A DNA stretch of 64,000 bases from positions 1,536,001 through 1,600,000 of the forward strand of contig JASGHJ010000001.1 in the NCBI GenBank assembly GCA_047602405.1. Reading direction: 5' to 3'. The stretch comes from Anaeromyxobacteraceae bacterium (GTDB lineage Bacteria > Myxococcota > Myxococcia > Myxococcales > Anaeromyxobacteraceae). A program made the position numbers and the translations under genes. Below are positions 1 through 64,000 of the stretch, one piece after another. Numbering within the stretch: position 1 is the first letter of the stretch; every line of letters begins with the position of its first letter. The notes below the pieces were generated by a model. That model was not told the DNA's origin, made no database searches, and saw only the letters and a program-made list of their open reading frames with translations.

Positions 1-141
1 ATCCGGCTCGCCGCGTACGCGGAGCTGTCGGAGACCGCGCCGCCGCCGAGCGGGTACGACGCGGACTGGGACCTGCCGCGCCTGCAGCAGGCGACCGCGG
101 ACTGGGCGGCGTGGTGGGCGAGGTCGGGCCTCGTGATCTAA
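1..141 (+). CDS. 3' end of a hypothetical protein (partial, enters from left edge)
   Basis: Frame 1 is open from base 1 with GC-rich codons: IRLAAYAELSE...WAAWWARSGLVI, stop TAA at 139-141. The final A is the first base of the element TIR. Confidence 0.6.
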   Translation: MRLAAYAELSETAPPPSGYDADWDLPRLQQATADWAAWWARSGLVI

Positions 142-2075
142 GAGCTGTCCCATAATTCGCCAAGCGGCGAGTGGGGCAGTCCGGTTCGCCATCGGGCCCG
201 CTCGGACGTGGACTCTCGTGAGAGAGGCTCATCCCGGGTAGGGCCCGTGGCCGTTCCGGCGGTTCGCCGAGCCACCGGCGAAGAGGCCGGTGTGGACGTC
301 CGCCACGCGGGGCAACTGGCCTCGCGGACGAAGAGGTCGTTTGACTCGGACCGGGTGTCTTGCCACCCGAGCGGCAGGTAGGGAGTGAGGAGGCGCTGGA
401 GGTCGGGGCGGGACTCGCGCGCGGCGGCGTAGTCGACGCGCGCCGAAGCGGGTTCGCCGGGGAGGTCGAGCACGACGAAGCTCGCGAGCACCGCGGAGAC
501 GGCGTCGCGGTCACCTTCGAGGCCGCAGCGCGGACAGCGGTGGACCCGGACGGCGAGGGTCTTCGGTACGCGGGCGCCACAGGGGCAGCGCTGGGAGAGC
601 GTGGTCGTGCGGGTGGGGATCCGGACCACGCCTCCTCTGGCCTTGGCGACGGCTGCGACGGCCCGGGCCTCGCGGTCGATGGCCGAGACGAGCAGGCCCG
701 GCGTGAAAGCGGCGACGCCGCGGCCCCAGTGTCGCGCCCAGGCGGAGATGGGGCCTTCCTCGACGAAGACCTTGTAGCCGTGCGTGCGGACGACCTCCGC
801 GGCCACCCGCCGGGCACCGTCGCGCCGAGCCTGTGCAGCAGCGGCGGCGTCAGCGACCTCTTCCGCCCGGAGCCTCCGGTGACGACGGGTGAGCCGGTCG
901 CCGCGGTAGGCCTGGAGCGGAGCGCCATCGGACCTCGCGACCCTCGGCCCCTGGGGGATGACCTCCACGGGCGGGAGGCCCGCGGCGGCGCGCCGACGGG
1001 CGCGCTTCTCCTGCCGCTTGGACAGCCGGTACTGCTCGCTGTTGGCGACCCGGCGGGAGCGCTCCAGGGCTCGCTGCCTGCGACGCTCGCGGCGTCCCCG
1101 GCCACGGTCCCGCTCCTTCGTGGCCGCGTCGCGCTCGATCCGCGTGAGCCGAAGATCGCCTCCCGCCACCTGGGAGGCGACGGTCAGGTTCGACACGTTG
1201 ACATCCACTCCAGCCACGCGGCCGGGCTCGGCGAGGGCGACCTCCGCGCGGCGCGCCCTCGTCGCAGGGGAGACGTAGGGCTCCTTCAGCACCATCAGGT
1301 GGGCTTCGTAGCGCCAGCCGCCAGGTACGTGTGGCGCTCGGGTGCGGACGACATCGACCTTGTGCCAGAGGCTCGGGTCGGCGAGGTGGTAGTCGAGGAT
1401 GGGTTGGTTGCAGGGAGCCGTGGGGAGTCGAACCGGAAGCACCAGCGTGCCGTCGGCGAGCCCGCTGAACACGAGCACCAGCGGACCCTGGTAGGCCCAC
1501 CAGTCGACGCGCCCGCTCGGAGCCGACGCGACCTCACGACGACCGACGAGCGAGCCGTGGAGCCGGAAGGTCTCCCACTTCCGATCCTTCGTATGCGAGC
1601 GCGCGCGACCGGGCAGCCTCCTGAAGTCGAACCACCGCCCGACGTGGAGCAGCCCCTGGCGTTTCCCGGTCGCGTCCGGAAACAGGTGCCGCTCCACCGC
1701 CGACCAGACCGAATCGGCGAGGTGCATCGCGAGCGCCTTCGTGACGAAACGCCGGAGGTAAGGCGCCGCGTCGAGGCAGGCGTAGGCGGCGTGTTCGAGC
1801 GCGTCGCGGCTGAGGCCGAGCCGGTCGCGCGTGCCCGCGCCATCCCGGGCCCGTTCGTGCCTCGCCGCCCAGTAGGCCCGCGCACGGTTGCGGGCCGCCC
1901 GCTGCAACGCCCGCCGCACCCGGTACGCGTCGGCGAACATCCTCTCGAGCCGCCTGCGCTGCAGGGGATCGTGGACGTCGAGCGCGAGCCGCAGGACCGA
2001 CACGCCGTCCTCCGGGCGGCGCGCCCAGGGCTCCTGGCGGTTCGGACCGCGGGTCCGCTTGGCCTCGACTTCCAC
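138..2075 (-). CDS. tnpB: TnpB-like RNA-guided RuvC endonuclease (long form, 645 aa)
   Basis: RuvC-I AGVDVNV, Arg-rich helix, RuvC-II VFVEE, zinc ribbon SQRCPCG...CPRCG, RuvC-III DRDAVSA. The D/E/D triad is intact. Confidence 0.85.
   Translation of the reverse strand: MEVEAKRTRGPNRQEPWARRPEDGVSVLRLALDVHDPLQRRRLERMFADAYRVRRALQRAARNRARAYWAARHERARDGAGTRDRLGLSRDALEHAAYACLDAAPYLRRFVTKALAMHLADSVWSAVERHLFPDATGKRQGLLHVGRWFDFRRLPGRARSHTKDRKWETFRLHGSLVGRREVASAPSGRVDWWAYQGPLVLVFSGLADGTLVLPVRLPTAPCNQPILDYHLADPSLWHKVDVVRTRAPHVPGGWRYEAHLMVLKEPYVSPATRARRAEVALAEPGRVAGVDVNVSNLTVASQVAGGDLRLTRIERDAATKERDRGRGRRERRRQRALERSRRVANSEQYRLSKRQEKRARRRAAAGLPPVEVIPQGPRVARSDGAPLQAYRGDRLTRRHRRLRAEEVADAAAAAQARRDGARRVAAEVVRTHGYKVFVEEGPISAWARHWGRGVAAFTPGLLVSAIDREARAVAAVAKARGGVVRIPTRTTTLSQRCPCGARVPKTLAVRVHRCPRCGLEGDRDAVSAVLASFVVLDLPGEPASARVDYAAARESRPDLQRLLTPYLPLGWQDTRSESNDLFVREASCPAWRTSTPASSPVARRTAGTATGPTRDEPLSRESTSERARWRTGLPHSPLGELWDSS
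141..370 (-). ncRNA. Putative omegaRNA scaffold overlapping the tnpB 3' end
   Basis: Dense hairpins: 157-161/166-170, 193-199/241-247 enclosing 213-217/222-226, and 273-279/286-292. Lies between RuvC-III and the element end, where TnpB omegaRNAs are encoded. Boundaries approximate. Confidence 0.55.
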
Positions 2076-2081
2076 ATCTTC

Positions 2082-2114
2082 ACGCTACGCCAACCCCCTG
2101 ACAGGGCGTTCAGG
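2082..2114 (-). promoter_or_regulatory. Putative leaderless tnpB promoter with DNA-damage-type motifs
   Basis: TGTCAG(2103-2098)-N10-TAGCGT(2087-2082), 6 nt before the GTG start. Overlapping CTGACAGGGCGTTCAGG (2098-2114, + strand) resembles the Myxococcus LexA box. Confidence 0.5.
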
Positions 2115-2337
2115 TCCGGCCCTCGCGTGAACCGGGGCAACGCCCGAGATTTCACGATCCAGTAACCACGCATCCCCTGCCGACCCGCCGACTGCTCGTC
2201 CTCGCGGCCCTCTCCGGGCGCGACCTCGCTCGCTTCCGGCGCATGCTTCCCTCATCGCCGACGCGGCCGCCACCTCGCGGACACCGTGCCGCTGTCTCCG
2301 TCCCTCACAAGCTCAAGCGGGACTTATGGGACAGCTC

Positions 2338-3221
2338 TTAGGCGTGGGGGCCTTCCTTCGCCGCGGCGACCTCCCGCCAGCCGAGGATCCAGGTCAGCCT
2401 GTCCGGCGCGGAGCCGTAGACCCAGCCCCTCGTCTCCGCCGCCGCTAGGCGGCGGCTACGCTCGGGGCGTACGGACCCAGGGAATCCATCTCCGACCATC
2501 CCGAGCGTAGGCCCGCGGCAGCGGGCCGGAGTCGAGGGACGCCGACGCGTGAGCAGCCGGCCACCGTGCACTCGCCGCCGTCACGCACCATGATCGGGTG
2601 CGCGTTCTTCAGCTTCTCGTGCACGATCGGCGTCCAGACCTTCAGGCAGTGCCGCGCGATGGCCTCGATCGCGTCCGGGAGCGGGATCCACTGCCCCGCC
2701 GCCTTCCGGGCGGCCTGGACGGCCTCCGCGAGGAGGCCGTCGATCTCCTCGGTGACGAAGACGTCGAGGTAGTCCCTGTTCCACATCTGGCTGTGGAGCT
2801 CCGCCATCGTCTCCCGCTGGAGCGTGATGCAGGTCTTCCCGGCGGCCTCCTCGATCTTCGCGGCGACGTCCTCCGCCGTGGCGAGCTTCGAGACCAGCCG
2901 CGCCTGCTCGTAGGAGAGCTTCCCGGAGCGCATCGCCTCGCGGAGCTGCGGGAGCTCCTGGCACTTCTGCTCGAAGCGCACGAGCCGGCGCACGAAGGCG
3001 GCCTTGAGGCCCAGCTTCTCGCGCGCGAAGTCGGTGATCTGCGAGTAGCCGAGCTCGAGCTCGCCGGAGACGTCCATGAGCTCGCCGAGCTTCTGGCCGA
3101 TCGCGAGGTCGAGCGCGCCGCGATCGCGGGCGACGCGCACGGCGAGGGCGTCGAGCGCGACGAAGCCGCCGACGGGCGGGGTTTCGGAGCCGACCTCCGG
3201 ACTGGCGGAGCTCTCGACCAT
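2338..3221 (-). pseudogene. DUF222-like/HNH endonuclease with its HNH core replaced by REP-like repeats
   Basis: From ATG 3221: DUF222-like helical region, then RDGGECTVAGCSR, then REP sequence (2426-2541). The typical tail RGWVYGSAPDRLTWILG resumes in another frame and stops at 2338-2340. Confidence 0.7.
2426..2541. repeat. Inverted doublet of REP-like palindromic repeats
   Basis: 2426-2474 (reverse) and 2492-2541 (forward) match the consensus CCGTTCRTCCYGAGCGTAG-[hairpin]-CGGAGWCGAGGGACG. Confidence 0.85.
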
Positions 3222-3251
3222 GCTGCACGGGTGTACAGCGCGGGTCTGACA
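3222..3251 (-). promoter_or_regulatory. LexA-box-like operator/promoter of the DUF222/HNH gene
   Basis: CTGTACACCCGTGCAGC (3238-3222) abuts the ATG and matches CTRHAMRYBYGTTCAGS at 16/17. Also TGTCAG-N10-TACACC. Confidence 0.55.
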
Positions 3252-3316
3252 TTTTCGTTGGGGCGCAGCGACAACCCCATCTGGGACCCCGCCCGGCACT
3301 CACGGGCGCCGCCGGC

Positions 3317-3410
3317 TCACCCTCGCGCAGGCCCCTGCAGCCTGAGCACGTTCCCATCGAGGTCGGCGACGTACAGCTCCCGGACGCCCCAGGTCTGGTC
3401 CGGCCGCGGT
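3317..3410 (-). pseudogene. C-terminal remnant of a VOC/glyoxalase-bleomycin-resistance protein
   Basis: PDQTWGVRELYVADLDGNVLRL is a typical VOC C-terminal motif. No matching N-terminus upstream. Confidence 0.5.
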
Positions 3411-3476
3411 CCGCCGCCACCCGCCGCCACCCATCCGGCGACCGCCCCGGCACGCTGGCTGCACTTCGATGGCCCC

Positions 3477-3686
3477 ATGCTCGCACTCGCCGCCGACTCG
3501 CTCGCCATGCTCGGGGTCATCGCCGCCATCGCCGCGTCGTGGGCCGGCGCCATCGCGCTCGTCGCGCTCGCATATGCCTCCGCCACGACGGGCCTTCGCG
3601 TCGCGGTCGCGCGCGTGCGCCGGCCGCGGCTCGCGCGCGAGGCCGCTGCGTGGACCGCCGCGCCGGGCCTCGCCGCGGCGAAGTGA
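3477..3686 (+). CDS. Small hypothetical membrane protein
   Basis: MLALAADSLAMLGVIAAIAASWAGAIALVALAY forms one hydrophobic helix, followed by a basic tail. Confidence 0.45.
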   Translation: MLALAADSLAMLGVIAAIAASWAGAIALVALAYASATTGLRVAVARVRRPRLAREAAAWTAAPGLAAAK

Positions 3687-3773
3687 CACGACCCCGCGGG
3701 GCTCGCGGCTGAACGGAAACCGGGCGCGCCGGTGCCGCCGGATCGGGCAGCGGCCTGCTCGTGGACGGGGGCG

Positions 3774-3826
3774 CCCCTCGTCTCCGCCGTGGCCCGAGGC
3801 CACGGCCACGCTCGGGACGAACGGGG
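3774..3826 (-). repeat. REP-like palindromic repeat
   Basis: CCCCTCGTCTCCG-hairpin-CCACGCTCGGGACGAACGG. Confidence 0.8.
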
Positions 3827-3871
3827 AACGGCTACTTCTTCGGCACCGGCTCGTCGGTCGAGCGCGCCGCG

Positions 3872-4219
3872 CTACTTCGGAACGGGCTTCTCCGCCGCCG
3901 CCGGCGCCGGCAGCGTCGACTCCGGGTAGTTCACGGTCACGTCGAGCCACGTGAGCCCGTCCGTGCCCGCGCCGCCCGGCGCGAGGAACACCTTGTAGCG
4001 CCGGACCACGCCGCAGACGTCGAGGTCCTGCGTCGTGCCCCACGCGTCGGAGCGCAGCACGCGCACGCTCTGGACCGGGCAGCCGTGCTCGAACGCAGCC
4101 TGGTTCACGAGGATGGCCTGCGCGTGGCGGAAGTCGTGCCCGGCCATCGGCAGGTGGACGCAGGCGGCGCCGCCGAGGACGACGGCGGCGAGGAGGGCGA
4201 GGCGGAGCGGGGTGCGCAT
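3872..4219 (-). CDS. Putative lipoprotein
   Basis: Signal peptide MRTPLRLALLAAVVLGGAAC with lipobox Cys. GGAGG RBS upstream. Confidence 0.7.
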   Translation of the reverse strand: MRTPLRLALLAAVVLGGAACVHLPMAGHDFRHAQAILVNQAAFEHGCPVQSVRVLRSDAWGTTQDLDVCGVVRRYKVFLAPGGAGTDGLTWLDVTVNYPESTLPAPAAAEKPVPK

Positions 4220-4242
4220 GGTGACCTCCGGGGCCTTCGATT

Positions 4243-5145
4243 CTACCTCGCGAGGAGCGGCGCGAGGTCGTTCCTCGTCGCGAGCGAGCGCCACTTCTGC
4301 CGCATGGTGCACGCCCAGCGCGCGGCAAGCTGTCCCCACCGCACCGCCTCCTCGGGTGCCTTTCCGAGGAGCGCGTGCGCCGTGAGGAACCCCGCCGCGA
4401 GGCAGTCGCCCGCGCCGTTCGTGTCCACGACCGGCCGGCCGGGCAGGTCCTCCGGCGGGAACGTCCGGAACCGCCCGCCGTGGAGCAGCCCCGCGCCGCG
4501 CGCGCCCATCCCCACCACGATCGTGGCCCGCGGGTTCCGCGCGCGCAGCGCCTCCGCGAGCGCGGCGGGCTCGAGGTTCACCGCCGAGCAGAACAGGAAC
4601 TCCGCCGCCGCGATGAAGTCGGCGCGGTACGGATCGTCCACGCCCGACATGTCCTGGAGGTCCACCGACACGCGCACGCCGAGGTCACGGGCGATGGGCA
4701 GGAGCCGCCGCGCCCAGTTCGGCAGGTGGACGTGCGCGAGCTTCGCGCCCGCGAGGAACGCCCGGCACGCGGCGAGGTCCGGCGCGAGCGTCATGTGCGA
4801 CTTCCCGTCGTAGAAGTTCTTCCGGGTCCCGTCGCGCGCCATCAGGTTCACGCTGCGTGACGTGCCCGCGGGGTCCGTGAACAGCAGCCGGTCGACGCCG
4901 CCCGCGGCGAGCTCCTCGGCGATCCACCGGCCGAGCGGGTCGTCGCCCACGTGGCCGATGAAGCCGGTCCGCGATCCCAGCGCCGCGAGCGCGAGCGACG
5001 AGTACCCGCCGGCCTGCCCGATGGTGTCGAGGTCCTCGGTGAACGTGGACTCGAGCGCGCCGGTGAACCGGTCCGTGGGCAGGTAGACGTTCGTGTCGAC
5101 GCCGACGTTGCCGATCACCACGACTTCACGGAGGGAAGCAGCCAT
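4243..5145 (-). CDS. PfkB-family carbohydrate kinase
   Basis: GHVGDDPLG and VDTNGAGD PfkB signatures. Confidence 0.9.
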   Translation of the reverse strand: MAASLREVVVIGNVGVDTNVYLPTDRFTGALESTFTEDLDTIGQAGGYSSLALAALGSRTGFIGHVGDDPLGRWIAEELAAGGVDRLLFTDPAGTSRSVNLMARDGTRKNFYDGKSHMTLAPDLAACRAFLAGAKLAHVHLPNWARRLLPIARDLGVRVSVDLQDMSGVDDPYRADFIAAAEFLFCSAVNLEPAALAEALRARNPRATIVVGMGARGAGLLHGGRFRTFPPEDLPGRPVVDTNGAGDCLAAGFLTAHALLGKAPEEAVRWGQLAARWACTMRQKWRSLATRNDLAPLLAR

Positions 5146-5274
5146 CCGCACCCAGGTTAGCCGGGGTCCGCGCGGCGCGTCACGCGTGTCCGGCACCATT
5201 CCCTTGCCACCCCGGAAGGGCCGTCAGTATGCTCGCGGCCCCCGAGTCTCACTCCACCCCGCCCAGAGGCCGCC

Positions 5275-6838
<1,564 letters not shown>

Positions 6839-6845
6839 GCGCGCG

Positions 6846-6868
6846 CCCTACGCTCGGGACGAACGGGG
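6846..6868 (-). repeat. Partial REP-like repeat
   Basis: CCTACGCTCGGGACGAACGGG, between convergent genes. Confidence 0.7.
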
Positions 6869-6895
6869 GTTGTTCCCACCCGTGAGCGAACGGAC

Positions 6896-7522
6896 TCAGT
6901 GAACGAACGGCGCCGGCGCCTCCGCCCCCGTCCCCACCTCGGCGATCGGCCCGAGCGCGGCGCGGTCCACGCGCTCCTTGCCGGTGATCGCGCGGCCCGC
7001 GCGGCGGAGCAGCCACGCGAGACCCCTGCCCGCGTCGCGCGCGAGCCGGCCCGGGGCCTCCCTCGAGAAGAGCCCGGGGTTCTGCGCGGGCGGCCCGCCG
7101 AGCACCTTCACGCCGGCGCCGTGCGCGTAGACGATGTCGCCGCCGAGGTACGCGGTGTAGACCGAGGCCGCGGTCGCCACGATCGCGGAGGCCGCCGAGG
7201 TCGCGCTCGCCCGGTGGGCGCTCCGCCAGGCGGCGACGCCGAACGCCGCGGCGACGAGGCCGAAGTTCCCGATCCCGTGCAGGAAGAGCTTGTCGCGCGC
7301 CTGGGGGCTCTCGAGCTCGATCTCCTGGGAGGCGGCCATGCCGGTGAGGCCCACGAGGAGCGCGCTCCCGGCCGTCGTCCACCAGAGCCGCCGGCCGAAG
7401 CGGTCGAGCCGCCGGTCCCGTGGGCGCACCGCGGCGAGCACCTCCACCCCCGCCGCGAAGGGCAGGAGCGCGAGCGGGGCGTGGACGATCGCCGGGTGCA
7501 GCTCGTGGGTGCGGAGCGTCAT
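6896..7522 (-). CDS. DUF2231-like membrane protein
   Basis: LHPAIVHAPLAL motif, 4 hydrophobic helices, YLGGDIVYAHGAGV. Confidence 0.75.
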   Translation of the reverse strand: MTLRTHELHPAIVHAPLALLPFAAGVEVLAAVRPRDRRLDRFGRRLWWTTAGSALLVGLTGMAASQEIELESPQARDKLFLHGIGNFGLVAAAFGVAAWRSAHRASATSAASAIVATAASVYTAYLGGDIVYAHGAGVKVLGGPPAQNPGLFSREAPGRLARDAGRGLAWLLRRAGRAITGKERVDRAALGPIAEVGTGAEAPAPFVH

Positions 7523-7589
7523 GCGTGAAACGTGGGGTTGACCCGGGCGGCGCCGCAACGGGCGCGCACGCGCCTGCTAGGATGCCCGG

Positions 7590-7790
7590 GTGGCGAAGAA
7601 GGACGACCTCACGCCGCTCTCGAGCACCGGCCGGAAGTACCTCGACGGCACGGCGCGGACACGCCTCCAGTCGCCCGGCATCGAGCACTACCCTTCGCGG
7701 GGCGGGGGCAGGGCGCGGACGATCGGCATCGCGCTCGCGCTCGCGGCCGCGCTCGTGGGGTTCATGCTGTGGGGGATGCAGGGGCGCTGA
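7590..7790 (+). CDS. Small hypothetical protein with C-terminal membrane anchor
   Basis: 66-aa ORF with typical codon usage and one C-terminal TM helix. Confidence 0.6.
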   Translation: MAKKDDLTPLSSTGRKYLDGTARTRLQSPGIEHYPSRGGGRARTIGIALALAAALVGFMLWGMQGR

Positions 7791-7834
7791 CGTCTTTCGA
7801 CGGGCTCGGGACGCGCGGAGCCGCCGGACGAACG

Positions 7835-7861
7835 AAAGCCCGGCCGCACGCTGGCCGGGCT
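7835..7861. terminator. Intrinsic terminator between convergent genes
   Basis: GCCCGGCC...GGCCGGGC stem, followed by TTTC on the minus strand. Confidence 0.55.
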
Positions 7862-7891
7862 CTCGCGCAAGCTACAGGGGGGAACTGCCGT

Positions 7892-8095
7892 CTACGTCTT
7901 GCGGACGTTCGCGGCCTGAAGGCCCTTCGGACCCTTCACGACGTCGAACTCCACCTTCTGACCCTCGGCGAGGCTCTTGAAGCCGTCACCCTGGATGGCG
8001 GAGTAGTGGCAGAAGACGTCCTCGCCACCGTTGTCCTGCGTGATGAAGCCGAAGCCCTTCGCATCGTTGAACCACTTCACGGTACCAGTCGCCAT
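7892..8095 (-). CDS. cspA: Cold-shock protein
   Basis: [34 protein letters not shown]. Confidence 0.97.
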
Positions 8096-8436
8096 TCAAC
8101 GTCTCTTTCGCTGGAAACGACCGCCGGCATGACGTTCGGTCCGCCCCGAACCGGCGGACCCGAGATCCCTATCCGAAAAAATCGAAGGCGGAAAGAGATC
8201 ACGCTCCGTGCACGGATCGTACTCATCTGGGATATCGCCAGCCGTGAACTAGACCTGAGCGGTCAGGTTCACGTTCCGTCGCCCAGACGTTCTGTGGGTG
8301 GCCGTCCGAGCAAGCCCAGGTCTCACGCCACGCTGCGCCAAGCCCCCGGGGAGCCCGTCCTCCGGATCACCGCCGCCGACCACCGGGATCCCGCCCCGAG
8401 ACCTGCGGGCCACCCTGCGCTAGGCTCCCCGCCTTC

Positions 8437-9792
8437 ATGACCTCGAGCGTCACGCCCGCCGCGCAGCAGCCCCTCGTCGTGGCGGTCGACATGGGCTACG
8501 GCCACATGCGCGCCGCGACGCCGCTCGCCCGCATGCTCGGCACGGAGGTCGTGCAGGTGGACCGGCCGCCGCTCGTCGGGCCGGAGGAGGTGCGCACCTG
8601 GACGCGCCTGCGCAACGCGTACGAGACGGTCTCCCGGCTCTCCCAGGTGCCGATCGTGGGCGCGCCGCTCCGCTACGCGCTCGAGAGCGTGACCGACATC
8701 CCGCGGCTCTACCCGTACCGCGACCTCTCGGCGCCGACGCGCGGCGTGCGCACGCTCCACGGGCTCATCGCGAAGCGCGGGCTCGGCCGCGCGCTCGTCG
8801 AGCGGCTGCGCGAGACGGGGCAGCCGCTCCTCACGACCTTCTACTCGCCCGCCATCGTCGCGGACCACCACGGGCTCGACCGCGTCTTCTGCGTCGTCAC
8901 CGACACCGACCTCAACCGCGTCTGGGCGCCGCTCGACCCCCGGGCGACGCGCATCCAGTACCTCGTGCCCACCGCGCGGGCGCGCCGCCGCCTGCGCTCC
9001 TACGGCGTGCCGGCGGAGCGGATCACCGAGACCGGCTTCCCGCTGCCCCACGAGCTCCTCGGCGGCCCGGGGCTGCCGATCCTCAAGCGCAACCTCGCCG
9101 CCCGGCTCGTCCGGCTGGACCCGAAGGGCGAGTTCCGGCGCTCCATCCCCGAGGAGCTCGCGCACTTCCTCGGCGCGCTGGCGGCGGAGGAGGCCGGCAA
9201 GCCCGCCCACGTGGTGTTCGCGGTGGGTGGCGCGGGCGCGCAGTCCGAGCTCGCGGCCCGCTTCCTGCCGTCGATGCGCCGCGCGATCGAGGAGCTCCGG
9301 ATCCGTGTGACGCTGGTCGCGGGCGTGCGGCCCGAGGTCGAGGCGCGCTTCCGGGAGATCCTCCGCGGCGCGCGGCTCGAGCCGCTCCTCGGCCGCGGCG
9401 TCGACATCCTGCGCGGCGACGGCTTCGACGACTACTACGCGCGCTTCAACGCGCTCCTCGCCGGCGCGGACGTGCTCTGGACGAAGCCCTCCGAGCTCGC
9501 GTTCTACGCGGCGCTCGGGATCCCGCTCCTGTTCTCGAAGCCGGTGGGCGTGCACGAGCGCTACAACCGGCGCTGGGTGGTCGAGGCCGGCGCGGGGCTC
9601 AAGATGCGCGGCCTCGACAGCGCCGGCGAGTGGCTCTCCGACTGGCTCTCCGACGGCCTCCTCGCCTCGGCGGCGTGGTCGGGGTACATGCGCCTGCCGA
9701 AGTTCGGGCTCTACCGGATCCTGGAGGCGGTGGGCGCCTCGCCGCACGGGCGCGTCGGCGGCGGCACCGCGGCGACGCGGCTCGGCCTCTAG
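8437..9792 (+). CDS. Glycosyltransferase-like protein (GT-B / MGDG-synthase-like)
   Basis: DMGYGHMRAA, VVTDTD, ADVLWTKPSE motifs. Co-oriented with an acyltransferase. Confidence 0.6.
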   Translation: MTSSVTPAAQQPLVVAVDMGYGHMRAATPLARMLGTEVVQVDRPPLVGPEEVRTWTRLRNAYETVSRLSQVPIVGAPLRYALESVTDIPRLYPYRDLSAPTRGVRTLHGLIAKRGLGRALVERLRETGQPLLTTFYSPAIVADHHGLDRVFCVVTDTDLNRVWAPLDPRATRIQYLVPTARARRRLRSYGVPAERITETGFPLPHELLGGPGLPILKRNLAARLVRLDPKGEFRRSIPEELAHFLGALAAEEAGKPAHVVFAVGGAGAQSELAARFLPSMRRAIEELRIRVTLVAGVRPEVEARFREILRGARLEPLLGRGVDILRGDGFDDYYARFNALLAGADVLWTKPSELAFYAALGIPLLFSKPVGVHERYNRRWVVEAGAGLKMRGLDSAGEWLSDWLSDGLLASAAWSGYMRLPKFGLYRILEAVGASPHGRVGGGTAATRLGL

Positions 9793-9813
9793 CGCGGGTG
9801 GTCCCGGGGAACC

Positions 9814-10554
9814 ATGCTCGTCGCCGTCTCGATCGCCTTCTGGGTCTTCTTCGTCGGCTCGCTGCCGGTCTTCTGGCTCGGCGCGGTGGTGGTCTTCCTC
9901 GCCACGGCCGCGTTCGATCGCCGGCGGACCGCGCTGCACCTCTACTCGTGCTTCTGGGCGTACCAGTACGTCTGGATGAACCCGCTCTGGCGGGTGAGGT
10001 TCACCGGGCGCGAGAAGCTGCCCTGGCGCGGCGCCGCGGTGATCGTCGCGAACCACCTCTCGCTCCTCGACGTGCTCGTGCTCTACGGCCTGTTCCGCCC
10101 GTTCAAGTGGGTCTCGAAGGCCGAGGTCTTCAAGGTGCCGTTCATCGGCTGGAACATGCGGATGAACGACCACGTCGCCGTGCTGCGCGGGAACCCGGAG
10201 AGCGTGCGGGACATGATGGATCACTGCCGCGCGCACCTCGCGCGCGGCACGCCCATCCTGATCTTCCCGGAGGGCACCCGCTCGCGCGACGGGCGGCTGC
10301 AGCGGTTCAAGGACGGCGCCTTCCGGCTCGCCGCCGAGGCGGGCGTGCCGGTCATCCCGCTCGCGGTGGTGGGGACCGGCGACGCCCTGCCGAAGCACGG
10401 CCTCGTGCTGCGCCAGGGGATGCGCGGGCACGTGACGGTGCTCGATCCGATCCCGCCCTCGAAGGACGCGGACGCCCTGCGCGAGGCCGCGCGCGCGGCG
10501 CTCATCGCGGCGCTGCCCGAGCACAATCGACCGCTGCCCGATCAGCGCGGCTGA
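9814..10554 (+). CDS. Lysophospholipid acyltransferase (PlsC family)
   Basis: NHLSLLD and FPEGTRS motifs. Confidence 0.9.
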   Translation: MLVAVSIAFWVFFVGSLPVFWLGAVVVFLATAAFDRRRTALHLYSCFWAYQYVWMNPLWRVRFTGREKLPWRGAAVIVANHLSLLDVLVLYGLFRPFKWVSKAEVFKVPFIGWNMRMNDHVAVLRGNPESVRDMMDHCRAHLARGTPILIFPEGTRSRDGRLQRFKDGAFRLAAEAGVPVIPLAVVGTGDALPKHGLVLRQGMRGHVTVLDPIPPSKDADALREAARAALIAALPEHNRPLPDQRG

Positions 10555-11684
10555 CGCGGCAGCCGCACCGTCATCACCACCTCGCCCTCGGCGGCGCGGC
10601 CGGTCACGTCGCCGCCGTGGGCGCGCGCGATCTCGCGGGCGATGAACAGGCCGAGCCCGAGGCCGGAGGCCTTCTTCGACTCCGCGTCCGGCGGGCGCGA
10701 GAACGGCTCGAAGAGCTGCGCGGCGACCTTCGGCGGCAGCTCGCCGGCGTTCCGGACCTCGAGCTCGACGCGGTCCTCCGCGCCGCGCACCGCGACGCGC
10801 ACCGGCTGGCCCGGCTCGCCGTGCTCGACGGCGTTCGCGAGCAGGTTCGAGGCGAGCTGCTCGAGCCGGTCCGGGTCCCACGCGCCCGCGGGGTCGCCCT
10901 CGAGCGTGAGCTCGAACCTTCGATCGGGCGACTGCGCCTCGAGCTCGTCGGCGACCTTCCGCACGATGGCGTCGAGCCGCGCCTCGCGGCGCTGCACCGG
11001 CAGGCCCGCGCCGAGGCGGGCGCGGGTGTACGAGAGCAGGTCCGCGATGATCCGCCCCATGCGCCCCGCGGAGGAGCGCACCCGGTCGACCGCGCGCGCC
11101 TGCCAGCCCTCGAGCCCGCCGCGCCCGTGGAGCAGCGCGGCCGACATGCTGATCGCACCGAGCGGGTTGCGCAGGTCGTGGCCGACCACCCCCAGGATGA
11201 AGTCCACCGCGCGCCGCCGCTCGTCGTCCCCCGCCGGGGCGCTCCTGTCCGGCACCGCCCGCGCGAGCCGGGCCTCGAGCGCGGCGAGGTCGGCCTGGGC
11301 CGCCGCGACCCGGAGCAGGGCCTCGGCCTCGGGGCCCGGGCCGTGCCGCCCCGCCATGGCGAGCACCACCGCGCCGCGCGAGAGCCGGAGCGGCGCGGCG
11401 GCCGCGGAGCGCGCCGACCGGGTGAACGGCGCGCCCGCCGGCCGCCCGCGCACGAGGCGACCGCGGCGCAGCGCGTGGGCGGCGATCGGCGGGGCGGGAC
11501 CGTCCGGCGCCACCCCGGCGCCGGCGGCGACGCGGAGGCGCCCGCCGGTCTCCAGCGCCACGAGCGCCCCGTCCGAGTCCGGCACCGCCTCCGCGAGCGC
11601 GACGGAGAGCGCGCGCAGCGCCCCGTCGCCGGGAGCGACGGCCAGGAGCCGTTCCAGGCCCGAAGCGGGGGCGCGGAGATGCAT
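10542..11684 (-). CDS. Sensor histidine kinase
   Basis: H-box GHDLRNPL, N-box NLLANAVEH, G-box GLGLGLFI. Confidence 0.9.
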   Translation of the reverse strand: MHLRAPASGLERLLAVAPGDGALRALSVALAEAVPDSDGALVALETGGRLRVAAGAGVAPDGPAPPIAAHALRRGRLVRGRPAGAPFTRSARSAAAAPLRLSRGAVVLAMAGRHGPGPEAEALLRVAAAQADLAALEARLARAVPDRSAPAGDDERRRAVDFILGVVGHDLRNPLGAISMSAALLHGRGGLEGWQARAVDRVRSSAGRMGRIIADLLSYTRARLGAGLPVQRREARLDAIVRKVADELEAQSPDRRFELTLEGDPAGAWDPDRLEQLASNLLANAVEHGEPGQPVRVAVRGAEDRVELEVRNAGELPPKVAAQLFEPFSRPPDAESKKASGLGLGLFIAREIARAHGGDVTGRAAEGEVVMTVRLPRQPR

Positions 11685-11797
11685 CCGGGCGAAAGGGTGT
11701 TACCGCCGGTGCGCGACCGGAACCCCCGCGACGGGCCCCGTGACGCAGGGCGTCGTCCTTTACCTGTCCGGGTGCCACGGCTATCGTGGCCGTCCTC

Positions 11798-13336
11798 ATG
11801 ACCACGACCGGAAAGCCGATCGCGAAGGTGCTCGTCGCCAATCGCGGCGAGATCGCCGTGCGCGTCATGCGCACGTGCCGGGAGATGGGGATCCGCACGG
11901 TGGCGGTCTACTCCGACGCCGACCGCGGCTCCCTCCACGTGCGCACCGCGGACGAGGCCGTGCACATCGGGCCCTCGCCCTCGCGCGAGAGCTACCTGGT
12001 CATCGAGAAGATCGTCGACGCGTGCAAGCGCACCGGCGCCGACGCCGTGCACCCGGGGTATGGGTTCCTCTCCGAGAAGGCCACCTTCGCGCGCGCCCTC
12101 AAGGACGCGAAGATCACCTTCATCGGCCCGCCCGCCGAGTCGATGGACGCCATGGGCGTGAAGACCACCGCCCGCGCCAACATGAAGAGGGCCGGCGTGC
12201 CCACCGTGCCGGGCTCCGAGGGGCCCATCGCCGACGCCGACGAGGCGAAGCGGTACGCCGACTCGATCGGCTACCCGGTCATGATCAAGGCCGCGGCCGG
12301 CGGCGGCGGCAAGGGCATGAAGAAGTGCGAGCGGGCCGAGGACTTCCCGACGCTGTGGGCGTCGGCGAAGCGCGAGTCCGGCTCCGCCTTCATGGACGAC
12401 CGGCTCTACGTCGAGAAGTTCCTCGAGAAGCCGCGCCACGTCGAGATCCAGGTCTTCGCCGACGAGCACGGCGACGCGATCTGGGTCGGCGAGCGCGAGT
12501 GCTCGGTGCAGCGCCGCCAGCAGAAGGTCATCGAGGAGAGCCCGAGCTGCATCCTCGACGAGAAGATGCGCCAGGCGATGGGCGAGGTGGCGGTGCGCGC
12601 CGCCAAGGCGGTCGGCTACCGCGGCGCCGGCACGGTCGAGTTCCTCGTCGACGCCCACCGCAACTTCTACTTCCTCGAGATGAACACCCGGCTCCAGGTC
12701 GAGCACCCGGTGACCGAGCTCACCACCGGCCTCGACCTCGTGAAGCTGCAGATCGAGGTCGCCCAGGGCGGCCGCATCCCGCGCCAGGAGCAGATCGTCC
12801 GCCGCGGCCACGCCATCGAGGCCCGCATCTACGCCGAGGATCCCTCGAAGGGCTTCGCGCCGTCGCCGGGCCGCATCAACTACCTGCGCATCCCGAGCGG
12901 CCCGGGCGTCCGCGACGACTCGGGCGTGTACGGCGGCTGGATCGTCCCGCAGTTCTACGACCCGATGCTCTCGAAGCTGCTCGCCTGGGCGCCCACCCGC
13001 GAGGAGGCCATCGCGAAGCTCGTCCGCGCGCTCGAGGAGTACATCATCACCGGCATCACCGCGAACGTCGGCTACCTCGCCCGCGTGCTGCAGCACCCCG
13101 CCTTCCGGTCGGGCGACTACGACACCGGCTTCTGCGCGAAGTACGAGCGGGACCTCCTGCCGCGCAACGACCCGAAGCACGAGATGCTCGCGGTCGTGGC
13201 CGCGGCGATCTCGGCCCACACGACCGACCGGGCCGAGGCGGAGGCGTTCGCGGCGCGGAGCGGCCAGAGCGCCGCCACGTCGCGCTGGGTGAAGCTCGGC
13301 CGCGCGCGCCAGCTGCGCGGGGGGGGATCTAGATGA
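11798..13336 (+). CDS. accC: Biotin carboxylase subunit of acyl-CoA carboxylase
   Basis: ANRGEIA, HPGYGFLSE, GGGGKGM, RECSVQRR, EMNTRLQVEHPVTE. Confidence 0.93.
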   Translation: MTTTGKPIAKVLVANRGEIAVRVMRTCREMGIRTVAVYSDADRGSLHVRTADEAVHIGPSPSRESYLVIEKIVDACKRTGADAVHPGYGFLSEKATFARALKDAKITFIGPPAESMDAMGVKTTARANMKRAGVPTVPGSEGPIADADEAKRYADSIGYPVMIKAAAGGGGKGMKKCERAEDFPTLWASAKRESGSAFMDDRLYVEKFLEKPRHVEIQVFADEHGDAIWVGERECSVQRRQQKVIEESPSCILDEKMRQAMGEVAVRAAKAVGYRGAGTVEFLVDAHRNFYFLEMNTRLQVEHPVTELTTGLDLVKLQIEVAQGGRIPRQEQIVRRGHAIEARIYAEDPSKGFAPSPGRINYLRIPSGPGVRDDSGVYGGWIVPQFYDPMLSKLLAWAPTREEAIAKLVRALEEYIITGITANVGYLARVLQHPAFRSGDYDTGFCAKYERDLLPRNDPKHEMLAVVAAAISAHTTDRAEAEAFAARSGQSAATSRWVKLGRARQLRGGGSR

Positions 13337-13842
13337 GCTCGTACGTGGCCCTCCTCGACGGGGGCAAGCGCGAGGTCAAGGTCGAGGTCAAGGAGACGAG
13401 CCCCGGCATCTTCGAGGTGAAGGCGGGCGACGAGGTCCACGTCGTCGACGTGCACTTCGGCCGGCACCTGCTCCAGCTGCTCGTGGACGGGGCCTGCTAC
13501 CAGGCGGTCCTCGACCCGCGCGGCGACCAGCTGCGCGTGCGGGTGGGCGACTCCACCTACCCGATGGAGCTGCTCGACGAGCGCCGGCTGCGCCTGCGCC
13601 ACGCCGCGGGCAAGTTCCACGCGGAGGGCAAGCAGAACCTCACCTCGGCGATGCCCGGCAAGGTGGTCAAGATCCTCGTCAAGGTCGGCGACGAGGTGAA
13701 GGAGGGCCAGGGGCTCGTGGTCGTCGAGGCGATGAAGATGGAGAACGAGATGAAGAGCCCGAAGGACGGCAAGGTCGTCGAGATCTTCGTCGACGAGGGC
13801 GAGGCGGTGGAGGGCAACTCGAAGCTCCTCGCCGTGGAGTAG
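13333..13842 (+). CDS. Biotin carboxyl carrier protein
   Basis: EAMKMENE biotinylation motif. Overlaps the accC stop (ATGA). Confidence 0.92.
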   Translation: MSSYVALLDGGKREVKVEVKETSPGIFEVKAGDEVHVVDVHFGRHLLQLLVDGACYQAVLDPRGDQLRVRVGDSTYPMELLDERRLRLRHAAGKFHAEGKQNLTSAMPGKVVKILVKVGDEVKEGQGLVVVEAMKMENEMKSPKDGKVVEIFVDEGEAVEGNSKLLAVE

Positions 13843-13905
13843 GAGCAGGAGCAGAAGCAGCAGCGCAACAGCGGTGCCATCGTTCCGGGCAGAAAGATCC
13901 AAAGG

Positions 13906-15561
<1,656 letters not shown>

Positions 15562-15567
15562 GGGCGA

Positions 15568-17469
15568 GTGTCGTCCGACCCGCCGAAGCGCCCGGGGGGG
15601 CCGCCCCCGGGGCCACCCAGACTCGACCGCGTGCCCGAGGGCTACCGTCCCCCGGCGCTGCGCCCTGCCGTGCCGGCGTCCGCGCCGGCGGCCCCGGGCG
15701 CAGCGGCGGGGCCCGGCGCGCCCGCGGCGCCGGCCGCACCGGCCGCCGCCGGCGGCCCGCCGCCCCCCGAGCCCGCCCGGAAGTACGTCCGCGGGTACGT
15801 CGAGGCGGGGCTCGAGGTCACGCCCGACGCCGCGATGGCCGCGGGCATCCCGCTCACCGGCAACCTCGACCTCGCCTCGCCGCTCCGCCTCTTCTCGCTC
15901 GCCGCCGCCATGCAGGCGAACGGGATGCTCTCGATCACCGACGACGTCGCGACCCGGGCGCTCGTCTTCCGGCGCGGCACGGTCGAGCACGCCTCCTCCA
16001 CCTCGGCCGAGGACGACCTGTTCGCCTTCCTGGTGCGCAAGGGCGCCCTCAAGCCCGAGGTGCTCCCCGCGGCCGAGGCCGCGCGCAACGCGGCCGGTGG
16101 CGACGCGGTGGCGGGGCTCTTCGCGGCGCAGCTCGTGAGCGCGTCCGGGGTGGCCGCCCTCCTCGCCGAGCACGGCGCCGCGGTCGTGGCCCGCGCGCTC
16201 GCCTCCGAGCACGGCGGCTGGCGCTGGGAGCCCAACGTGCCGCCGCCGCCGTCGGGCTTCCCGCTCGGCAACTCCTACGGGCTCCTCTGCGCCGCCGCCC
16301 GCGCGCTCGACGTCGGCGCGGTCCGCCTGCGGCTCGGCGAGCGCGAGACCCGCGCGGCCTCCCGCATGGGCAGCCGCATCCGGCTCGAGGACCTGAAGCT
16401 CACGCCCCAGGAGGCGCGCGTCGCGGCCGCCTTCGACGGGCGCAGCCCCGAGGAGATCGCGGCGCTCGCCCCGGCCGACGCGCCGACCATCATGCGGCTC
16501 GCGCTCCTCCTCGCGGAGTGCGACCTCCTCACCTTCGGCGCGGTGCGGGAGGTCCCGAAGGTCACCCCCGCCACCGCCCCGCCGCCTCCGGCCCCGGCGG
16601 CGCCCGCGCCCGCCGCGGCGGCCACCGCCCCGCCGCGCGCGACCCCGGTCCCGCGGCCCGGCACGGCCCCGGCGCCCGCCGCCGCGCGGCCTCCGGCGCC
16701 CCGGCCCGCGACGACGCCCGCCCCCGTGCCGAACAAGGCCGCGTCTCCCGCGCGGTCACCCGCGCCCGTGCCCGCCCCGGCGAAGCCCGCCGCGGCGAAC
16801 CTCGACGTCGCGGCCCTCCGCGCGCTCGCCGCGTCCCTCGGCGAGAAGGACCACTTCGAGGTCCTCGGCGTGAAGCGCGACGCGCCCGCCGCCGCCGTGA
16901 AGGCCGCGTACTTCTCCCTCGCGAAGGCCTACCACCCCGACGCCGTGCCCGCGGGCGCGCCGGACGAGGTCAGGAAGCTCGCCGCCGGCGTGTTCGCCCG
17001 CATCGGCGAGGCCTGGGGCGTGCTCTCCGACGAGGCGCGCAGGAAGGCCTACCTCGACGAGCTCGCGAGCGGCGGCCCCGCCGACGTGGACGTCGCCGCG
17101 ATCTTCGGCGCCGAGAACGCGTTCCAGCTCGGCACGCTGCTCGTGAAGGCGCGCAAGTACGACGAGGCCATCCAGAAGTTCGACGAGGCCATCGGGCTCA
17201 ACGCGACCGAGCCCGAGTTCGGCATGTGGAAGGCCTGGTGCGAGTTCCTCCTCGTCGAGGACCGCAAGAAGGCCTACCCGCCGAAGGCCGCCGCCATCGA
17301 GGCCCTGCTGAAGCAGAACCCGCGCTGCGCGCAGGGCTACCTGTTCCTCGGCCAGATGTCGAAGCTCGTCGGCGAGCCCAAGGTCGCCGAGAAGCACCTC
17401 AAGCGCGGCCTCGAGGTCGCGCCCGACCACGCCGAGCTCCAGCGCGAGCTCAAGTACCTCGGAAAGTAG
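15568..17469 (+). CDS. DUF4388-like + J-domain + TPR protein
   Basis: DHFEVLGV...AYFSLAKAYHPD J-domain with HPD, Pro/Ala linker, C-terminal TPR-like repeats. Confidence 0.8.
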   Translation: MSSDPPKRPGGPPPGPPRLDRVPEGYRPPALRPAVPASAPAAPGAAAGPGAPAAPAAPAAAGGPPPPEPARKYVRGYVEAGLEVTPDAAMAAGIPLTGNLDLASPLRLFSLAAAMQANGMLSITDDVATRALVFRRGTVEHASSTSAEDDLFAFLVRKGALKPEVLPAAEAARNAAGGDAVAGLFAAQLVSASGVAALLAEHGAAVVARALASEHGGWRWEPNVPPPPSGFPLGNSYGLLCAAARALDVGAVRLRLGERETRAASRMGSRIRLEDLKLTPQEARVAAAFDGRSPEEIAALAPADAPTIMRLALLLAECDLLTFGAVREVPKVTPATAPPPPAPAAPAPAAAATAPPRATPVPRPGTAPAPAAARPPAPRPATTPAPVPNKAASPARSPAPVPAPAKPAAANLDVAALRALAASLGEKDHFEVLGVKRDAPAAAVKAAYFSLAKAYHPDAVPAGAPDEVRKLAAGVFARIGEAWGVLSDEARRKAYLDELASGGPADVDVAAIFGAENAFQLGTLLVKARKYDEAIQKFDEAIGLNATEPEFGMWKAWCEFLLVEDRKKAYPPKAAAIEALLKQNPRCAQGYLFLGQMSKLVGEPKVAEKHLKRGLEVAPDHAELQRELKYLGK

Positions 17470-17474
17470 GAGCC

Positions 17475-17885
17475 GTGCCCGCCCCGACGAACCCCAAGAA
17501 GAAGTCGCTCATGCCGTCGAGCCCGCTCCGCCGCGCGCTGCGCGCCGCCGGGCACCACAAGGACCCGGTGGTGCAGGTCGGCAAGGAGGGGCTCACCGAC
17601 GCCGTGCGGAGCCAGCTCGACGAGCAGCTGCTGGCGCACGAGCTCGTGAAAGTGAAGGTCGGCGGCGAGAGCCCCGAGGACCGCTTCGAGGTCGCGGCGC
17701 TCCTCTCCGAGGGCACCGGCGCGTCCATCGCGCAGATCCTCGGGCGCACCGTGCTCGTCTACCGCCGCCACCCGCGCAAGCCCCGCTTCGAGCCCTGGGG
17801 CAAGGGCGAGACCCCGCCCGCGCCGCCGAAGCCGCCGGAGCGGAAGAAGCGGCTGATGCAGCGGAACCCGCGCCCGAAGCGGTAG
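17475..17885 (+). CDS. yhbY: YhbY/CRS1 RNA-binding protein
   Basis: LRAAGHHKDPVVQVGKEGLT, HELVKVKV, QILGRTVLVYR. GTG start after AGGAG. Confidence 0.85.
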   Translation: MPAPTNPKKKSLMPSSPLRRALRAAGHHKDPVVQVGKEGLTDAVRSQLDEQLLAHELVKVKVGGESPEDRFEVAALLSEGTGASIAQILGRTVLVYRRHPRKPRFEPWGKGETPPAPPKPPERKKRLMQRNPRPKR

Positions 17886-17937
17886 CGCCCGCAGCTTCCC
17901 AGCGAAGCTTCCGCCGCAGCCGGAGGCTGCGGTCAGG

Positions 17938-18066
17938 CGTCCCTCGACTCCGGCCCGCGGAGCTTCGCTCCGCGGCGCCTACGCTCGGGATGAACGGAGC
18001 TGATCCAGGGGTGGGGTGCTCGCTCATCCCGAGCGTAGGCCCGCGCAGCGGGCCGGAGTCGAGGGA
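17938..18066. repeat. Inverted doublet of REP-like repeats
   Basis: 17938-17997 (reverse) and 18021-18066 (forward). Same arrangement as 2426-2541. Confidence 0.85.
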
Positions 18067-18087
18067 AGGCACCCCGTGCAACTCAGC

Positions 18088-18429
18088 TCAATGCAGATCG
18101 CCGTCGCGGCCCTTCACGTAGCCCGACTGGCCGTCGAGCTCGTGGCGAGCGCGCGCGGCCTCGACGTCCTCCTCGTCGGCGACGCCCTTCTCGACGAGCA
18201 GGTTCTCGGCGACCTCGCCGGAGACCGCCGCGCGGGCGACGTCCTGCTCGGCGAGCTCGAGGCGCGCGGAGACGTCGCGCAGCTCCTGGGCCAGCTCGGC
18301 GACGCGCAGCTCGAGCGTGCGCTCGTGGCGCCGCGCCCGGAGGAACAGGGCGGCGATGAGCACGAACGCGGAGGCGACCGTCAGGCTCAGCACGGGGCGG
18401 ATGCTACCGACCGTCACGGCGCGCGGCAA
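18088..18429 (-). CDS. Hypothetical membrane-anchored coiled-coil protein
   Basis: N-terminal TM helix then heptad-like region. Start uncertain. Confidence 0.6.
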   Translation of the reverse strand: MPRAVTVGSIRPVLSLTVASAFVLIAALFLRARRHERTLELRVAELAQELRDVSARLELAEQDVARAAVSGEVAENLLVEKGVADEEDVEAARARHELDGQSGYVKGRDGDLH

Positions 18430-18539
18430 GGACGGGGAGCGGGGGACTCGTGCGCCGAGGTGGGGGGGTGTCGGCGGTCAAAGACTTCCGGATTTGCCGC
18501 CCTTGCCGGAGGTGTAAGCCTGCGACACACTCCGAGCGG

Positions 18540-19154
18540 ATGCTGCTGCGGCTCAACATGACGCGCGCCGTGAAGGCGCTCATCCGGGACGTCGCGCGGC
18601 GCCTGCCCGAGCTCGAGCACGTGCGGCCGGCGCGGATCCTCGTCGTCGCCGGAGAGGCGCGCCGCGCCTCGCGGGCCACCATCCGGCCCGCGCACTACGA
18701 CGGCACCGGCGGCCGCGCCGGCCACGGCGCGCGCACGAAGCCGCTCATCCGCGTGAAGGGCCGCAAGATCCTCTACGTCATCACGCTGCGGCCGCTGTGG
18801 TTCCTCGACTCGACGCCGGAGGAGCGGATCCACACGATCCTGCACGAGCTCTACCACGCGGCCCGCGCGTTCGACGGCACGCTCGACCCCGCGCGCCGCC
18901 ACGCGCGCCTGCCGCTCGCGCGGTACGACCGCCGCATCGCGCGCCTCGTGGAGCGCTACCTCGAGCTCGCTCCGCCGGAGGTGCTCGCGCCCTTCGCGAC
19001 GAGCGGCATCGTGCGCGCGCGCATGTGGCTCGAGCGCCCCGCCGCGGCGTACGACGAGGAGGCCTACCGCGGACGCCGCACGTACACCGAGGAGCAGCTC
19101 TTCCTCGGCCACGTGCGGATGGTGAGCCGCAGGCGTCGCCGCACGGTGAACTGA
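18540..19154 (+). CDS. Putative metallopeptidase
   Basis: TILHELYH HExxH motif. Confidence 0.7.
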   Translation: MLLRLNMTRAVKALIRDVARRLPELEHVRPARILVVAGEARRASRATIRPAHYDGTGGRAGHGARTKPLIRVKGRKILYVITLRPLWFLDSTPEERIHTILHELYHAARAFDGTLDPARRHARLPLARYDRRIARLVERYLELAPPEVLAPFATSGIVRARMWLERPAAAYDEEAYRGRRTYTEEQLFLGHVRMVSRRRRRTVN

Positions 19155-19158
19155 GGCC

Positions 19159-19713
19159 TCACGGCGCCGTCTGCTGCAGGTGCAGGTTCGCTCCGTGCGC
19201 GTCCATCGTGACGACCGCGGGAAGCCCACGCACCTCGAGGTCCCAGAGGGCCTCGGCGACGCCGAGCTCGTCGAGGAGGTGCACGCCGTGCACCTTCACC
19301 ACCGACCGCGCGAGCGTCACCGCGAGGTCCGGCGGCGCGTGCAGGTAGACCGCGCCGTGCGCCGCGAGGGCCTCGCCGGTCGCCGGGCCCATGCCGCCCT
19401 TCCCGAGCAGGCCGCGCACGCCGTAGCCGGCGACGACCGCGGGGGTCCAGGCCTCCACGCGCGCCGACTCGGTAGGCCCCGCCGCCACGACGCGCCAGGC
19501 GCGGGTGCCGGGGTCGGAGACCACGACCGGCGCGCAGTGGTAGAGCACGCGCCCCCGGAGGAGCGCCCGGGCCTTCGGGTCGTCGGCCCGCGCGAGGTGC
19601 TGGTGCGCAGCCTCGCGCGCGGTGCAGAGGCGCCCCGACAGGCGCACCGCGTCCCCGACGCGCAGGGCGCGGATGGCCTCCTCGGAGGCGGGCAGGGTGA
19701 GCTCGTGCACCAT
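19159..19713 (-). CDS. Fe-S hydro-lyase (fumarase/tartrate dehydratase) beta-subunit-like protein
   Basis: LRVGDAVRLSG, TAREAAH, GKGGMG, VTMDAHG. Confidence 0.85.
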   Translation of the reverse strand: MVHELTLPASEEAIRALRVGDAVRLSGRLCTAREAAHQHLARADDPKARALLRGRVLYHCAPVVVSDPGTRAWRVVAAGPTESARVEAWTPAVVAGYGVRGLLGKGGMGPATGEALAAHGAVYLHAPPDLAVTLARSVVKVHGVHLLDELGVAEALWDLEVRGLPAVVTMDAHGANLHLQQTAP

Positions 19714-19746
19714 CGGGCCGGCGCCCAGGCTACCATCCCGGCCCGC

Positions 19747-20673
19747 ATGCGCCGCGAGATCCGACTCCCGTTGACCGTCGAGGGCCGCCTCGACCGCGCC
19801 CTCGCCGACGCGCTCGGCCTCGGGCGCGCCGCCGTGAAGCGCGCCTTCGGCCTCGGCGAGGTCCGGGTGCGCGGCAAGCGGGCGCGGGCGTCCGACCCGG
19901 CGGAGCCCGGCGCGCTCGTGGAGCTCGACGTCGAGGAGCCCGCCGGGCCGCCCGACCCGGAGCCGGACGCGCCGCTCACGGTGCTCGCGGAGGGGCTCGG
20001 CTTCGTGGTGGTCGACAAGCCCGCCGGCGTCGCGGTGCACCCGCTCGCGCCGGGGGAGGGCGGCACGCTCGCGAACGCGGTCGTGGCGCGCTACCCGGAG
20101 TGCGCCGCGGCCTCTCCCGAGGCGCGGGAGGGCGGGGCGGTGCAGCGGCTCGACCTCGAGACGAGCGGCTGCGTGCTCTTCGCGCGCGACCCGAACGCCT
20201 GGCAGGCCCTGCACGAGCAGCTCGGGGCCCGGGGGGTGGAGAAGGTCTACCGGGCCCTCGTCGTGGGCAAGGTGGTCGCGGGAGGCGTGTCCTCGGTGCC
20301 GCTCGCGCAGCGGGGCGGCCGGGCGGTGCCGGTGCCGGACACGCTCGCGGAGGAGCGGGCGCGCTCGAAGGGCCTGAAGCCCCGGCCCGCCGAGACCACC
20401 TGGGAGATCGAGCGACGCTTCGCGGGGCACACGCTGCTGCGGGTCGGCATCACGACGGGCGTCATGCACCAGATCCGCGCGCACCTCGCCCACGCCGGCT
20501 ACCCCGTGGCGGGCGACGCGCTCTACGGCGGGGCCTCGGCCGCGCTGCCGGGGCTCGGGAGGCACTTCCTGCACGCCGCCCGGCTCGGCTTCGACGCGCC
20601 GGCCGGCGGGCGGGAGATCGTGGAGAGCCCGCTGCCGCCGGAGCTGCAGCGGGTGCTGGATTCGCTGAGCTGA
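19747..20673 (+). CDS. RluA-family pseudouridine synthase
   Basis: S4-like start, DKPAG, QRLDLETSG, TGVMHQIRAHL, GDALYG. Confidence 0.9.
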   Translation: MRREIRLPLTVEGRLDRALADALGLGRAAVKRAFGLGEVRVRGKRARASDPAEPGALVELDVEEPAGPPDPEPDAPLTVLAEGLGFVVVDKPAGVAVHPLAPGEGGTLANAVVARYPECAAASPEAREGGAVQRLDLETSGCVLFARDPNAWQALHEQLGARGVEKVYRALVVGKVVAGGVSSVPLAQRGGRAVPVPDTLAEERARSKGLKPRPAETTWEIERRFAGHTLLRVGITTGVMHQIRAHLAHAGYPVAGDALYGGASAALPGLGRHFLHAARLGFDAPAGGREIVESPLPPELQRVLDSLS

Positions 20674-20683
20674 GCTGAAACGC

Positions 20684-20713
20684 GAAAGGGCCCTGCCGGA
20701 GCAGGGCCCTTTC
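20684..20713. terminator. Bidirectional intrinsic terminator
   Basis: GAAAGGGCCCTGC-CGGA-GCAGGGCCCTTTC, a perfect stem between convergent genes. Confidence 0.85.
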
Positions 20714-20733
20714 AGGTTTCCGTTCGTCCTGAC

Positions 20734-21210
20734 CTACTGCGGCGCCGGCGCGGGCGCCGGGGCGGCGCCGTCCGCCGCGGCCGCATCCGCGGTCATCGGC
20801 GGGTCGGTCATGATGGCGATCGTGTTCACGCCGACGATGTGCGCCTGGTCGAGCACGAACATGACCTGCTCGTACTTCGCCTTGTCCTCGGCGTTGAAGA
20901 ACATGACCTTCAGGTAGCGGTCCTTGAACGCCGGGCCGATGCGCTGCATCGCCTCGGCGACCGTCATCTCCTGCTTGTTCAGCAGCACGTTCCCGTTCAC
21001 GAGCGCGGTCACCACGGTCTGATCCGGCGGCTGCTGATCAGGCTGGATGACCTCCGGGTTCGGCACGTACTCGGGCACGCGGAGGTACTTCTGCTTCTCC
21101 GCGAGCGGCGTGAGCACCATGAAGATGATCAGGAGGACGAGGACGACGTCGATGAGCGGCGTGACGTTGATGTCGCTCGCCGGCTTCTTGGTCCCTAGCG
21201 CCATTCCCAT
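20734..21210 (-). CDS. exbD: ExbD/TolR family protein
   Basis: DINVTPLIDVVLVLLIIFMV. Confidence 0.92.
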   Translation of the reverse strand: MGMALGTKKPASDINVTPLIDVVLVLLIIFMVLTPLAEKQKYLRVPEYVPNPEVIQPDQQPPDQTVVTALVNGNVLLNKQEMTVAEAMQRIGPAFKDRYLKVMFFNAEDKAKYEQVMFVLDQAHIVGVNTIAIMTDPPMTADAAAADGAAPAPAPAPQ

Positions 21211-21212
21211 GG

Positions 21213-21629
21213 CTAGCTCTTCTCCTTGATCTGGGAGGCGGCGAGGGAGACGCCCTGGAGCCCGCTCTTCGACATCTCGAGCATGAGCTCCCGGATGCGC
21301 TTGTACTCGACGTTCCGGTCGCCCTTCACGAGGATGGGCGCGCCCGGGTGCATCATCATCTCGACCTTCAGCGCCTCGGGGAGGTCGGGCAGGTTCGGCA
21401 CCTCGACCTTGTCGATCCAGACCTTCCCGTCCTGCGTCACCGACACGAAGATCGGGTCGCCGCCCTTGGTCGGAGAGACCTGGTGGGCGTCGGGGAGCTG
21501 GACCGGCTTGCCGCGCTGGAGCATCGGCGTGATCACCATGAAGATGATGAGCAGCACGAGCACGACGTCGACGAGCGGCGTGACGTTGATGTCACTCTTG
21601 ACTGACTTGCTGCCGACATCCATGGACAC
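21213..21629 (-). CDS. exbD: ExbD/TolR family protein
   Basis: DINVTPLVDVVLVLLIIFMV. Confidence 0.92.
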   Translation of the reverse strand: MSMDVGSKSVKSDINVTPLVDVVLVLLIIFMVITPMLQRGKPVQLPDAHQVSPTKGGDPIFVSVTQDGKVWIDKVEVPNLPDLPEALKVEMMMHPGAPILVKGDRNVEYKRIRELMLEMSKSGLQGVSLAASQIKEKS

Positions 21630-21665
21630 GGGTGGAGCTCCTTCTGCTCGAGGGGACCGGGACCC

Positions 21666-22430
21666 TTACTTCGAGTCCGCGCGCCCCTCCTTCATGAAGA
21701 AGTCCACGAGCTCGGTCGCGGAGTCGGTGATGTCCACCTGCATGTCCTCGACCCGGTTCGTGAGGTAGTTGAACATCATCACGGCGGGGATCGCGACGAG
21801 GAGGCCGAACGCGGTGTTCACGAGCGCCTCGGCGATCGCGCCGGACACCGTGCCGAGACCGCCGGAGCCGGTGGCGGCCATGTTCTGGAAGGCCTTGATG
21901 ATGCCCCACACCGTGCCGAGGAGGCCGACGAACGGGGCGGTGGAGCCGATGGTCGCGAGCGAGCCGAGGCCGCGGCGCAGGTCGTTGACCGTGCGGAGCG
22001 AGGAGCGGTCCACCGCGCGGTTCACGGCGGCGACGACGTCGAAGTCGCCGACGTCGTGCGGGCCCTGCGTGCGGAGCGCCTCGACCCCGCGGCGGTACTC
22101 GTCGATCGCGAGGCCGAGCACCTTCGGCAGGTGGCCGCGGTTGAGCTTCTTCGAGAGCTCGACGGCGTCCTGGAACTTCCCGGCCGGGAGGAGCTCGCGG
22201 AGCGCCTCGGCGAACTGGCGGGACGCCTTGCCGGCGCGCGCGTAGGTCACGAGGCGCTCGGCCATGACGCCGAGCGAGTAGACCGACATGAGGCCGAGGA
22301 TGACGAAGACGACGATGCCGAAGCCCTCGATCGACTTCACCATGTTGACTACGTCGAACGAGCCGGCCTGCGCATTGCCTTCAGCCGCGACGACCAGCTG
22401 GTTCACGGCATCGACGAAGGGAAACGACAT
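21666..22430 (-). CDS. exbB: MotA/TolQ/ExbB proton channel
   Basis: APFVGLLGTVWGI, IAEALVNTAFGLLVAIPA. Confidence 0.93.
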   Translation of the reverse strand: MSFPFVDAVNQLVVAAEGNAQAGSFDVVNMVKSIEGFGIVVFVILGLMSVYSLGVMAERLVTYARAGKASRQFAEALRELLPAGKFQDAVELSKKLNRGHLPKVLGLAIDEYRRGVEALRTQGPHDVGDFDVVAAVNRAVDRSSLRTVNDLRRGLGSLATIGSTAPFVGLLGTVWGIIKAFQNMAATGSGGLGTVSGAIAEALVNTAFGLLVAIPAVMMFNYLTNRVEDMQVDITDSATELVDFFMKEGRADSK

Positions 22431-22524
22431 CGGACTCTCCTGGGTTGGTTCGAATCTTGGTCGAACGAGGCTGCGTTCGGGTTCGTTGTCGTGCTGCCGG
22501 AAGCTGAAAGGAGCCGGGTGACGC

Positions 22525-23259
22525 TCAGCCTGAGGTGAAGCGCAGCGGCAGGATCACCCAGATGTTGGTGGGCCGGCCCTGGGGATCGGCGCCGGCGATC
22601 CACTTGCACTCCTGGATCGCCTGCCAGATCGCCGCCTGCACGCGATCGGGCACGCCGTTCGTGATGACGCTGTACTGGGCCGGCGACCCGTCGCGCATGA
22701 TGGCGAACTTCACGGTGATCGGGCCGGACACGAAGCCCGCGAGGTCGCGCGGGATGCGGGTCGTCTCCTGCACGCACTTCGGCTGCGCCATGGCGGGCTT
22801 GCGGTAGCCCGCGGTCGCGAAGGCCGGGGCGTCCTCGATGCCGCCGCCGCCGCCCGCGACGCCGCCGACCACGCCCTCGTCCCCGCCGGAGTCGGAGCCC
22901 CAGTCGTACTCGGGCTCCTTGTCGTTCGGGTCCGGCGCCTTCATCTCCGCCTTGATGTCCTGCGGCTGGATCAGGGCCGTGGGAGGCGGAGGCTTCGGCA
23001 GGTCGGTCCGCGGCTTGTCGGACGGCGGGCGCTTCGGCTTCGGCGCCGCCGGCGGAGGGGGAGGCTTCGGAGGGGCGGCCGCGGTCTTGACGAACTTCAC
23101 GTCGACCTTCGGCTCGTCGATGATCTTGGCCTTCACGTAGGCGGAGGCCGCCACCATGCCCGCGATGAGGGCGCCCTGGAAGAGGGTCGAGCCGAGGAAG
23201 AACCCGGCCCGCCTCGCGGCGCGCTTACCGCCTTCTTGCTTCGTGACTTCGTCGAACAC
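22525..23259 (-). CDS. tonB: TonB-like energy transducer
   Basis: N-terminal TM, Pro-rich linker, GVVGGV, TonB_C-like end. First gene of the tonB-exbB-exbD-exbD operon. Confidence 0.85.
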   Translation of the reverse strand: MFDEVTKQEGGKRAARRAGFFLGSTLFQGALIAGMVAASAYVKAKIIDEPKVDVKFVKTAAAPPKPPPPPAAPKPKRPPSDKPRTDLPKPPPPTALIQPQDIKAEMKAPDPNDKEPEYDWGSDSGGDEGVVGGVAGGGGGIEDAPAFATAGYRKPAMAQPKCVQETTRIPRDLAGFVSGPITVKFAIMRDGSPAQYSVITNGVPDRVQAAIWQAIQECKWIAGADPQGRPTNIWVILPLRFTSG

Positions 23260-23322
23260 GGTCTCTCGGACGCCTCGCGCTCGGGGGACGACGGAAAGAA
23301 GGCCCGGAAATTCGGAACGTGC

Positions 23323-23352
23323 TCTCTAGTCCCGCACCGGAGACCTTGTCAA
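23323..23352 (-). promoter_or_regulatory. Sigma70-like promoter of the tonB operon
   Basis: TTGACA-N18-TAGAGA. Confidence 0.5.
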
Positions 23353-23687
23353 CAGCGCACTGCGACCCGGACGCCCGGTGCCGCGAGCCCCGTCTTTACA
23401 CGCAGTTCCACCGTCGCCGCCCGCAGGAAAATTGGAGCCTCCGCGCCGGCCGCGCAGATCCTTCCGCGATCTCCCGCACGCCCTGCGCCCGGGGCTCCCC
23501 GGAGGCCTGCAAAGGCTTCGTGATCGGATCAGGTCCGATCATGATCAAGAGCCGCGATCCCGCCCCCGCGTCGTCTTAATCCTAACGTGGCGGAACGCCG
23601 CGCCTTTCCCGAAAACATCCGTCGTTTTCAACGGTTGGTCCCCTGAAGGGGCATGTAGGCGTTGTACCTCGAACAAGCGGGTTCGCC

Positions 23688-23717
23688 TTGACATTCCTCA
23701 CAGCGGCTGCCTAGAAC
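23688..23717 (+). promoter_or_regulatory. Sigma70-like promoter of the TonB-dependent receptor
   Basis: TTGACA-N18-TAGAAC. Confidence 0.55.
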
Positions 23718-23818
23718 GACCGTTCATTGGACCGGTCGGGTAACCGCCATGCGTGCGTACAAGCGCCTGGTTTTTGCCCGTACGGCTGCGGCTGAGTGCA
23801 CTCTCCCTGGAGGAAGTC

Positions 23819-26800
23819 ATGATGAAGAAGTTGCTGCGCCTCCTGCGGGTCGCCCCCATCGCGCTTGTCTTCGCTGGGGTCGCTTCCGCACAAACCACCG
23901 GCACCATCATCGGCGTGGTGACCGATGCCTCGACGGGCAAGCCCGTCGCCGGCGCGGTCGTCATCGCCACCAGCCCCAACCTGCAAGGTGAGCAGACGGC
24001 CGTCACCGACGGGAACGGCAATTACCGTCTGACCCTGCTGCCCGCCGGCGAGTACAAGCTCGCGGTCCAGCTCGAGGGGTACAAGCCCTCGGATCGGTCC
24101 GACATCCGGCTCTCCATCGACAAGACCCTCCGCGCGAACCTGGCGGTGGTCCCCGAGGCCGTCCAGATCGACGAGCAGGTCGTGAAGACCGGCACCGCGC
24201 CGGTCATCAACGTCGGCTCCGCCGAGTCCGGCTCGGTCATCTCGAGCGAGTTCGTCGCCTCCGTGCCGGTCGGTCGTACGTTCGACCAGATCGCGCGCGT
24301 GGCTCCGACGGCGTCCGCCGACGCCTACGGCACCGGCTTCGCCGGCGCCCAGTCGCCCGAGAACAGCTACATCCTCGACGGCCTCTCGGTCGGCAACCCG
24401 GTCAACGGCACGAACAACACCAACATCCTGTCGAACTTCGTGCAGGAGATCGACGTCAAGACCGGTAACTTCTCGGCCGAGTACGGCCGCGCCACCGGCG
24501 GCGTCATGAACGTCGTCACGAAGTCGGGCTCGAACGAGTTCCACGGCTCCGTGTTCGGCAACTTCACGCCCTCGTTCCTCATCCAGCCGGACGGCAAGGT
24601 CGCCGGCCGCGACGGCGAGGCGGTCGCTTCGCAGTCGAAGCCCTCGAAGGGCAACTACGACCTCGACCTCGGCTTCGAGGTCGGCGGCCCGATCATGAAG
24701 GACCGCCTCTGGTTCTTCGCCGGCTTCGCGCCGGTCATCACCGAGCGCTACACGGAGCGCTTCCTCCGCCGCAACCGTCAGTTCCTCTCGTCGACGATCA
24801 ACGGCACGGTCCGGCCCGGTGACGACCCGAGTACGCCGAACCTGACCGAGACCAACGCGGTCGCCCGCGACGCCAACGGCGCCGCACTCTGGGACAAGAT
24901 CGACGGCACGGACAAGATGTACAACACCGGCACCACGAGCTACCAGGCCGCCGGCAAGCTGACCTTCCTCCTCGACGAGAACAACCAGCTCTCCGCGTCG
25001 CTCTACGCGACCCCCGGCTCCGGCTCGGGCGTCCTGCGTACGAACGGCGAGCAGGCGGGTGACGGCCTCTTCAACCAGGACTTCGGCGCGACGAACGTCC
25101 TCGGCCGCTACGCCGGCAAGTTCCTCGACAAGAAGCTCATCGTCGAGGCGACCGCCGGCTACCACCGCTCCACGCTCGACGACCGGCCGACCTCGTTCCA
25201 GCGGAACACGCCCGCGTTCCAGTGGCAGCGCCAGATGGACCTGAAGCTCTTCAACACTGCCAACCCGACGGACGGCTCGGTGTACGAGTCGCTCTCCGCC
25301 GAGGCGCTCGCTGCCTGCACGGGCTCCACGGCCCGCCAGGGCACGACGGTCAACTCCTCCGAGAACGAGAACCTCTGCCGCGTGGCGACGTACACCACCG
25401 GTGGTTACGGCTTCGGCAACAACTACACGGCCGACCGCGTTCAGGGGAAGCTGTCCGCGTCCTACCTCCTCGAGCTCGCCGGCTCGCACAACTGGAAGGC
25501 CGGCGTCGACCTCGAGCGGAACGGGTACGAGCAGGCAAAGTTCTACTCGGGTAACGCGTTCTTCCGCGCTGACTCGAACCTCGCCCTCGGTGCGAACGTG
25601 TACAACACCCGCGGGTACGGTGCGGTCATCAACCCGGGCGGCCTGCCGGACGCGCAGGGCAACACGGTCGAGTGGATCCCCACGGAGACCTCGACGTCCG
25701 TCACCAACTCGTTCGCTTACTACCTCCAGGACTCCTGGTCAATCCCGAACTCCGGTTTGACGGTGAACGCGGGCATCCGCCTCGAGACGCAGTCGATGGA
25801 GGCGACGAACAAGGGCGGCATCAAGGGCCTCAACATCAACAACATGTGGTCGCCCCGCGTGCAGGCCGTGTGGGACTTCACGGGCACCGGCCGGTCGAAG
25901 GTCGGCGCCTCCTGGGGCCGCTTCTACTACGCGGTCCCGCTCGACATGGGCGATCGCGCGTTCGGCAACGAGCAGCAGGCGCAGGGCGCCTGGGACTGCG
26001 GCGATGGCAGCGGCGCCGCCGCGGCCCTCCCGGGTTCCATGCCGCGCGACCCGGCCGCCAGCGGCAACGGATACTGCGCCCTCCAGCAGAACTGGTGGAC
26101 GGACGTGTACGCCGGCGTCCCCAACTCCGACGGCAGCTCCGCGACCTACGGCAACATCGGCGGCATCACGCCGGTGGATCCGAAGCTCAAGGGTATCTAC
26201 GTCGACCAGTTCGGCGCGCAGTTCGAGTACGAGGTGCTCTCCGACCTGTCCGTCGGCTTCGATTACCAGGGCCGCCGCCAGGGCACGATGATCGAGGACA
26301 TGTCGGCCGACGACGGCAACAGCTACTTCATCACGAACCCGGGCCAGAACAAGCCGTTCGAGGCCACGTACTACCCGGGCTTCGCGTCGTCGTTCAAGGT
26401 CACCCAGAACTCGAAGCAGGTCGAGGCGCTGGATAACTTCACGCGCCGTCACGTGACCGTGGCGATGCCGAAGCCGGTCCGCGACTACGATGGTTACACC
26501 CTCAAGGTGACGAAGAACTTCAGCCAGAACTGGCTGGCTCAGGCGAGCTACACCTACTCGAGCCTGACCGGCAACGTGGCTGGCGTCTTCGACCCCGTCA
26601 CGGGCCAGCTGGATCCGGGCATCAACGCCGAGTACGACCTCGCCACCCTGATGGCGAACAAGACCGGTCGCCTGCCGGGTGACCGTCCGCACGTCTTCAA
26701 GCTTCTTCGGCGCGTACAACTTCAAGCTCTCGCCGAAGATGAGTTTGACGACGTCGGCCGCCTTCAACGCCCAGTCCGGTATCCCGGTGGGCGCCAACGG

Positions 26801-27224
26801 CTCGCACCCGCTCTACGGCAACGGCTACGCCTACCTCGTCCAGCGCGGTGGCGCGGGCCGCACGCCCTTCACCACCAACCTCGATGTCGGTGGCCGCTTC
26901 GAGTACACGATCACGCCGCCGTACGCCGTCAAGGTGTCCGTCGACGTGTTCAACGTGCTCAACAGCCAGGAGATCACCGCGATCGACAACAACTACACGT
27001 TCGACGCGGTTCAGCCGATCGCGAACGTGAAGTGCGACGTCGCCGCGGCGGGCTCCTCGAACCCGATCGGCAAGCTGCAGTCGTCCTGCCCGCAGCTCGC
27101 CTACCTGAAGACGGTGGACGGGCGCCCCGTGACCGTCAACCCGAACTACGGCCGCGCGGTGGCGGCGACGTCGTCGTTCCAGGCGCCGCTGTCGCTCCGC
27201 ATCGGCCTCGCGCTGACGTTCTAG
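23819..27224 (+). CDS. Oar-like TonB-dependent outer-membrane transporter; apparent +1 frameshift at 26703-26704
   Basis: Signal peptide, carboxypeptidase-like domain, AEYGRATGGVMNVVTKSGSNEFHG plug motif, C-terminal ...RIGLALTF. Removing one T from AAGCTTC restores HVFKLFGAY. Confidence 0.9.
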
Positions 27225-27246
27225 ACCGAGCGAGAGGGAGATCATC

Positions 27247-27912
27247 ATGAAGAAGACGCTCATCACGTTGGCAGTGCTCGGCCTGGCCGCCGTCGGGTGC
27301 GATCCCTACAAGGATCCGCCGAGCGGCACCCCGGCCGTCATCTCGGCGGTCATCACCGGCCGCAACGCCGGTCTCGAGGACCTCGTGTTCGGGTGGGACC
27401 CGAACTACGTCGGGCCGTACAACGGGACGCTCTCCGGGGATACCTGGACGAACTTCCTGAACGGCGACGAGACCACCCCCGCCGCTGACCGCCACGGCCC
27501 GACTCGGTCCCCGTCGGCGGCGACCTACGGCCGCATCCTGGTGTTCACGACGAACCGGCTGCTCGACGGCGCTTCCGTCGAGCAGACGCCGAACTCGTGC
27601 CTCCCGGTGACGTCGGCGAACTGGACGTTCACGGGCACCGGCCCGACGGCGCTCGCGACCGCCTTCCCCACGGGCTCCTGGTACACGTGCTACTACCCGT
27701 CGTCGCCGACCGACACGATCGGCGCCTCGGTGTACGTGTACTACGCGGGCACCCCCGCGGCGGCCCCCGGGCCGTCCACGGCGGCGATCCCCATCCGCGC
27801 CGGCCGCATGGTCGTTGGAGACTACGTGATCTCCGGCACGGTCAAGACCGACAGCGGCCAGGACCTGGCCCTGAAGGCGCAGTTCACGGTGATCGAGCCT
27901 GTGATCCCGTAA
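27247..27912 (+). CDS. Lipoprotein downstream of the Oar-like receptor
   Basis: MKKTLITLAVLGLAAVGC lipobox. GAGGGAG RBS. Confidence 0.85.
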   Translation: MKKTLITLAVLGLAAVGCDPYKDPPSGTPAVISAVITGRNAGLEDLVFGWDPNYVGPYNGTLSGDTWTNFLNGDETTPAADRHGPTRSPSAATYGRILVFTTNRLLDGASVEQTPNSCLPVTSANWTFTGTGPTALATAFPTGSWYTCYYPSSPTDTIGASVYVYYAGTPAAAPGPSTAAIPIRAGRMVVGDYVISGTVKTDSGQDLALKAQFTVIEPVIP

Positions 27913-27938
27913 GGGCAGCGCGTCCAAGCTGAATCGAG

Positions 27939-27971
27939 AGGGCCGGCGCGCGAGCGCCGGCCCTTTCCTTA
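27939..27971 (+). terminator. Intrinsic terminator
   Basis: AGGGCCGGCGC-GCGA-GCGCCGGCCCT followed by TTCCTTATT. Confidence 0.8.
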
Positions 27972-28894
27972 TTGAGCGGTCCGAAGCAGGTCGCCAGCCA
28001 CGCCCGCTGCTGGAGCGTCGGCGAGGACGTCCGCCACGAGAGCCACGACGAGGGCGTCCTCGCCCAGAAGCCACGTGCCGCAGCCGGTCGGCTCCCCGCA
28101 GGGCTCGACGGCCTCGGCCAGATCGGATTGCGCTGCTTCAAGAGCCCGCTACCTCGCACTCCACGATCTCGCCTTCATCGACTTGGAAGGTGTGCCGCCA
28201 GCACGCGGCCACCTGACCGACCCCGCCTTCACCTGGAGGCTGCCGTTCACCCGGCCGCCGACAGGCGGACCCCGATCACGCCGCCGCGCGGTGCGAAAGC
28301 AAATGGCGACTGCCTCCGCACCACCGGCCGGGCCTCCGGGTCTCGGTGTTCTCGAAAAGGCGCAAAGCGCCGGGGTCAGCTCTTCTTGCGGCCCCCCTCC
28401 AGTGCCGAGCGGCACGCCGAGTCGGGCGCCGCCCTGAGAGCGGAGTGACCCGCGGCGGACCCTCCGCGATGGAGGGGTCGCTGAGGTTCCAATGGTGTCA
28501 CGGGGGGGGGGGGCACTCTTGCTCCTGCCCCCACGCCTGGGCCACCCGCCCTCGCCTCCACCACGGCCCCGCCCCACAGCCGCCGCGCGGGGTCTCTCCG
28601 CCCACAGGGCCCTCCGGCAGGCCCGCCCAAGATCGCAGCCGCGATCTGCACCAAGCGTGACAGCCGAGGCGGCCCTCACGCCCGCCTTCGTCACCGCCCT
28701 GCGCCCGTCACGACGTCCCCTGCCTCGGCTGGCGCGCGTGGTGGTGCCGCGGCGTTCCCCTCCGCAGCGACGTCTCCACCATCCCCGACGCGGCGGGACT
28801 TTGCCCTGAGGGCCCGAGGACGGAGAGACCCCGCGCGGCGGCCATCCGAGACGTCACCAGGGCGGCCGAGGGAACCGCTGGCAGCAGGGGAAGA

Positions 28895-28929
28895 CGAAGC
28901 CCCGGTCCGCTCGCGCGGCCGGGGCTTCG
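28895..28929 (-). terminator. Terminator hairpin after tsf
   Basis: CGAAGCCCCGG...CCGGGGCTTCG stem. Confidence 0.65.
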
Positions 28930-28952
28930 GGAAACGGTGCTGGAAGGAGGAC

Positions 28953-29612
28953 CTAGGCCTTCACGCCCGTCATCTTCTGGACCTCTTCCGCGAGGTTGTC
29001 CTGCTTCTTCTCGAGCCCCTCGCCGAGGACGTACCGGGAGAACCGGCGGACCTGGATGTTCTCGCCGATCTTCGCGACGGCGTCGGTGAGGACCTCGGAG
29101 ATCTTCTTCTTGTCGTCCTTCACGAAGGCCTGGTCGAGCAGGCAGAACTGCTCGTAGTACTTCTCGACCTTGCCCGTCGCGATCTTCTCCATGATCGCCT
29201 CGGGCTTCTTCTGGTCCTTCATCTGGGCCTTCGCGATCTCGAGCTCCTTCGCGATGATCTCGGCCGGGACCTCCTCGCGGCGGACGTACAGCGGGGCCGC
29301 GGCGGCGATGTGCATCGCGAGGTCCTTCACGAGGCCCTGGAAGCCCTCGGTGCGGGCCACGAAGTCGGTCTCGCAGTTCACCTCGACGAGCACGCCGATC
29401 TTGCCGCCCATGTGGATGTACGAGGCGACGGCGCCCTCGGTCGCGGCGCGGGCCGACTTCTTGGCGGCGGCGGCGAGGCCCTTCTTGCGGAGCACCTCCT
29501 CCGCCTTCGCGAAGTCGCCACCGGCCTCGGTGAGCGCCTTCTTGCAGTCCATCATGCCCGCCCCGGTCTTCTCCCGGAGCTCCTGAACGACCTTCGCGGT
29601 GATCTCGGCCAC
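28953..29612 (-). CDS. tsf: Elongation factor Ts (short form)
   Basis: [29 protein letters not shown] start. Confidence 0.97.
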
Positions 29613-29696
29613 GGTGCTTCTCCCTGTTCCCGCCGTCGGGCGGTCAAAGCTGCGTTCGGTAAAGGAACGGGGCGGGCCAGCTGGCCCGCCCCGCAA

Positions 29697-29716
29697 GTCC
29701 TGAGCCTGTCGAAGGG
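29697..29716 (+). repeat. Short REP-like variant
   Basis: GTCCTGAGCCTGTCGAAGGG: the two conserved REP ends without the internal hairpin. Confidence 0.55.
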
Positions 29717-29738
29717 CTCGGCCCAGTGAGGGGCGGAG

Positions 29739-30776
29739 TTACTCCGGCGCGGTCTCGCCGGCGGCGGCGGCCGGGGCGGCAGCGACCTCGCCCTTGCGCA
29801 CCACCTCGACGTTCGCGCTCGCGGCGGCGCGGTCCTCGCGCGGCTCGCGGCGCTCGCGGGGGCCACCGCCACGGCGGTCACGGCGGTCGCGGCGGTCCTT
29901 CTGGCCGCGCTCCGAGGCCGCGTCGCGGTCCGGCTCCTGCGCCCGCTTGTCCTCGGCCGGGTGCTCCGCGGCCCAGGCGCTGTAGCGCTGCTTGCCCTCG
30001 AGGCACGCCTCCGCGATCTTGCCGGTGAAGAGCCGGATCGAGCGGATGGCGTCGTCGTTCCCGGGGATCACGTAGTCGATGCCCTCGGGGTCGCAGTTCG
30101 TGTCGACGACCGCGACGACCGGGATGCCGAGGCGGTTCGCCTCGTGCACCGCGATGTGCTCCTTCTTCGTGTCGATCACGAAGATCGCGGAGGGGAGCCG
30201 GGAGAGCTCCTTGATGCCGCCGAGGTTCTTCTCGAGCTTCTCGCGCTCGCGCTCGAGCGACGCGATCTCCTTCTTCGGGATGCGGTCGTAGGTGCCGTCC
30301 TCCTTCATCTTCTCGATCGTCTTGAGCCGCTCGATGCCCTGCTTCACCGTCTTGAAGTTGGTGAGCGTGCCGCCGAGCCAGCGGTTCGTGACGTGGAACA
30401 TGCCGGAGCGGGTGGCCTCCTCGCGGATGGCGTCCTGCGCCTGCTTCTTCGTGCCCACGAAGAGGACCGAGCCGCCGTGCGCGCAGGCGTCCGAGACGAA
30501 CCGGAGCGCGTTGCGGGCGAGGCCGACCGTCTTCTGCAGGTCGATGATGTAGATGCCGTTGCGGGCGCCGAAGATGTACGGCTTCATCTTCGGGTTCCAG
30601 CGCTTGGTCTGGTGGCCGAAGTGGACGCCGGCCTCCAGGAGCTGCTTCATCGTGATGGCCGTGCCGCTCGAGGAGAGCGCGTTCGCCATCGCGTCGGCCG
30701 GGGCGGCCTCGGGCGCGGGAGCGGGGGCCGGCGGCGGGGCCGCGGGCGTGGTCGGATTCTGCTGCTGGGTCTCCAT
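29739..30776 (-). CDS. rpsB: 30S ribosomal protein S2
   Basis: [29 protein letters not shown]. Low-complexity N- and C-terminal extensions. Confidence 0.98.
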
Positions 30777-30950
30777 CTCGTTCTTCTCCGGTTAGGGTGT
30801 CCGCCACCTTCCGTGATGGGCTCGCCTTCGCTCCTGGTCGGCTCGCGCTGTTCTGCGAGGGGCGTCGGGAGCACCGGGGCGGGTCGAGGAAGGTGTGTGT
30901 ATTTGCTGCGGTTACGGCTGCTTGCCGGATCGAAGCCTGCCGATCCGGGG
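30777..30950 (-). promoter_or_regulatory. rpsB 5' leader (candidate autoregulatory RNA)
   Basis: Long leader with CACCTTCC...GGAAGGTG pairing, in the position where rpsB leaders occur. Confidence 0.4.
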
Positions 30951-31019
30951 GACGGTCAATTAACACGTCCTGTCAGGGGCCGCAAGCGGGGTCCCACCCA
31001 CGTCAAGGGCCCGGGACCT

Positions 31020-32120
31020 CTAGCCTTTTTGCCACCAACCGAGCTCCACGAGCCCCCCGCCGTACGCGCGCCACGCGACCGGCCGGTCCGGGCCGCCCGC
31101 GCAGCGGTGCCGGACGAGCCGCTCCCCGGCCCGGATCACGCGCCCGCCGCAGTCCGGGCACCGGAAGCGGCCCTCGAGCCCGGCGCGCTCGGCCTCGGTG
31201 AGCGGCCCCTCCGGTCCGGCGCCGCCGCCGGACGCCGGAGGCGGCCCGTGTCGGACGACGGCCGGCCCGAAGAGCCCCCGCGCCCGGTAGGCCTCGAGCT
31301 CGGCCAGCTCCGCCGCCTCGCCGCCCTCGGCGCGGTCCACGTCCGCGCGCGCGAGCGCCCGGCACGCGTCGCACGGCGGGAAGCCCGCCGAGCGCACCGG
31401 CAGCACCGTCGCCCCGCCGGTGCGGACCTCCTCCCAGTCCTCGCGGGCGTCGATCTCGACGACCGGCACGCCCGCGGCCGCGAGCGCGTCCTCCTTCAGG
31501 GGCCCGACCTCGTGCGTGACCCGCACCTCGAGCGCGAGCGCGGGCCTCCCGCCGCGGGTGACGAGCACGTCGGCCCTGTACTGCAGGCGTGCGCCCTCGG
31601 CGGGCGCGGGCGCGCCGATCGCGCCCTCCGGCACCGCCGCGTCGCCGAGCGCCGCGAGGTCCCGCGGCGCGAGCCGGCGGCAGCCGGGGCACCGCGTCGC
31701 GAGCGTCACCTCCAGCCGGCCGGCGAAGGCGTCCGCGCAGAGCGCGAGCAGCCGCTCCTTCGCGTCGAGGTGGAGGATCGTCTCCGGCGCGGTGAGCGGG
31801 CAGGAGGAGCCGGGCTGGTGCGCGAAGTGCCGGGCGCGGACGGTCCCGAGGTGCGGCACGAGCGGCTCGCCGCAGCCGAGGCAGGTGAAGGGGGCCCGCC
31901 GCCGGCGGTCGCGCGGGTCGAGCCGCTTCGCGTCCACCTTCTCGCCGGCCGCGTCGCGGGCCCAGGCGAGCAGCACGCGCCCATCCGACAGGCGGCGCCC
32001 ACTCGCCTCCTCGCGTGCCGCATGCGCTCTGGATCCCGTTCGTCCCGAGCCCTTCGACTCCGCCGGCTGGCGCCGGCTACGCTCAGGACGGGCGGAGACG
32101 AGGGACGCCTTGCGCTTCAC
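31020..32120 (-). CDS. CoiA-like protein (Zn ribbon + nuclease-like domain)
   Basis: FTCLGCGEPL...RHFAH, ETILHLDAKE, RADVLV...ALEVRVTH. GTG overlaps the upstream stop, but the true start may be further downstream. Confidence 0.75.
   Translation of the reverse strand: MKRKASLVSARPERSRRQPAESKGSGRTGSRAHAAREEASGRRLSDGRVLLAWARDAAGEKVDAKRLDPRDRRRRAPFTCLGCGEPLVPHLGTVRARHFAHQPGSSCPLTAPETILHLDAKERLLALCADAFAGRLEVTLATRCPGCRRLAPRDLAALGDAAVPEGAIGAPAPAEGARLQYRADVLVTRGGRPALALEVRVTHEVGPLKEDALAAAGVPVVEIDAREDWEEVRTGGATVLPVRSAGFPPCDACRALARADVDRAEGGEAAELAELEAYRARGLFGPAVVRHGPPPASGGGAGPEGPLTEAERAGLEGRFRCPDCGGRVIRAGERLVRHRCAGGPDRPVAWRAYGGGLVELGWWQKG
32035..32107. repeat. Nested REP-in-REP element
   Basis: Forward REP ends enclose a complete inverted REP. 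Confidence 0.8.
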
Positions 32121-33922
32121 GGGACCGCCGCGTTCCCCGCGAGCCGCGCCGCCGCCGGCCCGAGCACGCGCAGGCGCGGGTCGCCGGGGTACGAGTCCCG
32201 GAGCCGCCCGACGCGATCGACCGCGGCGGGGCCGTTCCGGTAACGGATCGCCGCCTCCGCCGCGGCCGCGAGGAGATCGGCACCCACGAGGAGCCCGTCC
32301 CGGTACAGCCGGTCGAGGTCCACGTCGCAGACCGCGCCCTCCACCTCGCAGCGCGCGAGCATCGTCGCGATGCGCGCCTCGCGGAGCGCCGGCGAGAGCG
32401 CCTCGGCGTGGGCCGCCTCGGCGAGCTCGGCGGCGTGGTCGCCGGCGAGGTGGAGCGCGTTCGCGAGGAACACGCGCGCCTGCGGGTTCGACGGCCCGAG
32501 CGCCACCGCGCGCCGGGCGGTCTCGAGCGCCGGGCCCGCCTCGCCGCGGCGCAGGTGGACCCACGCGAGCGCGGCCGCCGGCCGGGGCGCCTCCGGTCGG
32601 CTCGCCACCGCGCGCTCGAGCCGGTCGCGCGCCTCGTCGAGGTGGCCCGCGCGCGCGGCCGTGAGGCCGAACCACACGTTCGCGGCCGCGTCGCCGGGGT
32701 CGACCTCCAGCGCCGCGCCGAAGAGCGCCTCCTCGCTGCGCCAGGCCGGCAGCCGGAGCTCCACCGCGACCGCGCCCGCGAGCGCGGCCGCCCCGGCGAG
32801 GCCCACGAGCGCGGCGGCGACGAGGGGCCCCAGGCGCTCCCGCCCGGCGAGCCGCCGGTGCGCGGCCAGGGTCGCGAGCCCCTCGCCGAGGAGCCACGCG
32901 AGCCCGAGGGAGGGCAGGTAGAAGTACCGCTCCGGCGCCTCGCCGAGCGACGCGATGGCGACGCCCGCGAGGACGAGCGGCCCGACGAAGAGCGCCGCGG
33001 CCGGCGCAAGCCGCGGGACGCGCCAGGCGAGCAGCGCGAGGACCGCGAGGAGTGCGCCGCCGGCGGCGAGCGCCGCCACCGTGGGGGGATCGACCGGGTG
33101 GCTGACGGACAGCGGCAGCGGCGCCACCGCCCGGGCCGCCTCGCGCGCGAGCGTCGCGAGGAGCTCGGCGGGCGCACCGGCGAGCCGCGGCGTCGCGACG
33201 GGCGGGATGCCGAGCGCCGCGCGCAGGGTGAGCCAGGTGCCGAGCGCGGCCGCGACCGCGACCCATCGCGGCCAGGCGAGGCGCGGGCCGCGGTGCGCGG
33301 CCCAGTCGTCGGCCACGACGGCGAGCGCGATCGCCGCGAAGGACTCCTTCGAGAGCAGGCCCGCGAGGAAGACCGCGTAGAGCGCGAGCGGGTGCGAGAC
33401 CGATCGCCGGAAGGGCAGGAGGAGCAGCGCGAGCGCGAGCACGCCGGTGAGGAGGTCGTAGCGCGCCGAGATCCACGCGACGGTCTCGCTCTGGGCGGGG
33501 TGGAAGGCCCAGAGCACCGCCGCGGCGCACGCCGCCGCGAGGGGCACCCGCCGCCGGACCAGCAGGAGCACGAGGAGCGCCGCCGCGGCGTCGTGGAGGA
33601 GCGCGCTCGCGAGGTGGTGCAGCCACGCCGGGTTCCCGACCGCGCGCACCGCGAGGAACGAGGCGATGGGGAGCGGGCGCCAGTAGCCGCTCGGGCCGTG
33701 GGCCGGCGCGGCGCCCAGGATGAGGTCGCCGGTGAGCGCCTGCGCGAGGTGCTTGCCGCCGTCGGCGAGCGCGTACTCGGTGTCGTCCCAGACGAGCCCG
33801 GCGCGGACCGTGGGCAGGTAGAGCGCGGCCGCGCCGAGCCCCACGCACAGCGCGAGGACCCGGGCACGGTCGGCCAGGAACCTGCGGGCGGGGTGGGGCG
33901 GAGGGGTGGGGGTCCCGGGCAT
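32117..33922 (-). CDS. Membrane glycosyltransferase-like protein with TPRs (TMTC-like)
   Basis: LVWDD, YWRPL, HPAQSETVAWISAR, SKES, ERYFYLP, C-terminal TPRs. Confidence 0.8.
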   Translation of the reverse strand: MPGTPTPPPHPARRFLADRARVLALCVGLGAAALYLPTVRAGLVWDDTEYALADGGKHLAQALTGDLILGAAPAHGPSGYWRPLPIASFLAVRAVGNPAWLHHLASALLHDAAAALLVLLLVRRRVPLAAACAAAVLWAFHPAQSETVAWISARYDLLTGVLALALLLLPFRRSVSHPLALYAVFLAGLLSKESFAAIALAVVADDWAAHRGPRLAWPRWVAVAAALGTWLTLRAALGIPPVATPRLAGAPAELLATLAREAARAVAPLPLSVSHPVDPPTVAALAAGGALLAVLALLAWRVPRLAPAAALFVGPLVLAGVAIASLGEAPERYFYLPSLGLAWLLGEGLATLAAHRRLAGRERLGPLVAAALVGLAGAAALAGAVAVELRLPAWRSEEALFGAALEVDPGDAAANVWFGLTAARAGHLDEARDRLERAVASRPEAPRPAAALAWVHLRRGEAGPALETARRAVALGPSNPQARVFLANALHLAGDHAAELAEAAHAEALSPALREARIATMLARCEVEGAVCDVDLDRLYRDGLLVGADLLAAAAEAAIRYRNGPAAVDRVGRLRDSYPGDPRLRVLGPAAARLAGNAAVP

Positions 33923-34000
33923 GCGAGAGCGCCGAAGATACCCCGTTGCGATATAGATGGCCGCACCCCAGCAGGCACCCGCACTTGACGGAGGCACGGC

Positions 34001-34456
34001 ATGGCACTCGAGGTCGGGAAGAAGGCGCCCGCGTTCTCGCTGCCCGACGAGGACGGCAACACCGTGAAGCTCTCGGACTTCAAGGGCAAGAAGCTCGTCG
34101 TCTTCTTCTACCCGAAGGCCAACACCTCGGGTTGAACGCAGGAGGCCTGCGACTTCCGTGACGAAGTCGACGCGTTCAAGAAGGCGAAGGTGGCGGTGGT
34201 CGGCATCTCCAAGGACTCGCCCGCCGCGCAGAAGAAGTGGAAGGAGAAGTACGAGCTGCCGTTCCCGCTCCTCTCCGACGCCGACACCGAGGTGCAGCAG
34301 GCCTGGGGTGTCTGGAAGGAGAAGAACATGTACGGCAAGAAGGTGATGGGGACGGTGCGCACGACCGTGATCGTCGGGCCGGACGGCAAGGTCGAGAAGG
34401 TCTTCGAGAAGGTGAAGGTCGCGGGCCACGTGACCTCGGTGCTGGAGTCGCTCTAG
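34001..34456 (+). CDS. bcp: BCP/PrxQ peroxiredoxin, selenoprotein (UGA at 34133-34135)
   Basis: [25 protein letters not shown] at the peroxidatic Cys of PxxxTxxC. Frame continues to VVGISKD, PLLSD, RTTVIV. GGAGG RBS. Confidence 0.9.
34136..34175 (+). promoter_or_regulatory. Candidate bacterial SECIS hairpin
   Basis: ACGC/GCGT base stem and CGACTTC-CGTGAC-GAAGTCG upper stem immediately after the UGA. Confidence 0.6.
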
Positions 34457-34462
34457 TTGGGA

Positions 34463-34509
34463 CCCCTCGCCTCCGCCGCCTGGCGGCAGCCACGCTCGGG
34501 GTCGATCGG
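34463..34509 (-). repeat. REP-like repeat
   Basis: CCCCTCGCCTCCG-hairpin-CCACGCTCGGGG. Confidence 0.7.
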
Positions 34510-34514
34510 ATGAC

Positions 34515-35852
34515 ATGGGAAAGAAGCCTCTGAAGGAACGCCCCCCGCGGCTCGACCTCGTGGACGCGCTCGTGCTCGAGGTGCACGGGCTCGTCCACGA
34601 CCAGGCCTGGCTCGCCGACCGCGCGCTCGAGCGCGTCGTGCGCCGGGAGCGCAAGCTCTGGGCCTCCGAGCGCAGGCTCGTGGCCGAGAGCGTCTACGCG
34701 CTCGTGCGCGCGCAGGGGCAGCTCGACTTCCTGCTCGCGGGCGCGATGCCGGGCGTCCCCGCGCCGGGCGTCGACCTCGCGACCCGCTACGCCGCCTGGC
34801 TCGTCTCGGCGGGCGGCGCCTCCCGCGCCGAGGCCGCGCGGCGCCTCGCGGTGCAGCCCTCCGCGCTCGCGGCGCTCGACGGCGCCCGCGCGCGGCTCGA
34901 CGCCCTGAAGGATCCCCTCGACCGGCTCGCGGTCGAGGCGTCGCTCCCGCGCTGGATCGTGGAGAAGCTCGCCGCGGAGCTCGGCCTCGAGGAGGCGCGG
35001 ACGCTCGCCGCCTCGATGAACGCCCGCGCGCCGCTCACCGTGCGCGCGAACCTGCTCGTCGGCGATCGGGACGCGCTCCGGGAGACGCTGCGCGGGGAGG
35101 GCGTCGGGGCGGAGCCCACCAGGCACTCACCGTGGGGGCTCGTCCTCGACGGGCACCAGAACGCGTTCTCGCTCGCGTCGTTCCGGTCGGGCGCCTTCGA
35201 GATCCAGGACGAGGGCAGCCAGCTCATCGCGCTCGCCGCCGGGGCGCGCCCCGGCTGGACGGTGGTCGACGCCTGCGCCGGCGCGGGCGGGAAGTCGCTC
35301 GCCCTCGCCATGGAGATGCACAACAAGGGCTCCCTGCACGCGCTCGACACCGACGCCGACCGGCTCGACGACGCGCGCCGCCGCGCCCGCCGCGCGCACG
35401 TCCACAACCTGCGCGCGCAGGTCATCCCGGCCGACGAGGCCGCGGTCGAGGCGGTCGCGCCGCTCGCCGGCAAGGCGAAGGTGGTGCTCGTCGACGCGCC
35501 CTGCTCCGGCCTCGGCACGCTGCGCCGGAAGCCCGACGCGCGCTGGCGGCTCAAGCCCGGGGATCCCGAGCGGTTCCAGGCGCTCCAGAAGACGCTCCTC
35601 GGCCGGTTCGCCGCGCTCGCCGAGCCCGGCGGGCGGATCGTCTACGCGACCTGCGCCATCGGCCGGATGGAGAACGACGACGTCGCCGACTTCGCCGAGC
35701 AGGAGCTCGGCCTCGCGCCGGCGCCGCTCGCCGCGACGCTCGGCGAGGAGCGCCTCCGCGCGCTCGGCGGGCAAGGCAACCGGCTCTCGCTGTTCCCGCA
35801 CCGCCACGGCACCGACGGCTTCTTCATGGCCGCGTTCGAGAAGAGGAAGTAG
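34515..35852 (+). CDS. RsmB/NOL1/NOP2-family RNA m5C methyltransferase
   Basis: IQDEGSQ, DACAGAGGKS, DAPCSG, YATC, DGFF. Confidence 0.92.
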   Translation: MGKKPLKERPPRLDLVDALVLEVHGLVHDQAWLADRALERVVRRERKLWASERRLVAESVYALVRAQGQLDFLLAGAMPGVPAPGVDLATRYAAWLVSAGGASRAEAARRLAVQPSALAALDGARARLDALKDPLDRLAVEASLPRWIVEKLAAELGLEEARTLAASMNARAPLTVRANLLVGDRDALRETLRGEGVGAEPTRHSPWGLVLDGHQNAFSLASFRSGAFEIQDEGSQLIALAAGARPGWTVVDACAGAGGKSLALAMEMHNKGSLHALDTDADRLDDARRRARRAHVHNLRAQVIPADEAAVEAVAPLAGKAKVVLVDAPCSGLGTLRRKPDARWRLKPGDPERFQALQKTLLGRFAALAEPGGRIVYATCAIGRMENDDVADFAEQELGLAPAPLAATLGEERLRALGGQGNRLSLFPHRHGTDGFFMAAFEKRK

Positions 35853-36749
35853 ATGCCCGAGCTCGCCGAGGTCGAGATCGCGGCGCGGAACCTCCGGCGC
35901 TGGGCGCTCGGGCGCACCCTCGTGGAGCTCGAGGGCGCCCGGGGCGCGGGCTACGTGTTCCGGCCCGCCGGCGCCGCGCGGCTCGCGCGCGCGCTCGAGG
36001 GCGCGCGGTTCACGCACGTCGACCGGCACGGGAAGCAGCTCATGCTGACCCTCGAGCGCGACGCAGAGGGCCCATGCTGCCGGGGTGGGGCCCCGATGAG
36101 CCTTGCTCAGCGGGGCGGGGGGCGCCGAGCCCCCCGTGAAACAGGCCTGCTCGCGCACCTCGGCATGACCGGGAAGTGGCTGAGGAGGAAGGCCTCCGAG
36201 GAGCCGCCGCGCTTCTCCCGCGCCCGGCTCGAGCTCGACGACGGCCACGCGCTCCACTTCGTCGACCAGCGGCTCTTCGGGCGGCTGCGCCTCGTGCCGG
36301 AGGCGCGGTTCGACGCGGTGCCCGAGCTCGAGGCGCTCGGCCCGGATCCCCTGAAGGACGGCATCGACGTGCCCCGGCTCGCGGGCCTGCTCGCGCGCTC
36401 GCGGCTGCCGGTGAAGGTCCGCCTCATGGATCAGGCGATCCTGCCGGGCGTCGGCAACATCGTGGCCTCCGAGTCGTGCTTCCGCGCGAGGGTGAGCCCC
36501 CGCCGCAGGAGCGCGTCCCTCGCCCGCGGCGAGGTCGAGGCGATCGCGGGCGCCATCCTCGACACGGTGCAGGACGCCATCGCCCGGCAGGAGGGGCCGG
36601 AGCTCCAGTACGTCGAGGAGGGCGGCGAGAACCCGTTCCTCGTCTACGACCGCGCGGGCGAGCGGTGCCCGCGCTGCAAGCGCGGGAAGATCGAGCGCTT
36701 CGTGCAGGCCCAGCGCGCGACCTTCCACTGCCCGCGCTGCCAGAAGTAG
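35853..36749 (+). CDS. mutM: Fpg/Nei DNA glycosylase
   Basis: [28 protein letters not shown]-terminal CPRC...CPRCQ finger. Confidence 0.9.
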
Positions 36750-36766
36750 ACTCGCCTCCCGGCATC

Positions 36767-37624
36767 ATGCGCCCCGAGGATCTCGCCACCTGGTCGATCG
36801 CGGAGCTCCGCGAGCGCTTCGTCACGCGCGGCCGGCCGCTGCCCGCCGACTGCGAGGCGTTCCTCGCCCGGGACGGGCGCGCGGGCGTGCAGGCGGTGCT
36901 GAAGGCGGTGCGCGCGCGCCGCACGGCCAACCGCGCCGAGGGCCAGCGGCTCCGCCAGCTCCTGCGCTACGAGACCGAGCTCTGGGAGCAGGGCTGCGTG
37001 CACGTCGCCGGCACCGACGAGGCGGGGATGGCGCCGCTCGCCGGCCCGGTGGTCGCCGCGGCGTGCGTGCTGCCGCACGACTACCGGCCGCGGGGCATCG
37101 ACGACTCGAAGCAGCTCGACGTGGAGGAGCGCGACCGGCTCGCGAAGGACATCAAGGCGAACGCGCTGTGCTGGGCGGTCGCGCGCGCCGAGGTCGACGA
37201 GATCGACCACCTCAACATCTACCACGCGGGCCTCCTCGCCCTGACCCGCGCGGTGCGCGGGCTCTCGGTGACGCCCGGCCACGTGCTCATCGACGCGCGG
37301 AAGCTGCCGCTCGTGAAGCTGCCGCAGACGCCGATCATCCACGGCGACGCGCTCTCGCTCACCATCGCCGCCGCGTCGATCCTGGCGAAGACCACCCGGG
37401 ACGCGCTCATGGCGGAGCTCGACGCCGAGCACCCCGGCTACGGCTTCGCCCGGCACAAGGGCTACCCCACGCCCGAGCACTTCGACGCCCTGCAGCGGCT
37501 CGGGGCCTGCCCGATCCACCGCCGCTCCTTCCAGCCCGTGAAGGTGGCCCTGGGGCTGGCCAGCTCGGCCGCGCAGGGCGATTTGTTTTCACCCGTGGAG
37601 GCGCTGCCGCGAAGGCCCGCGTAG
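36767..37624 (+). CDS. rnhB: Ribonuclease HII
   Basis: [37 protein letters not shown]. Confidence 0.95.
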
Positions 37625-37633
37625 CGGGCCGGA

Positions 37634-37675
37634 GTCCCGAGCGTGGGGCCGCGAAGCGGCCCGGAGCCGGGGGAC
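37634..37675 (+). repeat. REP-like repeat
   Basis: GTCCCGAGCGTGG-hairpin-CGGAGCCGGGGGAC. Confidence 0.7.
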
Positions 37676-37792
37676 ATTGACGCCGAGCGGAGCAGTGGCT
37701 AGAAACGCCCCGAGGACCGAGCCCGACGGTGTCGGCGCGTTCCCCTTCCGCGAGCCCGCGGAGGAGAGGGCGCCCCCCGATCCGGCGACCAC

Positions 37793-39355
37793 ATGCCCCA
37801 TCCAGATCGCGACGACCGCACCCATTCCAGACCCCCTCCCGGCCTGAGCCTCGACCCCGAGCTCCCCGAGCTCGATCACCCGCCGGAGATCCCGCAGGAC
37901 CGGCTCGACCAGGACGCCCTCAAGGTCATCGTCCGGCTCCGCCACATGCGCCACCAGGCCTACCTGGTCGGCGGCTGCGTGCGGGACCTGCTCCTCCACA
38001 AGACGCCGAAGGACTTCGACGTGGCGACCGACGCCCACCCGGGCGAGGTCCGCGCGATCTTCCGCAACTGCCGGCTCATCGGCCGGCGCTTCCGGCTCGC
38101 GCACGTCTACTTCCGCGGCGGCAAGGTCATCGAGGTCGCCACCTTCCGGAAGAACCCGGTCGACGTCGGCGACGACGTGCCCGAGGGATCCGACCTCCTC
38201 ATCACCCGCGACAACGTCTTCGGCACCGCCGAGGAGGACGCCGTCCGCCGCGACTTCACGGTGAACGGCCTCTTCTACGACGTGCTCACCGGCGAGGTGA
38301 TCGACTACGTCGGCGGCCGCCAGGACCTCGAGGACCACCGCATCTCGACGATCGGCGACCCCGAGATCCGCATGCGCGAGGACCCGGTCCGCGCGCTGCG
38401 CGCGATCCGCTTCGCCGCGCGGCTCGGCTTCACCATCGCGCCCGACACCTTCGCGGCGATGCGCCGCCACGCCGGCGAGCTCGCCCGCTGCGCCCCGGCC
38501 CGCGTGCTCGAGGAGATCTTCAAGATCCTCCGCTGCGGCGGCTCGGCCCGCGCCTTCGAGCTCATGCGCGCCTGCGGCGCGCTCGCGGTGATCCTGCCCG
38601 CGCTCGGCGCCGCGTTCGACGGCTGGGACGACGCGAAGCGCCGCGCGTTCTTCGCGCACCTCGCGGCCCTCGACCGCAAGGTCCGGGCCGGCGAGGACCT
38701 CTCCGAGGCCGTCCTGCTCGGGACGCTGCTCGTGCACCTCCCGGTGGACGAGACCGGCGACCGCCCCGAGGCGGACGCGCTCATGACCTCGCTCGTCGCG
38801 ACCTCGCGCCTGCCGCGGAAGATCGCCGAGCGCATCCGGCTCGCGCTCGTCGCGCTGCGCGCCCAGAAGTCGCCCGAGAAGGGCGGCGGCCGGCGCCGGC
38901 GCCGCGGCCGCGGCGGCCCGGGCGCGGTGCAGGACGACGCCATCCCGCTCCTCGAGATCACCGTCGAGGCGACCGGCGAGGGCAAGGAGCTCCTCGAGCG
39001 CTGGAAGAGCGCGCCGAGGAAGCACCACGCCGACCGGGACCAGGACCAGGACGAGCCGGCCCGCGACGAGCCCAGGCGCGCCCGCGAGCCTCGCCAGCGC
39101 ACCGTGGAGATCGACGCCACCCGGGCCGAGCCTGACGACGACGAGGCCGAAGACGACGCGGACGAGGCGGATGACGTTGAGGCCGCTTCTCCCGACCCGT
39201 CAGTCCCGAGCGTAGGGCCGCAAAGCGGCCCGGAGACGAGGGACGCTGCCGCGGGCGACGCCCCCCGCAAGAAGCGCCGCCGCCGCGGTGGCCGCCGCCG
39301 CCGTCGCCGTGGCGCGGGTGCCGCGCCGTCCGGCGGTGGCGCCGCCTCGACCTGA
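37793..39355 (+). CDS. pcnB: Poly(A) polymerase I
   Basis: LVGGCVRDLL, KDFDVAT, LIGRRFRLAHV (PAP signature), RRDFTVN, EDPVR. Confidence 0.93.
   Translation: MPHPDRDDRTHSRPPPGLSLDPELPELDHPPEIPQDRLDQDALKVIVRLRHMRHQAYLVGGCVRDLLLHKTPKDFDVATDAHPGEVRAIFRNCRLIGRRFRLAHVYFRGGKVIEVATFRKNPVDVGDDVPEGSDLLITRDNVFGTAEEDAVRRDFTVNGLFYDVLTGEVIDYVGGRQDLEDHRISTIGDPEIRMREDPVRALRAIRFAARLGFTIAPDTFAAMRRHAGELARCAPARVLEEIFKILRCGGSARAFELMRACGALAVILPALGAAFDGWDDAKRRAFFAHLAALDRKVRAGEDLSEAVLLGTLLVHLPVDETGDRPEADALMTSLVATSRLPRKIAERIRLALVALRAQKSPEKGGGRRRRRGRGGPGAVQDDAIPLLEITVEATGEGKELLERWKSAPRKHHADRDQDQDEPARDEPRRAREPRQRTVEIDATRAEPDDDEAEDDADEADDVEAASPDPSVPSVGPQSGPETRDAAAGDAPRKKRRRRGGRRRRRRGAGAAPSGGGAAST
39196..39245 (+). repeat. 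REP-like repeat inside the pcnB CDS
   Basis: Translated in frame as PSVPSVGPQSGPETRD. Confidence 0.8.
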
Positions 39356-39360
39356 GCGAA

Positions 39361-39423
39361 CCCTCGACTTCCCGCCCATCCCGAGCCCCTCCGCGAGCTC
39401 GGGGGTGGCGGAGTCGAGGGACG
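39361..39423. repeat. Composite REP palindrome
   Basis: CCCTCGACT...AGTCGAGGG ends around a CATCCCGAGC...GCTCGGG inner stem. Confidence 0.75.
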
Positions 39424-39448
39424 GAAAACCCCCTCGGAGAACGGTCGC

Positions 39449-39477
39449 TTGACCGCTGAGGCGGTGTTTCGTACAAC
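39449..39477 (+). promoter_or_regulatory. Sigma70-like promoter of pyrH-frr
   Basis: TTGACC-N17-TACAAC, 9 nt before the ATG. Confidence 0.6.
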
Positions 39478-39486
39478 CCGCCGAAC

Positions 39487-40239
39487 ATGGCGAGCCCCAA
39501 AGCGTCCGCGGCGAAGCCCGTCTACAAGCGCATCCTCCTGAAGCTCTCCGGAGAGGCGCTGATGGGCGAGGGCAAGTACGGCATCTCCCCGAAGACGCTC
39601 GTCGCGATCGCGAACGACGTGAAGGACTGCGTCGATCTCGGGGTCGAGGTCGCGCTCACGATCGGCGGCGGCAACATCTTCCGCGGCGTCTCCGGCGCGA
39701 CGGAGGGCATGGATCGCTCCTCCGCCGACTACATGGGCATGCTCGCCACCGTCATCAACGCGATGGCGCTGCAGGACGCGCTCGAGAAGATCGGCGTCCA
39801 GACGCGGGTGCAGTCGGCCATCGAGATGCACCAGGTCGCCGAGCCCTACATCCGCCGCCGCGCCATCCGCCACCTCGAGAAGGGCCGGGTGGTGATCTTC
39901 GCGGCCGGCACCGGCAACCCGTACTTCACGACCGACACCGCCGCCTCGCTCCGCGCCATGGAAATCCACGCGGACGTGCTGCTCAAGGCGACGAAGGTCG
40001 ACGGCGTCTACACCGACGACCCGAAGAAGAACGCGAGCGCCGTGAAGTTCAAGGAGCTCAGCTACATCGACGTCCTGAAGAAGAACCTCAAGGTGATGGA
40101 CTCGACCGCCATCAGCCTCTGCATGGACAACGATCTCCCCATCATCGTGTTCGACTCCACCCTGCGCGGGAACGTGCGCAAGGTGGTCCTGGGCGACGAG
40201 ATCGGCACGACGGTCGGGCGCATGAAGGCGCGGCACTGA
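39487..40239 (+). CDS. pyrH: UMP kinase
   Basis: [27 protein letters not shown]. Confidence 0.97.
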
Positions 40240-40254
40240 GCTTCACGGGGGGCT

Positions 40255-40304
40255 CGTCCCTCGACTCCGGCCCGCTGCGCGGGCCTACGCTCGGGATGAG
40301 CGGG
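40255..40304 (-). repeat. REP-like repeat
   Basis: CGTCCCTCGACTCCG-hairpin-CTACGCTCGGGATGAGCGG. Confidence 0.85.
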
Positions 40305-40324
40305 CAGGCGAAAAGGAGCACTCC

Positions 40325-40888
40325 ATGGGCATGGGCGACGACATCCTGAAGGACATGCACGACGGCGTCCTCGCGACGCTCGACGACCTCCGCCGCGAGC
40401 TCGCCGCCGTCCGCACCGGCCGGGCGAGCCTGCACCTCCTCGACTCGATCCGCGTCGACTACTACGGCACGCCGACCCCGCTGCAGCAGGTGTCGACGCT
40501 GTCGGTGCCCGAGGCGCGCCTCATCGTGGTGAAGCCCTGGGAGAAGAACCTCATCCCGGTCATCGAGAAGGCCATCCGGGACGCCAACCTCGGCGTGAAC
40601 CCGATGTCCGACAAGGACCTCGTCCGCGTCCCGATCCCGCCGCTCACCGAGGAGCGCCGCAAGGAGATCGTGAAGCAGGTGAAGCACAAGGGCGAGGACC
40701 ACAAGATCGCCATCCGGAACAAGCGCCGCGACGCGAAGGAGATGGTCGACGAGGCCACCAAGGACGGCGACATCTCCGAGGACGAGGCGAAGAAGTTCCA
40801 GGAGAAGATCCAGAAGGAGACGGACGACGGCGTGAAGAAGGTCGACGAGATCATCGCCGCCAAGGAGAAGGAGGTCCTGCAGGTCTGA
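40325..40888 (+). CDS. frr: Ribosome recycling factor
   Basis: VRTGRAS, VDYYG, PPLTEERRKE. Confidence 0.97.
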   Translation: MGMGDDILKDMHDGVLATLDDLRRELAAVRTGRASLHLLDSIRVDYYGTPTPLQQVSTLSVPEARLIVVKPWEKNLIPVIEKAIRDANLGVNPMSDKDLVRVPIPPLTEERRKEIVKQVKHKGEDHKIAIRNKRRDAKEMVDEATKDGDISEDEAKKFQEKIQKETDDGVKKVDEIIAAKEKEVLQV

Positions 40889-40901
40889 CCTGCAGGCCTT
40901 C

Positions 40902-41312
40902 GTGATCCTCGCCGTCCTCCGCGCCACCTCCACGAGCGCCGATCTCTCCGCGCTCCTCGCCGCGCACCCCGCGGTCGAGCCCGGCAGCACCTGGCAGAAG
41001 GGCGACCCCGACCTCCGCGGCGAGCGCGAGGAGGCGAGCGGCTTCAGCCTGCTCGTCTCGCAGGACCTCCCGTGGGAGGAGACGCTCGAGGCCACCCTCG
41101 CGCGGCTCGCCGAGCTCGCGCCGCTCCTGCGGGACCTGCGCGCCGCGGGCGCCGACGTCTGGGTGGACTTCGGGATGACCGTCGGCGCGCTCGAGTCCTA
41201 CGCCGAGGCGGTCGTGTTCTCGCCCGAGGACCTGGGCCGCCTCGCCGCGCTGGGCGTGGCGGTGGTCGTCTCGGCCTACCCGGTCGGCGACGGCGAAGCC
41301 CTCTCATCCTGA
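40902..41312 (+). CDS. Hypothetical protein (DUF4279-like)
   Basis: TWQKGD start and LGRLAALGVAVVVSAY end resemble DUF4279 proteins. Confidence 0.55.
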   Translation: MILAVLRATSTSADLSALLAAHPAVEPGSTWQKGDPDLRGEREEASGFSLLVSQDLPWEETLEATLARLAELAPLLRDLRAAGADVWVDFGMTVGALESYAEAVVFSPEDLGRLAALGVAVVVSAYPVGDGEALSS

Positions 41313-41418
41313 GCGTAGCCGCGCCCGACTGCTCAACCTGAGCGTAGCCATGCCTGCCCGCTCATCCTGAGCGTAGCCATGCCTGCCCGCTCATCCTGAG
41401 CGTAGCCGAAGGATGAGC
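41303..41418. repeat. Tandem array of REP half-sites, period 29 nt, 4 copies
   Basis: CTCAWCCTGAGCGTAGCC at 41303, 41332, 41361 and 41390 with 11-nt linkers. Confidence 0.9.
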
Positions 41419-41420
41419 CG

Positions 41421-41868
41421 CTAGTACCAGAACATGCACGCGAGGATCAGCACCCAGAGCAGGTGCCCGATCCCGTTCACCATCGCGATGCGCTTCGCGG
41501 CGGGGTCGCCCGCCGGCACGTCCTCGCCCGCCTGGATGCGCGCCACGAGCTTCTTCGCGGCCGGCGAGAGCATCGCCCCGTAGAGGCCGAGCCGCACCAC
41601 TGCGAGCACGAGCCCGAGGACGATCGACATCCGCGGGTGCGTCTTCATCGCCATCTCCTGGTAGCCGATGATCGCGAACCCGGTGAGGATCGTGGCCGCG
41701 CCCGCCCACTGGTCCGCGCGCACCGCCGAGAGGAGCCGCGCCGGCAGCGCCGTCACGAAGGGCTTCCCGAGCGCGAGCGTCCGCCGGACGTCGCCGGCCA
41801 CCCAGACCGCGGCAGCGAGCCAGCTCGAGGCGGCGAGGACGTGGGCGAAGAGGAGGATTCTGGATCAC
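41421..41868 (-). CDS. Membrane protein (DUF2269-like); apparent +1 frameshift at 41858-41859
   Basis: Removing one A from CAGAATC gives MIQILLFAHVLAASSWLAAAVWVAGD..., continuous with the downstream 4-TM ORF. Confidence 0.7.
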
Positions 41869-41963
41869 GGTGGTCTCCGGGCGGGCTGTTCGGGCAGCGG
41901 GCTCTTAACGGGCCGCCAGGCCGGTTTCACTGCGACTTCTTGCCCGACTGGACCACCCCGAAA

Positions 41964-42012
41964 CCGTACGCCCCGAGCGTAGCCGCCGCACAGCGGCGGC
42001 GAAGACGAGGGG
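41964..42012 (+). repeat. REP-like repeat
   Basis: CCGTACGCCCCGAGCGTAG-hairpin-CGAAGACGAGGGG. Confidence 0.8.
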
Positions 42013-42398
42013 CGGTGCGCCGCAGGGGTGAACCCGGAGTTGCGGGGCCTGGGCCTGGGCGAGACCGTACGATGCGTGTGAGTACGGGGAGGACCGAGTT
42101 GGCCTTTATGACGAGATGGACCCAGCGATTCGCGCTCGGCCGCCCCGCCACCGCCGACGAGGTCGTGGAGGCGCTACGGGCTCGTGTCGCCGCGCTCGGC
42201 GTGAGCGCGCGCCGCGTGGACTCGACCGGACTCGAGTTCTCGAGCGAGTGGGATTGGATGCGCTCGCGTTGGCATCCGGCGATCGACTCCCCACCGGCCT
42301 CCTCACGCCGGTGACCGACCCGTGCATCTGCGCGCGTGCGACGAAGACGTCTTCCTCGTGTGGGCGCGGCCGCCCGCGCCCTGAGCGCCAGGCGCGGA

Positions 42399-43724
42399 CT
42401 ACGGCGCCCGGGCAACCGCCCGCGACCGCAGCACCGCCGCGAGCGCGTCGGCGACCCGAGGGGCCTCGTTCGCCGGCAGCGCCCCGATCGCGATCCGCAC
42501 GCCGGGCGGCGACTGGAGCCGGTACCGTGCCCCGCCGCGCACGCAGAGGCCCCGTGCGGCGAGCCCGGCGACGACCTCCGCCTCGTCCGGCACCGGCACC
42601 CAGACCACGAGGCCGGAGCGGCCGTGGGCCTCGACGCCCCGGGCGCGGAGCGCGGCCAGCAATGCCTCGCGCCGCTCGACGTACACCTTCCGCGCCTTCG
42701 CGACGGCGGCCGCGGCGCCCCGGTCGGCCATCGCGGCGAGCGCGAGCTGCTGCAGGTAACCGGAGATCCAGCCCGCCGAGAGCCACTGCTCGCGGCGCAT
42801 GCGCTCGAGCGTCGCCGTGTCGCCGGCCGCGACGCCGACGCGGACGTCGGGCGCGACGGGCTTCGTGAACGAGCGCACCACGAGCCAGCGCTCCCGGCGG
42901 CCGACCACGTCCTCGTAGGGCGCGGACGAGAGCAGGCTCAGGTAGTCGTCGACGAGGACCGCGACGTCGGGGTGGGCGGCGAGCACCTTCCGGAGCGCGG
43001 CGGCGCGCGCCGGCGACAGGGCCGCCCCGGTGGGACTCTGGCAGCGCGCGGTGAGGACGACCGCGCGGGCCCCCGCGCGCAGCGCGCCGGCGAGCGCCTC
43101 GGCGCGCATGCCCTCGTCGTCCACCGCGACCGGCACCGGCACGAGCCCGAGCGCCGAGACGCAGGCGTGGTGCTCGTTGAAGCCGGGGTCCTCGACGGCC
43201 ACCCGGTCGCCGGGCGCGAGGTTCGCACGGAGCGCGCCGTGGATGGCCGGGATCGCGCCGGCGGTGGCCATGAGCTCGCCGCCGGGGACCCCGTCCTCCT
43301 CGAAGGCCTCGCGGGAGCGCCGGGCGAGCGCCGGGAGGAGGTGGTCGCCGTCGTAGCGCCCGGGGTCCGGGTCGAGCCCGGCGAGGAGGCGGGCGAGGTC
43401 CGGGAGCAGCGCCGGATCCGGGCTCGCGGCGCGCAGGTCGAGCGCGCCCGCGGGCGCCTCGGCGTCGACGTACTCGCGGCGGGCCGGCGGCGCGAGCACG
43501 CGGGTGCCGCGCCGGCCGTCGGCGCGGACGACGCCGCGCTGGGCGAGCAGGCGGTACGCGGAGGCGGCGGTGCCGGGCGAGATGCCGAGCGTGGTCGCGA
43601 GCTCCCGGACGGGTGGGAGGAGCGCCTCGGGCGGGACGCGGCCGGCGCGCACGAGCGCCTCGATCCCCGAGGCGACCTTGACGGCGGGCCCGGCGGCCAC
43701 GTATCTCTGTATCACCTCGATCAA
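42399..43724 (-). CDS. MocR/GntR-family PLP-dependent transcription regulator
   Basis: LPPVRELATTLGISPGTAASAY wHTH plus aminotransferase domain (VEDPG, QSPTG, RSFTK). Confidence 0.92.
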   Translation of the reverse strand: MIEVIQRYVAAGPAVKVASGIEALVRAGRVPPEALLPPVRELATTLGISPGTAASAYRLLAQRGVVRADGRRGTRVLAPPARREYVDAEAPAGALDLRAASPDPALLPDLARLLAGLDPDPGRYDGDHLLPALARRSREAFEEDGVPGGELMATAGAIPAIHGALRANLAPGDRVAVEDPGFNEHHACVSALGLVPVPVAVDDEGMRAEALAGALRAGARAVVLTARCQSPTGAALSPARAAALRKVLAAHPDVAVLVDDYLSLLSSAPYEDVVGRRERWLVVRSFTKPVAPDVRVGVAAGDTATLERMRREQWLSAGWISGYLQQLALAAMADRGAAAAVAKARKVYVERREALLAALRARGVEAHGRSGLVVWVPVPDEAEVVAGLAARGLCVRGGARYRLQSPPGVRIAIGALPANEAPRVADALAAVLRSRAVARAP

Positions 43725-43742
43725 CGAGTTGTATCGTTACAA
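43701..43742. promoter_or_regulatory. Candidate MocR operator
   Basis: GTATC repeats at 43701, 43709 and 43731, plus inverted repeat TTGTA-N4-TACAA (43729-43742), in the divergent region. Confidence 0.5.
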
Positions 43743-43771
43743 AATGAGTGACGAGATGTCAAGCACGGGAA

Positions 43772-43822
43772 CGTCCCTCGTCTCCGCCCCCGCTGCGCGG
43801 GGGCTACGCTCGGGACGAACGG
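43772..43822 (-). repeat. REP-like repeat
   Basis: CGTCCCTCGTCTCCG-hairpin-CTACGCTCGGGACGAACGG. Confidence 0.85.
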
Positions 43823-43830
43823 AAGAGCCG

Positions 43831-44799
43831 ATGGTCGTCACCCAGGGGCGCGCGCCCGCCACGCCGCGCGCCGCGCTCGTCTTCGCGTTCGCGGTGCTCT
43901 ATCTCGTCTGGGGGTCCACGTTCCTCGGCATCAAGGTGGCGGTGGAGACCATCCCGCCGTTCGCGATGCCGGCGATCCGGTTCCTCGTGTCGGGCCTCGT
44001 GCTGCTGGCGGTCCGCTGGCGCGCGCTCGCGGCGGTCACCGCGCGGCAGTGGCGGAACGCCTTCGTGCTGGGCGGGCTCTTCTTCCTCGGCAACCACGCG
44101 ATGGTCTGCACCGCGGCGCCGTACCTGCCCTCCGGCCTCGGCTCGATCATCATCGCGACCGAGGTGCCCGTCATCGCGGTGCTCTCGAGCCTGCTCCTCC
44201 CGGGCCACCCGCTGACCAAGAAGACGCTCGCCGGCGGCGCGCTCGGCCTGGCCGGGGTCGCGGTCCTGTTCCTCGGGACCGGCGGCGCCGACGGGCACGC
44301 GCCGGTGGGCCCGAGCCTGCTCTTCCTCGGGGCGTCGATCTCCTGGTCGATCGGCGTCGTGATCTCCCAGCGGCTCGACCAGCCCGCGGACCCGATGCTC
44401 CGGGCCGGGCTGCAGATGGCCGCGGGCGGGCTCCTGCTCGCGGCCGGCAGCGTGCTCCGCGGCGAGCCGGCGGCGCTGCTCCAGCACGGCGCCTCGCACC
44501 GGTCGCTCTGGGCGCTCGCCTACCTCGTGACCTTCGGGTCGATCCTGGCGTTCGGCTGCTTCACCTGGCTCCTGACGAAGGTGAAGCCCGCCCAGGTGGC
44601 GACGCACGTCTTCGTGAACCCGCTCGTCGCGGTCGCGCTCGGGGTCTGGCTCGCGGGCGAGCGGCTCCTGCCGGTGCACTTCCTCGCCGGCGCGTTCATC
44701 CTCGCGTCGGTGATGGTGATCAACGGGACGTTCTCGCGTCCTTCGACTTCGGCCCGCCTGCGGCGGGCCTACGCTCAGGATGAGCGGCCAGAGGGCTAG
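43831..44799 (+). CDS. EamA/DMT-family transporter
   Basis: YLVWGSTF, RFLVSG, YLVTFGS, FVNPLVAVALG; about 10 TM helices. Confidence 0.92.
   Translation: MVVTQGRAPATPRAALVFAFAVLYLVWGSTFLGIKVAVETIPPFAMPAIRFLVSGLVLLAVRWRALAAVTARQWRNAFVLGGLFFLGNHAMVCTAAPYLPSGLGSIIIATEVPVIAVLSSLLLPGHPLTKKTLAGGALGLAGVAVLFLGTGGADGHAPVGPSLLFLGASISWSIGVVISQRLDQPADPMLRAGLQMAAGGLLLAAGSVLRGEPAALLQHGASHRSLWALAYLVTFGSILAFGCFTWLLTKVKPAQVATHVFVNPLVAVALGVWLAGERLLPVHFLAGAFILASVMVINGTFSRPSTSARLRRAYAQDERPEG
44737..44787 (-). repeat. REP-like repeat forming the EamA C-terminus
   Basis: Translated as RPSTSARLRRAYAQDER. Confidence 0.85.
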
Positions 44800-46526
44800 T
44801 AGCGCCACCCGTGCGCGATCGGCAGCCTGCGCCCCTCGCCGAAGGCCTTCTCGGAGACCTTGAGCACCGGCGCCGCCTGGCGGCGCTTGTACTCGCTCCC
44901 GACCACCATCCGGAGCACGCGCCGGACGGTCGCCTCGTCGTGGCCGCGGGCGACGATCTCGGCGGCGGGCAGGCGCTGCTCGACGTACGCCTCGAGGATG
45001 TCGTCGAGGACGTCGTACGGGGGCAGGGAGTCCTGGTCCACCTGGCCGGGCTTCAGCTCCGCCGACGGCGGCTTCGTGAAGGTCCGCTCCGGGATGAGCT
45101 GCCGCTTCGCGCGGGCGTTCGCGGCGCGGGAGACGCGGTACACGAGCGTCTTCGGCACGTCGCCGATGACCGCGAGGCCGCCCGCCATGTCGCCGTAGAG
45201 CGTGCAGTAGCCGACCGCGAGCTCGCTCTTGTTGCCGGTCGAGAGCACGAGGCCGCCCGTGTCGTTCGAGAGCGCCATCAGGATCTGCCCGCGCACGCGC
45301 GCCTGGACGTTCTGCTCGGCGAGATCCCCGAGGGCCTTGCCGCGGGAGACCTCGAGCTGGGCCATGAACGCGGCGTGCATCGGCTCGATCGGCACCTCCA
45401 TGAACCGGATGCCGAGCGTCCGGGCGAGCACCGCCGCGTCCTCGCGGGAGTGGCCGGACGAGTAGCGCGACGGCATCGCCACCCCGAGCACCTGCTGCGG
45501 CCCGAGCGCCTCCGCCGCGATGACGGCGGTGAGCGCCGAGTCGATGCCGCCGGAGAGGCCGACGACCGCGCTCCGGAAGCCGCACTTCCTCACGTAGTCG
45601 CGCACGCCCAGGACGAGCGCGCGGAGGACCTCGTCGGCGACGGGGTCCTGTGCCTCCGCGGGCGCTGCCCCGGGGGCCGGCGCGCCCGGGGGGAGCGGCC
45701 GCCCCTCGAGGTCGAGCACCTGCACCTCGCCCGAGCCGTCGGTCGAGGCGATCACGATCGCCTCCTCGAAGAGCGGCGCGCGGGCGAGGATCGTGCCGTC
45801 CTTCCCGACGAGCAGCGAGCCGCCGTCGAAGAGGAGCGCGTCGTTCCCGCCCACCTGGTTCACGTAGGCGATGGGCGCGCCGTGGTCGCGCGCCGCCGCG
45901 GAGAGCATGCGCTCGCGCAGCGCGGGCTTCCCGATCGCGTACGGCGAGGCCGAGAGGTTGACGATGAGGCCCGCGCCCGCCTGCACGAGCTCGCCGATGG
46001 GATCGCGCGTGTAGCGCGGCCGGTCCCAGAAGCGCTTGTCGTTCCAGACGTCCTCGCAGATGGAGAGCCCGACCCGCATGCCGACCGACTCGGCGTCGGC
46101 CGCGGTGGAGATGGGCGCCGGGAGGAAGTAGCGCGTCTCGTCGAAGACGTCGTAGGTCGGGAGGAGGGACTTCCGCCCCACCTGGACGACCCGGCCGCCT
46201 TCGAGGAACGCCACCGAGTTGTAGAGGCCGGGCGGCGGCCCGCCCGGGACGGGCTCGGGGTAGCCGATCGCGATCGCGACGTCGCGCGACCACTCGGCGG
46301 GGGCGGCGAGCTCGGCCAGGGTCCGCCGCGCGGCCTCCACGAACTCGGGCAGGTCGAGGAAGTCCCGCGGGGGGTATCCGCAGAGCGTGAGCTCCGGGAA
46401 GACCACGACGCCCGCGCCGGCGGCGCGGGCCCGCTCGGTCGCGGCGCGGATGCGGGCCGCGTTGCTGGTGAAGTCGCCGATCGTCGTGTCGATCTGCGCG
46501 AGCGCGATGCGTCCGGGGTTCGCCAC
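44796..46526 (-). CDS. nadE: Glutamine-dependent NAD+ synthetase
   Basis: FPEL, ICEDVW nitrilase domain; SGGIDS, TGNKSE, YGDMAG, PSAELKPGQVD. Confidence 0.95.
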   Translation of the reverse strand: MANPGRIALAQIDTTIGDFTSNAARIRAATERARAAGAGVVVFPELTLCGYPPRDFLDLPEFVEAARRTLAELAAPAEWSRDVAIAIGYPEPVPGGPPPGLYNSVAFLEGGRVVQVGRKSLLPTYDVFDETRYFLPAPISTAADAESVGMRVGLSICEDVWNDKRFWDRPRYTRDPIGELVQAGAGLIVNLSASPYAIGKPALRERMLSAAARDHGAPIAYVNQVGGNDALLFDGGSLLVGKDGTILARAPLFEEAIVIASTDGSGEVQVLDLEGRPLPPGAPAPGAAPAEAQDPVADEVLRALVLGVRDYVRKCGFRSAVVGLSGGIDSALTAVIAAEALGPQQVLGVAMPSRYSSGHSREDAAVLARTLGIRFMEVPIEPMHAAFMAQLEVSRGKALGDLAEQNVQARVRGQILMALSNDTGGLVLSTGNKSELAVGYCTLYGDMAGGLAVIGDVPKTLVYRVSRAANARAKRQLIPERTFTKPPSAELKPGQVDQDSLPPYDVLDDILEAYVEQRLPAAEIVARGHDEATVRRVLRMVVGSEYKRRQAAPVLKVSEKAFGEGRRLPIAHGWRY

Positions 46527-46552
46527 GGAGGGATGCTACATTACCGCGCGGG

Positions 46553-47561
46553 ATGGTACCCCGCATTCTGCTCGCGGAGGACGGCAAGGCCGTCGTGCAG
46601 GTCATCGAGCGCGGCGCGGCGCTCGCGGGCGCGCACGTCGACGCGGTGCCGCTCTCGCGGGCGGCGACGGGGCTCGCGCCCGAGCACGGCGCGGCGATCG
46701 TCCACGGCGCCGGCCCGGGCGACGCGCTCATCGCGGCGATGCGGGCCGCGCACCCCGACCTCCCGATCGTCGCGCTCTTCTACGACGACGACGACGCCAC
46801 CGGCGCGGGCCCGGGCGCCGCGGGCGCGGACGGCAGCCTGGTCGGTCCGCTCACGCTCCCCGCGGTCGCCGGCACCGTCCGGCTCGCGCTGCGCCTCCGC
46901 GAGGCGCGCCTCGCCGCCGCCGACCGGGAGCTCGCCGCCCCGCCGCTCCCCGCGCCGCCACCGGTCGCCGACCTCGCCGCGGACGCGGCCGCCGCGACCG
47001 CGAACGGCCGCGGCGAGCCGGACGCCGGGGCGGCCGCCGGGGCGGCGCAGCAGCCCGCGGGCGGCAACCAGGGGCTCGAGCTGCTGAAGCGGCTCATCGT
47101 GCTCGAGGTGAAGCGATCGCGGCGCTACAAGCTGCCGGTGTCGATCGCGATCGTGGCGCTCGACGGCTGGCCGGAGCGCGCGGCGGAGCTCTCCGGGGCG
47201 GAGCGGCAGGCCACGCTCGCGAGCGTGCTCGGCACCGTGGCCGGCGCGCTCCGCGACATCGACATGGTGGTCCCGTTCCCGGACGATCGCCTCGTCGCGC
47301 TCCTGCCGCACACCGACCGCGCCGGGGCGCTCGTCGTGGCCGGCCGGATCGTCTCCCGGATCCGGAACCTCGCCGGGCCGCACCCGCTGACCGCGAGCGC
47401 CGGGATCGCCACGCACGACGGCGAGGGCGACGGCCAGAATCTCCTTCGCGAGCCTCGTGAAGCGGGCGTCCGGCGCGCTCACCCGCGCCCGCGGCGCGGG
47501 GGGCGATCAGGCGCTCGCCGGCGACCCCCCGAAGCGCAAGGAACGCATCGTCATCGGGTAG
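46553..47561 (+). CDS. Degenerate REC-GGDEF protein; apparent +1 frameshift at 47438-47439
   Basis: LEVKRSRRYKLPVSIAIVALD, LRDID, LLPHT, TASAGIA. GGDEF position reads PFPDDR. Removing one A from CAGAATC restores ISFASLVKRASGALTRAR...ERIVIG stop. Confidence 0.75.
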
Positions 47562-47566
47562 CAACC

Positions 47567-48520
47567 GTGCGCGCGCTCGCCACCCTCGCGTTCGTCCTCG
47601 CCGCCTGCACCCGCCCGCCCGAGCTCCCGGTCGTGCGCGTCCACGTGGCCGCCGACCTCCACGAGGGCGCGCTCGGCGCCGCGGCGGCCTGGTCCCGCCT
47701 CGCCCGGGTCGCGCCCGCGGCCCGCCCCGAGGACGCCGAGCTCGCCTGGCTGGCCGATCCCGTGGCCGCGCTCGCGCTGGGCGAGCGGGCCGCGCCGGGC
47801 AGCGCCCCGGCGGCCGAGGGCGTCCCCGCGCGCCACCTCGACCCGAGGGCGCGCTTCGCGCCGCTCGGCGCGCGGACCCGGGTGCTGCTCGTCCGGCCGG
47901 GGGCGAAGCTGCCGTTCGAGCCCCAGGGGCTGCCGCAGCTCGCCGACCCACGGCTGCGCGGCCGCGTGGCCGTGGTGCCGCTCGCGCGGGGGCAGGGCCC
48001 GTCCACCGTCGCCGCGCTGGCGCTCGCCCACGGCCCGCGGGCCGTCGACCGCTTCCTCGGTGGCCTGGCCTCGAACGGCCCCGTGCTCGCCGGGAGCGAC
48101 GAGGAGGTGCGCACGCTCCTCCTGTCCGGCGCCGCCGACGTGGGGCTCGCGAGCTCGCGGGAGGCCGCCGCCGCGGCCGCCGGGGCGGGCGGCCTCAAGG
48201 TGATCTGGCCCGACCAGCGCGGCCGGGGCGCCGTCGTGCTGCCCACCGCGCTCGTCGTGCTGCCCGGCGCGGGCCCGGCCGCCCGGGCGCTCGCGGCGTG
48301 GCTCGCGGGGCCCGACGGCGAGCGCCTGCTCGTCGCCCGCGTCCCGGGGCTCCTCCCGCTGCGCACCGGCGTCCCGGTGCCGCCCGGCGTCGAGCCCGCC
48401 GGGAACCTGCTCGCCCTGCCGCTCGACTGGGACGCGCTCGCCGCCGAGGCCGAGGCGCGCCGTCCGTCGCTCGCGGGGTGGCCGGAAGCGTTCACGCAGG
48501 GTGCCGCCCCGCCGAAGTGA
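47567..48520 (+). CDS. Solute-binding lipoprotein (Fe3+/polyamine SBP-like)
   Basis: Lipobox FVLAAC; LADPRLRGRVA, GAADVGL, VIWPDQ. Confidence 0.7.
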   Translation: MRALATLAFVLAACTRPPELPVVRVHVAADLHEGALGAAAAWSRLARVAPAARPEDAELAWLADPVAALALGERAAPGSAPAAEGVPARHLDPRARFAPLGARTRVLLVRPGAKLPFEPQGLPQLADPRLRGRVAVVPLARGQGPSTVAALALAHGPRAVDRFLGGLASNGPVLAGSDEEVRTLLLSGAADVGLASSREAAAAAAGAGGLKVIWPDQRGRGAVVLPTALVVLPGAGPAARALAAWLAGPDGERLLVARVPGLLPLRTGVPVPPGVEPAGNLLALPLDWDALAAEAEARRPSLAGWPEAFTQGAAPPK

Positions 48521-48554
48521 GGGCCGGGGCGCCCGGGCGGCCTGACATTCGGGC

Positions 48555-49964
48555 GTGCACCGCCCCGGCCCGCTCCGCGCCGCCCTCACCCTCGCCGCCG
48601 TCCTCGCCCCCTCCCTCGTCCCTGCCGCCCCCCGCGCGAAGCCGCGCTGCCCGGGGCGCTACGCGACCTCGCCCGCCGCGCTCTCCGAGGCCGCGCGCGA
48701 CCTCGAGAGCCGGCCGCGCGCCGGGTACGTCCTCTGCCTGCGCGCGACCGCCGTGTTCGAGTCGGTCTCGTACGGCCCGGGCGGCCGGCTCCGGCGCCAG
48801 TACCACGTGAAGGTCCGGCACGGGACGGGCTTCGCCTACCGCGCCGGCGACGGGCGCGTGCTCGTCGCCACCAACCACCACGTCATCGACTTCCCGGACG
48901 TGACCGGCGACGCCGACGACGTCGTGGACGGCGTCCCGGGCGGCGCGCTGCGCGTCCGGGCGGAGGTGCGGGTGGTGGGGAGCGAGGCCGACCCCGAGGA
49001 CCCCTCCCAGCCGCTGCTCTCGACGGTGCTCGTCGCGCACGCGCTCGACCTCGCGATCCTCGCCGGGCCGCCCACGCTCCCGGTCATGCCCTACCGGCTC
49101 GGGCGCTCGGCGGACCTCCGCGTCGGCGACGCCGTGCTCGTGCGCGGCTACCCGCTCGGCGCGTTCGCGGCCCGCAACGCCGGCTCGGTGATCGGCCTCG
49201 CGCAGCGGGACACCGAGCGCGGCTGGGACCACGAGGACTTCGCGGTGGACGCGCTGCTCAACCTCGGCAGCTCGGGCAGCCCGGTGCTCGCGATCGCCTG
49301 CGACACCGGCGAGCCGGAGCTCGTCGGCATCTACCACGCCGGCTACAAGGGCGCGCAGGGGCTCAACGTGGTGATCGCCGTCGACGGCCTGCGCGAGGCG
49401 CTCCTCACGCTGAAGGCGCCCGCACCGGCCCCGGCCGCGCCGCCCGTGCCCAGGGCCGATCCCGCGCTCGCGCGCACCGCGCTCGAGGCGGGCCCGGTGA
49501 CGTTCCCGTTCGGCGGCCGGACCGTGCTCGCGCGGCGCGCCGGGCAGGCGGTCGCGTTCTCGCTGCTCGATCCCGCCTGGCCGCTCTCCGAGCGGGTCGA
49601 GCTGCAGGTCGTGGACGGGGGCGGCGACCCGGCGCCCGGCGCGGCCCGCGAGCTGCGCGCCGCGCTCTGGGAGCAGCTCGCACTCGTGGTCGAGTGGCGG
49701 CGGGCGGAGCGCGCGGGCGAGGGCGGGGCCGCGCGCCGCGAGCAGATCTCGGGGGCGCTGCGCGAGCTCCGCGCTCCCCAGGACGAGCTCGTCGCCGCGC
49801 TCCACGCGGGTGCCGCGGGCCTGACTCGGGACCCCGCAGGAGCGATCGATTCGCCGAAGGGTGGTCGCGATCGGGTTCGGGGCGCGCCCGACCTCGCTAC
49901 ACCCACGGTGAATTTGCAGCGGGTGGAGGGCGCGAACGCCGCCGGGCCTGTAAACGCACGTTGA
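48555..49964 (+). CDS. Secreted trypsin-like serine protease
   Basis: HGTGF, ATNHHV, DLAIL, NLGSSGSP catalytic triad motifs. Confidence 0.85.
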   Translation: MHRPGPLRAALTLAAVLAPSLVPAAPRAKPRCPGRYATSPAALSEAARDLESRPRAGYVLCLRATAVFESVSYGPGGRLRRQYHVKVRHGTGFAYRAGDGRVLVATNHHVIDFPDVTGDADDVVDGVPGGALRVRAEVRVVGSEADPEDPSQPLLSTVLVAHALDLAILAGPPTLPVMPYRLGRSADLRVGDAVLVRGYPLGAFAARNAGSVIGLAQRDTERGWDHEDFAVDALLNLGSSGSPVLAIACDTGEPELVGIYHAGYKGAQGLNVVIAVDGLREALLTLKAPAPAPAAPPVPRADPALARTALEAGPVTFPFGGRTVLARRAGQAVAFSLLDPAWPLSERVELQVVDGGGDPAPGAARELRAALWEQLALVVEWRRAERAGEGGAARREQISGALRELRAPQDELVAALHAGAAGLTRDPAGAIDSPKGGRDRVRGAPDLATPTVNLQRVEGANAAGPVNAR

Positions 49965-50173
49965 CAGGTTCTTGCGAAAATTCTTCGCTCCCCGGACGGG
50001 ATCTGCTGTCCTAAAAGCTGAATAAAATAAGCTTAAAAGAAAATTGATGTGCCAGGGGGGTGTCAACCTGGACGGGCATTATTATCGTCCCCTCTGCCGG
50101 CGTCGGGACGACCGAGCAGGGGCATGACGCAGAGGTTGCGTGGCAACCGGTGGCTCGGGCGGCTCCCGAAGCG

Positions 50174-50250
50174 TTTCATAGGCAGCTTTCAGAGACAGGC
50201 TTTTCAGAGACAGAGTCACAACGCTTCTCAGCAGCACCCTTCGGAGACAG
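50174..50250 (+). repeat. Short direct repeats (TTTCAGAGACAG-like) in the leader of the LuxR-type gene
   Basis: Copies at 50174-50185, 50187-50198, 50202-50213 and 50240-50250, plus a weak one at 50225-50234. Confidence 0.75.
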
Positions 50251-50316
50251 TGCAGCACGCGGCCCCACCTCGTTCGTGAAACCTGGTCGGGGACCTTTAC
50301 CGGGGAAGGACACCAG

Positions 50317-50655
50317 ATGGCCCAGATCGATATCGAGATCCTCACGCCGTTCGCCGCGAAGTTCATGGAGGGGACCACCCTCACCCCCGCCGAGCGCGCC
50401 GAGGTGCTGCGCATCGCCCAGGGCTTCGCCTGCAAGGACTCCGCGGCCGCCGCCGGCGTCTCCCCCGAGACCATCCGCGCCCGCCGCAAGCGCATCTACC
50501 GCAAGCTCGACGTCCCGGGCTCCGGTGAGCTGCTCGCCAGCCTCCTCGCCCTCTCGCTCAAGATGCTCGCCAAGGGCGAGCGCATCGAGCCGCGCCCGGT
50601 GACCCCGACGGCGCAGCCGCAGGCGTCCACGCAGGCCGCCGCGGTCCTCCGCTAG
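50317..50655 (+). CDS. Stand-alone LuxR-type HTH regulator
   Basis: LTPAERAEVLRIAQG...VSPETIRARRKRIYRKLDV. Confidence 0.85.
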   Translation: MAQIDIEILTPFAAKFMEGTTLTPAERAEVLRIAQGFACKDSAAAAGVSPETIRARRKRIYRKLDVPGSGELLASLLALSLKMLAKGERIEPRPVTPTAQPQASTQAAAVLR

Positions 50656-50674
50656 CTTTCGAAGCCTCGTTGGT

Positions 50675-50710
50675 CCCCCCGGACGCCCGCGTGAGGCCGG
50701 CGTCCGGGGG
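50675..50710. terminator. Hairpin between convergent genes
   Basis: CCCCCGGACGCC...GGCGTCCGGGGG. Confidence 0.55.
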
Positions 50711-50727
50711 CCGCGTCGACACCCTCG

Positions 50728-50800
50728 CCCCGTTCATCCCGAGCCCTTCGACTTCGCCGGCGGTCGCCGGCGACGCTCAGGGCAGGCGGAGTCGAGGGAC
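50728..50800. repeat. Nested REP-in-REP element
   Basis: Same architecture as 32035-32107. Confidence 0.8.
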
Positions 50801-50806
50801 CCCTCT

Positions 50807-51544
50807 TCAGGTCCGCACGTAGCCCGTCGCGAGCGCCCGCGCCCAGTCCTCGCGCCCGCGCTCCCGCGCCAGCGCCGCCATCGCGGCGTGATCGTACGGC
50901 ACGCTCACGAGCTCCGCGCGCCAGCCACCCGCCACCGTCTCCACGATCGCGTAGCGCGCGTCGGGCGAGCCGGTCTCCACGACGTGCGGGTGCGGGTTGC
51001 CGTCGTCGTAGGCCGGCAGCCCGACGCTCCCCGGGTTCACGACGAGCGCGCCGCGCCGCGCGCGGACGGCCCGCGGCACGTGGCTGTGGCCGCAGGCGAC
51101 GAGCGCCGCGTCCACGTCGCCGAGCCGCGCCTCGACCTCGGCCGCCGTCGCGGCGCGCAGGCCCGTCCGCTCGACCGTCTCGAGCAGGTACACGAGGTCG
51201 CTCGCGGGCGTGCCGTGGCAGAGGTGGACGCCGGGCGCGTAGGCCGCCCGGGGCGGGAGGCCCGCGATCCAGGCGAGCTCCGCGTCGCCGAGGCGCGCGC
51301 GGGCGTGGGCGTCCGAGAGCCCCATCCGCGCGGGATCGCCGAGGAGCTGGCGCTCGTGGTTGCCGGCGAGGTGCAGCCAGCCGGTCGCCATGAGGTGGCG
51401 CGCCGTCTCGAGCGGCAGGAGCGGGCCCGAGAGGCTGTCGCCGAGGTTCAGGACCGCGTCGACCGCGCGGCCGGCGAGGTCCGCCTCGACGGCCTCGAGC
51501 GCCGGGAGGTTGCCGTGGATGTCCGAGACGAGCGCGAGCCGCAT
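50807..51544 (-). CDS. Metallophosphoesterase
   Basis: SDIHGN, LGDS, GNHE, CGHSH, NPGSVG. Confidence 0.92.
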   Translation of the reverse strand: MRLALVSDIHGNLPALEAVEADLAGRAVDAVLNLGDSLSGPLLPLETARHLMATGWLHLAGNHERQLLGDPARMGLSDAHARARLGDAELAWIAGLPPRAAYAPGVHLCHGTPASDLVYLLETVERTGLRAATAAEVEARLGDVDAALVACGHSHVPRAVRARRGALVVNPGSVGLPAYDDGNPHPHVVETGSPDARYAIVETVAGGWRAELVSVPYDHAAMAALARERGREDWARALATGYVRT

Positions 51545-51565
51545 CGACGCCCTCCCGGGCGACCG

Positions 51566-53563
51566 CTACCGCTGCCCGAGCCAGGCGCCGAGCCGCTCGG
51601 CGACCTTGTCCGGCGTGAAGCCGAAGTGCTCGGCGAGCGCCTTCTCCGGCGCGCTCGCGCCGAAGCCCTCGATGCCGACGACGCAGCCGTCCTTGCCGAC
51701 GAGCTGCCACCACTCGGTGCCGCGCGCCGCCTCGACGGCCGCGGTCGGGAGCGCGCTCGGCACGAGCCCCTCGCGCACGCCGGCGGGCTGCGCGAGGAAG
51801 CAGGTCAGGCACGGGACCGAGACGAGCCGGCCGTGCTTGCCCTGCGCGGCGAGCTTCGCGAGCGCGGCCTGCGCGAGCGGCAGCTCGGAGCCGGTGGCGA
51901 GCACCGTGAAGGTCGCGCCGTCCGGCGCGTCGACCACGTACGCGCCGCGGCTCATCGCGGCGCCCGGCTCGAACGGCGCCTTCCGGGTGACGGCCGGGAT
52001 CTTCTGGCGCGAGAGGATGAGCGCGGTGGGGCCGTGCCTGCGGGTGAGCGCGTGCGCCCAGGCGAGCGCGGTCTCCTCGCCGTCGGCGGGGCGGACGACG
52101 TGCAGCTCCGGGATCGCGCGCAGCGCGGTGAGGTGCTCGATGGGCTGGTGGGTCGGGCCGTCCTCGCCGAGGAAGATCGTGTCGTGCGTCCAGACGTAGA
52201 TCGCCTGGAGCTTCGCGAGGGCCGCGAGGCGGACCGCCGGCCGCATGTAGTCGGCGAACTGGAGGAAGGTCGCGACGAACGGGATGAAGAGGCCGTCGTA
52301 GGCGAGGCCGTTCGCGATCGCGCCCATCGCGTGCTCGCGGATGCCGAAGTGGAGGTTGCGGGCGTCGAACTTGCCCTTCTGGACCGAGCCGCCGCCCTTG
52401 ATGTCGGTGAGGTTCGACTCGGCGAGATCGGCCGAGCCGCCCACGAGCTCGGGCACGATCGGCGCGAGCTTCTGGAGGATCGCGGAGGAGAGCTTGCGGG
52501 TCGCGTCGGCGCCCGCCGCGCCCTCGAGGGCGCGCTCGAGGATCGCCTGCGGCACCCAGCGCTCCTGGTGCACCTCGAGGAGCGCCGCCTGCTCCGGCGC
52601 CTCCTTGCGCCAGGCGTCGTGCTTCGCGGTCCACGCCGCGAGGTGGCTCTCCTTCTCCCGCTTCACCTCGGCCCAGTACGCCTTCACCTCGTCGGGCACG
52701 AGGAACCGCGGCTCGGCGGGCCAGCCGCGCGCCTTCTTCGCCGCGGCGAGCTCCTCCTCGCCGAGGGGGGCGCCGTGCGCGGAGGACTTGCCGGCCTTGT
52801 TCGGGGCGCCGAAGCCGATGGTGGTCTTCACGCGGATGAGCGAGGGGCGGGGGTCGGCCTTCGCCGCCGTGATCGCCGCGTCGATGGCGGCGTGGTCGCG
52901 GCCGTTCACCGCCTGCACGTGCCAGCCGTACGACTCGAACCGCTTCGTGACGTCCTCGCCGAACGCGAGCGAGGTCTTGCCGTCGATGGTGATCTCGTTG
53001 TCGTCGTAGAGGTAGACGAGGCGGCCGAGCGAGAGGTGGCCGGCGAGGCTCGCGGCCTCCGAGGCGACGCCCTCCATGAGGTCGCCGTCCGAGACGATCG
53101 CGTAGACGAACACGTCCTCGACGGGGTTGCCCGCGCCGAGCCGCGCCGAGAGCATCGCCTGGCCGAGCGCGAAGCCGACCCCGTTCGCGAAGCCCTGGCC
53201 GAGCGGGCCGCTCGTGATCTCCACGCCGGGCAGGTGGCCGAACTCCGGGTGGCCCGCGGTGCGCGAGCCGAGCTGCCGGAAGGCCTTCAGGTCGTCGAGC
53301 GTGCAGTCGAAGCCCGCGAGGTGGAGGAGCCCGTAGAGCAGCATCGAGCCGTGGCCGGCGGAGAGCAGGAAGCGGTCGCGGCCGAGCCAGCGCGGCTGCG
53401 CGGGGTCGTAGCGCAGGTGGCGCGTCCAGAGGACGTGCGCCATGTCCGCGGCGCCCATCGGCATGCCGGGGTGACCGCTGTTCGCCTTCTGGACGGCGTC
53501 GGCCGCCAGGAAGCGCAGCGTGTCGATGGCCTTCTCGGTGCGGGCGTCGGCGAGCTCGGGCAC
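51566..53563 (-). CDS. tkt: Transketolase
   Basis: [34 protein letters not shown]. Confidence 0.97.
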
Positions 53564-53687
53564 GGGATCTCCTCGTGGGGTGCGGAGGCGCGCAAGATCG
53601 CCCGTCGATGCGGGATTTTCAAGCGAGACCGCCGCGCAAAGGTTTCGTGCGCCTTGACGGGCCCGGATTCATCCGTACGGTGAGCCG

Positions 53688-54116
53688 GTGCTCGAGCGCG
53701 ATCTCATCCTGAAGATGGTGCAGGACCTGGCCCGGGTGCTGGCCCGGGCCCTGGGGCTCCGCAAGCAGGGGATGACCGAGCAGGCGGTCCAGGAGGTCGA
53801 GACCGCGGCGTCGAGCCTCATCGGGCTGGACCTGAAGGTGGTCGCCGCCCTCGACGCCGGGGTCATCGCGAAGCAGCTCGTCGCACCGGAGAAGATCGAC
53901 GCCATCGCCCAGGTCGTCTGGGCTCGGGCCGACCTCGCCCAGGACGCCGGCGACCTCGGCGAGGCGCTCTGGCGCCGCAAGGCGGTCGAGCTGTGGCTCG
54001 AGGGGGCCGCCGCCGGGGCGACGCTCTCCGACGACGCGCTGCGCGCCATCGCGGGCCACCCTGCCGGCGACCTCGGCCCGCGCCAGCAGCGGCTGCGCGA
54101 GGCGCTGGTCGGGTAG
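53688..54116 (+). CDS. Hypothetical helical protein
   Basis: ERDLILKMVQDLARVLARALGL start; typical codon usage. Confidence 0.65.
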   Translation: MLERDLILKMVQDLARVLARALGLRKQGMTEQAVQEVETAASSLIGLDLKVVAALDAGVIAKQLVAPEKIDAIAQVVWARADLAQDAGDLGEALWRRKAVELWLEGAAAGATLSDDALRAIAGHPAGDLGPRQQRLREALVG

Positions 54117-54125
54117 GGCCGCCGC

Positions 54126-55232
54126 TCAGAGGTCCGTCGAGAGCCCGAGGAGGAGCCCGAGCGCGTCGAGCGGGAGGTTCGTCCCGTCCACGCGCACGTC
54201 GCCGAGCGTCGCGCGCAGCTCGACGCCGAGGCGCGTGCGCGCGCCGACCGGTACCGAGACGCCGAGCCCGGCCTCGGCGAGGAAGGCGTTCGGGCTGCCG
54301 GTGCGCGACACCGGGAGCGCGGGCGCGGTGGCGGCCCGGGTGGCCTCCCACGACGCGAGCCCGACGCCGACGCCCACCGCCGCCGAGACCTCCGCCTCGC
54401 CGGCGGCGGCGAGGAGCCGCGCGCGCGCCATGAGCGGCAGCACGCGGAGCGAGCCCCGCAGCACCCGCGGCCGGCCGTCGCCGAACTCGGCGTTCGTGCC
54501 CGAGAGCCTCGCGCGCCACGCGACCGAGGCCTCGAGGCGCAGGTGCCGGCCGGCCGCGACGCCCAGCCCGAGCTCCGCCGTCGTGGGCCGTCCCCAGCCG
54601 TCGAGCGGGCCGGCGAAGGGCGCGACCGCGCCGAGCCGCAGCTCGAGCACGCGCCGGGACCGTGTGCCCACCGGCGCGGCCTCGCCGTCGGCCCTCACGG
54701 CCGCGGCGGGGACGAAGCCCTCCTGTCCGGCCGGTCCCTTCACGAAGAGCCAGCCCTGCGCGGCGGTCGGGCCGAAGGTGACCCGCGCGCCGGGTGCGAG
54801 CTCGGCCACCACGTCGGCGGCGACGTTCGCGGTCCGGCGGAGCGCGACGGGCTCGGCGGGCAGCGGCTCGCAGCCCGCGCTCGCGCCCGGCTTCACGCTC
54901 GCCGCGGGCGCGAGGCCGGCCTCGCTGGCCGCGGTCCGGACCCGCACCATGCCGCCCTCGGCCCGCGTGAACGCGACCGCCGTCCCGCTCGCGAGCGCGC
55001 CGGCCCCGGCGCGAAGCTCCACGGGCTCCATGACGACGCCGCAGGCCGGCGCCGGGCGGTCCGACGCGTAGCGGATCGACCGCTCGCCGAGGAGCACGCC
55101 CGCGCACGCGAGACAGACGATGGTGCCGGCGGAGGGGCGGGCGGCGTCAGCAGCGGGGGCCGGCTGGGGACGCGCGGCGACGGGGAGCAGCGCGAGGGTG
55201 ATGGCGGCGGCGGTGCGCCGGACCTGGATCAT
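54126..55232 (-). CDS. Exported protein, SH3-like region + outer-membrane beta-barrel-like C-terminus
   Basis: Signal peptide; GWLFVKGPAGQEGFVP SH3b-like motif; amphipathic beta strands. Confidence 0.55.
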   Translation of the reverse strand: MIQVRRTAAAITLALLPVAARPQPAPAADAARPSAGTIVCLACAGVLLGERSIRYASDRPAPACGVVMEPVELRAGAGALASGTAVAFTRAEGGMVRVRTAASEAGLAPAASVKPGASAGCEPLPAEPVALRRTANVAADVVAELAPGARVTFGPTAAQGWLFVKGPAGQEGFVPAAAVRADGEAAPVGTRSRRVLELRLGAVAPFAGPLDGWGRPTTAELGLGVAAGRHLRLEASVAWRARLSGTNAEFGDGRPRVLRGSLRVLPLMARARLLAAAGEAEVSAAVGVGVGLASWEATRAATAPALPVSRTGSPNAFLAEAGLGVSVPVGARTRLGVELRATLGDVRVDGTNLPLDALGLLLGLSTDL

Positions 55233-55237
55233 GCGCG

Positions 55238-56062
55238 TCAGTCCCAGCTTCCCCAGCTCCGGAAGATCCCGCGCCGCGTCCGCCGGGCCCAGGCGCGCGG
55301 CGGCACGACGAGCGCGAGCAGGATCACGATCGCGGCGAGCACCACGCCGCCCCGCCGCGCGAGCAGCCCGCCGGCGAGCAGCACGAGCCAGGCCACGCCG
55401 AGCCCGACGGTGATCGTGAGCCGGTGCGCGGCCGGGAACCGCTCCACGAGCCAGTTCCAGAGCGGCTCGCTCCCGGCGCCGCCGCCGACGGGGTCGAGGC
55501 CGCCGCCGAGGCCGCCGTCCACGCCGAGCCGGCGCCGCTCGCGGTCGCCGACCTGCCGCGCGAGCTCGACGCCCATCTCGTACTTCAGCTTCGCGAGCTC
55601 CTCGGCCTCGCGCCGCGCCCTCTCCCTCGCGGCCTCGCCCTCGGCGGAGAGCCGCGCGTCCTCCGCGGCGCGCTCGGCCCAGAGCCGGTCGTTCCACGCC
55701 TGGACCTCGGGCGTGTCGAGCCGGGCGCCGCAGGTGCAGACCACCTCGTGGAGGCCGTGGTCGCGCCCGCACGCGGGGCAGCGCTGGAAGGGCCGGGCGG
55801 CCGGGTCGCGCTCGGCGAGCTGCAGCCCCGGATCGTGATCCGGGCCGAACCGGGCGGCCTCGGAGACGGCTGCTGCCGGGGTGGGAGGGCCGCTCGTCCC
55901 GGGCGTGGGCCCGCGGAGCGGGCCGGAGTCGGCGGACGAGCCCGGAGACGCAGTGCCCTCGAGCGCGTCGAAGCGGCCCGGGTCGGCGGTCGGCGCGGGG
56001 CCGTCGGTGTCGGGGCCGCGGGGCCGCTCGAGGTGCAGGAAGCGCTTCAGCTTGCCGGGCAC
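55238..56062 (-). CDS. Hypothetical protein with Zn ribbon and C-terminal TM helices
   Basis: CPACG...CTCG and two TM segments. Contains an in-frame REP. Confidence 0.65.
   Translation of the reverse strand: MPGKLKRFLHLERPRGPDTDGPAPTADPGRFDALEGTASPGSSADSGPLRGPTPGTSGPPTPAAAVSEAARFGPDHDPGLQLAERDPAARPFQRCPACGRDHGLHEVVCTCGARLDTPEVQAWNDRLWAERAAEDARLSAEGEAARERARREAEELAKLKYEMGVELARQVGDRERRRLGVDGGLGGGLDPVGGGAGSEPLWNWLVERFPAAHRLTITVGLGVAWLVLLAGGLLARRGGVVLAAIVILLALVVPPRAWARRTRRGIFRSWGSWD
55890..55938 (+). repeat. REP-like repeat inside a CDS
   Basis: Translated on the minus strand as [17 protein letters not shown]. Confidence 0.75.
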
Positions 56063-56064
56063 CG

Positions 56065-57615
<1,551 letters not shown>

Positions 57616-57685
57616 CGCGCCGACAGTGTACCGCCGATCGCCGGGGAGCGAAGGAGGAGGCGGAGCCGTTTCGCCGCCTGCAGCA

Positions 57686-59062
57686 TCACCCGCCGCGCTG
57701 CCTCCAACCCGCCGCTGCGTACGGGACTGCGGCGCGCCAGTGTGCGACAGGCTCCTTCACGAGAAGGGGGAGGGGAAGGGGGAGGTCGCCGTCATCCATC
57801 TTCTCCAGCACCTCCGAGGCACGCACCGTGAGGGCCTTCACCTCCCTCCGCTCCTCGCGCTCACGCCGCGCCTCTGCCTTGCGCTTCTCGATGTACTCGC
57901 GCCCGTACTTGAGGAACGCCCGGTACTGGTTGTGGGTCCGGCACTTCGTCACGAGGTCGTCGACCGTGGACGACCCGGTCTCGTTCGCCGGGTCGAGGTG
58001 ATCCATCTCCAGCCGCTCCGTCTCCGGGCAACGTTCGCCGTTGCAGACCTCGGTGCAGCGGTGCCCATCGCGAGCGAGCACCGCGCGGCGGACGCCGAGC
58101 GGGACGCGCAGGCGGGTGCCGGGCGTGGCGACCTGGTCCGGGATCGGCCGCGGGTGCTCCGGCGCGATGAAACCGAGCCGCTTGCCGTGCTTCTCGAGGG
58201 AGTCGTGGAGCATCTGCTCGAACACCTTCTGCAGATCGCCGTCGGGGATCTTGTGGGCGAGGTAGCCCTTGAGCGTGTCGAGGTCCGCCTTCAGCGCGCG
58301 GTCGAGCCCGATCCGCCACTGCCAGCGGCCGTCGGCGACCGGCTCGATGCGGCTGCGATCGCGGAGGCGGAACAGCGGCGTGGTCGGTGCGAGAGACAGG
58401 ACCGGAGTCGGAGGAGTGGGAGTCGGAGACAAATCCCGAGTCGGAGGCGGAATGAGCGAGAGACTCGGCGGCGAGTTCATCTCCTCCCGAGGAGTGAACC
58501 CTGAATCCGTAAGGTCATTCTCCGGTGATGTCCCTGCAGGGGCGTTCGTCGCAGGAAGAGTAGAGAGCGTCGGCTGCGCTGCCTGCAGCGCCGAGATCAG
58601 CTGCTGCTCCGGAACCATCGGCTGACGAGGCCCCGGCCTCGGCAGCTTCCGGAGCCCGTCCGCCGGCACGTCCTTCGGCCGGATGGAGACGACGAGCTCC
58701 TCCGTTTCGCGCTTCGTGAGGTGCGTCGCCTTCCGGACAAGGTCGTCCACGTTCGCCGCGGACATGACCGGCCCGAGCATGCAGAGCTGGGTGAGGTTGA
58801 TGAGCCCCTCCTCGATCGCACCCTCGAGCTGCGGGTATTTCCGGATGAGCTTCATCGCCGTGACCCGGCGGTAGGCCGTCGCCTCCGCCAGGTGCAGCTT
58901 CCGGACGAGGTACTGGAACGTGGAGGTGCAGCCGAGCGCGGCGAACGCCATCGCCCGGTCGAAGACGTCGAGGAGGCGGAGGAAGACGACGAGGCCCACG
59001 TGCTCCTCGTGGACGTGGGACTTCAGCTCGGCATCGAGCGACAGGATGGCATCGAGCTTCAT
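57686..59062 (-). CDS. DUF222-like/HNH endonuclease
   Basis: RRAVLARDGHRC...C...LEMDHL...LVTKCRTHN HNH-type motif; N-terminal DUF222-like helices; GAGG RBS. Confidence 0.85.
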   Translation of the reverse strand: MKLDAILSLDAELKSHVHEEHVGLVVFLRLLDVFDRAMAFAALGCTSTFQYLVRKLHLAEATAYRRVTAMKLIRKYPQLEGAIEEGLINLTQLCMLGPVMSAANVDDLVRKATHLTKRETEELVVSIRPKDVPADGLRKLPRPGPRQPMVPEQQLISALQAAQPTLSTLPATNAPAGTSPENDLTDSGFTPREEMNSPPSLSLIPPPTRDLSPTPTPPTPVLSLAPTTPLFRLRDRSRIEPVADGRWQWRIGLDRALKADLDTLKGYLAHKIPDGDLQKVFEQMLHDSLEKHGKRLGFIAPEHPRPIPDQVATPGTRLRVPLGVRRAVLARDGHRCTEVCNGERCPETERLEMDHLDPANETGSSTVDDLVTKCRTHNQYRAFLKYGREYIEKRKAEARREREERREVKALTVRASEVLEKMDDGDLPLPLPLLVKEPVAHWRAAVPYAAAGWRQRGG

Positions 59063-59083
59063 GACTCACCTCGCATGAAAGAA

Positions 59084-59120
59084 CGTGAACGCATGTCCAG
59101 TATAACACGCGAAGTGAACA
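59084..59120 (-). promoter_or_regulatory. Promoter with LexA-box-like operator
   Basis: Extended -10 TGTTATACT (59107-59099) overlapped by CTGGACATGCGTTCACG (59100-59084). Confidence 0.55.
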
Positions 59121-59256
59121 CGTCCATGGGCGTCCATGGTCCCGGATGGGTTCACTTCCGGTGACCGGTGCGCCCTCGCCGCCAGGGAGGCGCCGTCCTG
59201 CGGTCACGACCTTCGAGCGGGGATGGAGACTGCTGCATCAGGAACAGACAGGCACC

Positions 59257-59697
59257 CTACGGCACCCTCACCCACGCGAGCCCGAACTCGCCCCCGTCCA
59301 CGTCGACGGCGGCGATCGTGCCGGGCGGGAACTCCACCTCCCGGCCCGCCACCGTGGCGACCGCGCCGCCGAGCTCCGGGTTGTGGCCCACGAGCACCGT
59401 CCCCGCGCCGCACCGCGCCGCGAGCAGCAGCACGCCGCGCGCGTCCGAGACCCCGGACGCGAGCTCGGCCTCCGCGTCCGCCCGCACGCCCAGCACGGTC
59501 GCGAGGATCTGCGCCGTCTCCCGGCACCGCGTGAACGGGCTCGCGACGACGCGCGAGACCTGGAGCTCCGCCCGGATCCGCCGGACGTGACCCTCGAGGT
59601 CCAGCCGACCCTCCGGCGTGAGCCGCCGGGCCGCGTCGCCGCCCGGGTTCGACGCCTCCGCGCGCCCGTGGCGCACGAGGTAGATGCGCTTCGACAT
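59257..59697 (-). CDS. sixA: SixA-like phosphohistidine phosphatase
   Basis: LVRHG, SPFTRCRETA, LVGHNP. Confidence 0.88.
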   Translation of the reverse strand: MSKRIYLVRHGRAEASNPGGDAARRLTPEGRLDLEGHVRRIRAELQVSRVVASPFTRCRETAQILATVLGVRADAEAELASGVSDARGVLLLAARCGAGTVLVGHNPELGGAVATVAGREVEFPPGTIAAVDVDGGEFGLAWVRVP

Positions 59698-62600
59698 CAG
59701 GCCTCCGACGCGAGCAGCGCCACCGGGAAGTCCTCCCAGAGGCGCGCGAGCGCCATCGTACCGCCTTCGCGCCGCTCGCCCGAGATCACGTCCGTCCACC
59801 GGCCCGGGAGGCCCCCCGGCAGCGGCAGCGCCGCGTCCCACCGCGCCCGGCCCCCGCCGGCCTCGAGCGCCCCGAGCACGAGCCGCGGCACCGCGCAGAC
59901 GACCGCGCCCGTCGCGTGCACCCGCGCGAACGCGAAGACGTGCGCCGCGTCGGGCCCCTCCGCCCGGAGCGGCCAGTGCTCGCCCTCGAGGAACAGCGCC
60001 GGCCGGTCCCGCCTCAGCCGCAGCCCGCAGGCGAGCAGCCACAGCTTGGCGCGCCCGTCCGCGAGCACCCCCGGCGACGAGAGCGTGCGGGCGAGCGCGG
60101 CCCGCGCGCCCGGGCCGGCCGCGGCCTGCGCGTCGAGCGCCGCGAGGAGCGCGCGCCGCCGCTCGAAGTCGACCGGGCGCCGGTTGTCGGGGTCGACGAG
60201 CGACAGGTCCCACAGCTCGGTGCCCTGGTACACGTCCGGCACGCCTGGCGCCGCGCACTTCAGCGCCGTGAGCGCGAGCGACGAGACCCGCGCGGCCGGG
60301 GCGACCCGCGCCGCGAGCGCCCGGAGCTCGGCGAGGAAGGTCGCCGAGCCGAGCGCGCGCGCCACGAACGCCCGCACCCCGGCCTCGTAGGCCTCGTCGG
60401 GGTTCGTCCAGCTCGTGTGCACCTTCGCCTCGCGGATGGCCTTCTCCATGTAGGCCTGCACCCGCGCGACGAGCTCGGCGTGGTCGGGCGTGCCGGGCTC
60501 GAGCGGCGCGTGGGGCATGACGCCGAGGAGCGTCTGGTAGAGGAGGAGCTCGTCGACCCGGTCCGGCGCGGGGGTGCCGTCGGAGGCGCCGCGCAGCCCG
60601 CGGTTGAGCCTCGACCAGCGCGCGACGCGGGCGGCCCACTCCTGCGGCAGCTCCGAGAGCGCCGAGATGCGCAGGCGCACGTCCTCGCTGCGCTTCGTGT
60701 CGTGGGTGGAGGTGGCCGACAGGGAGGCCGGGAACCGCTCGCGCCGCTCGGCGAGGAGCGCGTGCAGCCCGTCGGGCGTGGTGCCGAAGCGGTCGGGCGC
60801 GCCGCCGACCTCGTTGAGCGAGGCGAGCCGCACGTCGGTGTAGAACGCGGTGTCCTCGACCGCCTTCGCGGTCACCGGGCCGGTCACCTGCTGGAGCTTC
60901 AGCGTGAGCTCGAGCCACTCCGCGCGCTCCGCCTCCGAGAGGCCCTGCGGGTAGCGCTGCAGGAGCACGTCGCGGAGGAAGTCGAACACCGAGGCGTCCA
61001 CCACCGGGCTGCGCCGCCGGGCCCGGGCCGCGGTGCGCTCGACGAGGTCCCGGTCGCGGTCCTCGACCTCGCCGCGTCGGGTGACGTAGGTGCGGTAGAC
61101 GGGGAAGAGCGCGACGAACTCCACGAGCGCGAGGGTCAGCTCGGCGCGGGTGAAGTCGCGGGTGTTGCGGTTCATCTCGGAGAGGCGGTCGAGCCGGTGC
61201 GCGAGCACGTGGATCTCGCTCGCCATCGAGGACGACATGACGAGCCGCTTCTTCTCCGCGGCCGTCTCCTCGAAGCGCGTGCGGCGCCCCGAGACCCTGA
61301 GCCAGAGCCGCTCGAGCGGACGCTCCGCGGCGGCGTCCACGAACAGGCCGCTCGCCGCGGCGAGGAACTCGTAGCCGGTGGTGCCGTCGACGTCCCAGCC
61401 CTCCGGCATCGCCTCCGCGCCGACGAGCACCTTCTCGGCGACCACGTAGAGCGGCCGCGGCGGGAGCCGCCCCGCCTCGAGCGCCTCGAACAGCGCCCCG
61501 AGGAGCGCGTCGTCGTCGGCCCGCGCGCCGTCGCCGTCCGCGAGGCGCCGGGCGAGGCGGAGCAGGTGCGCGGCCTGCAGCCGGCGGAAGTACGCGGGCG
61601 GCGCGTAGAGGCCGTCGGGGTGGTCGATGCGCAGGCCGGTGACGAGCCCGTCCCGCACGAGGTCGAGCACGAGGCGGTGCGCGTCGGCGAAGACGCGCGG
61701 CTCCTCCATCCGGATCGCCGCGAGGCCGTTCACGTCGAAGAAGCGCCGGTAGTTGATCTCCTCGCCGGCGACCCGCCAGAAGGCGAGCCGGTAGGCCTGC
61801 AGCCCGAGCAGGTGCTCGAGCGCGTCGAAGCTGCGCGGGTCGCCGGGCGTGCCGTTCAGGCGGCGCACGTTCTCGTCGAGGTGCTCGCGCACCGGGGCCG
61901 ACGACTCGCAGAGCGCCGCGAGCCGCCGCTTCGCGACCTCCTTCTCGCGGGCCCGGTCCGCGATCGCCTCGGGGCGGGTGTCGATGCGGGGCGCGAGCTT
62001 CTCGAGCGACGCCGCCACCGACTCGAGCTCCATGATCGCCGGGTGCCCCTCGCCGAGCCGCGCGCGCAGGGCGTCGAGGCCGAGCCGCAGCACCGACGGC
62101 ACCGAGCGCGGCGCGACCGGGAAGCAGTGGTCGAAGTACCGGATCCAGAACGCGCCGCCGTCGCGCTCGAGCGCGAGCTCGCCGCGCTCGAGGACCTTGC
62201 CGAACTGGTCGCCCAGCACCGGCACGAGCACCTTGTTCGCGAGCTCGGCCTCGAGCGGCGCCCAGTCCACGTCGAAGGCCGGCGCGTGCACCGAGGACGG
62301 GCCGTTCTCGAGGACGTCCATCCACCACGCGTTGTGGCGGCCGATGCCCATGTGGTTGGGCACGAAGTCGACGAGCACGCCGAGGCCGCGCTCGCGGCAG
62401 GCGAGCGCGAGCCGGCGGAAGGCCTCCTCGCCGCCGAGCTCCGGGTTGAGCCGCCCGTGATCGACCACGTCGTAGCCGTGCGTCGAGCCCGGCGCGGCGG
62501 CCAGGATGGGCGACAGGTAGAGGTCGGAGACGCCGAGCGCCGCGAGGTACGGCACGATCTCGCGGGCGGCGTCGAAGCCGAAGCCGGCGTGGAGCTGGAG

Positions 62601-62699
62601 CCGGTAGGTGGCGGAGGGGCGGCGGGAGACGCCCTCGCCGCGGGCGAGCGCCGCCCCGAGGCTGGCGAGGATCCGGTCGACCGCTCCCTCGCCTGCCAC
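59697..62699 (-). CDS. treY: Malto-oligosyltrehalose synthase
   Basis: ATYRLQ, STHGYDV, DFVPNHM, INYRRFFD, RIDHPDGL, STHDTKR. Confidence 0.96.
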   Translation of the reverse strand: MAGEGAVDRILASLGAALARGEGVSRRPSATYRLQLHAGFGFDAAREIVPYLAALGVSDLYLSPILAAAPGSTHGYDVVDHGRLNPELGGEEAFRRLALACRERGLGVLVDFVPNHMGIGRHNAWWMDVLENGPSSVHAPAFDVDWAPLEAELANKVLVPVLGDQFGKVLERGELALERDGGAFWIRYFDHCFPVAPRSVPSVLRLGLDALRARLGEGHPAIMELESVAASLEKLAPRIDTRPEAIADRAREKEVAKRRLAALCESSAPVREHLDENVRRLNGTPGDPRSFDALEHLLGLQAYRLAFWRVAGEEINYRRFFDVNGLAAIRMEEPRVFADAHRLVLDLVRDGLVTGLRIDHPDGLYAPPAYFRRLQAAHLLRLARRLADGDGARADDDALLGALFEALEAGRLPPRPLYVVAEKVLVGAEAMPEGWDVDGTTGYEFLAAASGLFVDAAAERPLERLWLRVSGRRTRFEETAAEKKRLVMSSSMASEIHVLAHRLDRLSEMNRNTRDFTRAELTLALVEFVALFPVYRTYVTRRGEVEDRDRDLVERTAARARRRSPVVDASVFDFLRDVLLQRYPQGLSEAERAEWLELTLKLQQVTGPVTAKAVEDTAFYTDVRLASLNEVGGAPDRFGTTPDGLHALLAERRERFPASLSATSTHDTKRSEDVRLRISALSELPQEWAARVARWSRLNRGLRGASDGTPAPDRVDELLLYQTLLGVMPHAPLEPGTPDHAELVARVQAYMEKAIREAKVHTSWTNPDEAYEAGVRAFVARALGSATFLAELRALAARVAPAARVSSLALTALKCAAPGVPDVYQGTELWDLSLVDPDNRRPVDFERRRALLAALDAQAAAGPGARAALARTLSSPGVLADGRAKLWLLACGLRLRRDRPALFLEGEHWPLRAEGPDAAHVFAFARVHATGAVVCAVPRLVLGALEAGGGRARWDAALPLPGGLPGRWTDVISGERREGGTMALARLWEDFPVALLASEA

Positions 62700-62714
62700 C
62701 CTCCCGGCCGCTCC

Positions 62715-64000
62715 TTATCCGCCGCGCCGCCTCCCGGAGCGGGTCGCGAGCGCGGCCAGCCGCTCGCGCGAGCGGACGTCCGACCAAAGGGTGGTCAGGT
62801 CCATCGGCATCCGGTAGGTCCAGTTCGCGTCCGTCACCGTGCCCGGCACGTTCACGCGCTCGCGCGCGCCCATCGCGTCCTGGAAGGGGAGGAGCAACAG
62901 GTCGCTCCCCGCCCCGTAGACCATGTCGAGGAGCGCGTCGCGCACGCCCTCGTCGAACCGCGCCGGCGCGCGCTCGCGGACCGGCGCGAGCGCCGGCACC
63001 TGGAGGAGCGCCTTGCGCTCGTCGTCCTGCAGGGTCTCGTACCAGTCGGCGACCGAGTCGGTGTCGTGCGTGCCCGTGGTGGCGACCGAGAGCGGGGCCC
63101 AGCCGGCGGGATCGGTGAACGGCTGGCCGGGGTCGTGCCAGGCGCGCTCCCAGCGCTGGACCTTGTAGCCCGGGATGCCGAGCCGCTTCAGCGACTCGCG
63201 CACGAAGTCCGGCACCACGCCGAGGTCCTCGGCGATGATCCGCGCGCCCTTCGCGAACACGCCGAGCACCTGCTCGCCGTTCCGGATCTGGGCGGGCTCG
63301 GTGTCCGGCACGAACCTCGCTGGGCTCCCGTCGTTCGGGAAGGTGTAGGTGCGGTACAGCCCGATGACGTGGTCGACGCGGTACACGTCGTAGAGGTCGG
63401 CCATCCGGCGCGCGCGGGCGGAGAGCCACGGGTAGCCCTCCCTGTCCATCACGTCCCAGCGGTAGACCGGCAGGCCCCAGTCCTGGCCCGTGGCGCTGAA
63501 CGCGTCGGGCGGCACGCCCACCCGCGCGTCCATGCGGAAGTCACCGCGGCGCGACCAGACGTCGGCGGAGTCGCCCGCGACCATGAAGGGCAGGTCACCC
63601 GCGAGGTCGACGCCCGCGGCGTTCACGCCCTTGCGCGCCTCGCGCCACTGCAGGTCGAGCTGCCACTGCACCCAGGAGAGGAACAGGATCTTCCGGGCGT
63701 GGCGGCCGCGGGCCTCGTCGAGCGCCGCCGGGTGGCGCTCGCGCAGCGGCTCGGGCCACTCGGTCCAGGGGCGACCGCCCAGGTCGTCGTCGTGGAGCGC
63801 GACGAAGAGCGCGTAGTCGGGCAGCCAGGCCGCGTTCTCCTTCACGAACGCCTCGAGGGCCCGCGCGCGCGCGGTCCGCTGCTTCCACTCGTCTCGCTCG
63901 AAGCGGTCGAACGCGAGCGCCAGCGCCCGGCCCTTCAGCGCCCGCACGTCCGCCCAGCGGACCTTCGGCGAGGCGCGCACCTCGGCGAGGAGGCGCCGGT
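62715..64000 (-). CDS. malQ: 4-alpha-glucanotransferase (partial, runs off right edge)
   Basis: GDLPF, GVPPDAFSATGQDWGLP, YRVDH, AEDLG, GTHD, NVPGT. Confidence 0.93.
   Translation of the reverse strand, partial: RRLLAEVRASPKVRWADVRALKGRALALAFDRFERDEWKQRTARARALEAFVKENAAWLPDYALFVALHDDDLGGRPWTEWPEPLRERHPAALDEARGRHARKILFLSWVQWQLDLQWREARKGVNAAGVDLAGDLPFMVAGDSADVWSRRGDFRMDARVGVPPDAFSATGQDWGLPVYRWDVMDREGYPWLSARARRMADLYDVYRVDHVIGLYRTYTFPNDGSPARFVPDTEPAQIRNGEQVLGVFAKGARIIAEDLGVVPDFVRESLKRLGIPGYKVQRWERAWHDPGQPFTDPAGWAPLSVATTGTHDTDSVADWYETLQDDERKALLQVPALAPVRERAPARFDEGVRDALLDMVYGAGSDLLLLPFQDAMGARERVNVPGTVTDANWTYRMPMDLTTLWSDVRSRERLAALATRSGRRRGG

What the first reader, a model, noticed from the sequence alone, without database searches (positions are those of the whole stretch)
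138..2341. TnpB-like nuclease carried inside a transposase-less TIR element with a TA duplication
Seen: 15-bp perfect TIRs (18 bp counting the flanking CTA/TAG), TA on both sides, an empty site of CTAG, one large ORF with an intact RuvC D/E/D triad and Zn ribbon, and no transposase. Known: TnpB normally travels in IS200/IS605 (Y1) or IS607 (serine recombinase) elements, which lack TIRs and target duplications. TIR + TA-in-CTAG is the signature of DDE elements (IS630, some IS5 groups). Inference: a non-autonomous DDE-type element mobilised in trans, with an RNA-guided nuclease as sole cargo. This parallels Fanzors in TIR transposons. I cannot tell from sequence alone whether this clade is already described.
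Basis: partly seen in the sequence, partly recalled or inferred. Interest (0 to 1): 0.9.

Follow-up and report, generated by a model that had tools for sequence, protein, structure and literature searches.

The report
TnpB riding an IS5-family transposon
This 2.2-kb jumping gene is a shortened copy of a widespread bacterial cut-and-paste element that carries a likely RNA-guided DNA cutter (TnpB); such pairings are already known from surveys, but here the predicted guide RNA and target signal can be read off and tested.

Summary
In detail: 15-bp perfect TIRs, TA on both sides, and a 645-codon TnpB-like ORF with a conserved D/E/D triad. The element is not a purpose-built transposase-less shell. 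It is an internal-deletion derivative of a ~2.75-kb insertion sequence with a divergent IS5-family (DDE_Tnp_4, IS1373-like) transposase, not IS630. The genome holds six complete copies; two keep an intact transposase ORF, and the window copy keeps about 170 bp of it. Five empty alleles read a single CTAG, which shows TA duplication. Homologues in Myxococcota, Actinomycetota and metagenomes share the layout (right flank TAG in 69 of 70 ends). The last ~230 nt form a covarying RNA structure that overlaps the tnpB tail and ends at the TIR, the predicted omega RNA; predicted TAM is CTA(G). Both ORFs borrow the target's TAG as stop, and insertions often sit on host stop codons. DDE-linked TnpBs with inverted repeats, and solo copies moved in trans, are in print (Altae-Tran 2023; a 2026 review names ISL2). 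I found no experimental study of them. This scan noted what reads as the same family in other genomes (two earlier notes). New member of a known kind; cutting and expression untested.

The parts
1..141 (+). 3' end of a host gene. Its stop codon is the target: TAG in the empty allele, TAA in the filled one (TA plus the first TIR base).
   Evidence: 721 open codons with GC3 0.97 end at this TA; the orthologue in G010 ends ATC-TAG.
122..137 (-). Predicted guide: flank sequence read after the TAG on the tnpB strand. Its exact start (after T, TA or TAG) and length are inferred.
   Evidence: Conservation across 46 loci stops right after TAG; guide-from-flank rule taken from PMC13565253 passages. No RNA data.
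138..140 (+). CTA, one half of the CTAG target with the duplicated TA; read as TAG on the minus strand it is the tnpB stop codon.
   Evidence: TAG follows 69 of 70 distinct right ends found without using the flank.
141..155 (+). Terminal inverted repeat downstream of tnpB (right end), AGAGCTGTCCCATAA.
   Evidence: Perfect match to 2324-2338; same end in the other genome copies.
141..368 (-). Predicted omega RNA scaffold, overlapping the last ~76 codons of tnpB and the right TIR. First hairpin at 353-368; its loop may pair with the last three element bases plus the first T of the duplication.
   Evidence: Fourfold-site identity 0.78 versus 0.49 in the gene body; 30 of 46 RNAalifold pairs with two-sided changes; controls; fold z = -3.06; profile hit 141-368; hairpin position.
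138..2075 (-). tnpB-like gene, 645 codons from a GTG (a catalogue record starts at residue 46). RuvC D291 at 1203-1205, E439 at 759-761, D524 at 504-506; zinc ribbon at 525-587.
   Evidence: PF07282 30.1 bits versus cut-off 26.3; NF040570 29.4 bits, below cut-off 100; a profile matches solved TnpB-type chains only over the C-terminal part.
2168..2338 (+). Remnant of the IS5-family transposase gene: about 28 codons of each end joined across a ~580-bp deletion near 2252-2256, and frameshifted in this copy.
   Evidence: This copy matches full-length copy E3 at E3 positions 1-87 and 670-2788 only; translation ends ...HKLKRDLWDSS at the flanking TAG, like the intact gene.
2324..2338 (+). Terminal inverted repeat at the transposase end (left end).
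2339..2341 (+). TAG, the other half of the target with the duplicated TA; it serves as the stop codon of the transposase frame.
   Evidence: CTA precedes 43 of 48 distinct left ends.

Best explanation
The window holds a deletion derivative of an IS5-family insertion sequence that has lost most of its transposase gene, is likely moved by the transposase of full-length sister copies, and carries a TnpB nuclease predicted to use a guide RNA made from the element's right end to cut the element-free version of its site. Step 1 (shown by sequence): the family inserts into CTAG and duplicates TA. Step 2 (inferred): the ~250-aa DDE transposase of copies E3/E5, or of a lost relative, acts on the shared TIRs in trans. 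Step 3 (structure supported by covariation, expression untested): a transcript running through the right TIR into the flank gives a ~230-nt scaffold plus a flank-derived guide. Step 4 (inferred): TnpB reads a CTA or CTAG motif next to the guide match. The empty allele offers C-TAG; the filled junction offers T-TAG because the last TIR base is T, so it would be spared. Step 5 (inferred from IS605/IS607): the cut is repaired from an element-bearing copy, which restores or spreads the element.
For: Six complete copies with different flanks, all CTA|element|TAG. Intact transposase ORFs in E3 and E5 inside near-identical TIRs, with D102, D172, E208 kept in 20, 19 and 20 of 20 elements. Five clean single-TA empty alleles among ten site pairs between G000 and G010. 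Same layout in metagenome and genome loci and on actinobacterial plasmids. Transposase and TnpB distances correlate (Spearman 0.60, 0 of 2000 permutations, 20 pairs). Catalytic triad conserved. Nucleotide-level constraint and covariation over the last ~230 nt. Last TIR base is T in 99% of 70 right ends while the base before the target TA is C in 91% of 46 left flanks. None of the six predicted targets occurs in the own genome.
Against: No expression, binding or cleavage data. The CTAG preference can be explained wholly by the transposase, so the TAM is not independently shown. Cut-and-paste excision may leave a footprint or a break rather than a clean CTAG, in which case restorative cutting gives little benefit (argued in PMC13565253 section 6.2). 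The correlation of the two genes falls to 0.31 (80 of 2000) without the three plasmid loci, and only 4 of 8 supported TnpB splits recur in the transposase tree. The three short copies are only about 85% identical to E3, so their own autonomous partner is not in this assembly. The protein scores below NCBIfam's TnpB cut-off, and its N-terminal 400 residues match no solved structure by sequence. Two of the ten orthologous sites read CTAC, two had diverged and one was not found.
Confidence: 0.7

Rival explanations
1. Same anatomy and RNA-guided cutting, but the benefit is a homing drive on naive alleles (incoming plasmids or chromosomal DNA that never held the element) rather than repair after the element's own excision.
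For: A naive allele always reads a clean CTAG, as the five empty sites do. Transposase-less copies keep intact tnpB and are numerous: about ten per genome in two Dactylosporangium genomes. Transposase-independent spread of IS605 on plasmids is described in PMC13565253. Relatives occur on plasmids.
Against: Not separable from the best explanation by sequence; the two can coexist. The G000 copies lie on megabase contigs, where naive alleles would arrive only by DNA transfer.
Confidence: 0.15
2. The protein binds RNA and DNA but does not cut in vivo; it acts as a regulator or helper of transposition, or silences flanking transcription.
For: The protein is long for a TnpB, with an arginine-rich insert between RuvC-I and RuvC-II. 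The first zinc knuckle is CxC, and the residue three places after D524 is S, A or T where solved TnpB chains have N.
Against: All three catalytic residues are kept in 26 of 27 rows spanning 29-73% identity to the query, which is hard to explain without catalysis.
Confidence: 0.1
3. The TIRs belong to an ordinary IS remnant into which an unrelated IS605/IS607-type tnpB element later inserted.
For: The TIR and transposase are of an ordinary IS5 type; TnpB-free relatives were not examined for their ends.
Against: The tnpB frame and the RNA scaffold run through the TIR itself (53 of 70 ends open from RuvC-III to the flanking TAG). The gene pair has the same order across two phyla. Conservation ends at the TIR plus TAG, with no inner boundary.
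Confidence: 0.02

Closest known systems
DDE-transposase-associated TnpB branches (six branches; DDE-2, -3, -5, -6 named in the text) of Altae-Tran et al. 2023, PNAS, PMC10691335 (passages, two parts of the main text and searched SI text read; Fig. 4, tables and additional files not seen). Kojima-type review PMC13565253 (section 6.2 and passages read) names the partners as ISL2, IS630 and IS1031.
   Same: TnpB beside a DDE transposase, inverted terminal repeats, tnpB 3' end close to the element end, solo tnpB copies within the same ends and inferred to move in trans.
   Different: The text describes only the IS630 branch (DDE-6) in detail; this family has an IS5-type transposase. Which numbered branch it is could not be checked. 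The text I saw does not give the CTAG target, the empty alleles, the RNA fold, the borrowed stop codons or a TAM for it.
IS200/IS605 and IS607 TnpB-omega RNA systems (restorative homing; PMC13565253 passages)
   Same: RuvC D/E/D with zinc ribbon, structured RNA overlapping the gene end and stopping at the element boundary, candidate terminal pseudoknot, flank-derived guide.
   Different: DDE transposase instead of HUH or serine recombinase; TIRs and a TA duplication; a protein of about 645 aa; scores far below the IS200 and IS607 TnpB cut-offs (15.1 of 425 and 27.1 of 350 bits).
IS5 family, IS1373-like elements (placement of IS1373 in the ISL2 group is recalled, not confirmed)
   Same: Single ~250-aa HTH plus DDE_Tnp_4/DDE_Tnp_1 transposase, short TIRs, 2-bp duplication; 48% identity over residues 43-184 to proteins annotated 'IS5-like element IS1373 family transposase'.
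   Different: About 2.75 kb long because of the tnpB and RNA cargo; scores below the NF033581 cut-off (47-63 of 140 bits).
Fanzors in eukaryotic TIR transposons (PMC13565253 sections 5.5 and 6.2, passages)
   Same: Large TnpB-type nuclease in a TIR element, with the 5' duplication expected in the TAM and the 3' duplication in the scaffold.
   Different: Bacterial; no tree was built against Fanzors, and nothing found here links the proteins. The review says Fanzor1 lacks the terminal pseudoknot, whereas this family has a candidate one.

Membership tests
TnpB/Cas12f superfamily | RuvC D-E-D triad | tested here: met
   D291, E439, D524 invariant in 36 of 36 and 26 of 27; E439 and D524 regions align to solved TnpB-type chains by profile.
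TnpB/Cas12f superfamily | TNB zinc ribbon between RuvC-II and RuvC-III | tested here: met
   PF07282 above cut-off; four cysteines in 25-26 of 27 rows; first knuckle is CxC.
TnpB/Cas12f superfamily | REC/WED fold in the N-terminal half | tested here: inconclusive
   No sequence match to solved chains there; no structure prediction was obtained; language-model neighbours are TnpB-type clusters at 0.96-0.98.
TnpB (OMEGA) system | Conserved structured RNA at the element's right end | tested here: met
   no Rfam family reached its threshold.
TnpB (OMEGA) system | RNA expressed and bound; guide- and TAM-dependent cleavage | not testable with these tools
   No usable RNA data; needs experiment.
IS200/IS605 or IS607 element | Y1 or serine TnpA, no TIR, no target duplication | tested here: not met
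   Partner is a DDE transposase; TIRs and TA duplication shown.
IS630-associated TnpB (DDE-6) | IS630-family transposase with separate HTH gene | tested here: not met
   None of the 11-12 Pfam or 5-6 NCBIfam families hit by the transposase is an IS630 model; best hits are DDE_Tnp_1, DDE_Tnp_4 and NF033581 IS5; single ORF.
IS5 family | DDE transposase of IS5/DDE_Tnp_4 type with intact triad | tested here: met
   Pfam DDE_Tnp_1 and DDE_Tnp_4 above cut-off; triad conserved; IS5-annotated relatives. NF033581 is the best NCBIfam hit but below its cut-off.
IS5 family | Short TIRs and short target duplication | tested here: met
   15-bp TIR; TA duplication from five empty alleles.
IS5 family, ISL2 group | Transposase clusters with ISL2-group references | tested here: inconclusive
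   Closest named relative is IS1373; its group is recalled; no ISfinder references were available for a tree.
A numbered DDE branch of Altae-Tran 2023 | Protein falls in one of the six DDE branches | not testable with these tools
   Fig. 4, Tables S1/S2 and Additional Files 10/11 were not readable; the SI text has no ISL2, IS1031, Anaeromyxobacter or Myxococc- string.
CRISPR Cas12 (type V) | CRISPR array beside the gene | tested here: not met
   The element ends at the TIR with variable flank directly after; no regular array among repeats of window 1-4000.

The most novel reading that the evidence does not exclude
This IS5-type family is an experimentally untouched, and possibly unlisted, case in which an RNA-guided nuclease is wired into a cut-and-paste transposon's ends: the duplicated target supplies both genes' stop codons, the last base pair of the guide RNA's pseudoknot and the TAM, and a single C-versus-T difference tells empty from filled sites. 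If TnpB cuts here, it is a bacterial parallel to Fanzor in the lineage related to PIF/Harbinger transposons, a direct test of whether restorative homing works for DDE elements, and a source of compact nucleases with a short CTA motif.
Probability: 0.25. Interest if true: 0.7.

Novelty: new member of a known kind. Interest (0 to 1): 0.42.

Why it matters
TnpB's role is established for scarless HUH and serine-recombinase elements. A 2026 review argues it should help cut-and-paste DDE elements less, and calls such cases rare in prokaryotes (PMC13565253). This family is large (1136 hits among 8000 candidates scored), recently mobile and spans two phyla. One genome supplies full-length and deleted copies, a relative supplies matching empty alleles, and the alignment gives an RNA model and a TAM prediction. 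That makes the open question testable with a few constructs. The pairing itself is not a surprise to a specialist.

Tried and rejected
Structure prediction gave no model, so no fold search or tree against Cas12/Fanzor references was made. Single-sequence PDB search found nothing relevant. Rfam on six loci gave three weak matches, all far below gathering score. No RNA holder listed; the one run offered was probably DNA, and its contigs cover scattered pieces at mostly 80-95% identity, so it says nothing on expression. No sigma-70 promoter or terminator consensus in 100-2500. My first chance control for the TIR (195 and 48 of 500) counted overlapping palindromes and was replaced. The end counts required CTA/TAG in the pattern and are circular, so only one search is used for target counts; there 15 of 98 loci gave no right-end core and 3 of 60 no usable left end. 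A loop pattern used the wrong interval and was redone. In one search I entered wrong coordinates for E6 and E7; they were corrected. Empty-site checks were uninformative for E2 and E3 (site diverged), E5 (no match) and the G001/G034 copies (too distant). IS630 as partner and an IS605 insertion inside a remnant were rejected as above. Literature searches found no experimental paper on IS5-linked TnpB; the library lacks most subscription papers. Searches did not confirm that IS1373 belongs to the ISL2 group.
Full report
Observation. The sequence at 138-2341 is as described. AGAGCTGTCCCATAA at 141-155 and its reverse complement at 2324-2338 pair perfectly for 15 bases, and for three more outward (CTA/TAG). 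In this 74% GC genome a 15-bp inverted repeat of any composition arises in 103 of 1000 resamples of the first 4 kb, an 18-bp one in 3 of 1000, and a 15-bp one at 60% GC or less in 0 of 1000. One frame of 645 codons runs from a GTG at 2075 to the TAG at 138-140 on the minus strand. It hits the TnpB zinc-ribbon model PF07282 above cut-off and NCBIfam TnpB models below cut-off. D291, E439 and D524 are invariant in 36 of 36 close homologues and present in 26 of 27 rows of a wider set. A profile of that set matches solved TnpB-type chains over the RuvC-II to RuvC-III stretch only (best E 3.4e-6).

The family in this genome. The assembly (6.16 Mb, probably an Anaeromyxobacter to judge by the nearest named hits) holds six complete copies and one lone right-end fragment, all bordered CTA...TAG with unrelated flanks. 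E1 (the window) and E2 are 2198 bp and differ at two positions. E4 is 2200 bp. E3 (2788 bp) and E5 (4482 bp, with an ISAs1 inserted between the genes) carry an open frame of at least 251 codons on the strand opposite tnpB; in E6 it is broken. That protein hits DDE_Tnp_1 and DDE_Tnp_4 above cut-off and HTH_Tnp_4 below; its best NCBIfam model is the IS5 model NF033581, below cut-off. No IS630 model is among the hits. On plasmids its named relatives are annotated IS5/IS1182 or IS5-like IS1373 transposase (163 records, 154 of them Streptomyces; 25 rows listed). E1, E2 and E4 match E3 at positions 1-87 (E4: 1-104) and from about 670 on, so they share a deletion of about 580 bp inside this gene. The window element is thus a deletion derivative, and two near-identical copies at different sites show that the derivative still moved.

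Target site. Close relative G010 lacks the window insertion and reads GTGATCTAG with one TA, then sequence homologous to the right flank after a short indel. E4 and E6 sites in G010, and two G010 insertion sites in G000, also read a single CTAG with both flanks contiguous. That is 5 of 10 site pairs; two read CTAC, two had diverged, one was not found. A contig of run X1 also joins window 140 to 2355; it has the same letters as G010 there and may not be independent. With ends located from inner TIR bases only, TAG follows 69 of 70 distinct right ends (83 of 98 loci gave a core) and CTA precedes 43 of 48 distinct left ends. No preference is seen further out.

Spread. Homologues number 1136 among 8000 candidates scored and 894 cluster representatives, 147 of them at E below 1e-30. 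They are patchy among relatives: 3 of 60 other genomes, all in the same genus. Of 118 loci analysed (some overlapping), most of those with enough upstream DNA show the same divergent transposase and lengths near 2.75 kb. Plasmids of Euzebya and mycobacteria have the same gene pair and a related 16-bp TIR in CTA...TAG. Two Dactylosporangium genomes hold about ten copies each, mostly 2.1-kb transposase-less forms with a diverged, imperfect TIR, again mostly in CTA...TAG; one copy is full-length with a transposase 47% identical to E3's. Transposase and TnpB distances correlate across 20 full-length elements (0.60; 0.31 and 80 of 2000 permutations without three plasmid loci), with 4 of 5 and 4 of 8 supported splits shared: long association, with some shuffling or noise.

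Guide RNA. In 53 of 70 distinct right ends the tnpB frame stays open from RuvC-III through the TIR to the flanking TAG; the rest are deleted, frameshifted or missed by my motif. Over codons 566-645 the three codon positions are equally conserved (0.69, 0.69, 0.70) and fourfold sites reach 0.78 identity, against 0.76, 0.80, 0.52 and 0.49 in the gene body (38 sequences). The tail is therefore constrained as nucleotides. An alignment of 46 right ends gives 46 consensus pairs, 30 with two-sided changes. With ten pairs that I added by eye, 94.9% of cells pair and 34 of 56 pairs show two-sided change, reached by 0 of 500 shuffles, against 32-42% for slid partners; the structure came from the same alignment, which favours it. 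Conservation stops after TAG. The first hairpin's loop AAGA can pair with the last three element bases plus the first T of the duplication: 60 of 66 ends have AAGA:TCTT, one has AAGG:CCTT, one a wobble, and four (two lineages) break one pair. The short Dactylosporangium elements have AAGG:CCTT. This is suggestive of the terminal pseudoknot of prokaryotic omega RNAs (PMC13565253), not proof.

Mechanism. Shown: insertion in CTAG with TA duplication, autonomous and deleted forms, a conserved triad and a conserved RNA fold. Inferred from IS605/IS607 and Fanzor: the guide comes from the right flank and the TAM is the left half of the target, CTA or CTAG. The last TIR base is T in 99% of right ends and the base before the target TA is C in 91% of left flanks, so a TAM reading that base would spare the filled allele. 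None of the six predicted targets is present in the own genome at up to one mismatch over 12 flank bases. The main doubt is whether DDE excision leaves a clean CTAG; if not, cutting would serve mainly to convert naive alleles.

A side feature. An open, coding-like frame ends exactly at the target TA in 36 of 60 right flanks and 14 of 35 left flanks, against at most 2 of 60 and 1 of 35 in shifted frames. All six G000 copies have such a frame on at least one side, against 570 of 1071 CTAG sites genome-wide. The first TIR base is A or G in 125 of 126 ends, so the host stop becomes TAA or stays TAG and the host protein is unchanged. Much of this follows from CTAG being rare (1073 observed, about 4700 expected) and concentrated at stop codons, plus selection against insertions inside genes.

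What is known. Altae-Tran et al. [quoted passage not shown] The 2026 review PMC13565253 (section 6.2 and passages) names the partners ISL2, IS630 and IS1031. An IS1373-like transposase fits the ISL2 case if my recollection of ISfinder's grouping is right. The figure, tables and additional files that would assign the branch were not readable, and they bear directly on novelty. PMC12730594 was seen only as passages for the link between IS5 groups and Harbinger/ISL2EU. Six searches found no experimental study of IS5-linked TnpB. Earlier notes of this scan describe what reads as the same family in two other genomes and IS630 cases in archaea; a look-up by sequence found none. I read them after my analysis and they changed nothing.

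Verdict. A real, recently mobile, well-defined element; a new member of a known kind, probably within a catalogued branch. Its value lies in being ready for test. Interest 0.42.

Noticed in passing
window 138-141 and flanks of homologous loci: Insertions often fall on host stop codons (36 of 60 right and 14 of 35 left flanks), and the purine first base of the TIR keeps the stop intact, so insertion is silent for the upstream protein.
   Followed up: partly
window 2350-3300: The right flank belongs to a different repeated unit: 87-92% identical stretches at two other places on C1 and a weaker one on C2, with a 284-codon ORF at 2445-3299 (-) that hits no Pfam or NCBIfam family but looks by eye like a DUF222/HNH-type repeat protein (recalled). 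G010 has a diverged homologue at the same place.
   Followed up: no
window about 2420-2475 and 2490-2545: Two ~50-bp sequences recur at dozens of places on both contigs, like REP-type intergenic repeats; one forms a short tandem array at C1:1893130-1893590.
   Followed up: no
L016:1299-2982 (G000 C2:798298-799981): An ISAs1-family element (NF033564 above cut-off) has inserted between the transposase and tnpB of copy E5; a 99.6% identical copy lies at C1:661275-662958.
   Followed up: partly
L160-L178 (G061, G062): Dactylosporangium genomes carry about ten transposase-less 2.1-kb copies each, with a diverged imperfect TIR; the transposase that moves these ends was not identified.
   Followed up: partly
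L044 (G000 C2:2661894-2662050); L043, L037, L031 (G001): Further decay products: a lone right-end fragment in G000, and 547-, 1041- and 1541-bp deletion forms with both TIRs in G001, i.e. MITE-like derivatives.
   Followed up: no
L011 about 3740-3890: A second small inverted-repeat unit bounded by CTAG lies directly against the left end of the tnpB element (seen by eye).
   Followed up: no
L052, L058, L068, L072, L078, L123 right ends: The predicted RNA tolerates hairpin extensions of 12-36 nt at one stem, all keeping the tnpB reading frame by eye.
   Followed up: no
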